Source: Ascidiella aspersa
Taxonomy: Eukaryota
Reading direction: 5' to 3'
DNA length: 64,000 nucleotides
Assembly: GCA_963924565.1 (NCBI GenBank)
Contig: OZ004609.1
Span: 26,474,001 to 26,538,000 of the forward strand
This document shows positions 1 through 64,000 of the stretch, piece by piece; the stretch's first letter is position 1, and each line of letters begins with the position of its first letter. The position numbers and the translations under genes were made by a program. A model generated the notes under the pieces. It was given only the letters and a program-made list of their open reading frames with translations, did no database searches and was not told where the DNA came from.

Positions 1-3000
1 ATGGGTATGCGCCAAAAAACATTTTTTACCATGGTTGATTAAAAATCAATAATGTAAAGGGTTGGATCATGTGATCACTATGGATCTGCACCAAAAAGAA
101 ATTCAAGGGTTTTTTGATGTTCCTGTTGACAATTTGAGAGCCTCGCCGTTTTTAATGCAGTATATACAAGACCAGGTTTGTTCGTTTTCTAATGTTTGAA
201 GGTTAACTTTAGGCTAATGCAAAATTTACCTGCAACTTTTTGTCCAAGCGCACAACTTATGAGGCCCTTTTTACTTTACATGTTTTATATTTTTACACCT
301 GACATACTAAAGTTCACTCTTCATTTAAATAGTTGATCTTTGATTAACCCATATTAAACTAATCCTAATAAGAATCCTCCTCCTACAGCCTTCAACATTT
401 TAATTAATTTTTACCTCCAATCAACAGATTCCTGACTATAGGAATGCCGTTATTGTGGCCAAGACACCTGCGTCTGCCAAGAAGGCTCAGTCTTATGCCG
501 AGCGTCTGCGCTTAGGCATTGCTGTTATTCACGGAGAACCACAAGACTTTGACTTCGATCAAGAAGATGGCAGACAGTCTCCACCCCCTTTGGAACCCGA
601 GTCACTTTCACCACAATCCCCAAACAGACCCTCTACATCTGCTGGCGGTGATAACTCAAAGCGAATTGAGGCAATGTTATTAGGTAGAAAATTTTTAACA
701 TAGTTTTGTTTCGTCTTACAAGCCAAAGCCCTGTAGTTAATCTACATTTAAAACTCATTTTTAAGTTAATAGGAGAATGCAGATGCCCAATATCTTGGTC
801 GTAAATTCCTTAATTTGTTACTTGCAAATTAACTGGTACCCAATTTTAATTCAGAGCGCAAAGGTGCATTTGCTGGCGTGGCTCGACACAGAAGTGTTTC
901 AACGGGACATTTTGAAGCCATAGAAATTCCAGTGCTGACTGCTAAGGAAAAGCCCCCAATAAATGTTGTTGGAGATGTTGGTGGTAAAATTGCAATCATT
1001 GTAGTAAGTGTCTTTGGTAATCTCTTGTAAAGGCATGCCTTGCTCTTTCACATCAATAAAATTTTATCATCTTTTTTAGGATGACATCATTGACGACATT
1101 GACCCATTTGTTGCGGCTGCTGGAATTTTAAAGGAAAGAGGTGCTTACAAGGTAACCTTAGGCAGATTTTTTTTGTAAAAATTTATAGGTTTCCGAATTA
1201 TAAAGCATAATTCGTTCTTCAAACTCACTGTTTTTCAACTTATGGGTTGCAACATAGGCGTCGAACTTTCAAAATCCCAGGGCGTTTTTTTAACCAGTCC
1301 TCAAAAAGGGGATTCCCGAAATTTCAACTTAGGGAATTCCCCTATTTTCCTTCTGACGTTAATGAATAATGACGTCATAAAATAGTTACGGGAATGACGT
1401 CATAAATATATAACCAGACACATCAAATTAACGTCCAGCAAAAGCGAACCTTTAAGACGCAAAGCGAACTCGTGCTTTGAAACAGCTTAGTGTGCAATCG
1501 TGAACTTCAGGCGAAAAACTAAACCAAGACGGAGAATATGTGTGATTGATTTTGATAGAATCCTGTTTCGATTATCAGCAGCGCAGTTTCCCAAGTTTCA
1601 TGTTCGGGACCACGCTAAATTACAAGCACGTCTTTCGCCACCTGCAACACGAAGATCGTTTTTCCGTCCGGCCCTCAATACGCTACCGCTCATTACCAAC
1701 AAAATGTAGCAGGTCTCTCTCGTTAACCGATTTTGCGATTCCGTATACTATAGGTTTAAAACAACCGTTATGTCTCCTGTAATTTCGTCAGAAATAATTG
1801 TACTCAAAGCTAATGCGGGCTTTGTCCTGCATTTAAATGATGAAGGACCAAGGTTAGTGCCAATCTACTTTGAGCAGTGTTCGTAACTTATTATCCGCCA
1901 TAGCATATAAGACACGTGCACAAGGAGCGAGCGAAGCGAGGGCAAATTTTTTGCGCTGTAACGATATTAAAAATTAAAGAGACTTGTGCGAGAGCAGTCA
2001 GCGTTATTGAACAAGGTTTTTATATGTGTTTGGCGAAAAGCTTATGTTCGGAATATTACGTTCGTTTATTTATCGATTTGAGTGACCAAACGTCTCAGCA
2101 TATTTAACATTATGAATTGTGACGCCAGACGAAGCACTGTGTTATACGACGTTTAAAAGTTATGGACTAGGTTAACACTTGTCTATTTCAGCCTCAGTAA
2201 TTGGCTTGACGCATCTTTTATCACAGAAAATTTTTCACTGAACACAAATTTCTTATCAGCTTAAGTTTAACCTACGTTAGCGCGACCTGGTATTTCATAT
2301 TTTCAGTGCGGCTTCGGTTTATTATTAGCTGCAAACGAACACTTCTGCAGAAGGTACTTCTCCCCATGTAATTCAGGAAAGTCGAGCATACTGTTAGTGA
2401 ACCACGATTGTGATACTTGCGATGTACATTGCGCTAGCTGTAATATAGTGTTTACATAGATGTAGTTGCACAGTAATTGCACACGAAACTTGGGCAAATT
2501 CCAGGGCGTTTTGACGCCCTGCGAGAAAACCAGGGCGTCAAAAAAAAAACCTCTGCACACCCACGTTCGGCGCCTATGGGTTGCGACCCGAAATTGTGTC
2601 TCCATGTTTATTTGATTGGGATCGTTTAGTGGTTTTCATTGTTACAGTTATTTCTCAATATTTCTTAACAATATTTTGTTCTAACACAAAATAACAATCT
2701 AGTGTATATTTAATAAAATGTCTAGCGTATATTTAATAAAATTTTATTTATACTCATTATTTTTAGGTTTATGTGATGGCTACCCATGGTTTACTATCTT
2801 TGGATGCACCAAGGATTCTCGAAGAATCCTCAATTGACGAGGTTTGGTTTTTGGTGATTTTATTCTTGGTAATACATTAAACGATCTGTGTCTTTGTTTA
2901 TATTACTTGGCGTATTGGGTTACAGACGGCAATTTTTGTGCTTTTACAACCCCGGTAGAACTATGACGATTACTCTTTTCGCCTAATATTTTTAAAAATC

Positions 3001-3396
3001 TTTAATCCTTAATAATGTTATGTGCTTTGCAAGCTCATCTGCTGTTGCACCGCTGCAGTCTTCCCCAGGCCAGTGAAACGTTATGGGCTTCCCGGTTAAA
3101 AACTTTATATAGCACTCCGTACCAAATTTTGTTTTCAGAAATATTGATTCTATTTGAACAAGGTTTATAAGACAACCATAGTCTTCCAGGCCCACCATCC
3201 ACGGCCGGTCATTAACTTATTTATGTTTCCAAACCAGGTGGTTGTCACCAACACGGTTCCGCACGAGCTGCAGAAGCTGCAGTGCCACAAGATCAAGACG
3301 GTCGACATCTCCTTCATCATGTCCGAAGCGATCCGTCGCATCCACAACGGCGAGAGCATGAGTTACTTGTTCCGCGATATTTCCATCGACGACTGA
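1..3396 (+). CDS. PRPSAP: Phosphoribosyl pyrophosphate synthase-associated protein (PRPSAP1/2-like), 5' part outside window
   Basis: Exons <1-4, 60-175, 428-683, 855-1003, 1080-1151, 2767-2841, 3238-3396, all GT-AG and phase-consistent (the 683 donor is the least certain). Translation includes [64 protein letters not shown] and [23 protein letters not shown], characteristic of PRPSAP rather than catalytic PRPS. Confidence 0.95.
1253..2578. mobile_element. Non-autonomous hAT-like element (1.3 kb) nested in an older MITE in a PRPSAP intron
   Basis: TIR CATAGGCGTCGAAC / GTTCGGCGCCTATG (13/14 match); 8-bp TSD ggttgcaa (1245-1252) / ggttgcga (2579-2586); CCAGGGCGT motifs near both ends. Confidence 0.8.
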
Positions 3397-4719
3397 AGCG
3401 CGCAAAATGCGGGAGCAGGCAAACTGTCGACTAGAAAGAGTTCCAGCCAAAGTACACACTCTTATTTCCTCGTGGTGTTCTTTAACCAGGCTCCAACCAT
3501 GGACCCAAAATTGCCGCGGGATATCTTTACACGCGCTGCCATTTATAATAAACTCTTTCGCTTGCTATTTATAGACCTTTGGTGACACAAGTGTTCAGCA
3601 TAAACACAAAAGCCGGATTCGCGTGCATTTTTGGAGTGCGCTGTGTGAGGTAATGGCTTTATATCGTTTCACAAGGACACACGGCCCCTTTAAATCCACT
3701 TTTCGGTTCGTCCTACGCCTTTAAAGTTTGAAGGTTGTGTTTTCGTAGCGTAGTGCAAACCACTGAGGAACCGCACACCAAAAGTGGCGTAACTCGCTTA
3801 TTTAGTTAGCGCTTCCCAAAAAATTTTATACCGACGAACGTTTTTCTCCGTTATGAGGCGACTTGGCTGTTTAAATTGTAGATACTGTTTGTTAACTGAC
3901 TTGGAAGTTGCTACGTTGCCAAGGTATCACTCTAAAATGCCTTATTTTATGGGTGCAATTTTCTTGTAATGTAGCAAAATGACTTCGTGTTTCAGTGCTA
4001 CTTAAGATGCCTTGCAGTTTAACAAATAACATAGTCCACTTCCGGTAAACTGTTGTGCTGAATTAAAAACTGCCAAATTAATAAAAAGAATACTGCCACT
4101 TCCCCTCTTTTCTTAGTTTTATAGCTATTTTTGTAACAATTCCCGGTTAGATAAGTTTTAACAAAATATAGGTACCTGCCAAAACAGCATTCAAAAAGTC
4201 ATTACTTTACCTGCTAACGTTTTAAAAGAAACGTTTGCCAATTTAACGGCTATAAAATAAAATATCTTTAGTGCAAAAGTTGTATATGACGACGTCTCCC
4301 TTGCTTTTTGACTGTTGATGTTCCCAGTCGATCGCTCGGTATTTTGCAAATATATCTTTTTTGGTTAACCTAATAGACATTTAAGAATTATTATATAAAA
4401 CAACAAAGGTAGATAAAATTGATGATATATCAAAAAAATATACAGTATATTATCACTTCAAAGCCACAAAAGCAATACAAGCCGTACGATTGAACAGCAA
4501 CGATTCAGTAAATGTAATCTTTCTTTTTGAGCACAAAACTTGTTATTATAAAAATGGATTTGGATGTCGAAAGCCCTAGACTTGCCGCGTTGAAATGGAG
4601 AAGAGTTAAGATAATTCCAGTTCTACTATACAATGCTACGTTACAACACTAAGTTTAATTTTTTTTAAGTTCTTTTTGGTTGACGGAAAGCACCGAGAAC
4701 CCTGTGATACAGCTGCAGC

Positions 4720-7700
4720 TTATTTTCCCACTTTTTCATTGTAGCTTCCCTCGCCCTTGTAGTTGCCGACGTACCCTTTATTGTCGACCTTGTCTACGCG
4801 TCCTTCAATACCTTTTGAACGTAAAGAATTGTGTTAATTCACTGTTTTCAAATGACTTGACTTGACTTAAGGCTTGTGGGCAAATGACTTAAGTCGTTTG
4901 GGCAAATGACTTGACTCGGACACGTTTACCCAATTTTTGAAAGCTTAACGTGTAATTTCTATGACAAGGACTGTACCTGTAATTGACTTGATTTAGCATT
5001 TATTCAAAAATACTTGACTTGGACTTAAGTTATTTTACATATGACTTGACCGGGGTATAAGTCATTTCAAAATGACTTGTTTACAAAACTGCAAAAACCC
5101 TAGGGAATTTAATTGACTCGTTTGAGTTCATGCAACAAGCGTAAATTGTTTTATTCGACGTAGAACTACAATTATTAAAAATATTTTTTTTCTTATCGAA
5201 TATTTTAGCGTTTAATCTTCCAGTTACTCTGCAACAGCTGAGGCCAGTATGCCCAATGTCACTTCTCCTGTTGTTGATTGTATTAAGCCGTAATATTCAA
5301 ACAATTGCTGTGATTCCAAAGATTTCATTAACCGAGTGTATTAGGCGTTTTTTACTCAAATGGAGACTTAAATTCTAAGGAAAAACTATTACCCTTTCCT
5401 TTCCCGTCTTCTCCAAATCGTTGCTTGTGTGCTCCTGTATACTGTGATGTGTCGGTCATCTTATCCACACCACCAGTCTTCGATTGTTTCTGTAAGTTAA
5501 GTTTTTGATCATGACTAGCTGTAGAATTAAAGATATTGGGACAGAGCAAGGATTCTGGAACAAAGCAATGCCTTTTTCGAGAAATATAGTTTTAAAATTT
5601 TACACATTGTCGCCAAACTTTTTCATACTAGACCCCTTTAAATCTGTTGTTTTATTTCAAATCGCTAGATTTCAATGCGAATGACTTGACTCAATTGCAA
5701 CTGAATTGCTACAACAATTACTGGAACTTGACTTGGGTAAGTGATGGCTTGACTTGAACTTGAGTTGGTATCTATTGAGAATGACGTGACGTGGACTTGA
5801 GTTATTTTGCTAATGAATTGATTGGTACTTAAGAAGTCCTTTTGAAATGACTTGTTTACAAACAACACTGGTAGGCCTAATAAGCTTTCGTCCGTTGTAT
5901 ATATACAAAACTATTATAAGAAAAAATTACCAATATTTGTTTTGGAAGATGTTTCCGTGTGCTAATTGATTCAGAAACAGCCAACTTCCACTTACTGTAA
6001 CGCCAGTGTTGCCAGGTTTCTTTCCTTCCACCAGTTTCACGGCTTGTGTTTCGTCTCCCCCCTTGTATAGTTTTTTTCCCAGTTCAACGAGACCGTCGTG
6101 AAATTGATTCACGTTCATGGTTCGAGTTCCTTTTTTTATTCTGTGCCACAAAAAAGGGTATTATAAAAAAATACTTATAGCTACAATTTAGAGAATAACA
6201 ATATTCATGGTTAAAACGAAATCATTTATTTTAGCGCTATGTTTGTCTGATCATGAAGCTACCATAGGTTTTTGGATTTGATCTTTAATTATTCGGATTT
6301 TACGAGAATTTACATGTCTAACATCGCAGCACAACTTAATTGTTTGTTGCATTTCGCCTGATTTTTCAACAAACGCTTCTGCGTGTATCAGCACTTTACA
6401 GCATTCAGTTCCGTAAATATTTGGTGAAAGAAGGGCGAAACATCAAACGAATTACAACAGAAGGTTTCTTCATGAAGCATCACGCAAAAGGTGCCAGTAA
6501 CTGCCTAGTTAAACACCTGCGTGGTGCGCTATAACGTAAAAATCGAATCTTACGACAGTTAGTTTAACTGCGCAAAAAATATTAGCTCGAAGCGATCTTG
6601 GTGGCATAATCCCGTAGCTGTATAGCAACACAAAAATCAAGCAAAAAAAAAGAGCACAACGCGCGTTAAAATCATTTTTATTTATCGTTGATCATTTTTT
6701 TGTTTAGTTTTCGTTGACCGCTAAGATTTTGAAGGTTTGGTTTAGCTGAACGCTAAGTTATTTTTTAAATGAAATCAATGCAAGCGTTGTTGTCCAAAAA
6801 CGGTAGACTCGAATCTCTCAGAGGAACAGACTGACAATAATATTATATATATATATATATAAATATTATATTATAAGGTTCCCGCAATGTCCGCTTTTAA
6901 CGTTGAATATAAACAGTGCCTATTATCGTTTTTATTTACTTAATTTGACATGCCGTACTTCAAACGGTGATTCATAATGAGGTCATGTATAGTTTCATTA
7001 AATTTAGCTGACATATGTATAGGGCTGTAGGCACTCCTAAATTTCTATACTAAATTGAAAATTGAACGTCATTGATTACACCTTCACGGCGCCATAACTT
7101 GAGTTAATCGATTTGGTCCAATTGATTGTTTTGTTACCCTTAGAATATTTTTTTAAGACCAATCTCGGATGTCTATCGGCATTTTAAATTTTATAGCCCA
7201 TCACGAATATGGATGACGTCTTTATAACGTGTTAGACATAATGTTTTTTGCGGGCACATTTTGGGGAGTTTGTTGCACTTTCTCGTCATGAATCATCAAA
7301 AAAACCTTATGTTGCAATTTGTTTGATTTTTTTTACTTTTTACTGACCCTAAATAATCGTAAACAACAATTGAATTAATGATTAATTTTTTACTACTCGG
7401 GTTTTAAAATGTTTATTGACATTGCTCTACAATTGGCTCTAGAGAAAAATCCAATTCTTGTTATCAGACGATAAAAAAATCAAAGATGACGTCACATCAT
7501 CACGTCATAACGTGGCTTCACAAAGGTACGTCAAAACGTGTCTTTACAAATTAGATCAAAACGTGGCGTCATAACACAGTAATCTTAAAAACACCAAAGA
7601 ACTTGCTTATTTTGTTAGTTAAGGTTTGTGGATTTTTAATACGTGAGCTACTTTAAAGATACTATCGATTCGCGCTAAGAAAAAAACGCATTTAAATAGT

Positions 7701-8334
7701 TTAAGTTGTCCAAACTTTCGCTTTCGAGGGTGCGATTTGCCACTCGACGCCTTAGGAATAAATCGATTTTGTAAAATGGGATAAGGGGGTGACATGGCCA
7801 CATGACTCCTTACCCTGACTCCTTCCTGGTTGTTATAAATAATTTACATTGCAAACAAGGTCCTTACACTTTTGAGAAGACGATGTCGGCGTCGGTACTG
7901 GTGCACTTTGATCCTATGACACCACACTCTTTACAGCACTATAACAAAGCAACGGTATTGGTAATATTATAGAAGCCTAACTGTATAGTGTACAGCACTA
8001 AATTTAAATTAGCGACTCTGGGCTAGGAACAATGACATAATTTCGTGTTTGATCAGTAGATATTTCAACGTCATTTTAAGCCATTTTTAACATGACCAAT
8101 GTACATATAAACCTTTTGACACATAAAAAACCTTTAAAACATGTCCGACAAAATACCCCACTAAAGAAGGCCTACAGAGCGAACCAAATGATATTATGTA
8201 TGCTATTTGTCTAACCAGTGATAACATACCTTGACAAAGTTTTTCCCACTCATTTCTGTAGCTTTGGCGTCGCCATGCTTCTTATAGAGCTCATAGGTAT
8301 CTTTCAGTTCCTTGCTGACTTTGGTGGACGACAT
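4720..8334 (-). CDS. TPPP: Tubulin polymerization-promoting protein (TPPP/p25-alpha family), 169 aa
   Basis: Exons 8334-8230, 7938-7868, 6140-5996, 5489-5393, 4811-4720 (510 nt). Translation MSSTKVSKELKDTYELYKKHGDAKATEMSGKNFVKCCKECGVIGSKCTSTDADIVFSKV...[30 protein letters not shown]...GYVGNYKGEGSYNEKVGK*; has the TD.S.YTG.HK.RF and GxGxGxxGR hallmarks. Confidence 0.95.
4840..5091. repeat. Degenerate MITE-like element with GACTT/AAGTC subterminal repeats
   Basis: Many TGACTT(G) units; right end AAATGACTTGTTTACAAAACTG is shared with the copy at about 5680-5870; related AAGTC arrays at about 49590-49930. No intact TSD. Confidence 0.55.
5680..5870. repeat. Second copy of the GACTT-repeat element in a TPPP intron
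   Basis: TGACTTG/GGACTTG/AACTTG units ending AAATGACTTGTTTACAAACAACACTG. Confidence 0.5.
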
Positions 8335-10779
8335 TTTTTTAGTTTTCAGAATATGCTTTTGGAAAACACTTGAGCAACAGTTAAATCTTTCGAGCTTTTT
8401 TATGAATAAAATATAAAAACAATATTAGTTATATTTTACAATATTAGTTATATTCTTTACGTGTAATAAATACATTGCGTGCGACTTGTTTTATTAGATT
8501 ACACGGCGCTTTCATGCCGAAAGCATTTTGCAAAATTATCCACTGGCCCATAAAAAACTCAGGCCAACAAAAATAGTATATAGTTGGCCTATAGTTAGGT
8601 TATGGTAAAACGTATAGGTCTAGTGATTGGCAAACAAACCGCATCACTAGAGAGATTTGAAAACAGTCGAGTTTGAATCATTAAAACAGCAATCCACTTT
8701 AACATTACCATAGCCTTCGAAGCGAATAATGGAATTGAATATGATATACCAAGTCTATTTACACATCATACGTATAGTAAATCGTTTGAGTAAAAATATA
8801 GGACAAGAATTAGAAAACTATCAAAAAACATCTAGAGATTTCAAGTCTTTTGGCAAACTGCTGAAATATATTTGGGATCTACTTGATATAAGGCGCTGCT
8901 ATTTTTGCATGTAAACTTTTTAAATGGTACACTACGTTTCTCATCAAACACAATCAGCAATATCCAAATTACAATTCCTTATTACTTTTCGTATTTTGAA
9001 GTGCTAGATCTCTTGGAACAACTGGATGTTGTTAGTAACATATGCAACTATAAGCTTTATGTGCAACATAAGCTACTGTCGACGCTAAAATACCTGAAGG
9101 CTGGCGTCTGATACGGACCAGCCAGGGACGCTGGCATGTGTGTGACAGGCGAATTTGGCGTTTGCTTATCAATATTTTATGACAGCTGGTTGCGTCGTAG
9201 GTTTACCCATTCCGGCTACAAAACTTACGACAGAAGCCTGCCTTTGTGGCACCGATTTCAAAATACCACGTACGTCAAAAGAGTTTGAGACCATAGCCTA
9301 TAAATAATTTCCCTTTATGGTTTGACCTTTTTGTTGCGAATCGTTACATGATTAAAACCGAAATATATAGTTTCTGTTCCTTTATACTCCCTAATAAGTA
9401 GGCTAGTGCAACAAATGATAAGAATAATATAACTTTTTTGCGGTATATCAGAACGTATGCTTTAACATATAACCTTTAAAAATTGGGCTAATAAGCTACT
9501 ACTAAAGTAAGTACACGCACCACTGAGTTTTACGTAGCAATTAAAAGCAGATTATACTGCAGTACTTCGTTTGTCTACAAAGTGTTACTTTGTACCCCTT
9601 CGGTCTGGATAAAGTCAAGGCCAATAAACAAATAAGATTTCACTTCACATTCGACTTCGTGCTTTTAATTGTACAGTAACTATAGGCTACCTTATTGAGT
9701 TTAGCAAACACTTAGCTTTTCAAACTTGGCGCTATCAAAACTGTTTGCAAAGTTCTGCGCTACGTGATGTCTTTACCGACCATTTTAACTGTAGATAAAT
9801 ATTGAGAAAACGCGCTTTTTTATATGTTCTGACCGCCAAACTTGTTTTGACAACCTTCACACAATAACTACCTTATTTATGGGTAGTGACGGCAATGTAA
9901 AGCAAGCCCAGCACCATTGTGTGCAGGGCATCGAAATCTTATTGTTAGTTCATTCTCCAGTTCATTAGGGTTCAATTTCTTTTGTAATTTTCGCTGAAGA
10001 TGTTTTTGAATTGGGCAGGTCTCATTCACAGTTCGCTCATAAGATGTGCTGTATTGTGGTCAAAAATTTGCTCTCTCGAAACACAATAGTCAAACGTCTG
10101 GACACAGCAGTGCTTTGTTGTGTCGTCCACTTTAATTAAATTATCAACGTAGAAAAGTAAAGAAAAATCTAACAGCTTTCTTTTTTACCCAAGATATTCG
10201 TTAGTTTTATTTTTACAGATCCGACATTTTAAACTAAATTTTTACTTTAGCGAATCATATCATTAGACAAAGTGCGTCAAGAACAACTTACTCGCTATAA
10301 ATAAACAGTTAATAACACCTACGGTATGCCACCTGTAAGAAATTTACCTTTGCTTTTTATATCTGATTTTTTATAAGTGGTTGAAGTATTTTGCTTACAA
10401 TGTTAAACAGGGTGCAAATATATTCCTTGTTTTTTTTGTTTATCTAAAACACTTTGTGAACTGTTGCTTGCTCCAAAAATATTGCCTTTATTCTCGTTGT
10501 GTATCAAGTTTAAACCATATCTTTCTCCAAGCGCTGCCTTTAATCTGGCTTAGTAACCCGCCTGCCTTGAGACCCGAATAGCCTTGCCTGTAAAGATTCC
10601 GTGATGTTCTTTCCCTTGTGGCTTAACGGTCGCAAACAAAGGGGCTGTGTACCCACGTCAAACAGGAATCGATTACGCAGACGCCCTTCATTTAACCGGC
10701 GCTCTGGGACCATAATTCGGTCGAAATAGCTATTGAGTAACAATAAACAGGTGTGATTCGGCCAAACCGTTGAAATTTA

Positions 10780-11100
10780 ATTTCCTGAATAAGTTAAAAT
10801 GCCGATATCGCAGTAAACGTTCGATGCTTTGGTTGGCGAGGAGCGCGAGTCTGCGGCCTGTAACATTAGGATAAATAGACATTCGCAAGCCACCCGAGTT
10901 CGCGTAGCATTGTGCGTTAGCCTATAAACACACACAGATCTTTGTCGGAAATTTTCCACACTGGTGCGTCAATCGCGTTGCCCTGACGACGCGGACGCTT
11001 CGAAACACATATACATATTACCTCACATGTTTCGGTATGCCGGCCTGATTGGTAATTCGAATCACGTAAAAAAAACGCCAAAGCTGTAAAAGCAATTTAT
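10780..11100. promoter_or_regulatory. Candidate promoter region between divergent TPPP and DIPK2-like genes
   Basis: Locally CpG-rich; X-box-like GTTGCCCTGACGAC at 10977-10990; inverted CCAAT (CTGATTGG) at about 11045-11052. No TSS data. Confidence 0.3.
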
Positions 11101-11322
11101 ACCGGCTACTTTTGCAAAAATGAAATGCAGGTATACATCACAACTTTTGGAATTCATAATAAACATCCTTTCAACCTGATTATGTTTCTGCAGATGTCTA
11201 CTTTTACGCAGCCTTATACTAGGTTGTTATTTATATGGTTGGGCAACCATTTTTTGGCATAAAATATGTTGGTACGAAAACGGTAACCTATCTTTTCAAA
11301 ACCGTACAGATTAAATGAAAGA

Positions 11323-11400
11323 TACACGCACACACACACACGCACACACACACGCACACACACACGCACACACACACGCACACACACACACACACACACA
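11323..11400. repeat. (CA)n microsatellite with periodic CG interruptions (12-bp higher-order unit)
   Basis: Direct reading: ...acacgcacacacacacgcacacacacacgc...cacacaca. Confidence 0.95.
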
Positions 11401-13276
11401 TACGTTTTTAACAACTGAGATCTATATCCCTTCTGAAGTCGCTTTTTGACCAACGATAACAGCTCCAGTATCATAGTACACCGAACAGATTAAACTTGTT
11501 GCTTCTAATTTCTAGAAAATTTCTTTACTTGCTTTTAAGACCACGGCTTTAGTAGGATCTAATGACTAACAACCAAAAGTCGTCAATTTTATGACGTATA
11601 AATAATGTCGTAAAGCTCTGGTTGTAATTCCATACCAATGAGAAAAGTAGTTTTAGAGTTGTCAAAAGTATGGTGACATTTTCAGTTGCCGTCTTGGATA
11701 AGACTTGCCTAGCCATGTTTATAGGAAGGCCGAACGGCAGCGCGAAAAGGCGCACAAAACTATTTTGCTGAACTGTTTTGTAAGGAGCTTTACTACCCCG
11801 CAAATTCCGGTGCCTCACCAAGACCGGGTGTAGTTAGAACTGGTGACTTCGAACCAATTTATTAACGGTGGACTCGTAACAAGAAACTGGTCATAAAACG
11901 GCCAGTTCAAGACATTATGTTATCCAAGTCATTGCCATAGCTGGTCACATCGATGTTACGACACACTGAGGCTTATAACATGAGTTAATGCGTTTGTATT
12001 TTGAGCAATATTTCGCATAACTAAAAAACAATACAAATATAAAAGTATTGTTTTACCCTGACGTTATTATCACAAAATTGTAAAAAAAAAAAATGAGTGA
12101 GTCAAACAAGTCATTATGGCTAAACGGCTGAAGGGAAGTAAAGTCATTTGAAAACACTTTAGTGCATTTAATCTTTTCGTCGTTTGTTTTCGTTGGATTA
12201 ACGCTTTACCATGGTACAAACAAGGGTTTGCTGGGTGCTATGCAAGATATAATCTGCTTTTGTATTTATTCTACATCAGTATATACACATAGGGCATCAC
12301 AAGAGAAATATATATGTATGGGGATAAGATGATTGCCTCTTCCAAAAATATGTCACTTGATTGCAATTTAATTACCGTGATAGAGCTTCACAATCTGGCA
12401 ATATCTGAATTGTTATTGGACTGATAACTCGCCTCTTTTGCCATAAAACCGTTAAAATTGTCAAAACAATGTTGTTGTATACGTTGCTACTAAACTGACT
12501 GTTTATTAAGCAATGCCTCTACAATGATATATAAGCCTTGTCTTAAGTATTTTTTTCGTTATTGGCATTTTAATGACCACACGGACCACTCCAAGTACAA
12601 AGATTCGGAGCCAAGTTCCTTAAAAAAAATACATTTATCAGTATAAGTTGGGAAGGCTTAATATAAATACGTCAAAGAACTGTTATTTAGCGTAACCATC
12701 TGTTTAATATAAACATTTTTGAATTGTTCTTATTTCTTTTTGATTTTAAAAGTATTGGACCACATTGCAATCGTTTTGGTATTACATCCGGCGTCAATTA
12801 CCCATGCATGAATGGTTTGTACACGATTCCACTTGCATCAGCTTTATTGGGGGCCCTTTGCATGTTTATGCACTTTTTATTCTCATATAGCGTTGAAATA
12901 AACCATTTCTTAAGGCTGTGCAGCAATTTGGCGTTGCAGTTTAAATCGCATGGTTCTTTATAGTGTTTGTAGCGATAATACTTTTCCATTTTATAGAGAC
13001 AAAATATCTATTCCGTTTAATGGTATAGTAGTCAGCTTTTTAGACAGTTATATACAGCAGAAATGTTAAAAATCAGAAACGTACGATAAAGAGAAACCCA
13101 AGGCAGTATAGCAATGCATACATATATAGTATATACCAACTAAAAATGTAGCTTGGATTTTTTAAACAAAGCGTAACAGATTTCGGTTTTGTTTGAAGTA
13201 CGGCAAATTTAAACTTATTTGTTTTAGAAGGACACCACAAGTGTACAAACATTATAGGCAATTAATTCCTGAAATC

Positions 13277-16200
13277 ATGGAGTTATCAGGGTTTGTAAAA
13301 CAGTTTATAGTCTCTAGAAAACTACGGTTACGGTTACCACCGTCCGGTAGGTGGCGAAAAGGATGCATTTGCAAGTACTTTTGCATCATCACAACCATTG
13401 CCATTTTGCAAGCAATGATTCAAATTTGGAAAAATCACAACATTTGCAGTCAACATACTTTGTTGGAAAAAAGCATTTTAGACCCAGCATTTGCAGGTAA
13501 CACAAATCTTCAAAAAACTTCTCCTAAAAAGAGTTTTGTTGTCATTTTATAAAAGCATTATTAAACATATTTTGAATAATAAGAAAGTATTTTTCAACTG
13601 TGATATAAATGGTACAAATTTTATTAGAAAATGAAATTTAGGTTCATCCATTTGTGGAAATTCTTCTTGTTTCGGCACCGCAATGTGTCATCCACGATCC
13701 AACCTGAAAGTGTATCTTAACCTTTCGACATCGCGTATCGGTGAGTTTTTCGACCATTCCTAATCCAAGGAGCATTAGGTACAACTAAGTGTGTAACACA
13801 AGGGTGAAACTATGCAATTTTTTTTGGCTTTTTTAATAAATTATAACGCTAAATGTTACATTATTGCCTTTCTGTCTCATGCAGTGCTTGACGTGATTGT
13901 CAAACTTAAATTATTTACATGGTGGACCTTTCTCAGCTTTTAATGATGCGAAAATCCTATTATAAAAAGAATAACAAACAAAACCATTACTACACAAAAT
14001 GACCATTGTAAAATTATGTAATCCTAATAAAAATAGATTTTTGACACAGTTTGATAAGATGAAACATCTAGCTTAGATGTAACTAATTCTCCTATATCGA
14101 TTACGGTTATTTTGCGGACCCCCTCCCCCCCGAAAATAAGTACAAAATAACTCGCATATCCATTGTGGAAACCAATGGTTCAAAATGGTGTGCCTTTGGC
14201 CGAAACATAGTGTGTACATCACGGATCATAAGAGTTAACGACAAAATAACAGTGTGCTAAATGTGTCTTTAGAGCACGGCTGGTATTTGATCGGTGGAAG
14301 CACAACGAGCCAATACAACTTGGTTGATCAGGTCACATTCAAAGTACGCTTCGAACCTCCTTGCGCGGGCGCATCGTGCAGCGTCCATCCTCTGCGCGAC
14401 ATATTTGTCGCCTCCAACTACAGGTCGGCCATTTGCCGGCGATTCGGGGAGCGACCGAATTGTAACGTCACGAAGATGCTCGCCGCCTGGCCTCGCCTAA
14501 AAAGGATGCTGGCCATGCGAGGTTTGCTCACGTTTTTTTATTGCCACATAAGTTTGCTCGTTATGATTCTTTCCACCTTATACGGGATTGTAAACGGTGG
14601 ATAGAATTGTTGTTTATTATAGTTATTTGGCACAACTCTTTCGGCGAGAAAATCTCGTCTATATATAACAGCACAAAATGACTTGGGTTTTTCGATTTTT
14701 GTTGAGACCAACTCAAGCTAAGTTTTACCATTGCAATTCAACAATTTCTCGAGTCCAGAATAATAAAGCTACAAAAGCAGAAAACACAGTCACCAAATTT
14801 TTGTGATTTTGTTTTTGGAAATTTTCACCTGTTCATTGATCAAGTTAAGCACCCGAAATATCCGCCCTGCTCGCAAGCTATCATCCATTTCTGACGGTTC
14901 ACCCTTATTCACCCTTTTTGGTTGGTTCACCCCTGCAAAATTGTTATTCACCCTGGGGTGAACCATTCACCTGATTAAGAAACACTGCCTTAACTCACAA
15001 TCCCCACGCCTGTACACTCCCACAGTGCTCTCTTGCTTTATTTACCCCAGGAGAAAAGCGTCGATTTCTTATTCTACTTTCAAAGTCCAGTTTCGCAAAG
15101 TAGCCTATGTTAAACGTTAGTCATGATTGAACATGAAACATAATGCCCGGCTTGTACAACTTATGTACGCACATCGCATCTTACTTTTTCTCCCTAAAGC
15201 AGAAATTCAGGTATAGCTAAAACACTAAATTAGGATGTTATATTTTATCAGCTTTAGTAAAATTTAATAATGAATAATGGATAAATCGGGGACCTTTACA
15301 AAGACCCTTAACACAGATTGCCCCTGCTTGTTATTTGGGTTTTCAATGTCCGTCTTTTCCTTTTTTCTGCCTTGAACTCTTCTAAATGCTAACTTTCTAT
15401 ATAAGTGAACGCTTGCAATGCTACGGGACGTTACCAGATTTGGATAATCAAATTTTTTATAGATATTTTTAATTAGACTAAAATTTAACCTATAGGGCTT
15501 TTCAGTTTTTTCACACTGAATTAGCATTAGAATTGCTTAATTCCTGAAAACTACAAAACAACTAGAATTAGTTTTTGAATGAAATTTATTTAATTCTTAT
15601 TTTTTTTTAATTATTCTATAATTATCTAGTTCAGTGCTCTTCAACCTTTTTTGGTTTGGTGAACCCTTAAACTTGTGACGAACTCATGCCCCCTGTTTAC
15701 TTAAAAGGTAAACTGAGGTGAAAAGCGATATGAAAAATCATTACGCATATCAATATCATCATGTCAATAAACTGAGCGGAGCTGCCGAAGTTTTACACAA
15801 TGTCGGTGAGGGTTGGATTAAGGCTTCAGGCTGCTTGCAAGCACTATTGCATGTCACAAAACAGGCCTTTTTATACATCACTTGATACCATACATTATTT
15901 GTTTAATATACTGAATGTCAAATATTAATGGTTCATTAAAAGTTTGCGGTGCACCCTTGACCCTTGTATACCTTTTCGTACTGGTGTACCCCATGTATAC
16001 TTTGGTGAACCCTATAGGGTGCACCGTGCACACCGGTTAAAGATCACTAATCTAGTTGTCCAAACCTAACCGTTAGACCTGTTGATAAACCCGTACTTCC
16101 GAAGCCATTATCTGTAAAGAATGGCTTCTTCGTTGTGTATAATAAGAAATCTGTTTATTTGATGACGTAGGTCGTCTGGTTCCCGACGTCATCAACGAAA

Positions 16201-19200
16201 TTTCTCCCCCGTTTTCCTGCGCGTCGCCACGACTGGCGGATCGCATAGTGAGGCGCGTTTATGACGTCAGAAACAAGGGCACGGTCCTGCTGAAAAATTA
16301 CAACGCTCAGGAAAAAACGCGCCTTCTGCTTCTGTGCAAGTTATCACCCGGAACCGTTGTACAGGTGCGGTTGTAATAGTTTGTTCTATCTCTTATTTTT
16401 TTAGTTAATGCGCCACTACTATAGTAGGTCAACTACGAACGAAATATTTTATTTTGGTTTTATAAATTTTGTTGTGTTAAAAGTTTGTTTGTACTGTGCA
16501 TCACAGATTGCTACCAAGTGGCTTGTATATATCACTAATACCGAAGTGCACACTTGCTTACTCGCCAGAGAAATTATTTTGACATTTTGTAGCATTGAAA
16601 AACGCACTTTTAATATCATACAATGAGACAAGAATCGCCGTTTAAACATTTTTTGTTTTCATGCAGCAACTGTTCCCACATAGAGAGGGCTGGCTCTTTG
16701 AATCCACCATCGGCCGATGCGGAAATATCGTAATTCAGCGAACAGCCGTCGAACACACTTTGATTGACGTCTACAATTGGCCGTGGAAAGTCCGACTCGA
16801 CATTGCCATCCAAGTATAAGTTTCAACTAATCGGAAAAACACCTCGTGTTTCTTTTTTTTGGCCTATACAACACACTACTGAATAACACGACGTTTTGAA
16901 TTAAAAAAAATAAAAAATACCTGGTTCAAAATTAAGAAAAAATACTAAAGCTCTTTTTTCACATAAAGTATTTATGGTTTTCACTAAAGTCACTTTTGAT
17001 GTTCCCAAAATGTTATCTTAATTTAATGTTCTAAAAGTAAAACAATGTACTAATCGGTTTGTAAGTTGTTCTATTTGTGCTTGTTTGTGAACACTGATAT
17101 TTGCAAAAAAGATTTGTCACGGCGCGATTTTAGAGTTGGAAACAATTAAGAAGAAAAACGATTTCTGCTTTTTTAAAGCTGTTGGATCTTGCTTACCATT
17201 ACTCGGACAACGATTCTCGCTACTTGCTGCTCTTTCATCGTTTAAGAGCAAACGATTTGGGAATAAGCAAACGCGGAAAACTGAGGATCAAAAACGCGGA
17301 TCGTATTCTTATCGTAGACCAGCATTTCATCGAACAAGGTGTAAAATCAAGAAACAGATTCGTAGTTTTAATTGACGATATTATAAGTAAAAGGAAACAA
17401 ACGTACTTTTGAGCAATCGGCAGCCTAATTGTTTGAATTTAATTGTACAATTCGAGATTTGGAAACCAGAGGACAATAATGTTTATTTAAAAAAAAACAA
17501 GAGTATGGTCGCAGGTTTAAATTTAAACAAATTCATTGGCATACAAATTTGAACAGTATGGTAACAGAAAGGTTTCGATATAGTTTTGTAAGGAGTTTTA
17601 AGTTTAGTGACGCTTAAGTTTTGAATTTAAACTTTCACCTCACTTCTTGCATGTAATTAACGATTGCTTGGCACTTATTGTTTGAACGGGCGAAAGAACA
17701 TCGGCATGCTAACACGATGTGTTAGACATTGGTTGTAACTATTAAATGCATGATGTATATCGTTTACATTGAATTATTCAAATTGTACCCAACCACGGGA
17801 GTTTGAAGCTACCGAGAAACATGTAGCGTTTTGAACATAACAAATTGAAAGTTATTTAGTACAAAGCTCCGAGTGGCAACGCCGCCACACTTTTGACAAT
17901 ACAACTTTGCCTCCATATAATGAGACATAAATGTTAACTCTTATCACCTGATTATGAATATTGCTTTACAGAGGCCTGGCTAAACCTATATTCATTTCGA
18001 GAAAATTTGCGTCAAGGTTAAATTTTTGCAGAAAAACCTCGCGGCTATGAGCGCCCGATCGAAACTCGCTTCGACAAGGATAAGCTCTCGATTGTCGAGA
18101 ACGGCTTCTGTGGCCACACGCAAAACGACGCCAACTTTTACATCGTCTGCCGCCATTTTCTGCGCGGAAACTGGAAGGACTTGAATGGCGCAACTTTGGA
18201 AGGGGGCTTGCTCCACGACCCGCAAGAGTTGGGGGTGAGCGTTCGAATAACTTCAAACGATCGTTTTGAGAACAGTTTCAAGAAAAACTTAAAACTACCA
18301 TGAAGGGTAAAATGGCCTTTCAACCCTGTGGGTATTAGTAGGGGCGGATCCAGAGAGTCCCATCAGGCCATGCCTTTCCGAAAAAAAAATACTTTTTGCT
18401 AACTTTTTTTAATCTTATGCCGGTTAAACTCAAAAACTCTTTAAGTGCATTTTTATTAAATTAAACTATAAAGGTGTTATTTCGAGTGTGCTTAATACGT
18501 CACGTAAAAAAAGCACAGGTCCGATCGAGAACAACAATTATTTTTTATGACGTCACGTCATGGCGTGATTTTGTGACGTCATTCCAAACAATTCTCGTGG
18601 CCCCCAAACAAAAATCCTGGATCCGCCCCTGTCGAGACTGATGCTTTGTTGTCCTAATAGCTAAGTGTTTATAATGGAACATTTTTCACATTTTTAATTC
18701 AGCAGAGTAACAAATGTTGCCCAGTTTCTGGTTGATAACTCAGTTACTGATTTTTACGGTCTTTATCAAATCAGTTTGAAAAGTTGCCCTTGGTTAAAAC
18801 GATATCTCAAATGTGAAACAAAATTGCGATTACACCTTATTTAAACGAAAATGTAGGTTTTTAGCATCTCTATCGTGCGGCTAAACTTCTTCCACACTTG
18901 ATGTCGTGTAGTATGAATTGTCGATACTCGTGTCGAGCTGTCCATTTAATTTGGTCTTATACGTTTAATTAATTATTACCGCAATCCCTATATATTGCAT
19001 TGAAGCTTAACAAGGGCATCTATTCCGTATTCCGCCATTCAAGTGTTTTTTTATTATTTTTCCGGAAGACGTTCACGAACAAGATGTACGTTCTGCTGGA
19101 CATCTGCACGCGTGGCTCGGTGGCGATACCGAACGGCCGCAAAGAGAACACGCCGTCCATCCGTCGACTAGCCGCCAGCCACCTTCGCAGTCTGTTGCTG

Positions 19201-19314
19201 GGCGCCAGGCAGTGCGGGCCCGAGTATGCTTACCGTTACCCGGAATGCAAGTTGATAGATCGATCGAGTTCCGTTTATTTGCAACCCGACAGCTTCGAGC
19301 TGCAGTGGTTTTAA
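13277..19314 (+). CDS. DIPK2: Divergent protein kinase domain 2 family (DIPK2/DIA1, C3orf58/CXorf36-like) secretory-pathway pseudokinase, 505 aa
   Basis: Exons 13277-13496, 13642-13740, 14273-14521, 16171-16364, 16667-16813, 17179-17338, 18032-18234, 19069-19314 (1518 nt, phase-consistent). N-terminal hydrophobic anchor (YFCIITTIAILQAMIQI); motifs SCFGTAMC, CASPRLADRIVRR, QLFPHREGW..IGRCG, PWKVRLDIAIQL, NFYIVCRHFL, GGLLHDP and YAYRYPECK align with DIPK2 proteins as recalled. Confidence 0.88.
14848..14987 (-). mobile_element. Truncated inverted copy of the hAT MITE at 51823-52066
   Basis: Reverse complement of about 51823-51963 (GGGTGAA-rich; CTGCTCGCAAGCTATCATCCATTTCTG identical); ends in AAGAAACACTG. 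Confidence 0.85.
15632..16049. mobile_element. hAT (Buster/Charlie-type) MITE in a DIPK2 intron
   Basis: Ends CAGTGCTCTTCAACC / GGTTAAAGATCACTA; perfect 8-bp TSD atctagtt (15624-15631 and 16050-16057). Confidence 0.85.
18339..18631. mobile_element. MITE with AGGGGCGGATCCAG terminal inverted repeats
   Basis: AGGGGCGGATCCAG ... CTGGATCCGCCCCT (14-bp perfect IR); internal TGACGTCA motifs; TSD not preserved. Confidence 0.7.
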
Positions 19315-22300
19315 GGTGGCGTTGTTAGTGTCAACCACAATACGGCCTTTAATTTAAGAAAACAGATTTCTGTTTTTTAGTGTGCTTTTATCTCCTTTAC
19401 TGCCCTTTTCCATATTTATTTGGTTTGTCTGAAAGCCTCTATGATAGATGTTGAAAATGAATGAAGCGATATTCGAAACGTTTAACATGAAACCTACTTA
19501 TGTATGGGCTTTGATATTTTGCTGTGCCTGTATAATACGTCTTTTTAGTTTATTTATATTTCAACGTAGATTTTTTTGCAAAAACAACGTTTAACTCCAT
19601 CAAGTTTTAGATCGCCTTGCAATGTCCAAGCTCCCAAAACCAGTGCTAAGAATAACAATAGATATTTTTTAAACACCAGCAAACGTTATTTTACTAATTT
19701 GCACTTTAAACTGCCTTCCAATACTCATTCGTTTGTATACATGAAAAAAGATTTGTATGCCTTTATGCCTCTATATTAAGTTATTTTTTTGTAAGCACCA
19801 CTCGTAACTCAACCGCTGAAACGATGTTTCTGTACTTCTGCAGGCTCGCCTTCAGCTTCCAATATTTGTTAACGATGGTTTTCTTTTATTATTTCAAACA
19901 GAAAAGAAAAACGCGAGAAACAAAATAACGCAAAACGTGTTATGTAAAAACGAAACGTTCGGAAAAACTCGTCGGTTTTCCTATTGCACAAATAAATAAA
20001 AAACTTGTCATGGCAAAGGCTCGCCAATCGCGACTGCGCTTGTTTATTTCCAGCACAAGAATTCGCAGAGGCCGCAGGAAACTCGTACCCGTCGAAATCG
20101 CCGACCACTGGGTCGCTTCACACTCAGGGGCCTGGAATCTGTCAACGAAAAATTAGCTTAGGTTTGTGCGTCGCTGTTCGAAAATATTTTAGAGTAGGCC
20201 ACACGCCGAAGCAACTTTAGGAGCTTTGGCCAAATACCAAAACGAATTTAATTTCCTAACATTTGTAATTCGTAAATATGCGAGCCCCGGCAAAAAAATA
20301 TTGGCACAGATTAAAATAACAGGTTATGTAACCTATAGGTCGTTGGATTTCGAGCGTATTCGCTTTGCGACATAAATGTTTACAGTCTTGTTATTGTGAA
20401 TGCATATACACTACACCATTAAACTCATAAAAAATAACTTTTTCTTTTATGTTGAGTATGAAAAATCATTACGGTTAGAAATTTCACACAATTACCACGA
20501 GACCGTTATCTTTTAACGATTAACATTGCCCTCCTATTTTGGGGGATAAAAACAAGTAAACATACCTTGGTTGCTGATGCTTCGCTTCATCATAATCGGC
20601 GGGTGACAGACGTATGCCATTCTGTGGCAAGTTCTTCGCAATTGGGGTACGCATCGTTTCATTCTCAACCTCCTGTAATCATTGAATGTGTTAAAAATCC
20701 ACTTGCGGTTAATATATTTACTCATGTTTATTTAAGCAACTATGCCATATCACACATTTATTCTATTGATAAGTATAATTAGGCAACGAAAACATAATAA
20801 TAAACATCCCACCTGGCTGCAATGCTCTGAGATTGATGGCTTCGCGAGAATACAGCAGCCGATGCGTTGTTGCTTTCTGAGCAAATAATCACCAACATTG
20901 CAATTGCAGCAATTAGGGAATAGCAGACAACAACTCGTCGCATTGGATTGTTGGACATTCTTCTTTAGTGGGTAATTTTTTCCCCTGACTGGTCGTGTAT
21001 GACTTTGGACTTCCTATAGGCGCCGGTTTTATAGCCTCGGTAAACTTTTTTTCCGCGCTCAAGTTTACCAACTTCAGACCGGCAATTAGGAGAAAATAAC
21101 ACTCTCATCTGCAAAACAAGGGTGGTGTAGGTATAATGGAATTTACCCAATATGGTAATGTGATTTTTGTTTTCGATAATATGGTAATGTGAATAGTTTG
21201 TAGTCAGTTGCGATCACATTTTTGACGAAGATGTTTTGCTAAAACGAAATTGAAATTTGCATATTCGTATGAAAACAACGGTAAGGAAACAAACAAGATT
21301 TTAACCTGGCGTTCAACTCTTTTTTGCATACAATTTTCGCTTGTTCTGGTGATTGTTGATATTAACGGGTGGGGAGTTCTATATTTTAACAGTTCGCTTT
21401 CATGTCTGACACCATGCAAACTAGAGTCCGTGATAATGTTCGTAATTACGGCCAAGAAAAAGGAGTGGCCAGAAGCTGTTATTGTTGAACCAGATGACTT
21501 TATGTTTAAATATGCCGCGGTTAATACCCGCCCGAAATCCTGTACTGTACACTCTCAACTGTTAAATTATATTTACCTAATTGAATCGCGTCTACCTTAA
21601 AAACTAGCTGATTTTGGAGCTGCACAATTAACTTGGCGAAACTATGTACTTATCAGGACGTGTTAAGTGCGCCACAAAAGTTTTTTCGCGATATACACCA
21701 TTTAACCTCAAACCGCAAACTTAAGCCGTCTGGCAAGGTTTCTTAGCCGCGGTGTTAAACCTAATTATGCGCAAACATTACTCAGGTGGCTTACGTGTCG
21801 AAAATTGCGCGTTCAGGTTACTAGTAGCTCGATTCTCATGGCGATTAAAAATTAAAACTATTCGATGTTTCGGTGTTATGACGTCACAAAGCTAACTGAA
21901 AAACAGTTTAGAAGAAGTAGTAATGTTTTTCTGACGTCTTTGCGCTTTGTTTTGATGCGCATTGAACGGCAACAATCAACTATTAGGCAGAACTGAACGT
22001 TTTCGAAAGTTTTTGCTAGTTACTGCCTTGCATACCAAACACAACAACTCTCGATTTGTTTTACCTTTAAAATTTCAATATTTGAATTGCCATAAAACTC
22101 GTAAATGCCATTCATTTAAAAAGTGATTGCGTTAATTTAACTCAATAGTTTCGCCTTTGAAGCCGCGAGAAAACTTTTAATTAAAAATCCATGGTGGTTA
22201 AAAGCGAAAAATGAAAGCGAAGAAAAAAGACCTACATCCTAGCAAAAACAAACTACGTGAGATTAGCGGAAAATTCTTCCAACGAAAATCATTTGTGCAA

Positions 22301-24637
22301 AAATGCTGAATGGCCCGTAATCGGACACTGCAGAAAAATACGCTTGACAAATAGATTGCCCTTTCCTGAGCTAGCTTACTTTTTATTCAACGACAGATTA
22401 CTATCTTGCGGAAAAAACCTTACTGCTATTTGTCCGATTCGGCAAACGCAAAATGTTTGTTGCTAAATTGACATTTATAGGCTGAATATTAATACGCTAA
22501 CTTTTCTGGGTAGGAGTTTTGTAGTGTGTTGTTGTTTTCATCAGTTAGCATACTATTTTTGAGTTAATTGGTCCGTTTTTGTTTTAACAATGCTTAAAAA
22601 TGTTCTGTAAACAAAATCATAACGTGTTGTTTGTTCACAAACGTAGTCATCAAAACACGAATTAAAAAAGCGAAACTAATCGTGTAAAATGCGCATACAC
22701 GAGAAGACGAAAAATTTGTTTCCATCTGCTATACAGTAAACTTGTTTTTAATTTACTGCCCGATTTTTCAGAAATTAGCAGCAAGAACCAGCAAACTCAG
22801 CACACAGGAAAGCGCTAAACCTACGACAAGGCCACTCGACAACTGTCAAATGATTGATGCGGAATAAATCCTTCACACCACGTGCGTTAGACACAGCGTA
22901 ACTAGATCCTTTGTTGGTACAGGGGTTTTGCGTCAGCTTGGTCGTTAACCTCGCACACAACAGGGTGAAAAACTTGATTCCGGAATCTTCCAACGATGCA
23001 CTCTTTCGACAATGTGATAGCACCTACGTGCTGCGGCTCATGGGAACGCACCATTCGTCAGATCTTATGTATTTCTTTATAAAGGGTTCACGAAAACATG
23101 GCGAGTTTATTCGAGTTTTATTGATAGTTTCGATTCCCATAGCTTGGGCAGCTGATGATCATTAGCAAATCGTTGGAACTAAATAGGAAAAATAGCTAAC
23201 TTTCCTGATGTTAATATTGTTTTACGGTTTCGTTTTGGCACGAAATACATTTTTCAAATAAAAAAAACGGATTTTTTTACTTCTGGCATATTTATTGTTT
23301 CTGATTTCGTTATAGTTTGCTGTTATTGAAAATGCGAGCATTTGTTTTCAATTTTATTATTATTGCAATATAGTATATATAACTTAATAGATTAATTAAT
23401 GCGCTCCGAACGACCTGAATGATAAGAATTGCGTTCCGCCTTTTATAAGTGGGGTTTAAATCCATTTCAGTCACATTAGCTGATGATGTACAAGTGCGTA
23501 TCGAAACGTCTTTTTTGGGAGGATGTCGATTCACTCGAATTATATGACTTTAACATTCAGTTTCCAACTTGCTTGATAAAATTCGAACCAAAACAACTTG
23601 GATTTTTTGTGAAAAGGGAACGGACTAAAAAGTTATAGGCCTACGTGACGTGTCGTTAGTTAAGTAACTGAATTATGGGACTGTGTTGGTTATGCTTTAC
23701 GCATTTTAAGCATTCCGAATGCAGCGTACGTGCATCTTTTGCCGTACCCGGCATGCAATAAAAACACCTGCAGTATTGTTTCCAGCCAACAAACATATCA
23801 AATTTCGCGCCCTATAGTTTCCAGGTAAAACAAAATCCAGTTTAACTATGGTTCAAGTAACATCTGTACTGCCACCTAGCGATACGGCATATGTTGGCCA
23901 AAATTAGCAAAATTATTAAGAATGTTAAAACTGTGGTGTTTTAACTTCTGTATAGTTTATATTTTTCTACCAGTAGCGGAATGTAACGTGCGCCAAGATA
24001 TTTATTTCAGGTCATAGGACAAGAACTCAGGGGTATCTAAGGCTAAGGAAAAGAGATTTTTCACGCACGAATTGAGTAGAAAACACTCGTACAATGTGTG
24101 AGTGCCAACTGGTGAATTTAGCCTTGGACCCAAAGCACGCAAATATTGTATACAGAGCATATAATCGTATAGTTGTTGTTAGGTCCTACATTAAGGAGTT
24201 TTAAACAAACATCACGATATTTATCTGTTTAACGAAATAATAGGATGTAAAAAATCGAATAATAGTCCATTGTTTTTTCATCGTATTTCGCGCTGTTGTA
24301 GCGCTATCACTTTTTGGCCAAGATATGCGGTTAATACCTCTGGTAGTTTTATATTTTTGTGGTATTTTTATGGCTTAACCTTTATCCAAAAATTATAAAT
24401 AATCAGCGTAATAAATAGTAGGCCTATGTTAACGAAAGTTGTTCTGTGCTTTATTGTATATTTGAGCCATTTTTTTTTTGTTTGGCCATGTTGAAGGAAA
24501 CCGCTTTTAGCACGTTCGAGTTCGGTTAAGGTTCCGGTTTCTGTAAAATAGGCAACTCTTTGCTCTAAAAATGAATAATTAAGTTTTCTATACCTACATT
24601 AAGTCATTTTGTTTAATTTTAATAGACTAGTCTAGAC

Positions 24638-25670
24638 CAGTTGTTCTCAACCTATATTTATCGTGCGCCACCTCGAGTTGTATGACCATAGCACAGCAGC
24701 AAATCACAAAAACCTAATTTTGTATATAGGTTTATTAATTTTCAAGAGGGACGGAATAGCAAAGGAATTGACAACAATAACCACAAATTAAATCTTATAA
24801 CATCACAAATTAAATGTTATAACAAATGTGTCACTTCACCGGGTATATGTCGTGTTTTATTCTCCCTGATCACACATTTTTATGTGCTGCGGCAAAAGGC
24901 TGCGTATATAGGCTATTAGCGTTGTGAGCCAAAATCTTGTCTGTAGAGGCCATGCTTAACCAAAAAGGTAATAGGATAAGAGACCTTGTGTGTTGTTTTC
25001 CTGCCTCATCAAATAGAATAGCAATCATACCTTCTTGTTCCCCTGTCCCAACAGAACAGAAGGATTAACTGAGAGTGGATTGGTGATGTATGCACAGCAT
25101 GCCATGTTTGGAAAACAATAATTCACTAACTTGGTTTATCATTTGGTTGCTTTTGTAGAAAAGTGAGAAATCTGAAAAATCCATATTGTTGATTTTTCAC
25201 GTTTTTCATCCATGTCCTTTCATCTAGCTAGGAGATAAAAATCTGAAAATAGAGATGCATGCTCATTAAAAAAAACAATCTATTCGCAAGAGTTTTAAAA
25301 ATATTTCGGAACAAAGTCATTCATCTCTCTTTCTAAATCTCTTTTTTTAACTTGAATTTTTTTTTTTTGGGGGGGAATTTCTTATCTGTAAAATATGAGC
25401 AACTCATTTTTGTTCGGCGCTTTACAGTGTCATTGGAAGAGATACGCCGTCCTACTTTGCTACATCTTTTTTTGCAATCAGGCGGTAACGACTCAGCAAT
25501 GGTAAGACACTTTAAGTTTTAACGAGAAGAGAAACTTCATAAAATGCTTTGACTATTCCTGCCTTTTTAGTAGCTCTGTCCTGTCTGGTTTAACCGCTGT
25601 TTTTTTTTACATTCTCACCAAGTCGTGCCAAATAGCTCTCGTTTCTCTCCTTCCTTTCTCAGTGGTTTAA
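24638..25670 (-). pseudogene. Decayed, internally deleted hAT (Buster/Charlie, ZBED8-like) transposon with transposase remnants
   Basis: Terminus CAGTTGTTCTCAACC at 24638 preceded by gtctagac. Minus-strand fragments with stops and frameshifts: ESYLARLGENVKK-QRL..AGIVKAFYEVSLLV..TIAESL..SNDTVKRR (about 25660-25410), NVKNQQYGFF, and NPLSVNPS..GTGEQE..FWLSMAS..LAHNA (about 25080-24900; hAT dimerisation region). Confidence 0.8.
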
Positions 25671-26166
25671 CTAACGATAACCTTTAAGAAAACTTAGAAT
25701 TCATAGCTCATTCAAAAGAGTTTTCATGCAAACTAAGCATTATTGTGGCTGCTCAAATAAGCAATAAAGCCATGTTTTATATATTTTTTGATTATATTTT
25801 CGCTTTGACATATTGATTAAACTTACGGTACCGGTACCTAAAATACTGTAGGCCTACTATTTTAAAAGTTTCAATAAAAGAAAGATTGAAATATTCGAGT
25901 TATACGTAGATAGCTTAGACCTTAGATTAATAAGTCGATGGCCTACTGATACACTTCCGTTGGTTACTTTAATTTTCCTTCTTGTCTTAAAAAATGTCAC
26001 AAAGCAAATCAAAAAACTGAAAGTTATTTATGTTTTCATATCTTCCTTATGAAAAGGAAATACTATCTATAAAATTGTTGACGCAATAATATTTACCTTC
26101 GCGTATAACAATGACATTTAACTAAATTTTAAAGAAATAAGCCTATATAGGTGATATAAAATCAAG

Positions 26167-26350
26167 GAGTCGAACCTCACCCGAAGCGGAACTTTATGAA
26201 CCGTTTTTAGGCTTATTTTTCCCGGACCGTAACCAAACCTGATCCGTTTTTTGTAAGATTTAAAGTAACCGAACCGGAACTGAACCGAATATTTTGAAAT
26301 AACGCGAACCTTAACCGAACCCGAAATTGTTAAAAAGCGTCGTCACTCCG
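26167..26350. repeat. Degenerate element with AACCG/GAACC repeats
   Basis: Clustered aaccg/gaacc units (aaccgaaccggaactgaaccgaa); no intact TIR or TSD. Confidence 0.4.
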
Positions 26351-27113
26351 ATGTGACGTCACAACTTGAATTTCAAGAAGTTTATACCATGCTAAAATTA
26401 GCGCTGTTAAAATATTTTTAAAATATGTTTGTAATTGATAAATAATAACGCACAGGATAATCTCGATTCGTTAACCTATTTTTTAATATGAAGGTTAATA
26501 ATTAAATAAATGTACCGGTAAGTCATGCCAATACCGATCAGAGATACGCTGAAACTGGGTATAGGCTTATTTCGGTAAAAAAACGGAGGAGTCGCAAAAT
26601 CAGCGGATATAAAAATATGTTAATAAAGTGAATAAAAACTTCACAGTCAACAGTCTTCAGCAAAATTATGATACTATATGATTAGTGTAGTACTTTAGGG
26701 TTAAATTTAACTTTTATTTTTACACGAGCCGGTCAGGGTCCATTGGTGCATGGCTATCATTTTTCTTCTTTTTGTGCACTGATGCGAATCAAAACACAAA
26801 TAGGAATTTCTTTTGCAGACTGCGAACCGTGAATAAGTTAGCTATGTGACGCCAGCTGGTATGGCGAGGTTGAGTAATGCCTCATGATTTGAATAACATA
26901 GCCAAGTGGCTCACTTCCGGCTAGGATTTATTGTATTAACTTCGGTTGTGCTAATTTGAAATAATATTAATAATAAGGCGCAAGTTCTGAGTTTATATAC
27001 TACGCTTTTGCGCGTGAAACCTTACGCGATTGCCATAAACGTAAGTTTATGTCCTATAAAACTTTTTTTATTTAAAAGCCTGTAAGGGATAGCAATTAAG
27101 TGAGGGATTCTTT

Positions 27114-27324
27114 GGTGCTGGTCTAGAATCCTACCACAGCATTCAGTCAATTATTATTAAATCAACGTGCAAGGTTTGGGTTAGGGTGCAGGTTAGCGCT
27201 TGGCTGTGGGTGGGTCAAGTATTATTATTTAATAACAATATGCTTAACTTACCCAGACACTAACTCGCACTTTAACTCCATTTTCCAAATATTATGTTTT
27301 GTGGTAGGATTCTAGACCAGCACC
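27114..27324. mobile_element. Small fold-back/MITE with 25-bp perfect terminal inverted repeats
   Basis: GGTGCTGGTCTAGAATCCTACCACA (27114-27138) / TGTGGTAGGATTCTAGACCAGCACC (27300-27324); internal GGTTTGGGTTAGGG. Confidence 0.8.
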
Positions 27325-27925
27325 GATTCATTTAATAAGGTGCAAGTAATCCAAACCATTCTAATCAATTCTGTTTTTCATTGTGAGGCTGCTTCATGAA
27401 ATCAAATTATATAATTTTTTTGGCTATTGTGCTGGTTGTGTGAAATAAGTGGCTGATTTAATAATTCACTAAAACCTTGTCTAATCTATTGACTAGATTC
27501 TAATGATAATTTTTTGTTGCCAATTTTGACAAAATATGTAACAAGAAGCCTAATATTATATAGCAAGAACATTAAAATTTGCCCTGTCGACCAACCTTTT
27601 CTAGGTTGATGGTTGAAAAATGTATATGATACATGTTTAGTCAGAAAAAATATAAAATAAATAAGGCTTTGTTGCACCCGTTATTGCACTTAATCCTCAA
27701 AAATAAATGTTAATATTTTACTATGGTTTTGATGTAACTAACATAAGTATGTATTGCCCTTTATTTATTAAAGCAGGAGTATGATAAAAAAAATTGTTGC
27801 TTCTTACAGACATTTTTTTTCATAAAACAATGTTTAATTATTTTTTAACAATTGATGTTGTGTGCTTACAAATGATAGTTTAATTTTCTGGTTTTATTAG
27901 TATGGCAGTTTGGTAAATTACAACC

Positions 27926-30900
27926 ATGGTCAGTCACGAAACCTTGGTAGCAGAATTGGCCGTGATCAATGCAATGACCACAGATGAAAGGTAACTAAGT
28001 ACAACTTGTTATTTGGGTTTATTTTTTTTTAAATGAACACATGCAAACTGGGAATTCGTTCATTTTTTTATTATATCAAAATGCCTAAATTTAAAAAATC
28101 ACATTGTCAGTTATTAACATAAAGTTCAATATTTTTCCAGGTTCGCCAATTTTTTAATAGACTAAATTCTTAAGTAGCACATGTAGTATTATATTTACTG
28201 GTGGATATTTAAAATGGACATTATTAGGCTCAGCTCTATTGGTACTGAAAAGTTTCTCCAATATCTTTAATACTACTCCAGTAATCTAAAAATCCCTTGT
28301 ATTAGTTTGCACCCCTGTGTATATTTTCTATTTACAGATTAAACCATGCTGCTCGTCGGCGAGCTGAACAAGTGAAACGTTGGAATGAGTACGATCAAAA
28401 GTTCCACCAGAATAACAATCACTCCATAACAAAATCAAGCCACACAAAAAGAATAAAGTTTGGCGACTGCATCACTTTGTTGGAAGCTGCAGCCAGAAAT
28501 GACTTTGATGAAGGTATAGCACATTGACTTTGGTCATGCTTTTCTATGTTACTACATTTCTGAATTGTGAGCGGGGCTATGCATTTTTTAACTGTTAAGT
28601 TTTTATTTTTTGCAATGACAATTTGAAGCATTAAAAGTGAAACATGTTTTTGTATCAACAAATATTGTTGTGAAATCCATGATATATCTTTAATTTATAA
28701 TTTTTATGATCAATAGTTAAAGAACTTCTAAAGTCTAAAGTCAACCCAAATGAAGCTAATGATGATGGATTAACGACGTTACACCAGGTTGGAAAATAGT
28801 ATTTAGTAAATGTATAAATAAACATTCAACCCCCCAAAAATTAAATTATAAGTCAGATTTACCACAAATTAACTGTTTATAGCCAAGTAAAGTACATACG
28901 TCTTATGTTTTGCTACAAATATATACTTTTGTGTTTAAACAGAAAAACTGATATATACCAACATGCAATTGTGACGCATGTGATTTTGATGCTCAAAGTT
29001 AGCAATTTTCAAATAAGTTAATCTCTCTCTTTGTAACAAGTAATATTTTTTGTGTGTTTGTCTAAAAGTTGTTTTAACTATACCACCAGGAATTGTTTAT
29101 TAAATCATGCTGTGTGTGCCACAGGCCTGCATTGACAACCTGGAAGATATAGTGGAACTGCTGCTTGACAATCACGCTGACGTAAATGCTGTGGATAGTG
29201 AAAGTTGGACTCCACTTCATGCTGCTTGTACCTGTGGGCACACCAACATTGCTCGCCTACTTGTAAAAAGGTATGCACATCAGACTACATGTTACAGAAT
29301 AAGTTGCAATGTTGTACAGTGCTCTTAAACATTTAACTTAATATCAGTAATTTGCTTGCCCAGTTAGAATATTGCTTTTATTTAAGCACATCATTCAGAC
29401 AATGTTTTTTCTAGTTTTATGTTGTTGAGATAACCAAAACATAATATTGTATTTGTAATTGTTATTTGATTTTTCATTAAAGATAACCATTTTCTAATTA
29501 TCTTAAAACAATTTATTTTTCGTTATTTCCAAATCTTATGTCTGCACAGCATGCAATCAAATTGCATCCATTAACTGTTGTACACCTTCAATTTTGTTTG
29601 TTCATGTATTTGCTAAGCTCATTTTTTGTTCTAATGTTTGCTCAGCAAATGTTTAGCAGCCCTTGGCACACAAAGTTTCAAAATTGGTCATCCATCATAA
29701 ACCTAAACCTTACTTTAAAGAACCTGAATTAAAATGTCTAGATATGTGAATTATTTTACTAAATTTGGCAAAACTCATACCAAGGTTACTTAATAAATAC
29801 AAAAAAGTGAAAATTGAGTCTACGGAGGAAATTAAAACACCGCTGTAGCAATGAAATGCTTTTTTGTTTACTTTAACTTCATTGAACTTGAAAAGTGATA
29901 AACCATAGTTATTTGCAGGAATGCAGACTTACTTGCCCTTAATGCTGACAACAATATGCCTTATGACATTTGCGAAGAGGAGGATACTTTGGAGTTTATA
30001 GAACTGGCAATGGCACAAAAAGGTAAGAATTTTGCAGGTTTTTTTTATTTCAAACATTTATATCCTAAACAATTTTCTGGAAATCAGTAACTAAAATCTA
30101 AGTTTTTAAAGCCTAATCCTTTAAAGCCTAATTACAAGCGAAGTTTAATTGCAACATTCAAAGTCTGTTAGGAAATGAATTTGGTCTTTACTACTCGCAA
30201 TGCTGTATTTTCAAAAATATTTTCTTTAGTATATTTAGGTAATTTTAAAGTTAATTTGCTTTAAACTTATTTCTAACATCCTTTGTAAAAATGCCTGTGA
30301 CCTTTTTTATGGTTGCTGAGCCTAAATGACAGTTTCTTTGCATAACGAAACTAACCTTTGAAGAGTGCATAGAAGCGGAAACCCCACAATAAATGCAATG
30401 TGTGCGAGTTTAGTTAGCTGGCCAAAAGTTTCATGCTTGCCTGCACCGATCCTTTTGTTGTTGAGTCTGTAATTGACCATAAATGAACCGTTGAGTTTTA
30501 CAAGACCTCAAAAGTAAACTATGTGTAAACCCATGATAAAAATACAAATTTCCTCAAAAATTCTCATTTAGAGGTCAAAATATTCCATTTTTTTATTAGA
30601 TATTTAGGTTTCAATCTATTTCTTTAAATATATAAGAAAAATAGAAAAGCAGTGGTAAGCACAGATTCATCTATTGATCCATTAAGGTGTGGTTGTACTA
30701 CTGTAGGTGTATACCTTTATGTTTTAGTATGGCTTAGGTCTCCATGATTGATTTTTGTGGTAAATGACTTTGAAAGATTTGGCTCCATTGGCACTCAACT
30801 ATAATGAGATTATGGTTGTCATGTGGCTGGCTACTGGGCCTGAGTGCTTTATAATGTCTTACTTAAAGTCTGTTGCCTTTTTGAGGTGTACCTGGCATTG

Positions 30901-33900
30901 GAGTAAATATTTCCGGACACCGTTTTGATTTTAATGGTTGATATAATTATCTTGAAAACCTTTTTTTCTTCAGCTTTTCTGGTTTGAAGATTATATCTAT
31001 TTTATATTTTTAAATTTAATGCAAAAGAAAATAAGTTACTGGACAAAAATTAAATGTAACAAAAAAGAAGTTATGTCAATGATATACAATTTTGTTAAAA
31101 AAATAAACATATCACTGATTTAAAGTATTACTAAACTAACATCATAAAATAGCATATGGTTAATTGGTTATGCATTTTACAGCTTGGCTTTGGTATGTGT
31201 GTAATTTACAGCTCAGTTAATTGCTGCACAAAGTGTTTAAAAGTTTTTCTAAATTTATTTACAAAGATGTTTTGTTACATGTTGACTTCCCAAAAGCCTT
31301 ATAATATAAAATCAAGTATTAAAATTTTTGTATTCATTGATATGAGAATATTTGTTTACCATTTGCCTGGTGTTGAAGTATTACGAATATAATAACACAA
31401 GTTTTGTGTCTGAACCACATACAAGGAAGTTAATCTACCCACAACCAGCTATTTGCCTATCCCAGTATTAACTTACTCGGTTTGTAATACAGCAGTTTTT
31501 CTGATGGGCATTCTAAGGCCCAAATGTTCTATATTCACTAAATTATTAAATTCATAAACACTTTTTTTCTTTTGTATTGTCAAATCCCTATAATAAATTA
31601 CCACACTTTATGCTATGCTGCAATTTTCAAATGAATGCCGGTTTATAAATAGGAAAGTGAAGTGCTATTAAATACCTAGGAAACCACAAGCCATTTTCCT
31701 TTTACCACAGGTATTACGCAAGAGCAGATAAACAATGCCCGGTCAGCCAAGGAACAAGCAATTTTAAAGGAAGTAACCACGCTCTGTGACCAGGGCAAAG
31801 ATATCAGTCTACCTGGTGATGACGGTGCCACTATTGTAAGTCTGTTTCAAGATAATAATCACTATGGATTTTTTAACACAATGAATCTCTTGCAAAATCC
31901 ACCACAACGTTGTAATGACATGCATATCTCAAAATACAATTGTGGTGCTGTTAAACACTGTCTAAGCTTGGGTTTTTATTGTGTCAATGAGTGAACAGCT
32001 GTATATTCTAACAACATTACATTTAGTCATATTTAAACTTTAGTATGCTCAAATTATCCTGTTTGGGTTTTATGTCTTTAAATTTGTTATATTTGTAATA
32101 ACATAAAGTTAGTGTTTTTTTTGTAAATCGAGCTTACCTAAAAAATATACAACAATATAGACACTCTTTGTTCTTCAGTTGCTCTTTGAATAAATAGTTC
32201 TCTGTTTAGTAAAATAACACACTCACATTGCATTTGTTATGTTGTTGTGTATTACCACTGTAATGTGTAGTGCAGCTGAAATTAGGAGTGGTTTTGCGTT
32301 CCCACACATTGTATAAGTTAATGTCTGTTATGCCATCAGATCACTAAAAGCTTATCACACTTAGTATTTGCAAAAACAGCTAGCCTGCTTAAAATAGTTA
32401 GTGAAAAATAAATTTTGTTCAAAATTTTTTATGAAATATTCTTAAGCACTTGTACCAGTGTCCTTATTTTGTACAAATTGCCATACTATTCAATTAACAT
32501 TAATGTATCAGTCACTACCTCATGCCCTGTCCTCATTGAGTCATCAACAGCAGGAGTTTTATGTCATTCCTTTCTCTAGTCAGAGTTGACTTGCATGCAA
32601 CCCTTATATGAAGAAATTGGAAAGTTACACAGCCATATGATGTCACATGCGATAGTAATAGGAAAGACCTTATACCTATTGTTTCATGGTCTGAAGTAAC
32701 CCTTTAGCTTTTACTTCAGCCGTGTTTGTGTGCTGTTGAAATTTGATAAGGCATGTGTGGTCCAACGGTTGCTTATTTATAAAAAGCCAGGTCAATTTGC
32801 ATAAAGGCAAGGACAAATTTTCACTGTTTTTCTAAAATATCCTAAATAAAAATTAAATGGAAACCACCAATTTATGTGTACAGCTCTTTCTCTGAATATT
32901 ACTTTATTTTAAATGAAATTACAAAAAGTCATGTGATAACTCATTGCTTTAAGAAATGTTACATTTGCTAGAGCAGTTGAATACCACAAAAACTGTTTGT
33001 TTTTCTGTACAGCTCCACATTGCCGCTGCCAACGGTTACATAGATTTGACGCGGTACTTTCTCCTTCACACAAGCGATCCAAATCTTCAAGATAATGATG
33101 GCTGGACACCTTTGCATGCCGCTGCTTGTTGGTGCCAGGTCAGTGAAACAATTTTTATTTAATTCATTTATAAAAATATAGCTACTGCTTGCCAAATACA
33201 ATTAAAACATCTATCAAAAATACTACAGAGTATTTTTTTGGTTGGAGAAAAATGATTTTTATACGACCTTTACCCCAGAATTGGGAAAATGCTCTTCAAG
33301 GCATGCTCTTTAAGGTTGATGATTACAATAAACTTTAACTAAGATTTTATAATTTTTGCAATTTTTGTTATTATTATGATTGGTTAGGGTTCAATAGTAA
33401 TTAAAAACTTAAAAAAAAACTTATTTTAGCTTGAGATTGTCGAAATTCTTGGTGTTGAATTCTCAGCTGATCCAAGCATAAAGAACAACTTGGGGGAAAT
33501 TCCTGCAGGTGTGTACGTTTTGTTTTTCCCTTTTGTGTGTTCTTCAAAGTATCAATAATGTGCTCAGTAAAACTTGTTATAGTAGACACTTTTAAAATAT
33601 GTGGTCAAATGTATATTTATCAAATCAGTGTGAAATAAAAGTTTTGTTTCCAGTTCAGCTTTTTAATACTAACTCTTGATTGATTTATGAGTTCGTTTGA
33701 CCCAGCACAAGTTAGGACTGGCCTATTCATGTACCACGTAAATTTGCGTCATTGGGTTTGATTTATTAAGTGCCTTCTGGGCAATTTGTTGATCGCGGCC
33801 TGTTGTGTCCACATATAAATCTATCAATCTTACATTGGAAATTGTTGCATAAAAAATTCTGTATAAGCTGAAGGATTGGACGCTTTCAAGCAGGAAGCGT

Positions 33901-36900
33901 TTGAGTTCGTAACAAACATGCCCGATCTTGTCGAAACACACTTTTATTAGGCGTTAGATACCTAGAAATGGCAATTTTCGGTATCATGATAACTTCGTAC
34001 ATCTCCAAAAACATCGTAAGCCACTCCACGACAACCCACTTCCTTTAAACGTCGAAACATTTGCCTGTCAGCGTGGCAAATTTTGTTTGCGACACTCGGC
34101 CGATTTCAAGGGTGCTCACGTCTGTATTGCCAGTCGCCAAGTGCAAGAAGGCCATTTTAAATCCGGCATCATCAACATTCGATTGCCCACTTTAGATGAA
34201 GTTTAAGTTTGATATGTGGCCGTCCCGTCCGGCGGGTTGGTTGTCGCCTGCTCTGTGTGCATTACGCAATGCGATTCGTCCGACAAGAGACCTTGGGAAT
34301 AATTAGCGCGTAACTGTCGTGTCCGGCACCTGAATTTCCCACGGGAGCGTCTGCCGCAATTAAATCCCTTTCCATTATGCAGCGCTCCAATCGCCCGTCG
34401 CCAGACACGACCACGCAAGGAGTCTTGCTGGTCAGTCGATGGAGGGCCAATGTGTAATTTTGCCAAAAAAGATGGTCGGTGACTGTCGCACTTTTTACCA
34501 CTAAGTTGATGCTGACCCGGTGTTCACATCGGAATGGCGCAACGATCGTCGGCGTTTTCGCGCTTTATTAATTGTTTGTTTTGCGAGTGTCGGTTGTTGT
34601 ACGCGAAAACGTTTAAACACCGGCACGAACGCGAACTGCGATTATGTCATATGTTATTTAAAATAGTACAGTTTATGGAAAAAATATAAGCTTAATTCAA
34701 ATCTTTATCGCGTTGCAAGCTATTGTCGAAAATAGCTTATTGTTTCCACTTTTTGGGTTTCGTTACTATTTTTAGTCACAGTTTTACAGACACATTATCA
34801 CGCATTGTTTAGGCGTAAGGCTTTTCATTTTACCACAGTATTGTAGCCCCACTCAAGTAGTTTTTAGGAAATACCGAATCAAGCAGCATTCCAAGTCATT
34901 GCCGTAACAAATCAAGTCATTTGCAAAGAAAGTGGTTGTTACACTATTAAAATAACCCTATTTTATTCTATAATAACCTTGCAATTTTCGCAGAGGTAAC
35001 GGAGGACGAAGAAATCAAAACCCTCCTTTCGAAGCTCAAGTCCCAAAACGCGCGAAAGAAAACCAAGCTCTTCCGCAAAAACCTTGGTGCGGGAAGTACA
35101 AGGGTCTCCGGTATTCGGGGGTAAGTTTCATTTTTGGTTGTCTGTTTAATAGCTGCTAGGGTGTTTATTCAGGTTAATTAGTATACCTTCCAGCCTTTAT
35201 GTTGCTTTTTTAGGTCTGAGAACATTATCTCTCATGAATTAGAATTACAGTTTGCGTAAATTTCCCGTTTTCATGTCCATTTTACCTCCCAAATGGTCGG
35301 TAAGGATGATTGCCACAGGGTTCGTTTATGCAGTTTAGTGTATGTTACTTTATTAGGGCTTTAACTCGCTTCTCTTTTTACCCTAACAATAATAGGGGGA
35401 GCGGCGTACAAAGTAATTCTTTGACACTATATGTTTGACAGTGCGTCGCTTTATGGGGACAGCGTGTTGCACCCAATCACTGAACGCGAAACTCAAATAT
35501 ATCTGCTCATCGCCGTTTGGCAATTTGAACCCATGGGCAGGCTCACAAGCTAGGCCTTCCAAATTGCCCGGCTACCCCCTAGTAAACTCAAAAATACTCA
35601 TTCCAAAGTTTACATGACGAAAGCTTTAAGCTTGACTAGAGACTCAGCAAATTGATCCAGCACATTGGCCGACAAGCCGTACGGAAAAACGACACTCTTG
35701 TTGATATATGTCTGGACCTGCGTGTTGGAACCGCACACTGTGCGCTCCAGTCTTGCCGAGCGTTGTGTTTATAACAGGGCTGGCTGTTTTGGATTTTGCG
35801 GTAAAGAAATGCCACCTCAACACCGATTATTTTTTTGATATCGCTGTAGTCTCGCAGTCCCGTTCTAAAACTTGCAGCTCAGTTGGCGAGTGATTTTACA
35901 ATAAAAAAATCCCGCTTTAAGTTTGGGCATTTACGTTTCTCTCTTTCATATTGCTTAACTGAAAATGTTTTTTTTTTTTGCTTTGTTACAATGTGTAAAA
36001 TTCTCAGGCAATCCTTCAAACGAATGAGCAAAAGAGACAAGAAAATTGGAATTTCCGCCGTTGAGGCTAAATCGGAAGCGAAGTTCTGGTCCGGTGCCCC
36101 GGAAACCGCAGAAACTGACATTGTAAGTTTTTTAGATGCTTTGTTGTTTTGCTTCAACTTTTCGGTTGTTCCGATAAAAATGCAGCGGCAGTTTTGTCAT
36201 GACTTACAAGACTCGGCGTTGCATTGCTTCAGAGTAAAACTGCGCTTACTTAGCAACTTGCATTTTATGTTCATTTAAATTTCTATACTTTTAGTGTTTG
36301 ACATTTTTTAACTAGAAAAAATGCTTTTACGTAGACGTAGTATCATGTTTTTATTTTGCTAGTGCGCTGAATTAAATAAGGCAAGTGTTTACGTCAAGTT
36401 TGGAAAACTTGACTGACACGCGAACAAGCCTCGCAAGCTCTGCTTTTATTTACTTAAAGCATGTAACACTTCTGGAACACACATGTTACAAAATTACGTA
36501 CCGATTATTTTGTCGGGCTTAAACCCTTTGATAGTGGGATTTTGTGTACTGCTATGAGCCGCTTTATATCTAGCAATTAATTGCACGTGATGCGTTGGAC
36601 TGCAAAGCGCACTTAAACACCAACCAGTCCAAATCCGCTGAATCCTTCAATAGGTCTGCCTAAAGGGGATTACTCTCACGCATGGATACAGTCGAGTTGC
36701 TGCGTTCTGTGAATGTCCACAGCTTTCGCGGTCACATTATAATAATTTGAGTAGGGTGTATGAAGCATTTATCCGCGACTGCCCTTAAAATCGATAGCGT
36801 ATATGCCGCAAGACCGGTGTTCTATTATGATGTGTAGCGTACAGCCGAGTCGCTGACAGTTGGACACTTATTAACGTTGATAATGTTATTGGAAATGTGT

Positions 36901-38795
36901 ACAGTAGGATTACTACGGAGTTTTATCATTTTTGCGTGTCAATATGTGCGTAAAACTTACTCCTTTCACGCCCCTCCATAGTTAATAATGGCGAACAACA
37001 TTCAAGTCAAACACTCAGATATTAAAAAAGATACAATTTTTTTCGGAAAACTGTAACTGGTTCACGTTCTTTTGAATGACGGTGCCTCTCGAGAAAAGGT
37101 TGACCCATGGTTGCCTTTAAAGCGGACATATAAACACGACTAGCGTTTTGGAGGACCCAGCATCCGTAATAAAAAGTATTGATGCTGCGGTAGGCGACTA
37201 ACCTGACTTGGTAAGGTCCAGGATAATAAATCAAACCCCTCGGTAAGGTCCAGGATAACTCCATATAACCATTCATGATTCATTCAGTCGACCGCCAAGA
37301 AAGGGTTCAAATTCTTCTCGTTGCCAAAATTTCCCACCCGTAAAAAGAAGGATAAGAGCGACAAGTAGCCTGCCCCCTTGTGGTGAGATGCAACCCTGTC
37401 CTTGTCCGAAATTTCCGTTTTTATTCCTCATTTAAATTAATCCGATTTTTTTAGTTTATTTTTCATTGTGCCGAATCACATTTTTGTTGTTTGTGTAATT
37501 GTTGCGGCTAATTGTTTTCAGTGCAAAACATTGGCAAAGCGAATCGTTCGTATGATTTATTGCCTGTAACATGATCACAGCGGCTTTTCTTTGAGCTCAA
37601 AAAGCTGGTCGCTGCGAATTTAATATCTTCACTAAAATTTAAAATTACCCTTGTTTTTTAAATAAACCTAAAAGTTGACAAAAAAATGCATGAAAACAAA
37701 ATAAATTGTAAATTAAAAAAACGACAATCTGGTCGCTGCGAATTTAATATCTTCACTACAATTTAAAATTACCCTTGTTTTTTTAAATAAACCTAAAAGT
37801 TGACAAAAAAATGCATGAATACAAAATAAATTGTAAATTAAAAAAACGACAATCAAATCTTTAGCAAAGTGAGACCTAACTTTGCAAACGTTTTTATTTC
37901 TTATTGTTTAGCGATGTATGCAAAAATTTACTTTTTGCCTCGGTTCAATGCTATTTTGTTTGGCGAACAGCTGTAACTTTTTTTTCTTAAACCTAATGCC
38001 CTTTATGTCCGCGCAAAGCATTACAGCAACAACCCAAGCGGCAACAACAACGAAATGTATAGAATAAACAAACCTAAAGTTTCAACTACTTTCAATTTGA
38101 ACAATAATTTCGTCATTTATGGCATTCTTTGTTGTTTTGTTTTACCCGCATGTTGCAAACCGATACCAGATTTTTATTTTTGTTTGTCCGTCGCCCGAAC
38201 GAAGTGAAAGCCTTTTTTAGAGTTCTTTGTGATTTTGTTTGCAGCATTCATAGCTACAAGCTTTGGGAGTCAAACGGTTTGTAAACTACGTTTTTTGTAA
38301 ATCGTAAAAAGCTGTGTTTTGTTACAATTTGGGTTGGTGTCGATGCAAGAAATAGTTGAACAGATGCGTCATTTCGGGCTTTACACAGCTTTCAATTTCT
38401 CTGCCACGTAATAACACCCACATTCCATATTCCCTTAGTCTTCCACCTCGCTCGATCCGTCAGTAATCTCGCAAAACCCAAGTCAACCCCCCACCAGAAG
38501 CAGCGTCCAGTTACCGACCGAAAACCCTGACGTCACAGACCACGCCTCGGGTGTCGGGGCCAAGCACCGCGATGACGTCATCGAAAAAACTTCCGACCAG
38601 GTCCGAAACGGAAATGGCGACCCTGGCGCTTACTCGCCCGACGTTTTCACCGAGTACAAGGCGAGGCGCGCGCACAAATTGGACGGTGACGTCACACAAT
38701 CTGGTGGTGACGTCATTGCGTCGAAGGGCAACTCGAGCGATCGCAATTACGGTTCGGAGCGGCGCAAGAAGAAAAAGTCGTGCATTATACTATGA
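27926..38795 (+). CDS. PPP1R16: Protein phosphatase 1 regulatory subunit 16A/16B-like (MYPT3/TIMAP family), 496 aa
   Basis: Exons 27926-27990, 28338-28513, 28717-28787, 29125-29270, 29919-30022, 31711-31835, 33013-33138, 33430-33508, 34994-35120, 36008-36122, 38439-38795 (1491 nt). N-terminus MVSHETLVAELAVINAMTTDERLNHAARRRAEQVKRW, RVxF-like KRIKF, ankyrin repeats (DGLTTLHQACID, WTPLHAACTCGH, LHIAAANGY, WTPLHAAACWCQ), C-terminal RRKKKKSCIIL* CaaX. Confidence 0.93.
37097..37345 (+). other. Structured-RNA-like intronic element, possibly a non-LTR (RTE-type) 5' UTR remnant
   Basis: Nested helices AGGTT/AACCT, GTTGCCT/AGGCGAC, AAAGCG/CGTTTT, CAGCATC/GATGCTG; 17-bp direct repeat GGTAAGGTCCAGGATAA (37210-37226, 37242-37258); downstream CCCACCCGTAAAAA. 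Confidence 0.35.
37605..37853. repeat. Recent tandem duplication, 2 x ~124 bp
   Basis: 37605-37728 and 37729-37853 differ by only a few bases (CTGGTCGCTGCGAATTTAATATCTTCACTA...ACGACAAT). Confidence 0.95.
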
Positions 38796-40647
38796 AGATT
38801 TATAAATGTGTATGTTTTTTCGTATTTCGTATCAACTTTTTCCAACTTTTTGCAATTTCTTTGTAAAGTTTAAGACTGTTTACTTTGGGTGTCACTCAAA
38901 TATGTCTGGCCGTCAAATAATTTTTTTTGTCGAAAAATGTGTTTGAACAGTTTATACTGCTCAATATGAATAGTAAACCGACGACTTGACATCGAAACTT
39001 ACACCTCACTTTTTTATCCATAATTTTTTTTTATCAAAATTAATTAATTCTGTCGGCAAGAATCATACGTCTTTATTGGTACGTAGACATACAACATTCG
39101 ACTCACCCTTGTGAACACCCTTTTAGATTTCCATTGGAAAACTTTTCAAAAAGCCCTCACGAGATTATTTGCGCGTTTACGTCGAATAATCGATTATCGT
39201 AAAAGTTTATTTCCGTGTCGCACTGGTCATTACTGCTGCATATAACAGGGTAGGAGAAGTAAAGCGCATGCAAGACGGCCTTTAACAATCCTCTTGGGTT
39301 TGTTTTTACCTTTGACTGGAAAACAGAGGTCGAACTTTCTATCGACTGGTTTGTTATTTCTCATTGTTTTTGGCCGCCTTGTCGTTATTTAACAACATTT
39401 AATGTTCCCCTCATTCAAGGTATGCGCGGTTTACGGCCAGACGAAAATGCATTATAAACTGACACGAGTTAATATTATCTCATAACTTGTCGCGGATATA
39501 CATACTTTTTCTTTGCGAGTCCTTTTGCGAAGCTTGTTGACTATTGCTGTAAGCTTGAACTTCATCGCTGCTATCGCGAAATTCTGAACATGTTTTTACG
39601 GTCATAAGTGCGTCCTGTAACCCAGTGCTTTTTTAAACCGACGATGCGGAAGTTTCAACACAACGGGGAGTTTCATACAGTGTATTTCTTAATGCTCGAA
39701 TAGGCTGCTTTAATATTTATATATTATGGAGTTCACGGTTCTTCTTAATCACGCTGCGGTTTTACCGTTATTAGTGGTTGTAGTGACCTCTAAAAGAGGT
39801 ATGGCGTATTAAATTTCGGTTTATAAGGCTTGCCTATGAAGGTGACCCAAATAAGTGACTCAGGGCCAACTACGGAGGTGTTTGCACCCTTTCTCTGCTA
39901 TTTTACGCATGACCTCTCAACAAAAGATTATTGCATAAAGCGATAAGCGACCGTATACTTTTTTTTATTCTTTTTCGGCACGTTTGCGTTACAGCGATTG
40001 TTGCCCCCTTGGGTGTAGATTTTCTGGACTAAGCGTTTTTGAAATATAATATAAATACGTTTACCGCTGTAAATAAAACTCCTATTTTATCATGAAAAGC
40101 AACGTGTAGTTTAAATAACACTTACCTTATATCGCCCGTATGAATCATATTAATAGGTACACATGCGGCTTGTCTACGACACAGTTAATACAGGTAATCG
40201 GCGCGTCGCAATTATATCTGTAAAAAAGTCGTTAAGACTTGTTTAGGGTACGCAGTACGGGCACAGCGTCAAGGCACGTCTGCCGCATTTTGCTTGTCGG
40301 TACGTGATACACATTTATTTGCATCCCGCCGTATACACGTTCCTTGTGACACGTTTTTCCGTCACTCGCGATATTGGCTGCTGCTGCTGTTGCTATTGCT
40401 GCTTAAGGAAAAATGCCAACTTTGAAATTTTCGGGAGCGTGCAATTTATCCTCCAGAAGAAGCATTTGTTATTATTTAGCGTTGTTGCGGCTGCGTGTTT
40501 TTTCCTGCTGATCTATTTTCGGCATGGTTTTACTAGACCGAAACAATTTTGTGTTATTTGAAATCTTGATCTGTATGTGCGCACGTTTTCGTATGTTTTG
40601 TCACGACCGATAAAAAAATACCACTAAGACGATACGGAGGTTTAAAT

Positions 40648-40955
40648 CAGTGTTTCTCAACCTATTGGTCGGGACTCAAAACTTGTGGCCCTTTGATGTG
40701 TTCGAGTCGCCGACTAAGTACTTTTATAGATTTATTGAAATTGGTTCTGAGCAAGATCTCATACTTGAGACTCTATATAAAATGGCTGGAGCAATACGAA
40801 AACATGGTCAATATTAATTAAATTTCAATTTATTAGTGCTATTTGTCTTACGTTTTGTTGGCTTGCATATGTTCACTGAAGATATTTGGGTGCCTTCGCT
40901 GTTATACTTAAGCTTATTATTTGGGTCGCCGCGAAAAAAAGGTTGATAAGCACTG
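40648..40955. mobile_element. hAT (Buster/Charlie-type) MITE
   Basis: CAGTGTTTCTCAACCT / AGGTTGATAAGCACTG; TSD gtttaaat / gtttaaag; GGGTCGC subterminal motif. Confidence 0.85.
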
Positions 40956-41308
40956 GTTTAAAGATCGCCTATTCCGGTATCCGTAAAATAATTGCGACAT
41001 TAAGCGCTTTGTTGTTAAACGATATATTCTCCATTTGTGCTGTGGAATTGCGCTTATTTAATCGTGTTTCCGATTTCGTCTAGTTCTGAAGCTTCGCCAC
41101 AACCTAAACAAACATTTCCTTCTGCATATATATCGTTTTTTTTTTGTTTATCTTAATTTCCGTTGTGTGTGTAACATTACTACCGAATAATCAGCGATTT
41201 TATGCACTTTATTGGACACGAAATAAAACCTTCCTCTCTTGCATACACATTTCTGCACATTGGTCCTTAATATTTATAAAAATCAATTTGTGGGGAGTGT
41301 AGTTGGTC

Positions 41309-41677
41309 TCGGGATGTTCGATAATGTCATATCAAGGCCGATACCCAATGTCATGTGATGGTAGGGCTACTCGTCCATATTAGGATATCATCTGTGCCGA
41401 AATGATACCAAATTAATATAGAAATTTTGGCCTTAACTTGCAATCAAAAGCAGCGATTTTACCTTGAAATCAACAGTAGGTTTATCACTCGTTGTAAATA
41501 AACGTATTAACGCTAATGCAAATTTTGTCCTAGCAACCTGGAAAAGTTATTTTTTGTTTAACCGTTTCAATATTATCTATTTTGGTTGTTTGAGCATAGC
41601 GTCATTTGGTATCGGATCGATGCTCTTGACCAAAATATCGTGTATCGGTAAACTGTATAAAATGTCGAACATCCCTT
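41309..41677. mobile_element. Degenerate MITE with GGGATGTTCGA inverted ends and GATAC/GTATCG repeats
   Basis: GGGATGTTCGA (from 41311) / TCGAACATCCC (to 41675); no TSD retained. Confidence 0.6.
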
Positions 41678-43840
41678 GATATGTATCTGTAAGTTATAAC
41701 ACACTTAAATAGTACACAATTGCAAGGTTGAGACCAGTGTTTAATATTTTTAGGAGTAAAATGGCGTAACTAAATTCAAAGTTCTCAAAGTATATAGCAC
41801 TAAATACGCATGAGATATACGGAATTTCGTAAGCGGGGTTATTCACACATACATACTAAAATAGTCATGTAGGCCTTTACGTCGTGCTATTGTCAAACGA
41901 CACCCTTAAAAGCATTAGGCCTACGACAAATATAAGATCAACTATTAAGGCTAGGCTGTTTGGACATGTTGCACCATATTTGGTTTACGCTCAAAGTCAT
42001 CAGGGCAGAAACGATTTCGCTTAAATATTGTCGCCATTAAAGTTATGGTTTACTATCCTGGTCTTTATATCACATTAATGTCAGAAAAATGGACTACTAT
42101 GTATACGAGTTTGCTTGTAACGACGATAGATATAACTTGGCCAACAACAATAAATATACCTTAGTCTTGTTCAATTAGAGTAGGTTGACCAGTGAAGTAC
42201 AGTTCATCCAATTGTTGTGAAACACAGTGCTTGTGGTTGTATTTTTGGCGTAGTTGGAGTTTCAGCCACGATTTTCGGCGCAGCTTTAGACAGTGTGACA
42301 TACCAAGATTTTTTTCCTTAAACACATTGCTAACATTGACATATTTGCACAACATTCGCGAGTTTTTTTCCATATGTTTGTACATCTTGAAATAGACCCG
42401 GCATGCAACGCTGCCAATCTTGTTGCTTTGTGCCTTCCAGGAAGTGGCTTGTTGATTCAGGAGCCGGCAACCACTGCGAAATACCTTCTATTGCGTCACA
42501 AAAGGAGTGTGCTGTTGCTCGTTCATTGCGGCGCAAACGTTAGCCTTTGCTCGACGTTGGCATACCAAGCTGTTTGCCCATGGCCATTTTGCTGGTTACG
42601 ACTCGATGTCATACTTCCGAGCTGTCAAATGGATGCAATATTGCATTAATATCTATGTTAATGTTCCTTTCTGTATCACTCCCGATTTTGGAGTCTCCAG
42701 TGGAAAAGTGCCACTCTTTCGGCAAGTCAGCTCGTCATTTTAATGCTTGGATGACAATGTCAGAGTCTGCTTGGCAGTGCTAAAACTCATGTCAAAGTAG
42801 GATTTCATAACTCCGTAGGAAATATTTATATGCACTTTTAGTCAGATTAACGCAGTTAAAAACGGAAAAACAGTTTTAATAATTTACTTTTAATATTTTT
42901 TTTGCTTATTTTTTACCAATAACTATTTCATAACCAGGAGACAAAAACGTGCATGTGAACATAGCTTTTCGCAAAATGATTTCCAAACAGTGGTGAAAAG
43001 TCCAAACGTATCCAAAAAAGAAACCAATACCGGCACATTAAACTGCGAAGCACACGGCAAGAGGCCATGAAACGAGTTTCCCTCAATTCAGTAAATATTA
43101 AGACACTAACTTCGGCACCACTTGAGGCAATAATAAATCATCTCAATATGGCCTATCTTTTATTTTTTAAGGCAAAGGGCAACATGATTGTGTGTTATTT
43201 ACTTCGCCTACCCTACAAGTCCGACGTCCGCGACATATACTATGTTTGTTAACTCCTGTTGCAGGCAGTGACAGCCTCTTCTTTTCAAACTCACAACTAT
43301 TATTTTATGACATTTTTTTAATTTTTAGGTTTAGTAGGCCTAACAATTTTTATCTTTCTGGAGCCAAAAGTTGTTGGCCTTATTGCATAACGAATCAAAG
43401 CTGCGAAATTGAGCTTACGAAACGGCAACCAATGTCAAACAGAAATATATGTCATAATAATATTATGTTATATATGTCATAAGCAGCGAATCGCCTCAAT
43501 TAACGATTTGCATTTGTTTAAAAAAAAAATAACTTGAAAACTACGTGAAGACTGTAATCGGCACCTTAAAATGATTAACGGGATGAGTAACATCGAATAG
43601 TTAGCAAAGGCAGAAAATCGCGCAATCCTCTCTTAAAAAAAAAAAAAAAAAAATGGGTAAAATAAATTAGAAGCGATGCGTAATATACGGAGGTGGAATG
43701 AATCAACAGTGAAAGATCACTAAATAATACATATTGCTATTAGGGTGAAATAATTCTCGATGCACGATTGATTGGAAGTATTTGACCAATTAAAAAAACG
43801 CCACACTCTTCGTCGTCACTAGCACAGCAGAAAACTCTCA

Positions 43841-46800
43841 TCAAAATTTGGTGGATGTGGTAATTTGCCCAACTTCGTGGAGATATGCGGCCATTAACTT
43901 GATTCCGTTGATGTAGTTTGACCTGAAAAAGAAGTAAAGCGAAATATTATGAAATCGGTTCAGTCGGCAATCATCTCCTAAACCCGAAGACAGTAAACTG
44001 TGACGTTTTACTTCGGTTTAAGTTGGGACTATTAGCGCTTTATTGCACTTTAATACCTATGCGAAAGTCGCCTAAACCAGTGGTCGGCAACCGCCGGTCC
44101 GCGAGGAGTTTGTTACCGGTCCGTAGCAGGGATCCCAGATTAAAATTCTGATTTAAACCCGAACTGTACGTAAAACCTAGATACAAGTCTTGGTTTAAAT
44201 ATATTGATTGGTATAACAAAAAATCGCAGTAAGTATCAAGCTCTCGTGGGGTTCAAAACAGCTAATGTGCTGTGGCCATATGAGTTACATAGCACGTTCA
44301 CAACATCCAAAAATGCATAATTTTATTGGAAAATCTAACTTCTAGTACTAACAATATATCGAGCAATTGGCTAAAATATTATGATTTTTTTCAATCGTTC
44401 TCACCCCAAAGTGCAATAGAATACATTTATGCAAACAATGTTTATAAACAATGTCCAATAATGAATAATTTATTATTTTGACATTTAAGCAGGAAAGGTT
44501 TAAAAAAACGTATGCATTTTAATTAGTTTTAGCAAGTTTTAGCCTTTATATTTTTAGTTTTAGCCTTGATAAAAATGACAGAAAAAAAGCCAGACTTATA
44601 AAATTTGTTGCCAGAAAAGCCAATCTTACATCCTTGTATGTCTGTTCTATACTTTCCAGGTGTCGGTCTGTGGTTCGTACATTTTCATATTGCCATTAAG
44701 TTTTTGTATTACGTTAGAGAAAGTGTCGCGTGGGGCCTGGTAAAAAAACGGGTTTGAAATACATTTATTATATATATATTACAAAGTGTGACTTTTTTAA
44801 TTAAGTTTTAACAGCTGGTAAAAGCTGGTAAGAGTAGAAATAGGTAATAGGCCAATGATATTCGAGTGTAATTTAATGGTATAGAAGTGTAATTTAAGAA
44901 AAAAACGTTTTGTTGAAATGAGCCGCGGGCTTGGTTAAATTGCTTGGCGGGCCTGATGCCGCCTGCGGGTTTCATTACGTTCAATAATTCCTAGATGGGA
45001 GATGTTTTAAGACTCGCTTAGAAAAGTGCTAATTTACAAAACTTTTTAATTAGTAAAATTGGTTTAGTAGTGTAACAAAACACGAACAAACTCATACAAT
45101 TCACATTACGTTCTTTAAGCTGATTTTTTGCGCGAGAAGCATACTTGTCTGCGGAAAGGGTGGTGCAGCATTTATAATCCCGAAAATCGCTGTGAAATAT
45201 CATGTCCAGAAAGAACGAAAAAACGATTCAGTTTGCATGGTCGTATAATCCCAAAATCGCTCTGTATACATTCAGCCCCGACGAGCGACGACCTCAGCTA
45301 GCCGGAGCAAGCGACAAACACCCACCTGTCGAGCTTCTCGTTCTGCGAGTGGGCTCCGTCGTCGCAAGCGCCCACGGGCAGCAGCATCACGTTCTTGCCT
45401 GTGGCTTCCTGGAAGGTGAGCGTCACTGGAATGCTGCCTCCCTCTCGGGTCAGGTCCGGCTCTACTCCGAATACTAAAAAGGCGGTAAGACGGTTTAATA
45501 CACTGTTTCTTAACCTTTTTAGCGCTCGTAACCTTCGAGCTTTCACGAAATGTTCTCGTACCCCCTGTCTACAATGACCGACGGAAGTAAAATAAAATTG
45601 GAATAATTGGAATTAAACTCAGTGCAACTTACGTGTTGAATGCATGCATTAATACAGTCATGCAAGTTCAACAATATTTACAACACACAAACAATCAGTC
45701 AATTTTACCTTATGTGTTGTTGCTTTAACTGAAATACGCATTCGTTAACATATATACCTAAATAGCGCGTAATTTCACACTGCATGTTGTACCACCCTGC
45801 TTTAGTGCTTCGTACCGCCAAGGGGGCCCTGGTTAATAACCCCTGGTATAGTAGTTGGCAGCAGTTTGCCACGTACTTCAGTCCTTGCCTAATAGGCGGC
45901 TGTTGGTCGCGTAACGACTGGTTCTAACAGGTACCTATTGATTCACTGGATGTTGGAACGCCAGCACAAACACGTTGTACCAGTGAGAGCGATGGTGTAA
46001 AACGGTGACACTCACGTGCTTCGAGAGATTTTAAAGTGTGACATACAATAACTTATGTTTTATTTGGAAATTCGTATTATGAATAGACATGTAGGCAACC
46101 ATGTGAGATTTGTATTGCCTTGTAATATAATATTTGAATCTACAATCAAAGTTTACATGCTATTTAAAAAACGCGTTTTTTAACTTTTAAACGTACAAAT
46201 TGCCTACGATCCCAAAGCAAAAATACCACGAAAAAAGACGGTTGCTCTATGAGCGATCAAATAAGCTGGCCAACCTCGGTATTATTTCACGCAAATCGGT
46301 ACCTCGTTTAATCGCTTTGCGTCCGGCGATGTAGTGCGGGTGGTTAAAGTCAGATACCCAGGGCTTTCCGCCGTGGCCCATCTCGACCTTGAGCTTGTTA
46401 GGGCTGTTGCGAGTAGCAAAGACTTTCTTGACGTGGTCCTCGACCTGTGCGAAAGATCAAGGTTTGGGCGCGTTGCACAGCTGACTAACGTCAACTTGAA
46501 AATTCGCGGACAGCGATTAAGGCTATTTGCTTAAGCTGTAAGAAAGTAGTTTTGATTTGATCTTAGAAGATATGGCAGTCACACGAAACCAAGACAGTTT
46601 ATGCGCAAACATCGCGTTTCTCTCGACACATGTGTACAATACATATTATACAGTTATAGTCAACAAACTTAAAGATAGTTTTCAACAACCAAATTTGCTG
46701 ACCTGGTTTCTCAGAACGATGTTTTAAGCATAAAAGCACTGTTGTTTTGGTGGGTTAGCTCGTTATTGGCAGTAAAAAGTTAAACGGTACACTTACATGC

Positions 46801-49492
46801 TTTTTAATTTCATCCGGATGTTGGTCGGGTACGAGTCGGATCGAAAACTTGCCAATCACCTTTCGCGGAATCACCGTTTTGGCACCGGCTCCATCAAAGG
46901 CACCTGAGTGTGAAAAATATTTAATTAAACGTTAGTTTGGGTAGATTTTTTCTCTTTTTAGGCTCGGGATATAAGCAATGTACATCCTGGCGGTGAATCC
47001 TTAATTTCAAGATTAACAGTTAAACATTGGCGATTTTTGGAATAAATGGTTATTGAAATATTGAAAACTGTCGAACGCTAGAGCAATTCGAACTTGCCTT
47101 CGATTCCGTGCAGAGACAGTGAAGAGAACCTCCATCTGTGCATAAGGATCTGCTCCTTTTTAGCGTGGAGCAGCTTTTCGACGCCTACGTCTTTGCGGTA
47201 CTCAGAAAGTTCAAAGTCGATCGGCTCGTACGACTTCAGTTCTTCCTCGGTCACCTGGCAAATGCGAAAAGCAATTACTCATTTAATGAACAAATTGTCT
47301 TCCGTAGCAATGGACTGTCTGAAAGGATTGTCGGTGTCACCATGCAATGAATAAAGTTTAACGCGGTTTGAACGTTTTGTTTACAATCTACGTGTTGTTG
47401 AATATTAGCAGGGGTGGAATATTACATTTAGCTTAGAATATGAATAAAACTTATCTTAAAAGGCTGTGGTACGTATGATGCAAAACATGTGGGCATTTGA
47501 AAAGTTTCTCTTCAGAAAGTAAAACAATTTTTTACACAAAACTGTCAATAATATTTTGTGTTGTAAGTAGAATAAGTTGAACATTTGTATACCCATATCA
47601 CTATTCTAAACTTCTTAGTATTCGGTGCAAATTTTAATTTGCCTTCGCTTTTACAAAGTGCTATATCCAAACACTAGTAGTAGTAGGGCATGATGCATAG
47701 CGGTGCTGCGTGGTACTCAATCGGAATAGGAAATTCAATGATTAACCAGTAATTGGAAGCAAACAAACTGATTGCGAAGTAACCCCAAGTATGCTAACTG
47801 TGTTTTCCTGTGATTGGACAATTAAAATTACGCCCACTGCTGCAGCTGAACTAAATTACCCACAATTCATTCAATTTGCTTTCGCAATTTAAAAAAATAT
47901 TTTGGGCAGATCGTGTCAATAAAACTCTTTAAAATAGCAATGAGGTATCAACATTTATTAAGCTCTCACCTTAGCAACTTTGTCGCAGACACCAGGAATA
48001 AGGATTGTTCCATCTTTGTCGACCAGTGAACCCATGATGGCAATGAGATCTCCCATGGCCTCATGTACACTGCCACCATACACCTAAATATTTTTGCTAT
48101 TCCGATCATCGTTTATTTAATAGCTGTATACAAATAACTAATAATAAGAAATAACATTTTAGAAAATTGATGTGTGCTTAGTCTGGAAAAAAAATGCACC
48201 TGTAGCTGCATTAAGCACTAACCCCAGAGTGCAGGTCTTTTGTGGAGCCTTGCACTTCAACAAAGAAGTAGCAAATACCGCGAAGGCCGTAAGTGATGCA
48301 AGGCTTCTTTTTGCCCAACCAATAGTTGTCTGAGATGCAAACGTAGTCGACATCAGAGAAGAATGTGTCTTTTCTTCAAACACATTATACAAATTAAGTT
48401 TTATTTATTAAATGTGTAATAAGCATGCATGTCATCTAATTATGTCATCTAAATTTATCTATTTGTGTCATTTAAATTGATTATTTATGACATTCTTTAA
48501 TTTATTTGTCACTGTTACCTAAATACATTAGCATATGATTCCAATGTTTTTTGAAAAAAAGTTTAAAGTATTTTCATTGTTGAAAAATAAAATCTAACTT
48601 TTCCATAATAAGCTCATCGAGGCCTTCTGAGCCAGACTCCTCCATTCCTTCAAAGCAGAACTTTAAATTGACTGGAATGTCGATGTTCAGCTTTTGGTAA
48701 GCCTCGATACAATTAAGCCAACAAAGAACTGGCCCTTTATCATCAGTTGAACCTCTTCCAAACATCTTTCCATCTTTCTGATAATTAATACATAAAAATT
48801 TAAAACAGTTGGAATACTAGTAATATGCAGAGCATCGGCAAACAACAACATTACATTTCCCGTAGTTTTTTTTTGAAGAAACAATTAAAATTACCTCAGT
48901 CAACACAAATGGTTCAGTGTCCCAACCATCACTAATTTTGGCTGGCTGAACATCAAGATGCCCATAGACACAAAGCATTGGCTTCTTTGGGTCGTTTCCA
49001 AGAGTTCCCAGGATAATTGGGGGAAGTGGAAGGGTCTGGCCATCAGGAGCAACATGAGTACCTTTCAATATCAATACAAAAACACATAGTTAAACTAGAT
49101 GTGATTCAGTGCCAACCGCATTCAAACTTTTTGGTTATACATATTCAAATACAGCAAAATACACTTTTTAACTGAAATGTATACATTGATCACAGATGCC
49201 ACTTTCATATCTTAACAAAAAGTGAAAATCAGTTAACTGATCTGTTAAAACTAAATAAAAAAATTAAAACATTGCCTGCCAAATTAACAAAAAAAGTACC
49301 AATATCAACCAAATCAGCAGTGCAGCCCAACTTTTTCATCTCCTCTGCAGTGTGTTTCATCTGTCGAATGCATTCTCCCCTCTTTTCCGACCAGGCTGAT
49401 ACACTCTGGATTGCAACCACTTCGGAAAGACGTTTGATGTACAGTTCTTGGTTGTCGTCAATGTATTTGTTAACTTTTTCAAGGTGGGACAT
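43841..49492 (-). CDS. CNDP2: Cytosolic non-specific dipeptidase (M20A family), 479 aa
   Basis: Exons 49492-49300, 49061-48895, 48777-48599, 48373-48223, 48083-47970, 47254-47098, 46903-46797, 46444-46303, 45473-45326, 43922-43841 (1440 nt). Metal/catalytic motifs [40 protein letters not shown] and DGAHSQNEK are intact; no signal peptide. Intron 6 has a GC donor. Confidence 0.96.
44078..45005. mobile_element. Partial/composite hAT element related to 59268-60235 (opposite orientation)
   Basis: 44078-44168 closely matches the reverse complement of about 60146-60235; about 44870-45000 matches about 59410-59490 in reverse; preceded by gcctaaac; far terminus missing. Confidence 0.65.
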
Positions 49493-49930
49493 TGTGCTAT
49501 ATTGAATATGGTTGCAATACAGAGAGCCTATGTCTACAAATCAAAAAGACAGTTTTACCCACCATTGTAAACAAGTAATTTTTGAAGTTACTGGAGTCCC
49601 AGTCAAGTCATTTCTAAAAGTGCTTAAGTCCGAGTCATATTTTTTCAAAATATAACATATTTTTTCAAATATAACTTCAATAAAAGTACAACTTTTAACT
49701 ACTAATATTGGTAAAATTGTTTGATTTTGAGCAATAACTGGACTCAAAAAAATAACAAAACTCCAACATATAACAAACTAATTGTTTTACATGTAAAATT
49801 GAGATAAATAATCTAGTTTTATAACAAAAAATTGTAAATGAAAATACTCAATTTCAACCCAAGTCAGTCCAAGTCTTGTCATTTGTCCCAAAGACTTATG
49901 TCAAGTCACATTAAATTCAGTGACTTAAGT

Positions 49931-50260
49931 CAGGGGTTCTTAAAACTTTTTTTACCGCGGACCCCTTAACTTTTTTTTTGCTTTGCATGGACCCCAGTAG
50001 ACAAGACATGCTCCAAAATGACGTCACGATACAAATAGACTTCATAACTCTGTTAATACGGTCCGAAATATGTGAAATTTAAATGGAGTCTAACTATACA
50101 TTCAGTGCAAAACCACCGTTTAATTTTGAATTAAAGTGTTTTCTTTTAAAAATTAATTGCTTTAATTATACACTAGTTCTTTAATTAGGCCTTCTTGGAC
50201 CCCCTAATATCAGTTCACGGACCCCCAAGGGGTCCATGGACCCCAGTTCAAGAACCCCTG
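49931..50260. mobile_element. hAT (Charlie/MER5-like) MITE inserted in an AAGTC-repeat element upstream of the CNDP2 ATG
   Basis: CAGGGGTTCTT / AAGAACCCCTG TIR; TSD acttaagt / atttaagt; GGACCCC subterminal repeats. Confidence 0.88.
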
Positions 50261-51249
50261 ATTTAAGTCATTAAAGCCCTGGTTTCAACAATGACACACT
50301 AACAAATCAGTAACGTTTGTTTTGAATTACCTTTGAACGGATTCTTGCATAATGAAAAAAATGATCCAACAGATTGATTGTGCAATTTCTTCAAAAATAC
50401 CATGCAAAATTAAAAGGTTTAGAGAATCAGACAATTGAAGTGCTCAGTGGAATATTAGTTCAAGAATAATACCACATGCATGTTTTATGTTGTAGTCGGG
50501 GCATTATTCCAGCCCCTTTTGATAAATCATTCCAGTGATATAATGTGTTGAAACATACTACTGTAATGGGAATTTTTCATGAAATGCCTGTTTCAGGCAT
50601 AGGTATTGTGTGCAATTAACAGCACAACATTTATTGTGGTGATGTTTAGCATCAGTAAGTTATAAAATGCAGTTAGGCTGTTGTTGCTTTAAATAGATTG
50701 CATAAATTAAAATTATGGATTTGTGTGGTATACTTAACAAACATAATACTAAGGTATACTTAACAAACGTATTACTAATGTAATAGTTAACATTGGAAGG
50801 GTTTATTGATGCAACAACCAATCAGTATTACTATTATAAGAATAAATGTACTATGCCAAATTACAAACGAATAGTTTATTTCAATTACAGTGTGTTATGC
50901 TGAATACCACACATAATAACAAACGAAACAATTAAGTGCATATTTAACATATACATCAAATTGCTGTTGTAAACAGCCTTAAGGTAAACCAGAGATGCAC
51001 TATTCCACTTTCTATTCAAATATATAAGCCGAATAACAAAAACGAAACGCATACTTGTATGGGACGCTGCAGTGTCCCGCCGTACCTTCGTAAGCTCAAA
51101 AAATACCTCAGATTAAAAAGGCTCATTGAATATTCAGGTTGTTCGGACGATTACGCGCACTCAAAAAGCTTCGACAATCGGATCCGTTATTTGCTTGAGA
51201 AAGTGTGAAAACTAAACTACACACTTTACTACAAAAGCTTCGTAAGTAA

Positions 51250-51474
51250 AGGCCCGTTTACACTACAGCTGCACTGGGCGTAATTTGCATTTAAATTCTA
51301 TTGTGGCGAGCGTTTCACGCTTTTGCTAAACTCACTCTTTGCTAAACTCAAGTGCAGCTATAGAAAAACTTTACGTTTAGAGCGATTTTTACGCCCACCG
51401 CAGCTGAGTGCAGCTGTAGTGAAAAAAATTCCACGCCCAGCGCAGCTCAGTGCAGCTGTAGTGTAAACGGGCCT
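51250..51474. mobile_element. PIF/Harbinger (Tourist-like) MITE
   Basis: 27-bp perfect TIR AGGCCCGTTTACACTACAGCTGCACTG / CAGTGCAGCTGTAGTGTAAACGGGCCT; TAA on both sides (51247-51249, 51475-51477). Confidence 0.88.
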
Positions 51475-51822
51475 TAATTCACAACGCCAGTCGCCAATAG
51501 CATCCATTTCTACATCAACATTAAAAAGTGCCGCAGCTGTTGCCTTTGGGGGTTACGTTTGATTCTGTTTCTTGCACTACCTGATTTTGACGTTATAACG
51601 TGTGCAAAACATCTCATATAAAAATACCACTTATTAATGACTGCGTTAAAATAGTAGTTTGGAATGACAAGACTCATAGAGCGAAGTTGGTAACACAAGT
51701 CTTTAAGCTAAAAACTATTATCGCAAGCTTGCACAAAACACGCGTAGGAAGGATAAGCAAAGGGCAAAGTTCGCATGTTTGTTCTTCGTTAAACTTTAAC
51801 CCTCTGTTGACATCCTATAAAC

Positions 51823-52066
51823 CAGTGTTTCTTAGTCAGGTGAATGGTTCACCCCAGGGTGAATACAATTTTTGTAGGGGTGAACCAACCAAAAGGGGTG
51901 AATAAGGGTGAACCGGCAGAAATGGATGATAGCTTGCGAGCAGGGCGGAAATTCCGGGTGTGCTGTTATATATATGAGATAGTTTTATCATATCATAAGA
52001 CAAGGGTGAATAAAATCTGGAAATAGATGCTAGGGGTGAAAAACTAAAAAAGTTTAAGAAGCACTG
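51823..52066. mobile_element. hAT MITE (GGGTGAA family)
   Basis: CAGTGTTTCTTA / TAAGAAGCACTG; TSD ctataaac / ctacaaac; second copy at 14848-14987. Confidence 0.85.
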
Positions 52067-52073
52067 CTACAAA

Positions 52074-52484
52074 CAGTGCTTCCCATCCAGTGGGTCGCGA
52101 ACCAATTTCAGGTGGGTAGCGAGGCATTTTTAAATGAAATATTGCACTATCATTAGGTAACATTTATGCAACAATGTAACAAATACGTAGCCTAACAATA
52201 AGAAAAAAAGGCTCAGAACAGCCTGAAAACAGACACTCTTATGCTACGTTACGTGTGAGCTAATTGTCTATCAAGCCTCGACTTGATCTGATAATATCCA
52301 ATATGCAAGCTCAAGTTTCGCATTTAGCCTATAGATAATTGCATGTGTATACATTGTTTATTTTCTTGTTATTTTTATTTGTTTTTTATTTGTTTGGTCA
52401 TTGGTCACTCATATCTCATCGTTGTTCGCACAATAAACTTGCGTTAAAAGTGGGTCGCGAACTTAAAAAGTTCGGGAAGCACTG
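52074..52484. mobile_element. hAT MITE (GGGTCGCGA family)
   Basis: CAGTGCTTCCC / GGGAAGCACTG perfect 11-bp TIR; GTGGGTCGCGAA near both ends; flanks ctacaaa / ctacata. Confidence 0.85.
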
Positions 52485-52491
52485 CTACATA

Positions 52492-53242
52492 TAGGGTTGC
52501 CATATTTTGAAACACGAAATCCCTGACAAATTTACCGCGGTTACGTAGACCAATTTTGTTCTTCTGACAAAAAAGTTTTATCATTTCTGCCAATTTTTTC
52601 GTTTGAGTAAAGAAAGGCAGCGAGTCTTGCTATAAGAAATATGCTTTTCTATATATGTAACCTCACAGTATGCTTTCAGTTGTTCAGTTGTAAATGGAAA
52701 AATATTGATATTCGGTAGTTTGTTAATTATATTGTTTAAATATCGTAGCCGTAGGCCCAAATGATGTTTACCTGCAATTCCAAATTTGGTAAAGAAGACT
52801 GTATAATATTGCTTTTGCCATTATTTAACTTGCAGTATAAAAATTAAAATCCATGATGATTAAACGTTTCTATGTAAGACGACTAAAATAGAACACGCAA
52901 TGCCGGTACGCAAAAACTCTTATAAAGAGCGAAAACAAAATGGTTAAAAAGCAATAACCCTAGTCGTTGTGACGTACAATGAATAGCCTTAGCACTCACG
53001 AGTTACTTCCTGTGAATAGAAAGCTATTTACTAAACAGTACAAACTTAAAAATAAATTGTTATAAATATTGTTTTTGATACTGTGAATGTTGTTTTCGAT
53101 ACTGTGAATGCGCGATATATTTCATACAGTGTGGTTAAAATACGGACATATAAGCAGAATTCGCCATTTCTCCCTGACGCAGATTTCAACGCTAAATTCC
53201 CTGCTGACATGCCAGGGAAAATCCTGACGTATGGCAAGCCTA
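52492..53242. mobile_element. hAT-like non-autonomous element with TAGGGTTGCCATA termini
   Basis: TAGGGTTGCCATA / TATGGCAAGCCTA (12/13); CCCTGAC subterminal motifs; no clear TSD. Confidence 0.7.
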
Positions 53243-54562
53243 AACTAAAAGCTATTATTGCAAACTTGCACAAAACACGCGGAGTAAGGATTAGCAATAC
53301 TAGGCAATTAGTTCGCATGTTTGTTCATCATTAAACTTTATCCCTTAGTTGAAATCCTGAACACTCTACTCAGCAAACAACACACTTTAAACTTTAAAGC
53401 AATAGCTTGTTATTAGTTAGCGATAACTTTTAAATCATAAAAAGTTAAAGCTACACTAATCCTTCCTGTGTGCAACCTGACAAAATTGCGACTAAGAGTG
53501 GTCTTTTTCATTGTTGCATATTTGAAGAAATAGTTGTGCAGCGTTTCCCTTTGTTTGAAAATGAACATGAGTTATGGTTTACTAAATATGAAAAATTTCT
53601 ATTGTAATGGAGTCTAACAACCGCCATTTAAGAAACTAATGCTCCTCCCACAGCACACACACTCGCGTCGCTCAATTCATTTTCGGCAAGATCCAACTCA
53701 TTTATTTGACACTAAAACTCTTAAGCGCGACTCTCCCAAATATGCTCAATTGCACAAAAAACACGAAGTATTACTACGGCTAATTGGCATATTATTTATA
53801 TTTTTGCGTAAATCTAAGAACACTGTTGTAAGTACACTCTGTTAGAAAAACCAAAAATGAAGGCGTAAAACACGTGAAGTTCGTGAAGCATTTCAAAAGA
53901 AACAGTTATAAGCCTACTTATGGAACGAGGTGACAGTTGATTGAGGCCCAAATTACATACAAACTGGACGTCGATTAGGTACACCAATCTAGCATTACCA
54001 ACAAATGTACCGTAGTTTATACGATCAAAAATACATTTTGTATTCCATTCGACATTTTGCCTTTAGGTTGAAACCTATTAAAATATTTGTTTCAAAAATT
54101 ACCGCCGTAACGTTGAACGCTGATAAAACGTCTTGAAACAAAACCCACCCTTTCTATTTTTTCTTTGTTTGTGTTTTGATTTTGCAAGTAGAAAAAAAAT
54201 TGTTCACGGTCACTGGCATTCGAAGTAACATTGACTAAAAACGTATTGACACAGTGGCAACATAGATTTGTACATTTTAGTCAACATGTAGCCTAACGTT
54301 TATATTTTGTAAATTTTGCACGTATTTGTGAGAGAGCATAAATATGTTGGCAACTTTACAACTTGGTCGATTGAGTATTGCAATGTCAGTTTGGAAAACA
54401 CATTTTGTGACAATAGACGAGGCGACTCTGACGTAATAGTTCATTGTTGGAGCGATGTGACTCATGATGTGTGGATGCAAAGAGATAAATACCGCTGCAA
54501 GCAGTTTCACAGTAACTGCAAGACGTCCTCATACCAATACATCTGTATCAAATATGCTCCTC

Positions 54563-57500
54563 TCAATATGTCGCACAAAGGTATCGGACTTCATAGTCGT
54601 GACAGCGCCCGGACGACTGGTCTCTGTTGTCGCACAGCAGTCCGTGGTAAACGCTCAACCTCTTCAACGCGTCGCCGCTCTTCTCGTATGGAGTTTTAGA
54701 TCCTATGACGCGAGCCTCAATTTTGATTGGGGTTCTGGAGAAATAACATAGGCAAACGTTTGAGCTAACCAAAAACAACGCGAATGCTACTTCTGTCAAA
54801 ATCTTAGCCAAAATAGATTCCTCAATTCCTGCTTAAAGGTTAAAGTCATCAACTGACATATTGCCTTTTCCGAAGCGAGGTATGGAAAGATAATACACCA
54901 CAAGTTGTTGAATACCAAATTTTCAAGGCCGATCACATTCAACTTGTAAGTAGCCTATATACTACCTCACACAAGGCACAAGTAATGATATGGCATAAAT
55001 TGAAATTTCAGGCTTATGAATGCTACTTGCATCGACACGTTGTTAACTGAAATACACAGTGTTGCTTTGTTATAACCAACCTGCATCGAAGGTAGCCTAA
55101 CGCTCGCGCGGTGCCTACAGATTCCACCTCCAAGTGACCGCGAGATGGCGTGCTTAAGTTGCTCCATCTCGACCAAACTCCTTTCTGTTGCTCGTCATTG
55201 AGTCTTCTATCATTCACTAAAATAAATATATTATTTAAGAAATGTGGTGGCTTACATATAACACAGATTTCAGGGCATTTTGAATAGTGTGCGTTCAACT
55301 TAATGATTTTAATTTTCACGCATCATAAAGCACAGGTAAAATGTAAGATGCCCGGTTAAACAATATATACGACACGTGTAGCCATATAAAATTTATTCGC
55401 TGTTCACAAAATAAATGAATGTATATTGCTTTATAATATCACTTACTGTTGCGACAATAGAATCGCACTCTGTAGTCGTGGCATTTGCCGTTTTCCTGGT
55501 GGTTTCCTCTGCATATCAGACCACGTTTGGTGTTAAATTCTTCAAATACATCGCCGGTGTCCATGGCTGGCACCTATTAAGGTAGAAATATAAATTGACT
55601 TTAATCACTGATTAACAGTTGTAGCTTCCATTAAATAAAAGCTTGATGTTAAAATTTGATAAATGCCCTGTTACCTGTGGGCATCTTACGTAAAAGGGCG
55701 TACTTTAAACTCAGTAAATTTTGCCCGTTTAAAAGTTCGACATAACACCTTCGATCTGTTACAAAGCCGTTACCGCTTTTAACTGTTACATAACTTGTAA
55801 TGAATTTTCCTTACATTTTCGGCCGTTGAGATTTAATTCACTCTCTAAAACCAACAACCGCATTTCTTACCCCGTCACTGGTCTGAGCTTGAATGTAGAG
55901 GGGAAAGTGGCAAACTTGTGGCCGGCTTTCCAGCAGGTAGTCGCTTAAAGATTCGATGTCGTCGTTTTCTGGAGACGTGGGCGTTTGACGATCCATCCAA
56001 CTTGTCCAATAGCAGTCCAAGCCTGATTACAACATTTTTGTCGCTTTTTCAACTATGTATATATAGCTCTTTTCAGTTTTGTTGTAAGTTGAATACGCGC
56101 TATACGCGTGTGGTGTCTTGAACAAATTAAATTCTGCAATGCGCAATCTATAGAGCGCAGTCAGACTAAAAGAGCTAAACAACTTGATGAAAATGATCGC
56201 TACAAAATCGATAAGGTTGAACACAAGGCCCGCGGTTATAATATCACATCACAACACTAATTCCGTGTCACATGGTCACCTAATGTTTCTATGTGGCTGA
56301 TGCATAAGTTATTTTTAACGTTTTATAACTTCTTTGCGATGGTATGAAAGGTTATATATGGAATTGTTGATAGTGCCATATGTCACAGAAGATCTGCCAT
56401 GTCAGTTTAAAATTGTAACTAAAAGAGTCGACCTATTTCCTGCAATGGCATGCTTCGTGGTAATTTGTAAGCGTGCCTTAATTAAAATGTTTTTGAAAAA
56501 TGGCTGTGATCATTACAACTGTACCATATGTACGGTACTATTTGAGAAAATATATTTATTGCATTCTTAATCTAGTACAACGTGCGGTTGCAAAATTCCC
56601 ACAGTGATGGGTACGGTGACCTGTGATTAGTAAAAGCGGTTAAAATGCCATTTTTATGTTGCAAATAATGTATTTGCATAACCTTGGATATACTGAAACG
56701 TCGATGAACTCACTTTGCTTGGAGTTTGGAACAGACGAAGGAATTGTTCCTTTCGGACATAGAAAACGAACCTTTTTCGGCAAAGTGTTCGTCTTGGACA
56801 AAGATCGCACCTGTTAGAAAACATGCCCTTCATTTGTCCTATTCGGAAAACTTTTTTACAGCTTTTTGGCAGTTTATTAATCAACGTTAACTGTAATATA
56901 AAGGCCTAATTTTCTACAATTCAATATGCCATCAATGTGGCTTTGATGAATCAGTTTTGTGAGGCCGCAAAATTTGATTACCTGCGTGTCCAACGGGTTT
57001 GGGCAAACGCTATCAGAGTTGTATTTTCGTTGTTTGAGCAACTTATCGGCGACTGTATTCGTTCCGAGCAAAAACCACCGTGTCCACTGTCCGTCTGCAA
57101 AAACATACCAAGTAGACGCCTTTTCGAGTTAAATACCACGACCAACATACACAAAGCATGCAACTCGAGACTTTAAAGTTATACGAAAGCATAGGCAGAA
57201 GATTCTTTGTTAACAAAATGTTACCCGGTAAAGTCATATAGTAATCTGACTAAACGATTCACAGTAAATTATTTTTGTGACATTATCGTGATTCAAGGCT
57301 ATTTTCTGTGCATTTCTGCAAATTAGTAACCACGCGATGGCCTTTATTTAAATGACCGTTGTCATATATAGTACAAATGTCAATTTGTCATAAAACAATT
57401 TAAATATATATAATTACATAAAGCAAAACGTCAATTTGTTTTACGACCAAGACGGAGACCCTAATACCAGGGTTTACGCGTGTGCAGAATATTGCGAAAT

Positions 57501-60500
57501 CGCTGTAATCTGTACCGTGGGTTCGAATTACTTTCTCGTTGAGCTTCATTCTGAACGCATTCCCGATGGTCACAAAAACACTTATTGTCACTTAGCCTAT
57601 ATAATAAACTTTTGTGATGTAAATTAATTTAGGACATTTTCTGATCAAAATTTATCCGCTTTATCTTTTTATAGGTAAAGTTTGCGGTTCCAAAAGTATA
57701 TCAATATCAATACCTTGTCTGTTGTCCAGCTCTCGCCATTGAGTCAAATCGATGTCGGGTAAACTGGAGCACGGCACACGCTCATTATAACCTTTAGCTT
57801 GAAGCATGACCAGTGGCGCAACCGTTTCCATGCCGTCCAAGTTGTCGCAAAAAATCTTTCCTTGGCTGGCCTTTCGCAGTTCTTTCAGTTGACCTGCACA
57901 TACGGTTACTATTTAACAATTGGAATCGATATCAAAACATGCTGTGTTTGGAGTTAACGTTGGCGTAAGAAATGCCAAACAGCTTTGTCATCAATTTAGT
58001 GAAAATTTGCACACTAAAATTTAGTGAAAATTTTGCACACTAGTTAGTTTTCCATTAAACGTACTCTTGGAATAAAACATAAGATAAAAAATGTGATCAG
58101 ACGGTTCAGGAAAAATATTTTAAGGGCGGACGGTGAATTGAGATATTATAGCTAAAAAACAGGGAGACATGGGGTACAATTACTTGTTTTTGCTTTTTCT
58201 CTTGTGCTTCAATTGCCATAAAATCAAACAGGGACGTCATTCGCTACCGGTACCTATAAATCTCATTTTAAACTTTTATAGCCTACTAGGACGTATTTAC
58301 AAACAGGACAATTGTACAGTATTGTAAATTTGGCTAGTGCAGCTATTAGAAACGGTAATACAAATTTCAAATTACAAAGTACACGTTCTGCACCTTGTGA
58401 AAAACTTGTACAACACACCCCCTCTGTGCAGGTTTGTCCGTGATTATAGATATCAGAGTTTGATCAGTTATATGAGTTCAGGTCAATTGCACTTACAATT
58501 ACTCTGTTAAATGTTTCAATTACATTACAATTACAATTACATTAAAAACTGTAATTAATTACATCTATTACAATTTCTATTGCTGCTGCAAAGTGGAAAA
58601 CAGTTCATGTCTCATCGCTTCCTAAAGAAAATAAGCCCCCCCCCTCATTCAAACTTCAATTTTCTCAATATCAATGTAGTGAGCTAAAATTTTAGCAAAA
58701 TATAATCACAATTAAAATTACACAGAATAAAACTGCTTTAATTGCATTACAATTAAAATTACAAATTGCAATTGATCCAACTCTGAGACATACACTCATT
58801 GGTCTACTCACCGATGCTGAACTGTCCTGGGTTTTCGTGCCAGAAGCGATCTCCCTTTCGTAGCTCTCTAAACTGGAGGGCGAGTATGCAGCCGAACACA
58901 GGACCCACCGAGCCACCTTCTACCGGTGATTCGGCAAGACCGCCCACGTACAGATCGATGTCGTCCACTTGACTTGCAACCAATGGTAAATTAAGTTATT
59001 TTCACACAGAGGAACTTCTACAATGCAACGCACGGTTTTTGTGTGAAAGAACGGTCAAAAGGGCGTGACCTATTAAATTGCAATCATTTGCTTTTATTGG
59101 CAATAAACTTGAAGAGATCAGGGGCCAATCGTTATGCTATAATGACATTTGATTTATTGGAATTGTGAAGCACAACATGTACATTCGCACAACATAATTA
59201 GAGATCATCTTTTTTGAAATATATAAGTTAAAGAAGAAAATTGGAGTACTATCCTCATGTATTAGACCAGGGGTCGGCAACCTTTTTTACAATGCGGACC
59301 TTTTTTACAATGCGGTTTAAAACTCAAATTTTTGTGGCGGACCGGCCTTTAAAAACAAATGTTTAGTAAAGAAAATTTCAATGCGAAGTTTAAGCTTGTT
59401 TTGTGCAAAGAGATGTTCCCGTCTGGAAATTATTAAACTTAATGAAACCCGCGGGGTTAATCACCCTTTATAGTATACCATTAAATTACATTTGTATACA
59501 GTGGTGGGATTCAAATTTTGTCAGCCGGTTCTATTACAAATGTCATATTTTTCAGCTGGTTCTGTTATAAAAAGTCATATTATTAGGCAAATAAACTGAT
59601 TATTTTTTATACATACGGCAGAACTTCGTTTTATGAAGATAAATAGAATGCAGTGCAATAGCAAAATAAAGCAGCAGTCGTCTCATGAGTTGTACTTATG
59701 ACGCAACAATTCAAATTTCAGACAAACAATCACAAAAGGAAAATTACTAATACTGTAAAAATTAACATCCTGTGTAACTGTTACGTGCGAACTTAACCAT
59801 CGCACTTATGCTATCTCTGGATACGTGTTAATTGTGTGTTTGTGCAGCGTAACGATTTCCGTACGTTTGGACGACGGTTGGAACTCAAATATTTCACAGT
59901 TGAAACAACAACCACGTTTCTGAAATCTGACGCAATTTCAGCTAATGTAATGATTGCATCATCCTGATCCATGGCGCAATGACCATTTTTTTATATGCGA
60001 ATAACATCTGATATAACACTAAAACACAAAAATGAAAAAACTATGGAACATATTTCAACTATGGAGCATATTCGAACGAAAGTCAATGTGTTTTAATAAT
60101 AAAAATACATTTAATTGTTTTTGACTTTTTTCAAGGTGTTTATGCACAGTTCGGGTTTAAATCAAAGTTCTATTTTGGCAACCCTGTTACGGACCGGTAG
60201 CAAACTCCTTGCGGACCGGCGGTTGCCGACCACTGTATTAGACTACATGCAAGTACACAACAGATAACTCCACATGGTACCCCAATAAAGACCGCAGCAC
60301 TCTCAATGAAGAAAATAATGAGTCTTTAAAAAACAACTCACTTGTATACGACTTGTAGTTTCGCGAGGTTGAACGGCGTCATGTCATCCGACAGGTCCTC
60401 CCAGTTGATGGCTCGCGGCATTCCGCAGAGTTCGCGGAACTCGTTGTACGGGGCGAGTCCGTGCTCCCGGCCGCGCTGGATGTTGATCGCAAACAGGTCC

Positions 60501-63500
60501 TGGCCGGGTTTGGTCGACGACTCGAACATCCGGCTGCAATACCAAAGCTTTCATTGCAACTATACATAAAGATGTCTGGCACTTGGTATTTTATTTCAAT
60601 ATCGTAACCCGATATTTTGGGAAAACCTATAATGGAACCTAAATACCATTTTTAGAACATTTATCGCCCTTTTTACAAAATACCCGGTATTTTACTCGAA
60701 TTTTTAATTTTTAGTGTTACAGGGCAAACGGAGCCTACGACTGCCGGGTTGGATATTAAATTACGTCATTACTATGATCTAACAAGCAAAATGGATGAAA
60801 AAAAGAAAGTGCAATTTGCACCCCTACCACCCGCGTATCGGACAAGTATGATGCTGCTATCAGGCTTTCCGCTATTATCCAATATAATAGGACATTCGTT
60901 GTTTCAAAAAAGAAGATGATAAATAAAGACGCCAAAATTGCTTCTGTAACATTTTAATGAGGTGCTATTCGTGAGCAGATTCTCCAAATTATGGATTCCA
61001 GATTAATCCTTAATACAGCGCTATGAAACATTAAGAACACAAATGTGACCTTAGTATAATTTCCGAATTCGTATTGTATACAAACTCCAATGCGCCTACT
61101 TTCTGATGTCGGTAACAAAGGAGAGGTCAGTTTCGAAAGCTTTGTCCTCCGAAAGGCCCCTAAGAATGGACGGCGTGGTCATATTGAGGACGGCCTGCTG
61201 TTGGAAAAGTGCCTTGAACGTTGGAATCTTAGGGTGCTTCGGTGTGACGTAATCAGCTTCTGGTCGAAAAAAGAACTTTCCAACCTGGCTGTGACCGTAT
61301 CTGAACAATGTGAAAATCAACAAACAAGGGTCATAATCGCTGTCACGAGTTTTTCCAAAACAGCAACATAAAAAAATACATCTAAAGCGGTTTTAATGGT
61401 ACAATTGTTCTTCCGGCCAAAATTTAGTAAAACGTTTCGACCACCTACTCTGGCAATCTCTTTAGGGCAATAATTGCAACTAAAGGCGAAAACATATATA
61501 TACCAGACAAACATTAAAGCGGTTTTGTTTGGGACAAGGATTTATTTTGTATGGATCGAAATGTAATTTACATGCATCGAAAAGCTTAGCAATGAGCGTA
61601 GCGCCAATAGTTATCGTTTTCTCAACCGGTCCAAAGATTTAACAGTATGGCAAGATGTAGTACATGTGTTGAGTAGTGAATACATAATGCTAGATATTAT
61701 CTAATTGTCTGTACAACCATCATGTAGCATAATTATCCTTTTATACGTGGACAATACCGTAGGGCGGCGGTTGTAAAGGAATTTGCGATGGTTGCGTCCA
61801 CTGATGCGTCGTAACCGTAGTAATAACCGTGTCGGACAAGTTCCAGGCCGTACCGCTTCATTAGTGTTGGGCCAATCAGAGGGGGGAGAAATTCACTGAA
61901 AACAATAAATCATCTTAGCAAAACTGAAAAACCCGTTTGTTTTAGTACTACTTTAGAGATGTTCAAAGGATTACAGTTAAAAGCAATACTTTTTTCTTAT
62001 AATGAACTACACCTATTCATGTAAATTAATACATACTCGAAGCAAAGTTAGTCTTAATGGTATACATAGATTTTACTTGGCATTGCTTTATGTGATAAAA
62101 AGCTAACGTTGAAAGACTAAACAACGTAAAGATATATAAAAACGAAAACATATCCACTATAACAAATATTTTCACATGCTAAATAACTTTAAAGTCTTAT
62201 TCATATATTTAAAAGTGTAAGTTTTTTTTTTAGGTTTTCACTTACTCGTAAGTTATGATTTGAAAGATTGCAGAAAGAATCCTTTTCGCTTCCTGAAAAA
62301 CAATCTCAGAGCTCCAGGATGGATTAAGGCTCTTTAGTCGCCTCCCGACCCTGTTGTGCTCCCTAGCGAATATCAGGTGCGTGGAAGATAGGCCGATGTT
62401 TTCGTTTGTTCGCACGTCCCCTGTTACAAAATAACCAGCAACATGTTTCAACAAAGAATGAGTTTAATTCCATCTTATAGGTTTAGGCAGAAAGTATCGT
62501 TTAGGACGCCCTGCTGTAGTGAATATGTAGTATAGTCAAGGCCAGCGCTCACCTTCCTGAGTTTAACATTTCGGCTAAGGTTATATCCTTTTGCTTGGAC
62601 CGAAACTTATAAAGGTTATTATGCAGGAAATCAAATAATGGATTGGCGCATCTCTTCCAGAAAAAAAAACATTTACACTTTACCAACCATATAGACTGTA
62701 TATTTTTGACTTGAACGTTGGTAAACACTTCATACGCACGAAATATTATCAGAGAGTATCCAGACGATGGCATTGGCAGTAATGTCACGGTCAAATTCCC
62801 ATTATAACGAACAGGCTGCGTAACTTCAAAGTTTGTCAATTCTTGTGATGGATACGATTATACCATGTTACAACATAATTACGGCAGGCCAGACGAGAAC
62901 CTTAATCTTCTTGTTGTTTTTGGTGCTAATCAGCTTACCTGAAACAAAGCATGTTGCTCCTGTTGGATTGAGGTCCTTAAGACAGGATATTTTCTGGGCG
63001 ATCTTGTGCGGAATTTCCGTTTTGGTCGGTAGATTTTGATGTTTTTTACGGAACGGGCATCCACTTTCGCTGTTTGCATTAGGTCCAGATTTTAAAAGAA
63101 GTTCCCCGCTTTCTGAAACCATCCACGAAACGAATTATGATTGCACATTGATGCTTGCATTAGAATTAAAAGCAGATATTAAAGATTTGTTTACACAAAA
63201 ACAACTTTTCCGCGATTTGAAATTGCTATTCAACAAACCGATAGGAACCGTGACAAAGCAATTGACTTCACACGGGATCAAATTTTATACAATTATGTTA
63301 AAATCGCGTAACGTTTTAATTCCATTTAACGCCTTAGATTCAGCATTTAGTAAACTTTCTCCTATAGTACTACAGGCGGAAATGGAAAGTAAGCCAATTT
63401 GTAGCCTTTACGTAAAGTTACATTGCGTAGATAATCGTGATATCCTGTGGTCATATTAAATCACAATTCCGGTAGAAATCGTGCCTACAGCTTAATGTAA

Positions 63501-64000
63501 GTGTTTTTATTTTCGAATGCGTATTATAAAACATAGTGATGTTGCAGTTGTGACGCTTGCGTTTAACAAACTTACAAATGATTGAAGGCAAAGTGTAAAC
63601 GCAATATGTATAAACACAAAACATCATAATATCCTTAGATAATTACATACCATTACACCTTTCTCACGAATCTCATCTCACTATCAAGCTATCATCCAAC
63701 AATTTATGCAATAGAGAGCTTAAGAGTCTACCAATTGTTTAGCGAAAAATGCCACAAGTTTACCGGAGTTTGGGTCCCTCAAGGCATCCAGAAATTCTCG
63801 GGTCGTCCCGTATATGGTCGTCCCGTCGATGTAGGCTGAAAGTGAAGTAATCTGCTCCGTCGGAAGCTCGTCACATTCCTCGGCGATCTGGCTGCCCATT
63901 AGCGGAATGCATTGCACCTCGCCCTTGTAGAAGGGGTCGAAACGCGAAATGGGAACGTTGATGCACGACGCACTGGGCATCTCGCAGCTGGTGCAGTTTA
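54563..64000 (-). CDS. Animal heme peroxidase (peroxidase-cyclooxygenase superfamily) with three C-terminal WxxW (Mucin2_WxxW/CysD, CILP-type) domains; 5' part outside window
   Basis: Exons >64000-63764, 63112-62939, 62420-62246, 61895-61758, 61300-61100, 60533-60342, 58972-58812, 57893-57714 (peroxidase), then 57094-56982, 56810-56714, 56022-55871, 55573-55447, 55216-55081, 54734-54563 (WxxW); all GT-AG and phase-consistent. Peroxidase motifs [23 protein letters not shown] (distal Arg, Glu), FAREHNR, AALRYGHS (proximal His), [46 protein letters not shown]. Confidence 0.92.
58454..58785. mobile_element. Old MITE with CAATTAC subterminal repeats in a peroxidase intron
   Basis: CAGAGTTTGATCAGTT / AATTGATCCAACTCTG inverted ends; many caattac/aattac units; TSD degraded (atagatat / agacatac). 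Confidence 0.7.
59268..60235. mobile_element. hAT (Buster/Charlie-type) non-autonomous element, 968 bp, with an internal fragment of another element
   Basis: TIR CAGGGGTCGGCAACC / GGTTGCCGACCACTG (14/15); perfect TSD tattagac (59260-59267, 60236-60243); internal CAGTGGTGGGATTC terminus-like sequence at 59499. Confidence 0.9.

Follow-up and report, generated by a model that had tools for sequence, protein, structure and literature searches.

Animal heme peroxidases are usually aimed by their accessory domains, peroxidasin at the basement membrane and thyroid peroxidase (TPO) at the thyrocyte membrane. Some of the secreted enzymes cross-link extracellular matrix with Duox-derived H2O2, as do sea-urchin ovoperoxidase with proteoliaisin and nematode MLT-7. 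In Oikopleura, the giant Fol cells are the sole source of the WxxW/CILP-like protein oikosin 1 and of the peroxidases oik21a,b, which are deposited in the food-concentrating filter (PMC3390340). Here we describe a locus in a 64,000-nucleotide window (the whole stretch of DNA that was analysed) of the ascidian Ascidiella aspersa, in which a heme peroxidase and a tail of WxxW modules are parts of one gene and one spliced mRNA. The tail shares the Mucin2_WxxW domain, with its WxxW, C..P..I.A, GL.C and C.DY.VR..C pattern, with oikosin 1, with the WxxW domain of CILP and with the CysD domains of MUC2, MUC5AC and MUC5B. In principle the protein would be akin to peroxidasin, ovoperoxidase and MLT-7, secreted peroxidases brought to a matrix for cross-linking. 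However, peroxidasin carries LRR, Ig and VWC domains, keeps both heme ester residues and belongs to another clade; as the peroxidase domain here is preceded by no more than 47 residues and the tail holds WxxW modules only, an identity with peroxidasin was rejected.

One gene and one spliced mRNA

The gene has 17 exons on the minus strand, of which exons 1-3 lie past the window end (Table 1), and it encodes 889 amino acids, from an ATG at window-equivalent 66255 to the stop at 54563. A signal peptide is followed by an animal heme peroxidase domain, which is complete, and then by a tail of 265 residues. Profile and similarity searches were run exon by exon, the joined frame serving for the phase check, the residue count and the mapping of motifs. 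No runs of N occur in the stretch examined. The six tail exons have canonical GT/AG borders and compatible phases, and their 265 residues follow directly on ...ELDNRQ; the final base of exon 11 is base 1 of an Asp codon that exon 12 completes, and within the peroxidase part the R codon of RYGHS is split across the exon 7/8 junction.

A sequence-only reading of this DNA had claimed that a heme peroxidase is fused to WxxW modules through six phase-compatible exons of about 265 residues, and had singled out the junction 57714/57094 for confirmation with transcript data. The exons were found as described, on the minus strand, and the junction is present in a spliced contig from the public run X3, in which exon 11 passes into exon 12 at precisely 57714/57094 and the sequence continues as far as the stop. 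All five later junctions are also in this contig, and exons 10-17 are all joined. The X3 evidence is an assembled contig rather than a single long read (3451 nt, depth 12.3, coverage on exons only); its depth per bin lies within a few percent of the exon model in all exon bins but one, its numbering fits a 2670-nt CDS plus a 76-nt 5' UTR exactly, and it extends 357 nt further past 3' UTR position 54211. The two joints that flank exon 16 (54734/55081 and 55216/55447) read CT..AC on the plus strand and hence GT..AG in the direction of the gene. X4, the one true RNA-seq run, has stranded reads at 54200-54800; with 37 reads, too few for the purpose, it gave zero junctions.

That a peroxidase gene has been misjoined with a neighbouring gene for a small WxxW protein, or that the tail consists of pseudo-exons, is barely credible: the transcript is an assembly and Pfam gave no match for exons 12, 13 and 16 taken singly, but the contig spans every junction at canonical GT/AG, in frame and at uniform depth, annotations of four further ascidian species contain the same protein in colinear form, and neither a stop nor a start lies between the two parts of the joined reading frame.

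Table 1. Exons of the peroxidase-WxxW gene within the window, and matches to the Mucin2_WxxW profile
Feature	Position in window	Strand	Content and evidence
Exon 4	63764..64000	-	Clipped at window end, true start at window-equivalent 64018; peroxidase profile positions about 93-180; Ca-site motif (11 residues); An_peroxidase (Pfam) E 1e-15 in window, 2e-16 for full exon frame
Exon 5	62939..63112	-	Variable loop of peroxidase domain; final base begins G of GDVRTNE; tblastn match to Ciona P0146 residues 225-280, 40% identity; single frame-keeping GT/AG pair on either side
Exon 6	62246..62420	-	Distal Arg and heme-linking Glu (GDVRTNE); Pfam An_peroxidase 209-271, E 1e-24
Exon 7	61758..61895	-	Peroxidase domain; Pfam 268-315, E 1.5e-10
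Exon 8	61100..61300	-	Proximal His (RYGHS); Pfam 312-379, E 2e-4; 55% identity to Ciona P0225
Exon 9	60342..60533	-	Asn partner of proximal His (11-residue motif); Pfam 381-444, E 2e-20
Exon 10	58812..58972	-	Peroxidase domain (13-residue stretch); Pfam 445-499, E 7e-20; X3 contig piece 58810-58972
Exon 11	57714..57893	-	End of peroxidase domain (closing 12-residue stretch); X3 contig piece 57714-57891
Exon 12	56982..57094	-	Short WxxW module, first half (WTRW, then a 10-residue stretch); best matches confined to ascidian family, aligns with orthologs; X3 contig piece
Exon 13	56714..56810	-	Short module, closing part (12-residue stretch), and linker; kept in orthologs; X3 depth in bins 56600-56999 equals expectation from exon 13
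Exon 14	55871..56022	-	WxxW domain 2, N-terminal half (WTSW); Mucin2_WxxW 1-44, E 4e-7; X3 contig piece
Exon 15	55447..55573	-	WxxW domain 2, C-terminal half (GLIC, then a 10-residue stretch); Mucin2_WxxW 49-88, E 2e-9; X3 joint 55216/55447
Exon 16	55081..55216	-	Linker and WxxW domain 3, N-terminal half (WSRW); aligns with orthologs
Exon 17	54563..54734	-	WxxW domain 3, C-terminal half, and stop codon (54565-54563); Mucin2_WxxW 34-88, E 2e-11
3' UTR, minimum extent	54211..54562	-	X3 contig piece 54211-54734, record positions 2575-3094 of 3451
Mucin2_WxxW match	56026-55841	-	Profile 1-44, E 4e-7, 31 bits
Mucin2_WxxW match	55573-55442	-	Profile 49-88, E 2e-9, 38.5 bits
Mucin2_WxxW match	54832-54566	-	Profile 34-88, E 2e-11, 44.7 bits

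The catalytic domain and its predicted chemistry

Searched exon by exon, both domain families anticipated for the protein, An_peroxidase and Mucin2_WxxW, were matched in Pfam. The An_peroxidase profile (PF03098) is covered at 99-499 within the window and at 1-98 just past its end, so that exon matches, all scoring over or close to the 25-bit cut-off, span 1-499 of its 530 positions; Pfam gave no match for exons 5 and 11 taken singly, and exon 11 supplies the rest of the profile from homology to orthologs. GDVRTNE with the distal Arg, RYGHS with the proximal His and the motif with its Asn partner, which the sequence-only reading had called intact, were all located, as was the Ca-site motif. The distal His, which that reading had allowed might be missing, lies with the distal Gln upstream of the window in QFGQFITHD, at window-equivalent 64465-64439. 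A signal peptide was recovered upstream, and there is no C-terminal TM segment, as had been noted earlier, nor any membrane anchor. Since the protein has a signal peptide and no C-terminal TM segment, it is probably secreted.

The PDB sequence matches of the peroxidase domain are to myeloperoxidase (MPO) and lactoperoxidase (LPO). The Phallusia ortholog P0232 (55% identical) was folded with AlphaFold2 in place of the Ascidiella protein, giving a model with a mean pLDDT of 86, a whole-model pTM of 0.79 and a tail folded at pLDDT 73-94, its short first module at 73-92. The catalytic fold is that of mammalian LPO, MPO and eosinophil peroxidase (EPO), with a TM of 0.91 between the catalytic domain of the ortholog model and MPO and a sequence E of about 1e-76. 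Foldseek with the full ortholog model returned catalytic-domain matches only, among the 50 matches listed.

In common with the mammalian enzymes, the protein has the distal Gln-His-Arg, the proximal His-Asn, the Ca site and the Glu ester residue. The mammalian enzymes, unlike the protein described here, also form an Asp ester (and MPO a Met link) and have no WxxW tail. In Ascidiella the heme-linking Glu is kept and the heme-linking Asp is Thr; all members of the clade to which the gene belongs have Ala, Thr or Val in this place, whereas TPO, peroxidasin and the amphioxus enzymes keep the Asp. Judged by its residues, the protein is a member of the peroxidase family but, with the Asp missing, not of the two-ester (Asp plus Glu) type represented by LPO, EPO and peroxidasin. 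Because the Asp is lost and the Glu kept in all clade members, a single-ester enzyme is predicted. With the distal Gln, His and Arg, the proximal His and Asn and the Ca-site motif all present, we would expect this enzyme to be active.

The only characterised single-ester enzyme is DdPoxA of Dictyostelium, which is antibacterial (PMC5787809). DdPoxA (PDB 6erc) is secreted, has a Glu-heme ester only, its Asp being replaced, and serves as our working model for the substrate range, although it is distant (28% identity to the ortholog model), has a single domain and lacks a tail. By analogy with DdPoxA, the ascidian enzyme supplied with H2O2 would act on iodide and thiocyanate and on one-electron donors, tyrosine among them, would oxidise bromide poorly and would not oxidise chloride at all. 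Loss of the Asp ester could also make catalysis weak or altered. The genome contains five Duox-like loci, a possible source of H2O2.

The WxxW modules and their ascidian relatives

The sequence-only reading had counted three WxxW domains. Two of them are full Mucin2_WxxW domains (PF13330; cut-off 22.4 bits), whereas the first, encoded by exons 12-13, is a shortened module to which Pfam gives no match: it consists of the WxxW half and the closing VRFLCP strand, and the GL.C...C.DY hairpin is absent. Positions 1-51 of a local profile match the same first module in the subclade-B proteins P0037, P0107, P0108 and P0109 (E 7e-10 to 7e-8). Each module opens with WxxW (WTRW, WTSW and WSRW at residues 628, 700 and 802), and the modules contain two, five and four Cys, respectively. 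None of the three has the ten Cys and five disulfides of the CysD domain of gel-forming mucins; moreover, the mucin CysD, with 10 Cys, interrupts the mucin, whereas here the domains, with 4-5 Cys per full domain, follow the enzyme. The PDB sequence matches of the tail are to the CysD domains of MUC5AC, MUC5B and MUC2, and exon 17 alone matches the solved MUC5B CysD domain 8oer (E 4.6e-5). The tail aligns end to end with its orthologs, the short module being strongly conserved, and the tail exons match the peroxidase-WxxW family only.

This architecture (PF03098 plus PF13330) occurs in Ciona, Phallusia, Clavelina, Styela and further contigs, every ascidian examined having it. Orthologs of about 55% identity were found in Phallusia, Ciona and Clavelina, and a more distant relative in Styela; all of the ortholog records are automatic annotations, for example "peroxidase mlt-7-like". 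The predictions most like the Ascidiella protein, annotated as mlt-7-like or myeloperoxidase-like, are those of Phallusia mammillata (A0A6F9DQD3, 918 aa), Ciona intestinalis (XP_078492111.1, 916 aa), Clavelina lepadiformis (919 aa) and Styela clava (XP_039256744, 914 aa). All four have a signal peptide, An_peroxidase, a short WxxW module and two full WxxW domains in the same order, with the heme-linking Asp likewise replaced, and differ from the 889-residue Ascidiella protein in sequence divergence and length only; for the Phallusia and Clavelina proteins, the identity of about 55% extends over all 17 exons. A second ascidian subclade of the same clade (Ciona XP_026689400.1, Clavelina CAK8685029.1 and Phallusia CAB3263936.1) consists of older paralogs of about 40% identity, which combine a peroxidase and a WxxW tail with an extra Cys-rich C-terminal extension; CAB3263936.1 has two additional C-type lectin domains at its N-terminus.

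The Ascidiella genome itself contains at least seven colinear peroxidase-WxxW loci, the gene described here and at least six paralogous loci. When P0232 and P0233 were searched with tblastn, they matched our locus in 17 and 13 pieces at about 55% identity and the paralogous loci at about 41-46%. In the tree, which was made from relatives of the gene, the ascidian peroxidase-WxxW clade has an SH-aLRT of 99 and the TPOs are placed elsewhere; the gene itself was assigned by its architecture and by similarity over all exons. On this comparison of sequences, the gene belongs to an ascidian-wide peroxidase-WxxW clade that is distinct from the thyroid-peroxidase orthologs.

The architecture had been put forward as uncharacterised. 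In a literature search with matches judged by title and abstract, none of the papers listed characterises it, and those on endostyle, peroxidase and mucin held nothing on this gene; of the papers listed for tunicates, none contains 'WxxW', and a search for CiPxt found no papers. However, the architecture is not rare, being annotated in Ciona, Phallusia, Clavelina and Styela, and so is not new as such. As it is widespread but not characterised, the doubt that it might prove to be both was half justified. The Ascidiella protein itself is absent from the protein collections searched. Matches from an exon 4 search of representatives were mostly exon-sized fragments, and a word-based search with the Styela tail, a method too insensitive for such tails, returned that tail itself and one sawfish WxxW protein only. 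Outside the ascidian clade, Nematostella vectensis XP_048581153.1 (cadherin, peroxidase and WxxW) has one WxxW domain after its peroxidase; it differs in keeping the DHD motif and in its other accessory domains, and probably represents an independent fusion.

What the tail may do

The explanation we favour, to which we would give an even chance, is that an active, single-ester, secreted peroxidase is held in a gel or matrix by its WxxW tail. The genome encodes abundant other WxxW/CysD-bearing proteins, with which the modules would associate non-covalently in the manner of CysD. The enzyme would thereby be retained in a secreted gel such as the mucus net, the gut mucus or the tunic, and would generate its oxidant or cross-link directly on that matrix. 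Tethering of this kind is plausible by analogy with CysD, although the behaviour of a mammalian domain with 10 Cys may not be transferable to domains with 4-5. The tail would be an aiming device of a different sort from those of peroxidasin and TPO, directed at mucus-like gels.

More tentatively, we suggest that tunicates have evolved their own matrix-resident single-ester peroxidases, plugged by their tails into WxxW/CysD gels (the endostyle mucus net, gut mucus and tunic and, in larvaceans, the house filter), which Duox-derived H2O2 would allow to be cross-linked through tyrosines or charged with antimicrobial oxidants derived from iodide or thiocyanate. If this were true, filter-feeding mucus would have a built-in system of chemical defence or curing. 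Tunicates live by secreting gels, and the closest known analogue is the Oikopleura house filter, where peroxidases and a WxxW protein come from the same cells. With one heme ester lost throughout, the family would also give DdPoxA a naturally occurring counterpart among animals. These ideas are directly testable, since the gene is expressed, has been conserved and duplicated, and can be approached through its tractable Ciona ortholog.

There is a smaller but real chance that the tail is not a matrix dock and that the enzyme is soluble once secreted, the modules serving for self-association into dimers or oligomers or, C-mannosylated at WxxW, as a handle for folding and export. The WxxW motif is the sequon for C-mannosylation, and the genome has a gene for a DPY19 C-mannosyltransferase; the confident folding of the short module in the ortholog model might also mean that it holds a fixed position beside the catalytic domain. 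The MUC2 CysD domain, with its five disulfides, forms non-covalent dimers with itself, while its predicted C-mannosylation site was found unmodified (PMC3195396). On the other side, three modules in an order conserved across ascidian orders are more than an export tag would need, and other invertebrate-chordate peroxidases (Phallusia, amphioxus) carry lectin modules instead, which points to targeting.

We consider it unlikely that the protein serves in immunity as a peroxinectin-like effector instead of a structural cross-linker. Such an effector would be produced on challenge, by blood cells or epithelia; its tail would bind microbial or cell-surface glycans, and it would kill through oxidants derived from iodide or thiocyanate. 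The antibacterial activity of single-ester DdPoxA (PMC5787809) is consistent with such a role, as is the lineage-specific expansion to at least seven loci, often seen in immune gene families, and an LPS-induced Ciona peroxinectin (Vizzini 2013, as cited in PMC5465252) offers a possible parallel. The protein also has a KGD motif, but this falls in the universally conserved R.GDRFW stretch, and WxxW domains have no established glycan-binding role.

Finally, the sequence-only reading had suggested a link between endostyle iodination and the mucus of the feeding net. Iodination does take place in ascidian endostyles, which are also where the mucus net is secreted (PMC9953650, PMC6109156), and a single-ester peroxidase should, by analogy, oxidise iodide well. 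Nevertheless, it is highly improbable that this enzyme couples thyroid-type chemistry to the feeding net. The endostyle TPOs of Ciona and Halocynthia (CiTPO and HrTPO) share the animal heme peroxidase domain with it but differ in their EGF/sushi (and TM) tails, in having kept the DHD motif and in belonging to a separate clade; for this reason, and because the genome has its own TPO ortholog elsewhere, the suggested link is unsupported. An identity with TPO was rejected on the same grounds, the protein having no CCP or EGF domains. The Ascidiella TPO ortholog lies on another contig (C8:9726885-9750486) and is 61-86% identical to CiTPO per exon, as against 33% for the gene described here.

Structure and transcription of the gene

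The minus-strand heme peroxidase gene with a WxxW tail is real, expressed and conserved. It belongs to a family of secreted peroxidase-WxxW proteins that occurs across ascidians and has undergone lineage-specific expansion; the family is already in public annotation and experimentally untouched. Stop-to-stop frames and single-exon Pfam scans showed the animal heme peroxidase domain to be split over many short minus-strand exons; exon by exon, the window covers An_peroxidase profile positions 99-499, and three exons just past its end on the same contig supply positions 1-98. The 17-exon model, assembled from frame-keeping canonical GT/AG sites guided by tblastn with relatives, has a coding sequence of 2670 nt and encodes 889 aa. 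This full model is new, and it provides the signal peptide and the distal His that the sequence-only reading had sought upstream. A typical signal peptide forms the N-terminus (MLPRGIVTSLCFVVFFTATLS...) and the C-terminus (...RYLCATY) has no hydrophobic segment, so the protein is probably secreted, as that reading had it. A TATAAAA box lies at window-equivalent 66324 (position 3324 of L002, the stretch past the window end), ~70 nt upstream of the ATG and near the calculated start of the transcript contig.

The peroxidase-WxxW fusion is real. Coverage by X3, a public run of transcript contigs, is confined to exons of this gene. One X3 contig (3451 nt, depth 12.3) spans exons 10-17 in consecutive pieces (58972-58810, 57891-57714, 57094-56980, 96 nt more, 56021-55869, 55571-55447, 55216-55081 and 54734-54211) and runs through the stop codon at contig positions 2744-2746, placing both parts in one gene. 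Two listed joints read CT..AC on the plus strand and hence GT..AG in the direction of the gene, and the numbering matches the model exactly, with exon 10 starting at record position 1609 after a 76-nt 5' UTR and 1532 nt of coding sequence. Depth equals exon bases x 12.3 within a few percent in all exon bins, those of exon 13 included, except 57600-57799, where a second, low-depth X3 contig overlaps. Because the long contig, an assembled sequence rather than a single molecule, crosses 57714/57094 in frame (G + AC giving Asp, then GQWTRWF), peroxidase exon 11 is joined to tail exon 12 in RNA-derived sequence; this transcript proof is new. X4, the sole run recorded as RNA-seq, gave sparse reads only over the last exon and 3' UTR, with first mates on the plus strand, the orientation that a stranded library should give for a minus-strand mRNA.

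In intron 11 (57591-57628), X2 and X3 lack 36 nt and have 3 replacement letters instead, which is probably an indel polymorphism; the X3 contig of low depth at this site points to a small amount of unspliced RNA or DNA carry-over. In introns 9 and 10 (59200-60199 and 58400-58800, respectively), the DNA-type runs X1 and X2 reach depths in the thousands with many internal joints; these stretches are high-copy repeats, probably transposable elements.

Coordinates of exons (window numbering, the window being C3:26474001-26538000; w.e., window-equivalent, past the window end) and of other loci in the A. aspersa assembly (G000, by contig)
Feature	Position	Strand
Exon 1	66255 (ATG)-66162 w.e.	-
Exon 2	65233-65103 w.e.	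-
Exon 3	64585-64414 w.e.	-
Exon 4	64018-63764 w.e.	-
Exon 5	63112-62939	-
Exon 6	62420-62246	-
Exon 7	61895-61758	-
Exon 8	61300-61100	-
Exon 9	60533-60342	-
Exon 10	58972-58812	-
Exon 11	57893-57714	-
Exon 12	57094-56982	-
Exon 13	56810-56714	-
Exon 14	56022-55871	-
Exon 15	55573-55447	-
Exon 16	55216-55081	-
Exon 17	54734-54563	-
Peroxidase-WxxW	C3:26048454-26058451	-
Peroxidase-WxxW	C3:26065175-26073993	+
Peroxidase-WxxW	C7:22757483-22767769	+
Peroxidase-WxxW	C7:22778387-22790329	+
Peroxidase-WxxW	C7:22810454-22817718	+
Peroxidase-WxxW	C7:22830247-22837646	-
Duox-like	C4:12719362-12733447	
Duox-like	C4:10257224-10271946	
Duox-like	C4:33779597-33815132	
Duox-like	C8:5852987-5884241	
Duox-like	C8:5904062-5935942	
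TPO ortholog	C8:9726885-9750486	
WxxW array	C7:27480629-27528192	
WxxW array	C8:18924350-18929935	
WxxW array	C1:23317113-23324903	
WxxW array	C1:4379175-4381813	
WxxW array	C4:9811708-9820354	
WxxW array	C3:28154808-28170883	
DPY19-type gene	C4:11415979-11420275	

The WxxW tail

The tail consists of one short and two full WxxW modules, 265 aa in exons 12-17, in agreement with the ~265 aa from six exons estimated earlier. Exons 14+15 and exons 16+17 each encode one full Mucin2_WxxW domain; three of these four exons gave Pfam E-values of 4e-7, 2e-9 and 2e-11, and exon 17 is by itself sufficient for a match to the MUC5B CysD domain, whose structure has been solved (E 4.6e-5). Of the three domains originally proposed, two are therefore full, whereas the first, in exons 12+13, has no Pfam match. 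It reads WTRW ... C.NP.D.Q ..., an N-terminal WxxW half that leads straight into the closing strand, the GL.C...C.DY hairpin being absent, and it has 2 Cys against 4-5 in the full domains. This newly recognised, conserved module is not a product of decay. It aligns residue by residue with its counterparts in orthologs from Phallusia, Ciona and Clavelina, and a profile built from family members picks up its first half in the subclade B proteins P0037, P0107, P0108 and P0109 (E 7e-10 to 7e-8). When the Phallusia ortholog was modelled with AlphaFold2, the module folded confidently (pLDDT 73-92), with strands and helix in the order seen in the full domains but one hairpin fewer.

The CysD domains of MUC2 dimerise non-covalently and are regarded as cross-linkers of the gel (PMC3195396), and six-frame Pfam scans found the A. 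aspersa genome to be rich in stand-alone WxxW arrays. On these grounds the tail would hold the enzyme within a secreted gel or matrix, although mucin CysD domains have more cysteines than the WxxW domains here. The arrays, possible partners of the tail, carry a whole domain per exon (profile 1-88), whereas peroxidase-linked domains are intron-split near profile position 46/47. The genome has a single DPY19-type C-mannosyltransferase gene, and WxxW C-mannosylation is therefore conceivable in principle.

An ascidian family distinct from thyroid peroxidase

Exon 4 was searched against 1.8 billion representatives, followed by word searches with full-length matches. The PF03098+PF13330 architecture was found in several ascidians, namely Ciona intestinalis (XP_078492111.1, XP_026689400.1, XP_078483095.1), Phallusia mammillata (A0A6F9DQD3, CAB3263936.1), Clavelina lepadiformis (three proteins) and Styela clava (XP_039256744, XP_039256344), plus several further assemblies. 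Six-frame scans with the An_peroxidase and Mucin2_WxxW models also revealed six additional A. aspersa loci with peroxidase exons followed by WxxW exons on the same strand; tblastn with the Ciona ortholog confirmed their colinear order, and the short module was seen at two. The rarity implied by the sequence-only reading is thus contradicted, while its view of the architecture as uncharacterised agrees with our literature search, which found no characterising study; the relatives' names are all automatic ("peroxidase mlt-7-like", "myeloperoxidase-like", "salivary peroxidase/catechol oxidase-like", "WxxW domain-containing protein").

In a maximum-likelihood tree of 58 peroxidase domains, the ascidian WxxW-bearing peroxidases form one clade (SH-aLRT 99) with two subclades. 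As each contains a Ciona member, the fusion and first duplication are older than the split of the sampled ascidian orders. Assigned exon by exon, the gene's tail matches this family only, and the Phallusia (P0232) and Clavelina (P0233) orthologs match all its exons at ~55% identity, against ~41-46% on paralog loci. A cadherin, peroxidase and WxxW protein of Nematostella, apparently an independent fusion, falls outside the clade. The endostyle TPO homologs of Ciona and Halocynthia (CiTPO, HrTPO) also lie outside it, carrying EGF/sushi domains and grouping with vertebrate EPO-like enzymes beside peroxidasins, and A. aspersa has its own TPO ortholog (61-86% identity to CiTPO per exon). This separation from TPO is new and leaves the suggested link to endostyle iodination unsupported.

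In subclade B, P0037, P0108, P0109 and P0229 share a conserved extra C-terminal piece past the last WxxW, ending C...Y.(V/L)CC, which is absent from the orthogroup of the gene studied. C-type lectin domains occur on other invertebrate-chordate peroxidases, of amphioxus (P0153, P0264) and Phallusia (P0031, with two lectin domains and a WxxW tail on one protein); joining a binding module to a peroxidase seems to be a recurring event.

Catalytic residues and predicted chemistry

What was first read from the sequence was borne out almost to the residue. The catalytic residues are complete: QFGQFITHD holds the distal Gln and His, GDVRTNE the distal Arg and the Glu that forms an ester, and RYGHS the proximal His, whose Asn partner is present along with the Ca-site motif. 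However, Thr stands in place of the Asp that precedes the distal His and that, in LPO, EPO, MPO and peroxidasin, forms the second heme ester. Every member of the ascidian clade has Ala, Thr or Val at this position, a clade-wide loss recognised here for the first time, whereas DHD is retained in TPOs, in peroxidasins, in amphioxus enzymes and in the Nematostella protein. According to its authors, DdPoxA is the only characterised enzyme of this Asp-less kind; its heme is bound through one Glu ester only and its redox potential is lower, and its rates with iodide and thiocyanate are >1e8 per M per s, while bromide is oxidised very poorly and chloride not at all (PMC5787809). By analogy with this shared loss, a DdPoxA-like substrate range is predicted, and one-electron oxidations such as tyrosine coupling may also occur.

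Five other loci are Duox-like, since NADPH-oxidase (NAD_binding_6) exons follow the An_peroxidase exons on the same strand. So many copies are surprising, and they are possible sources of H2O2.
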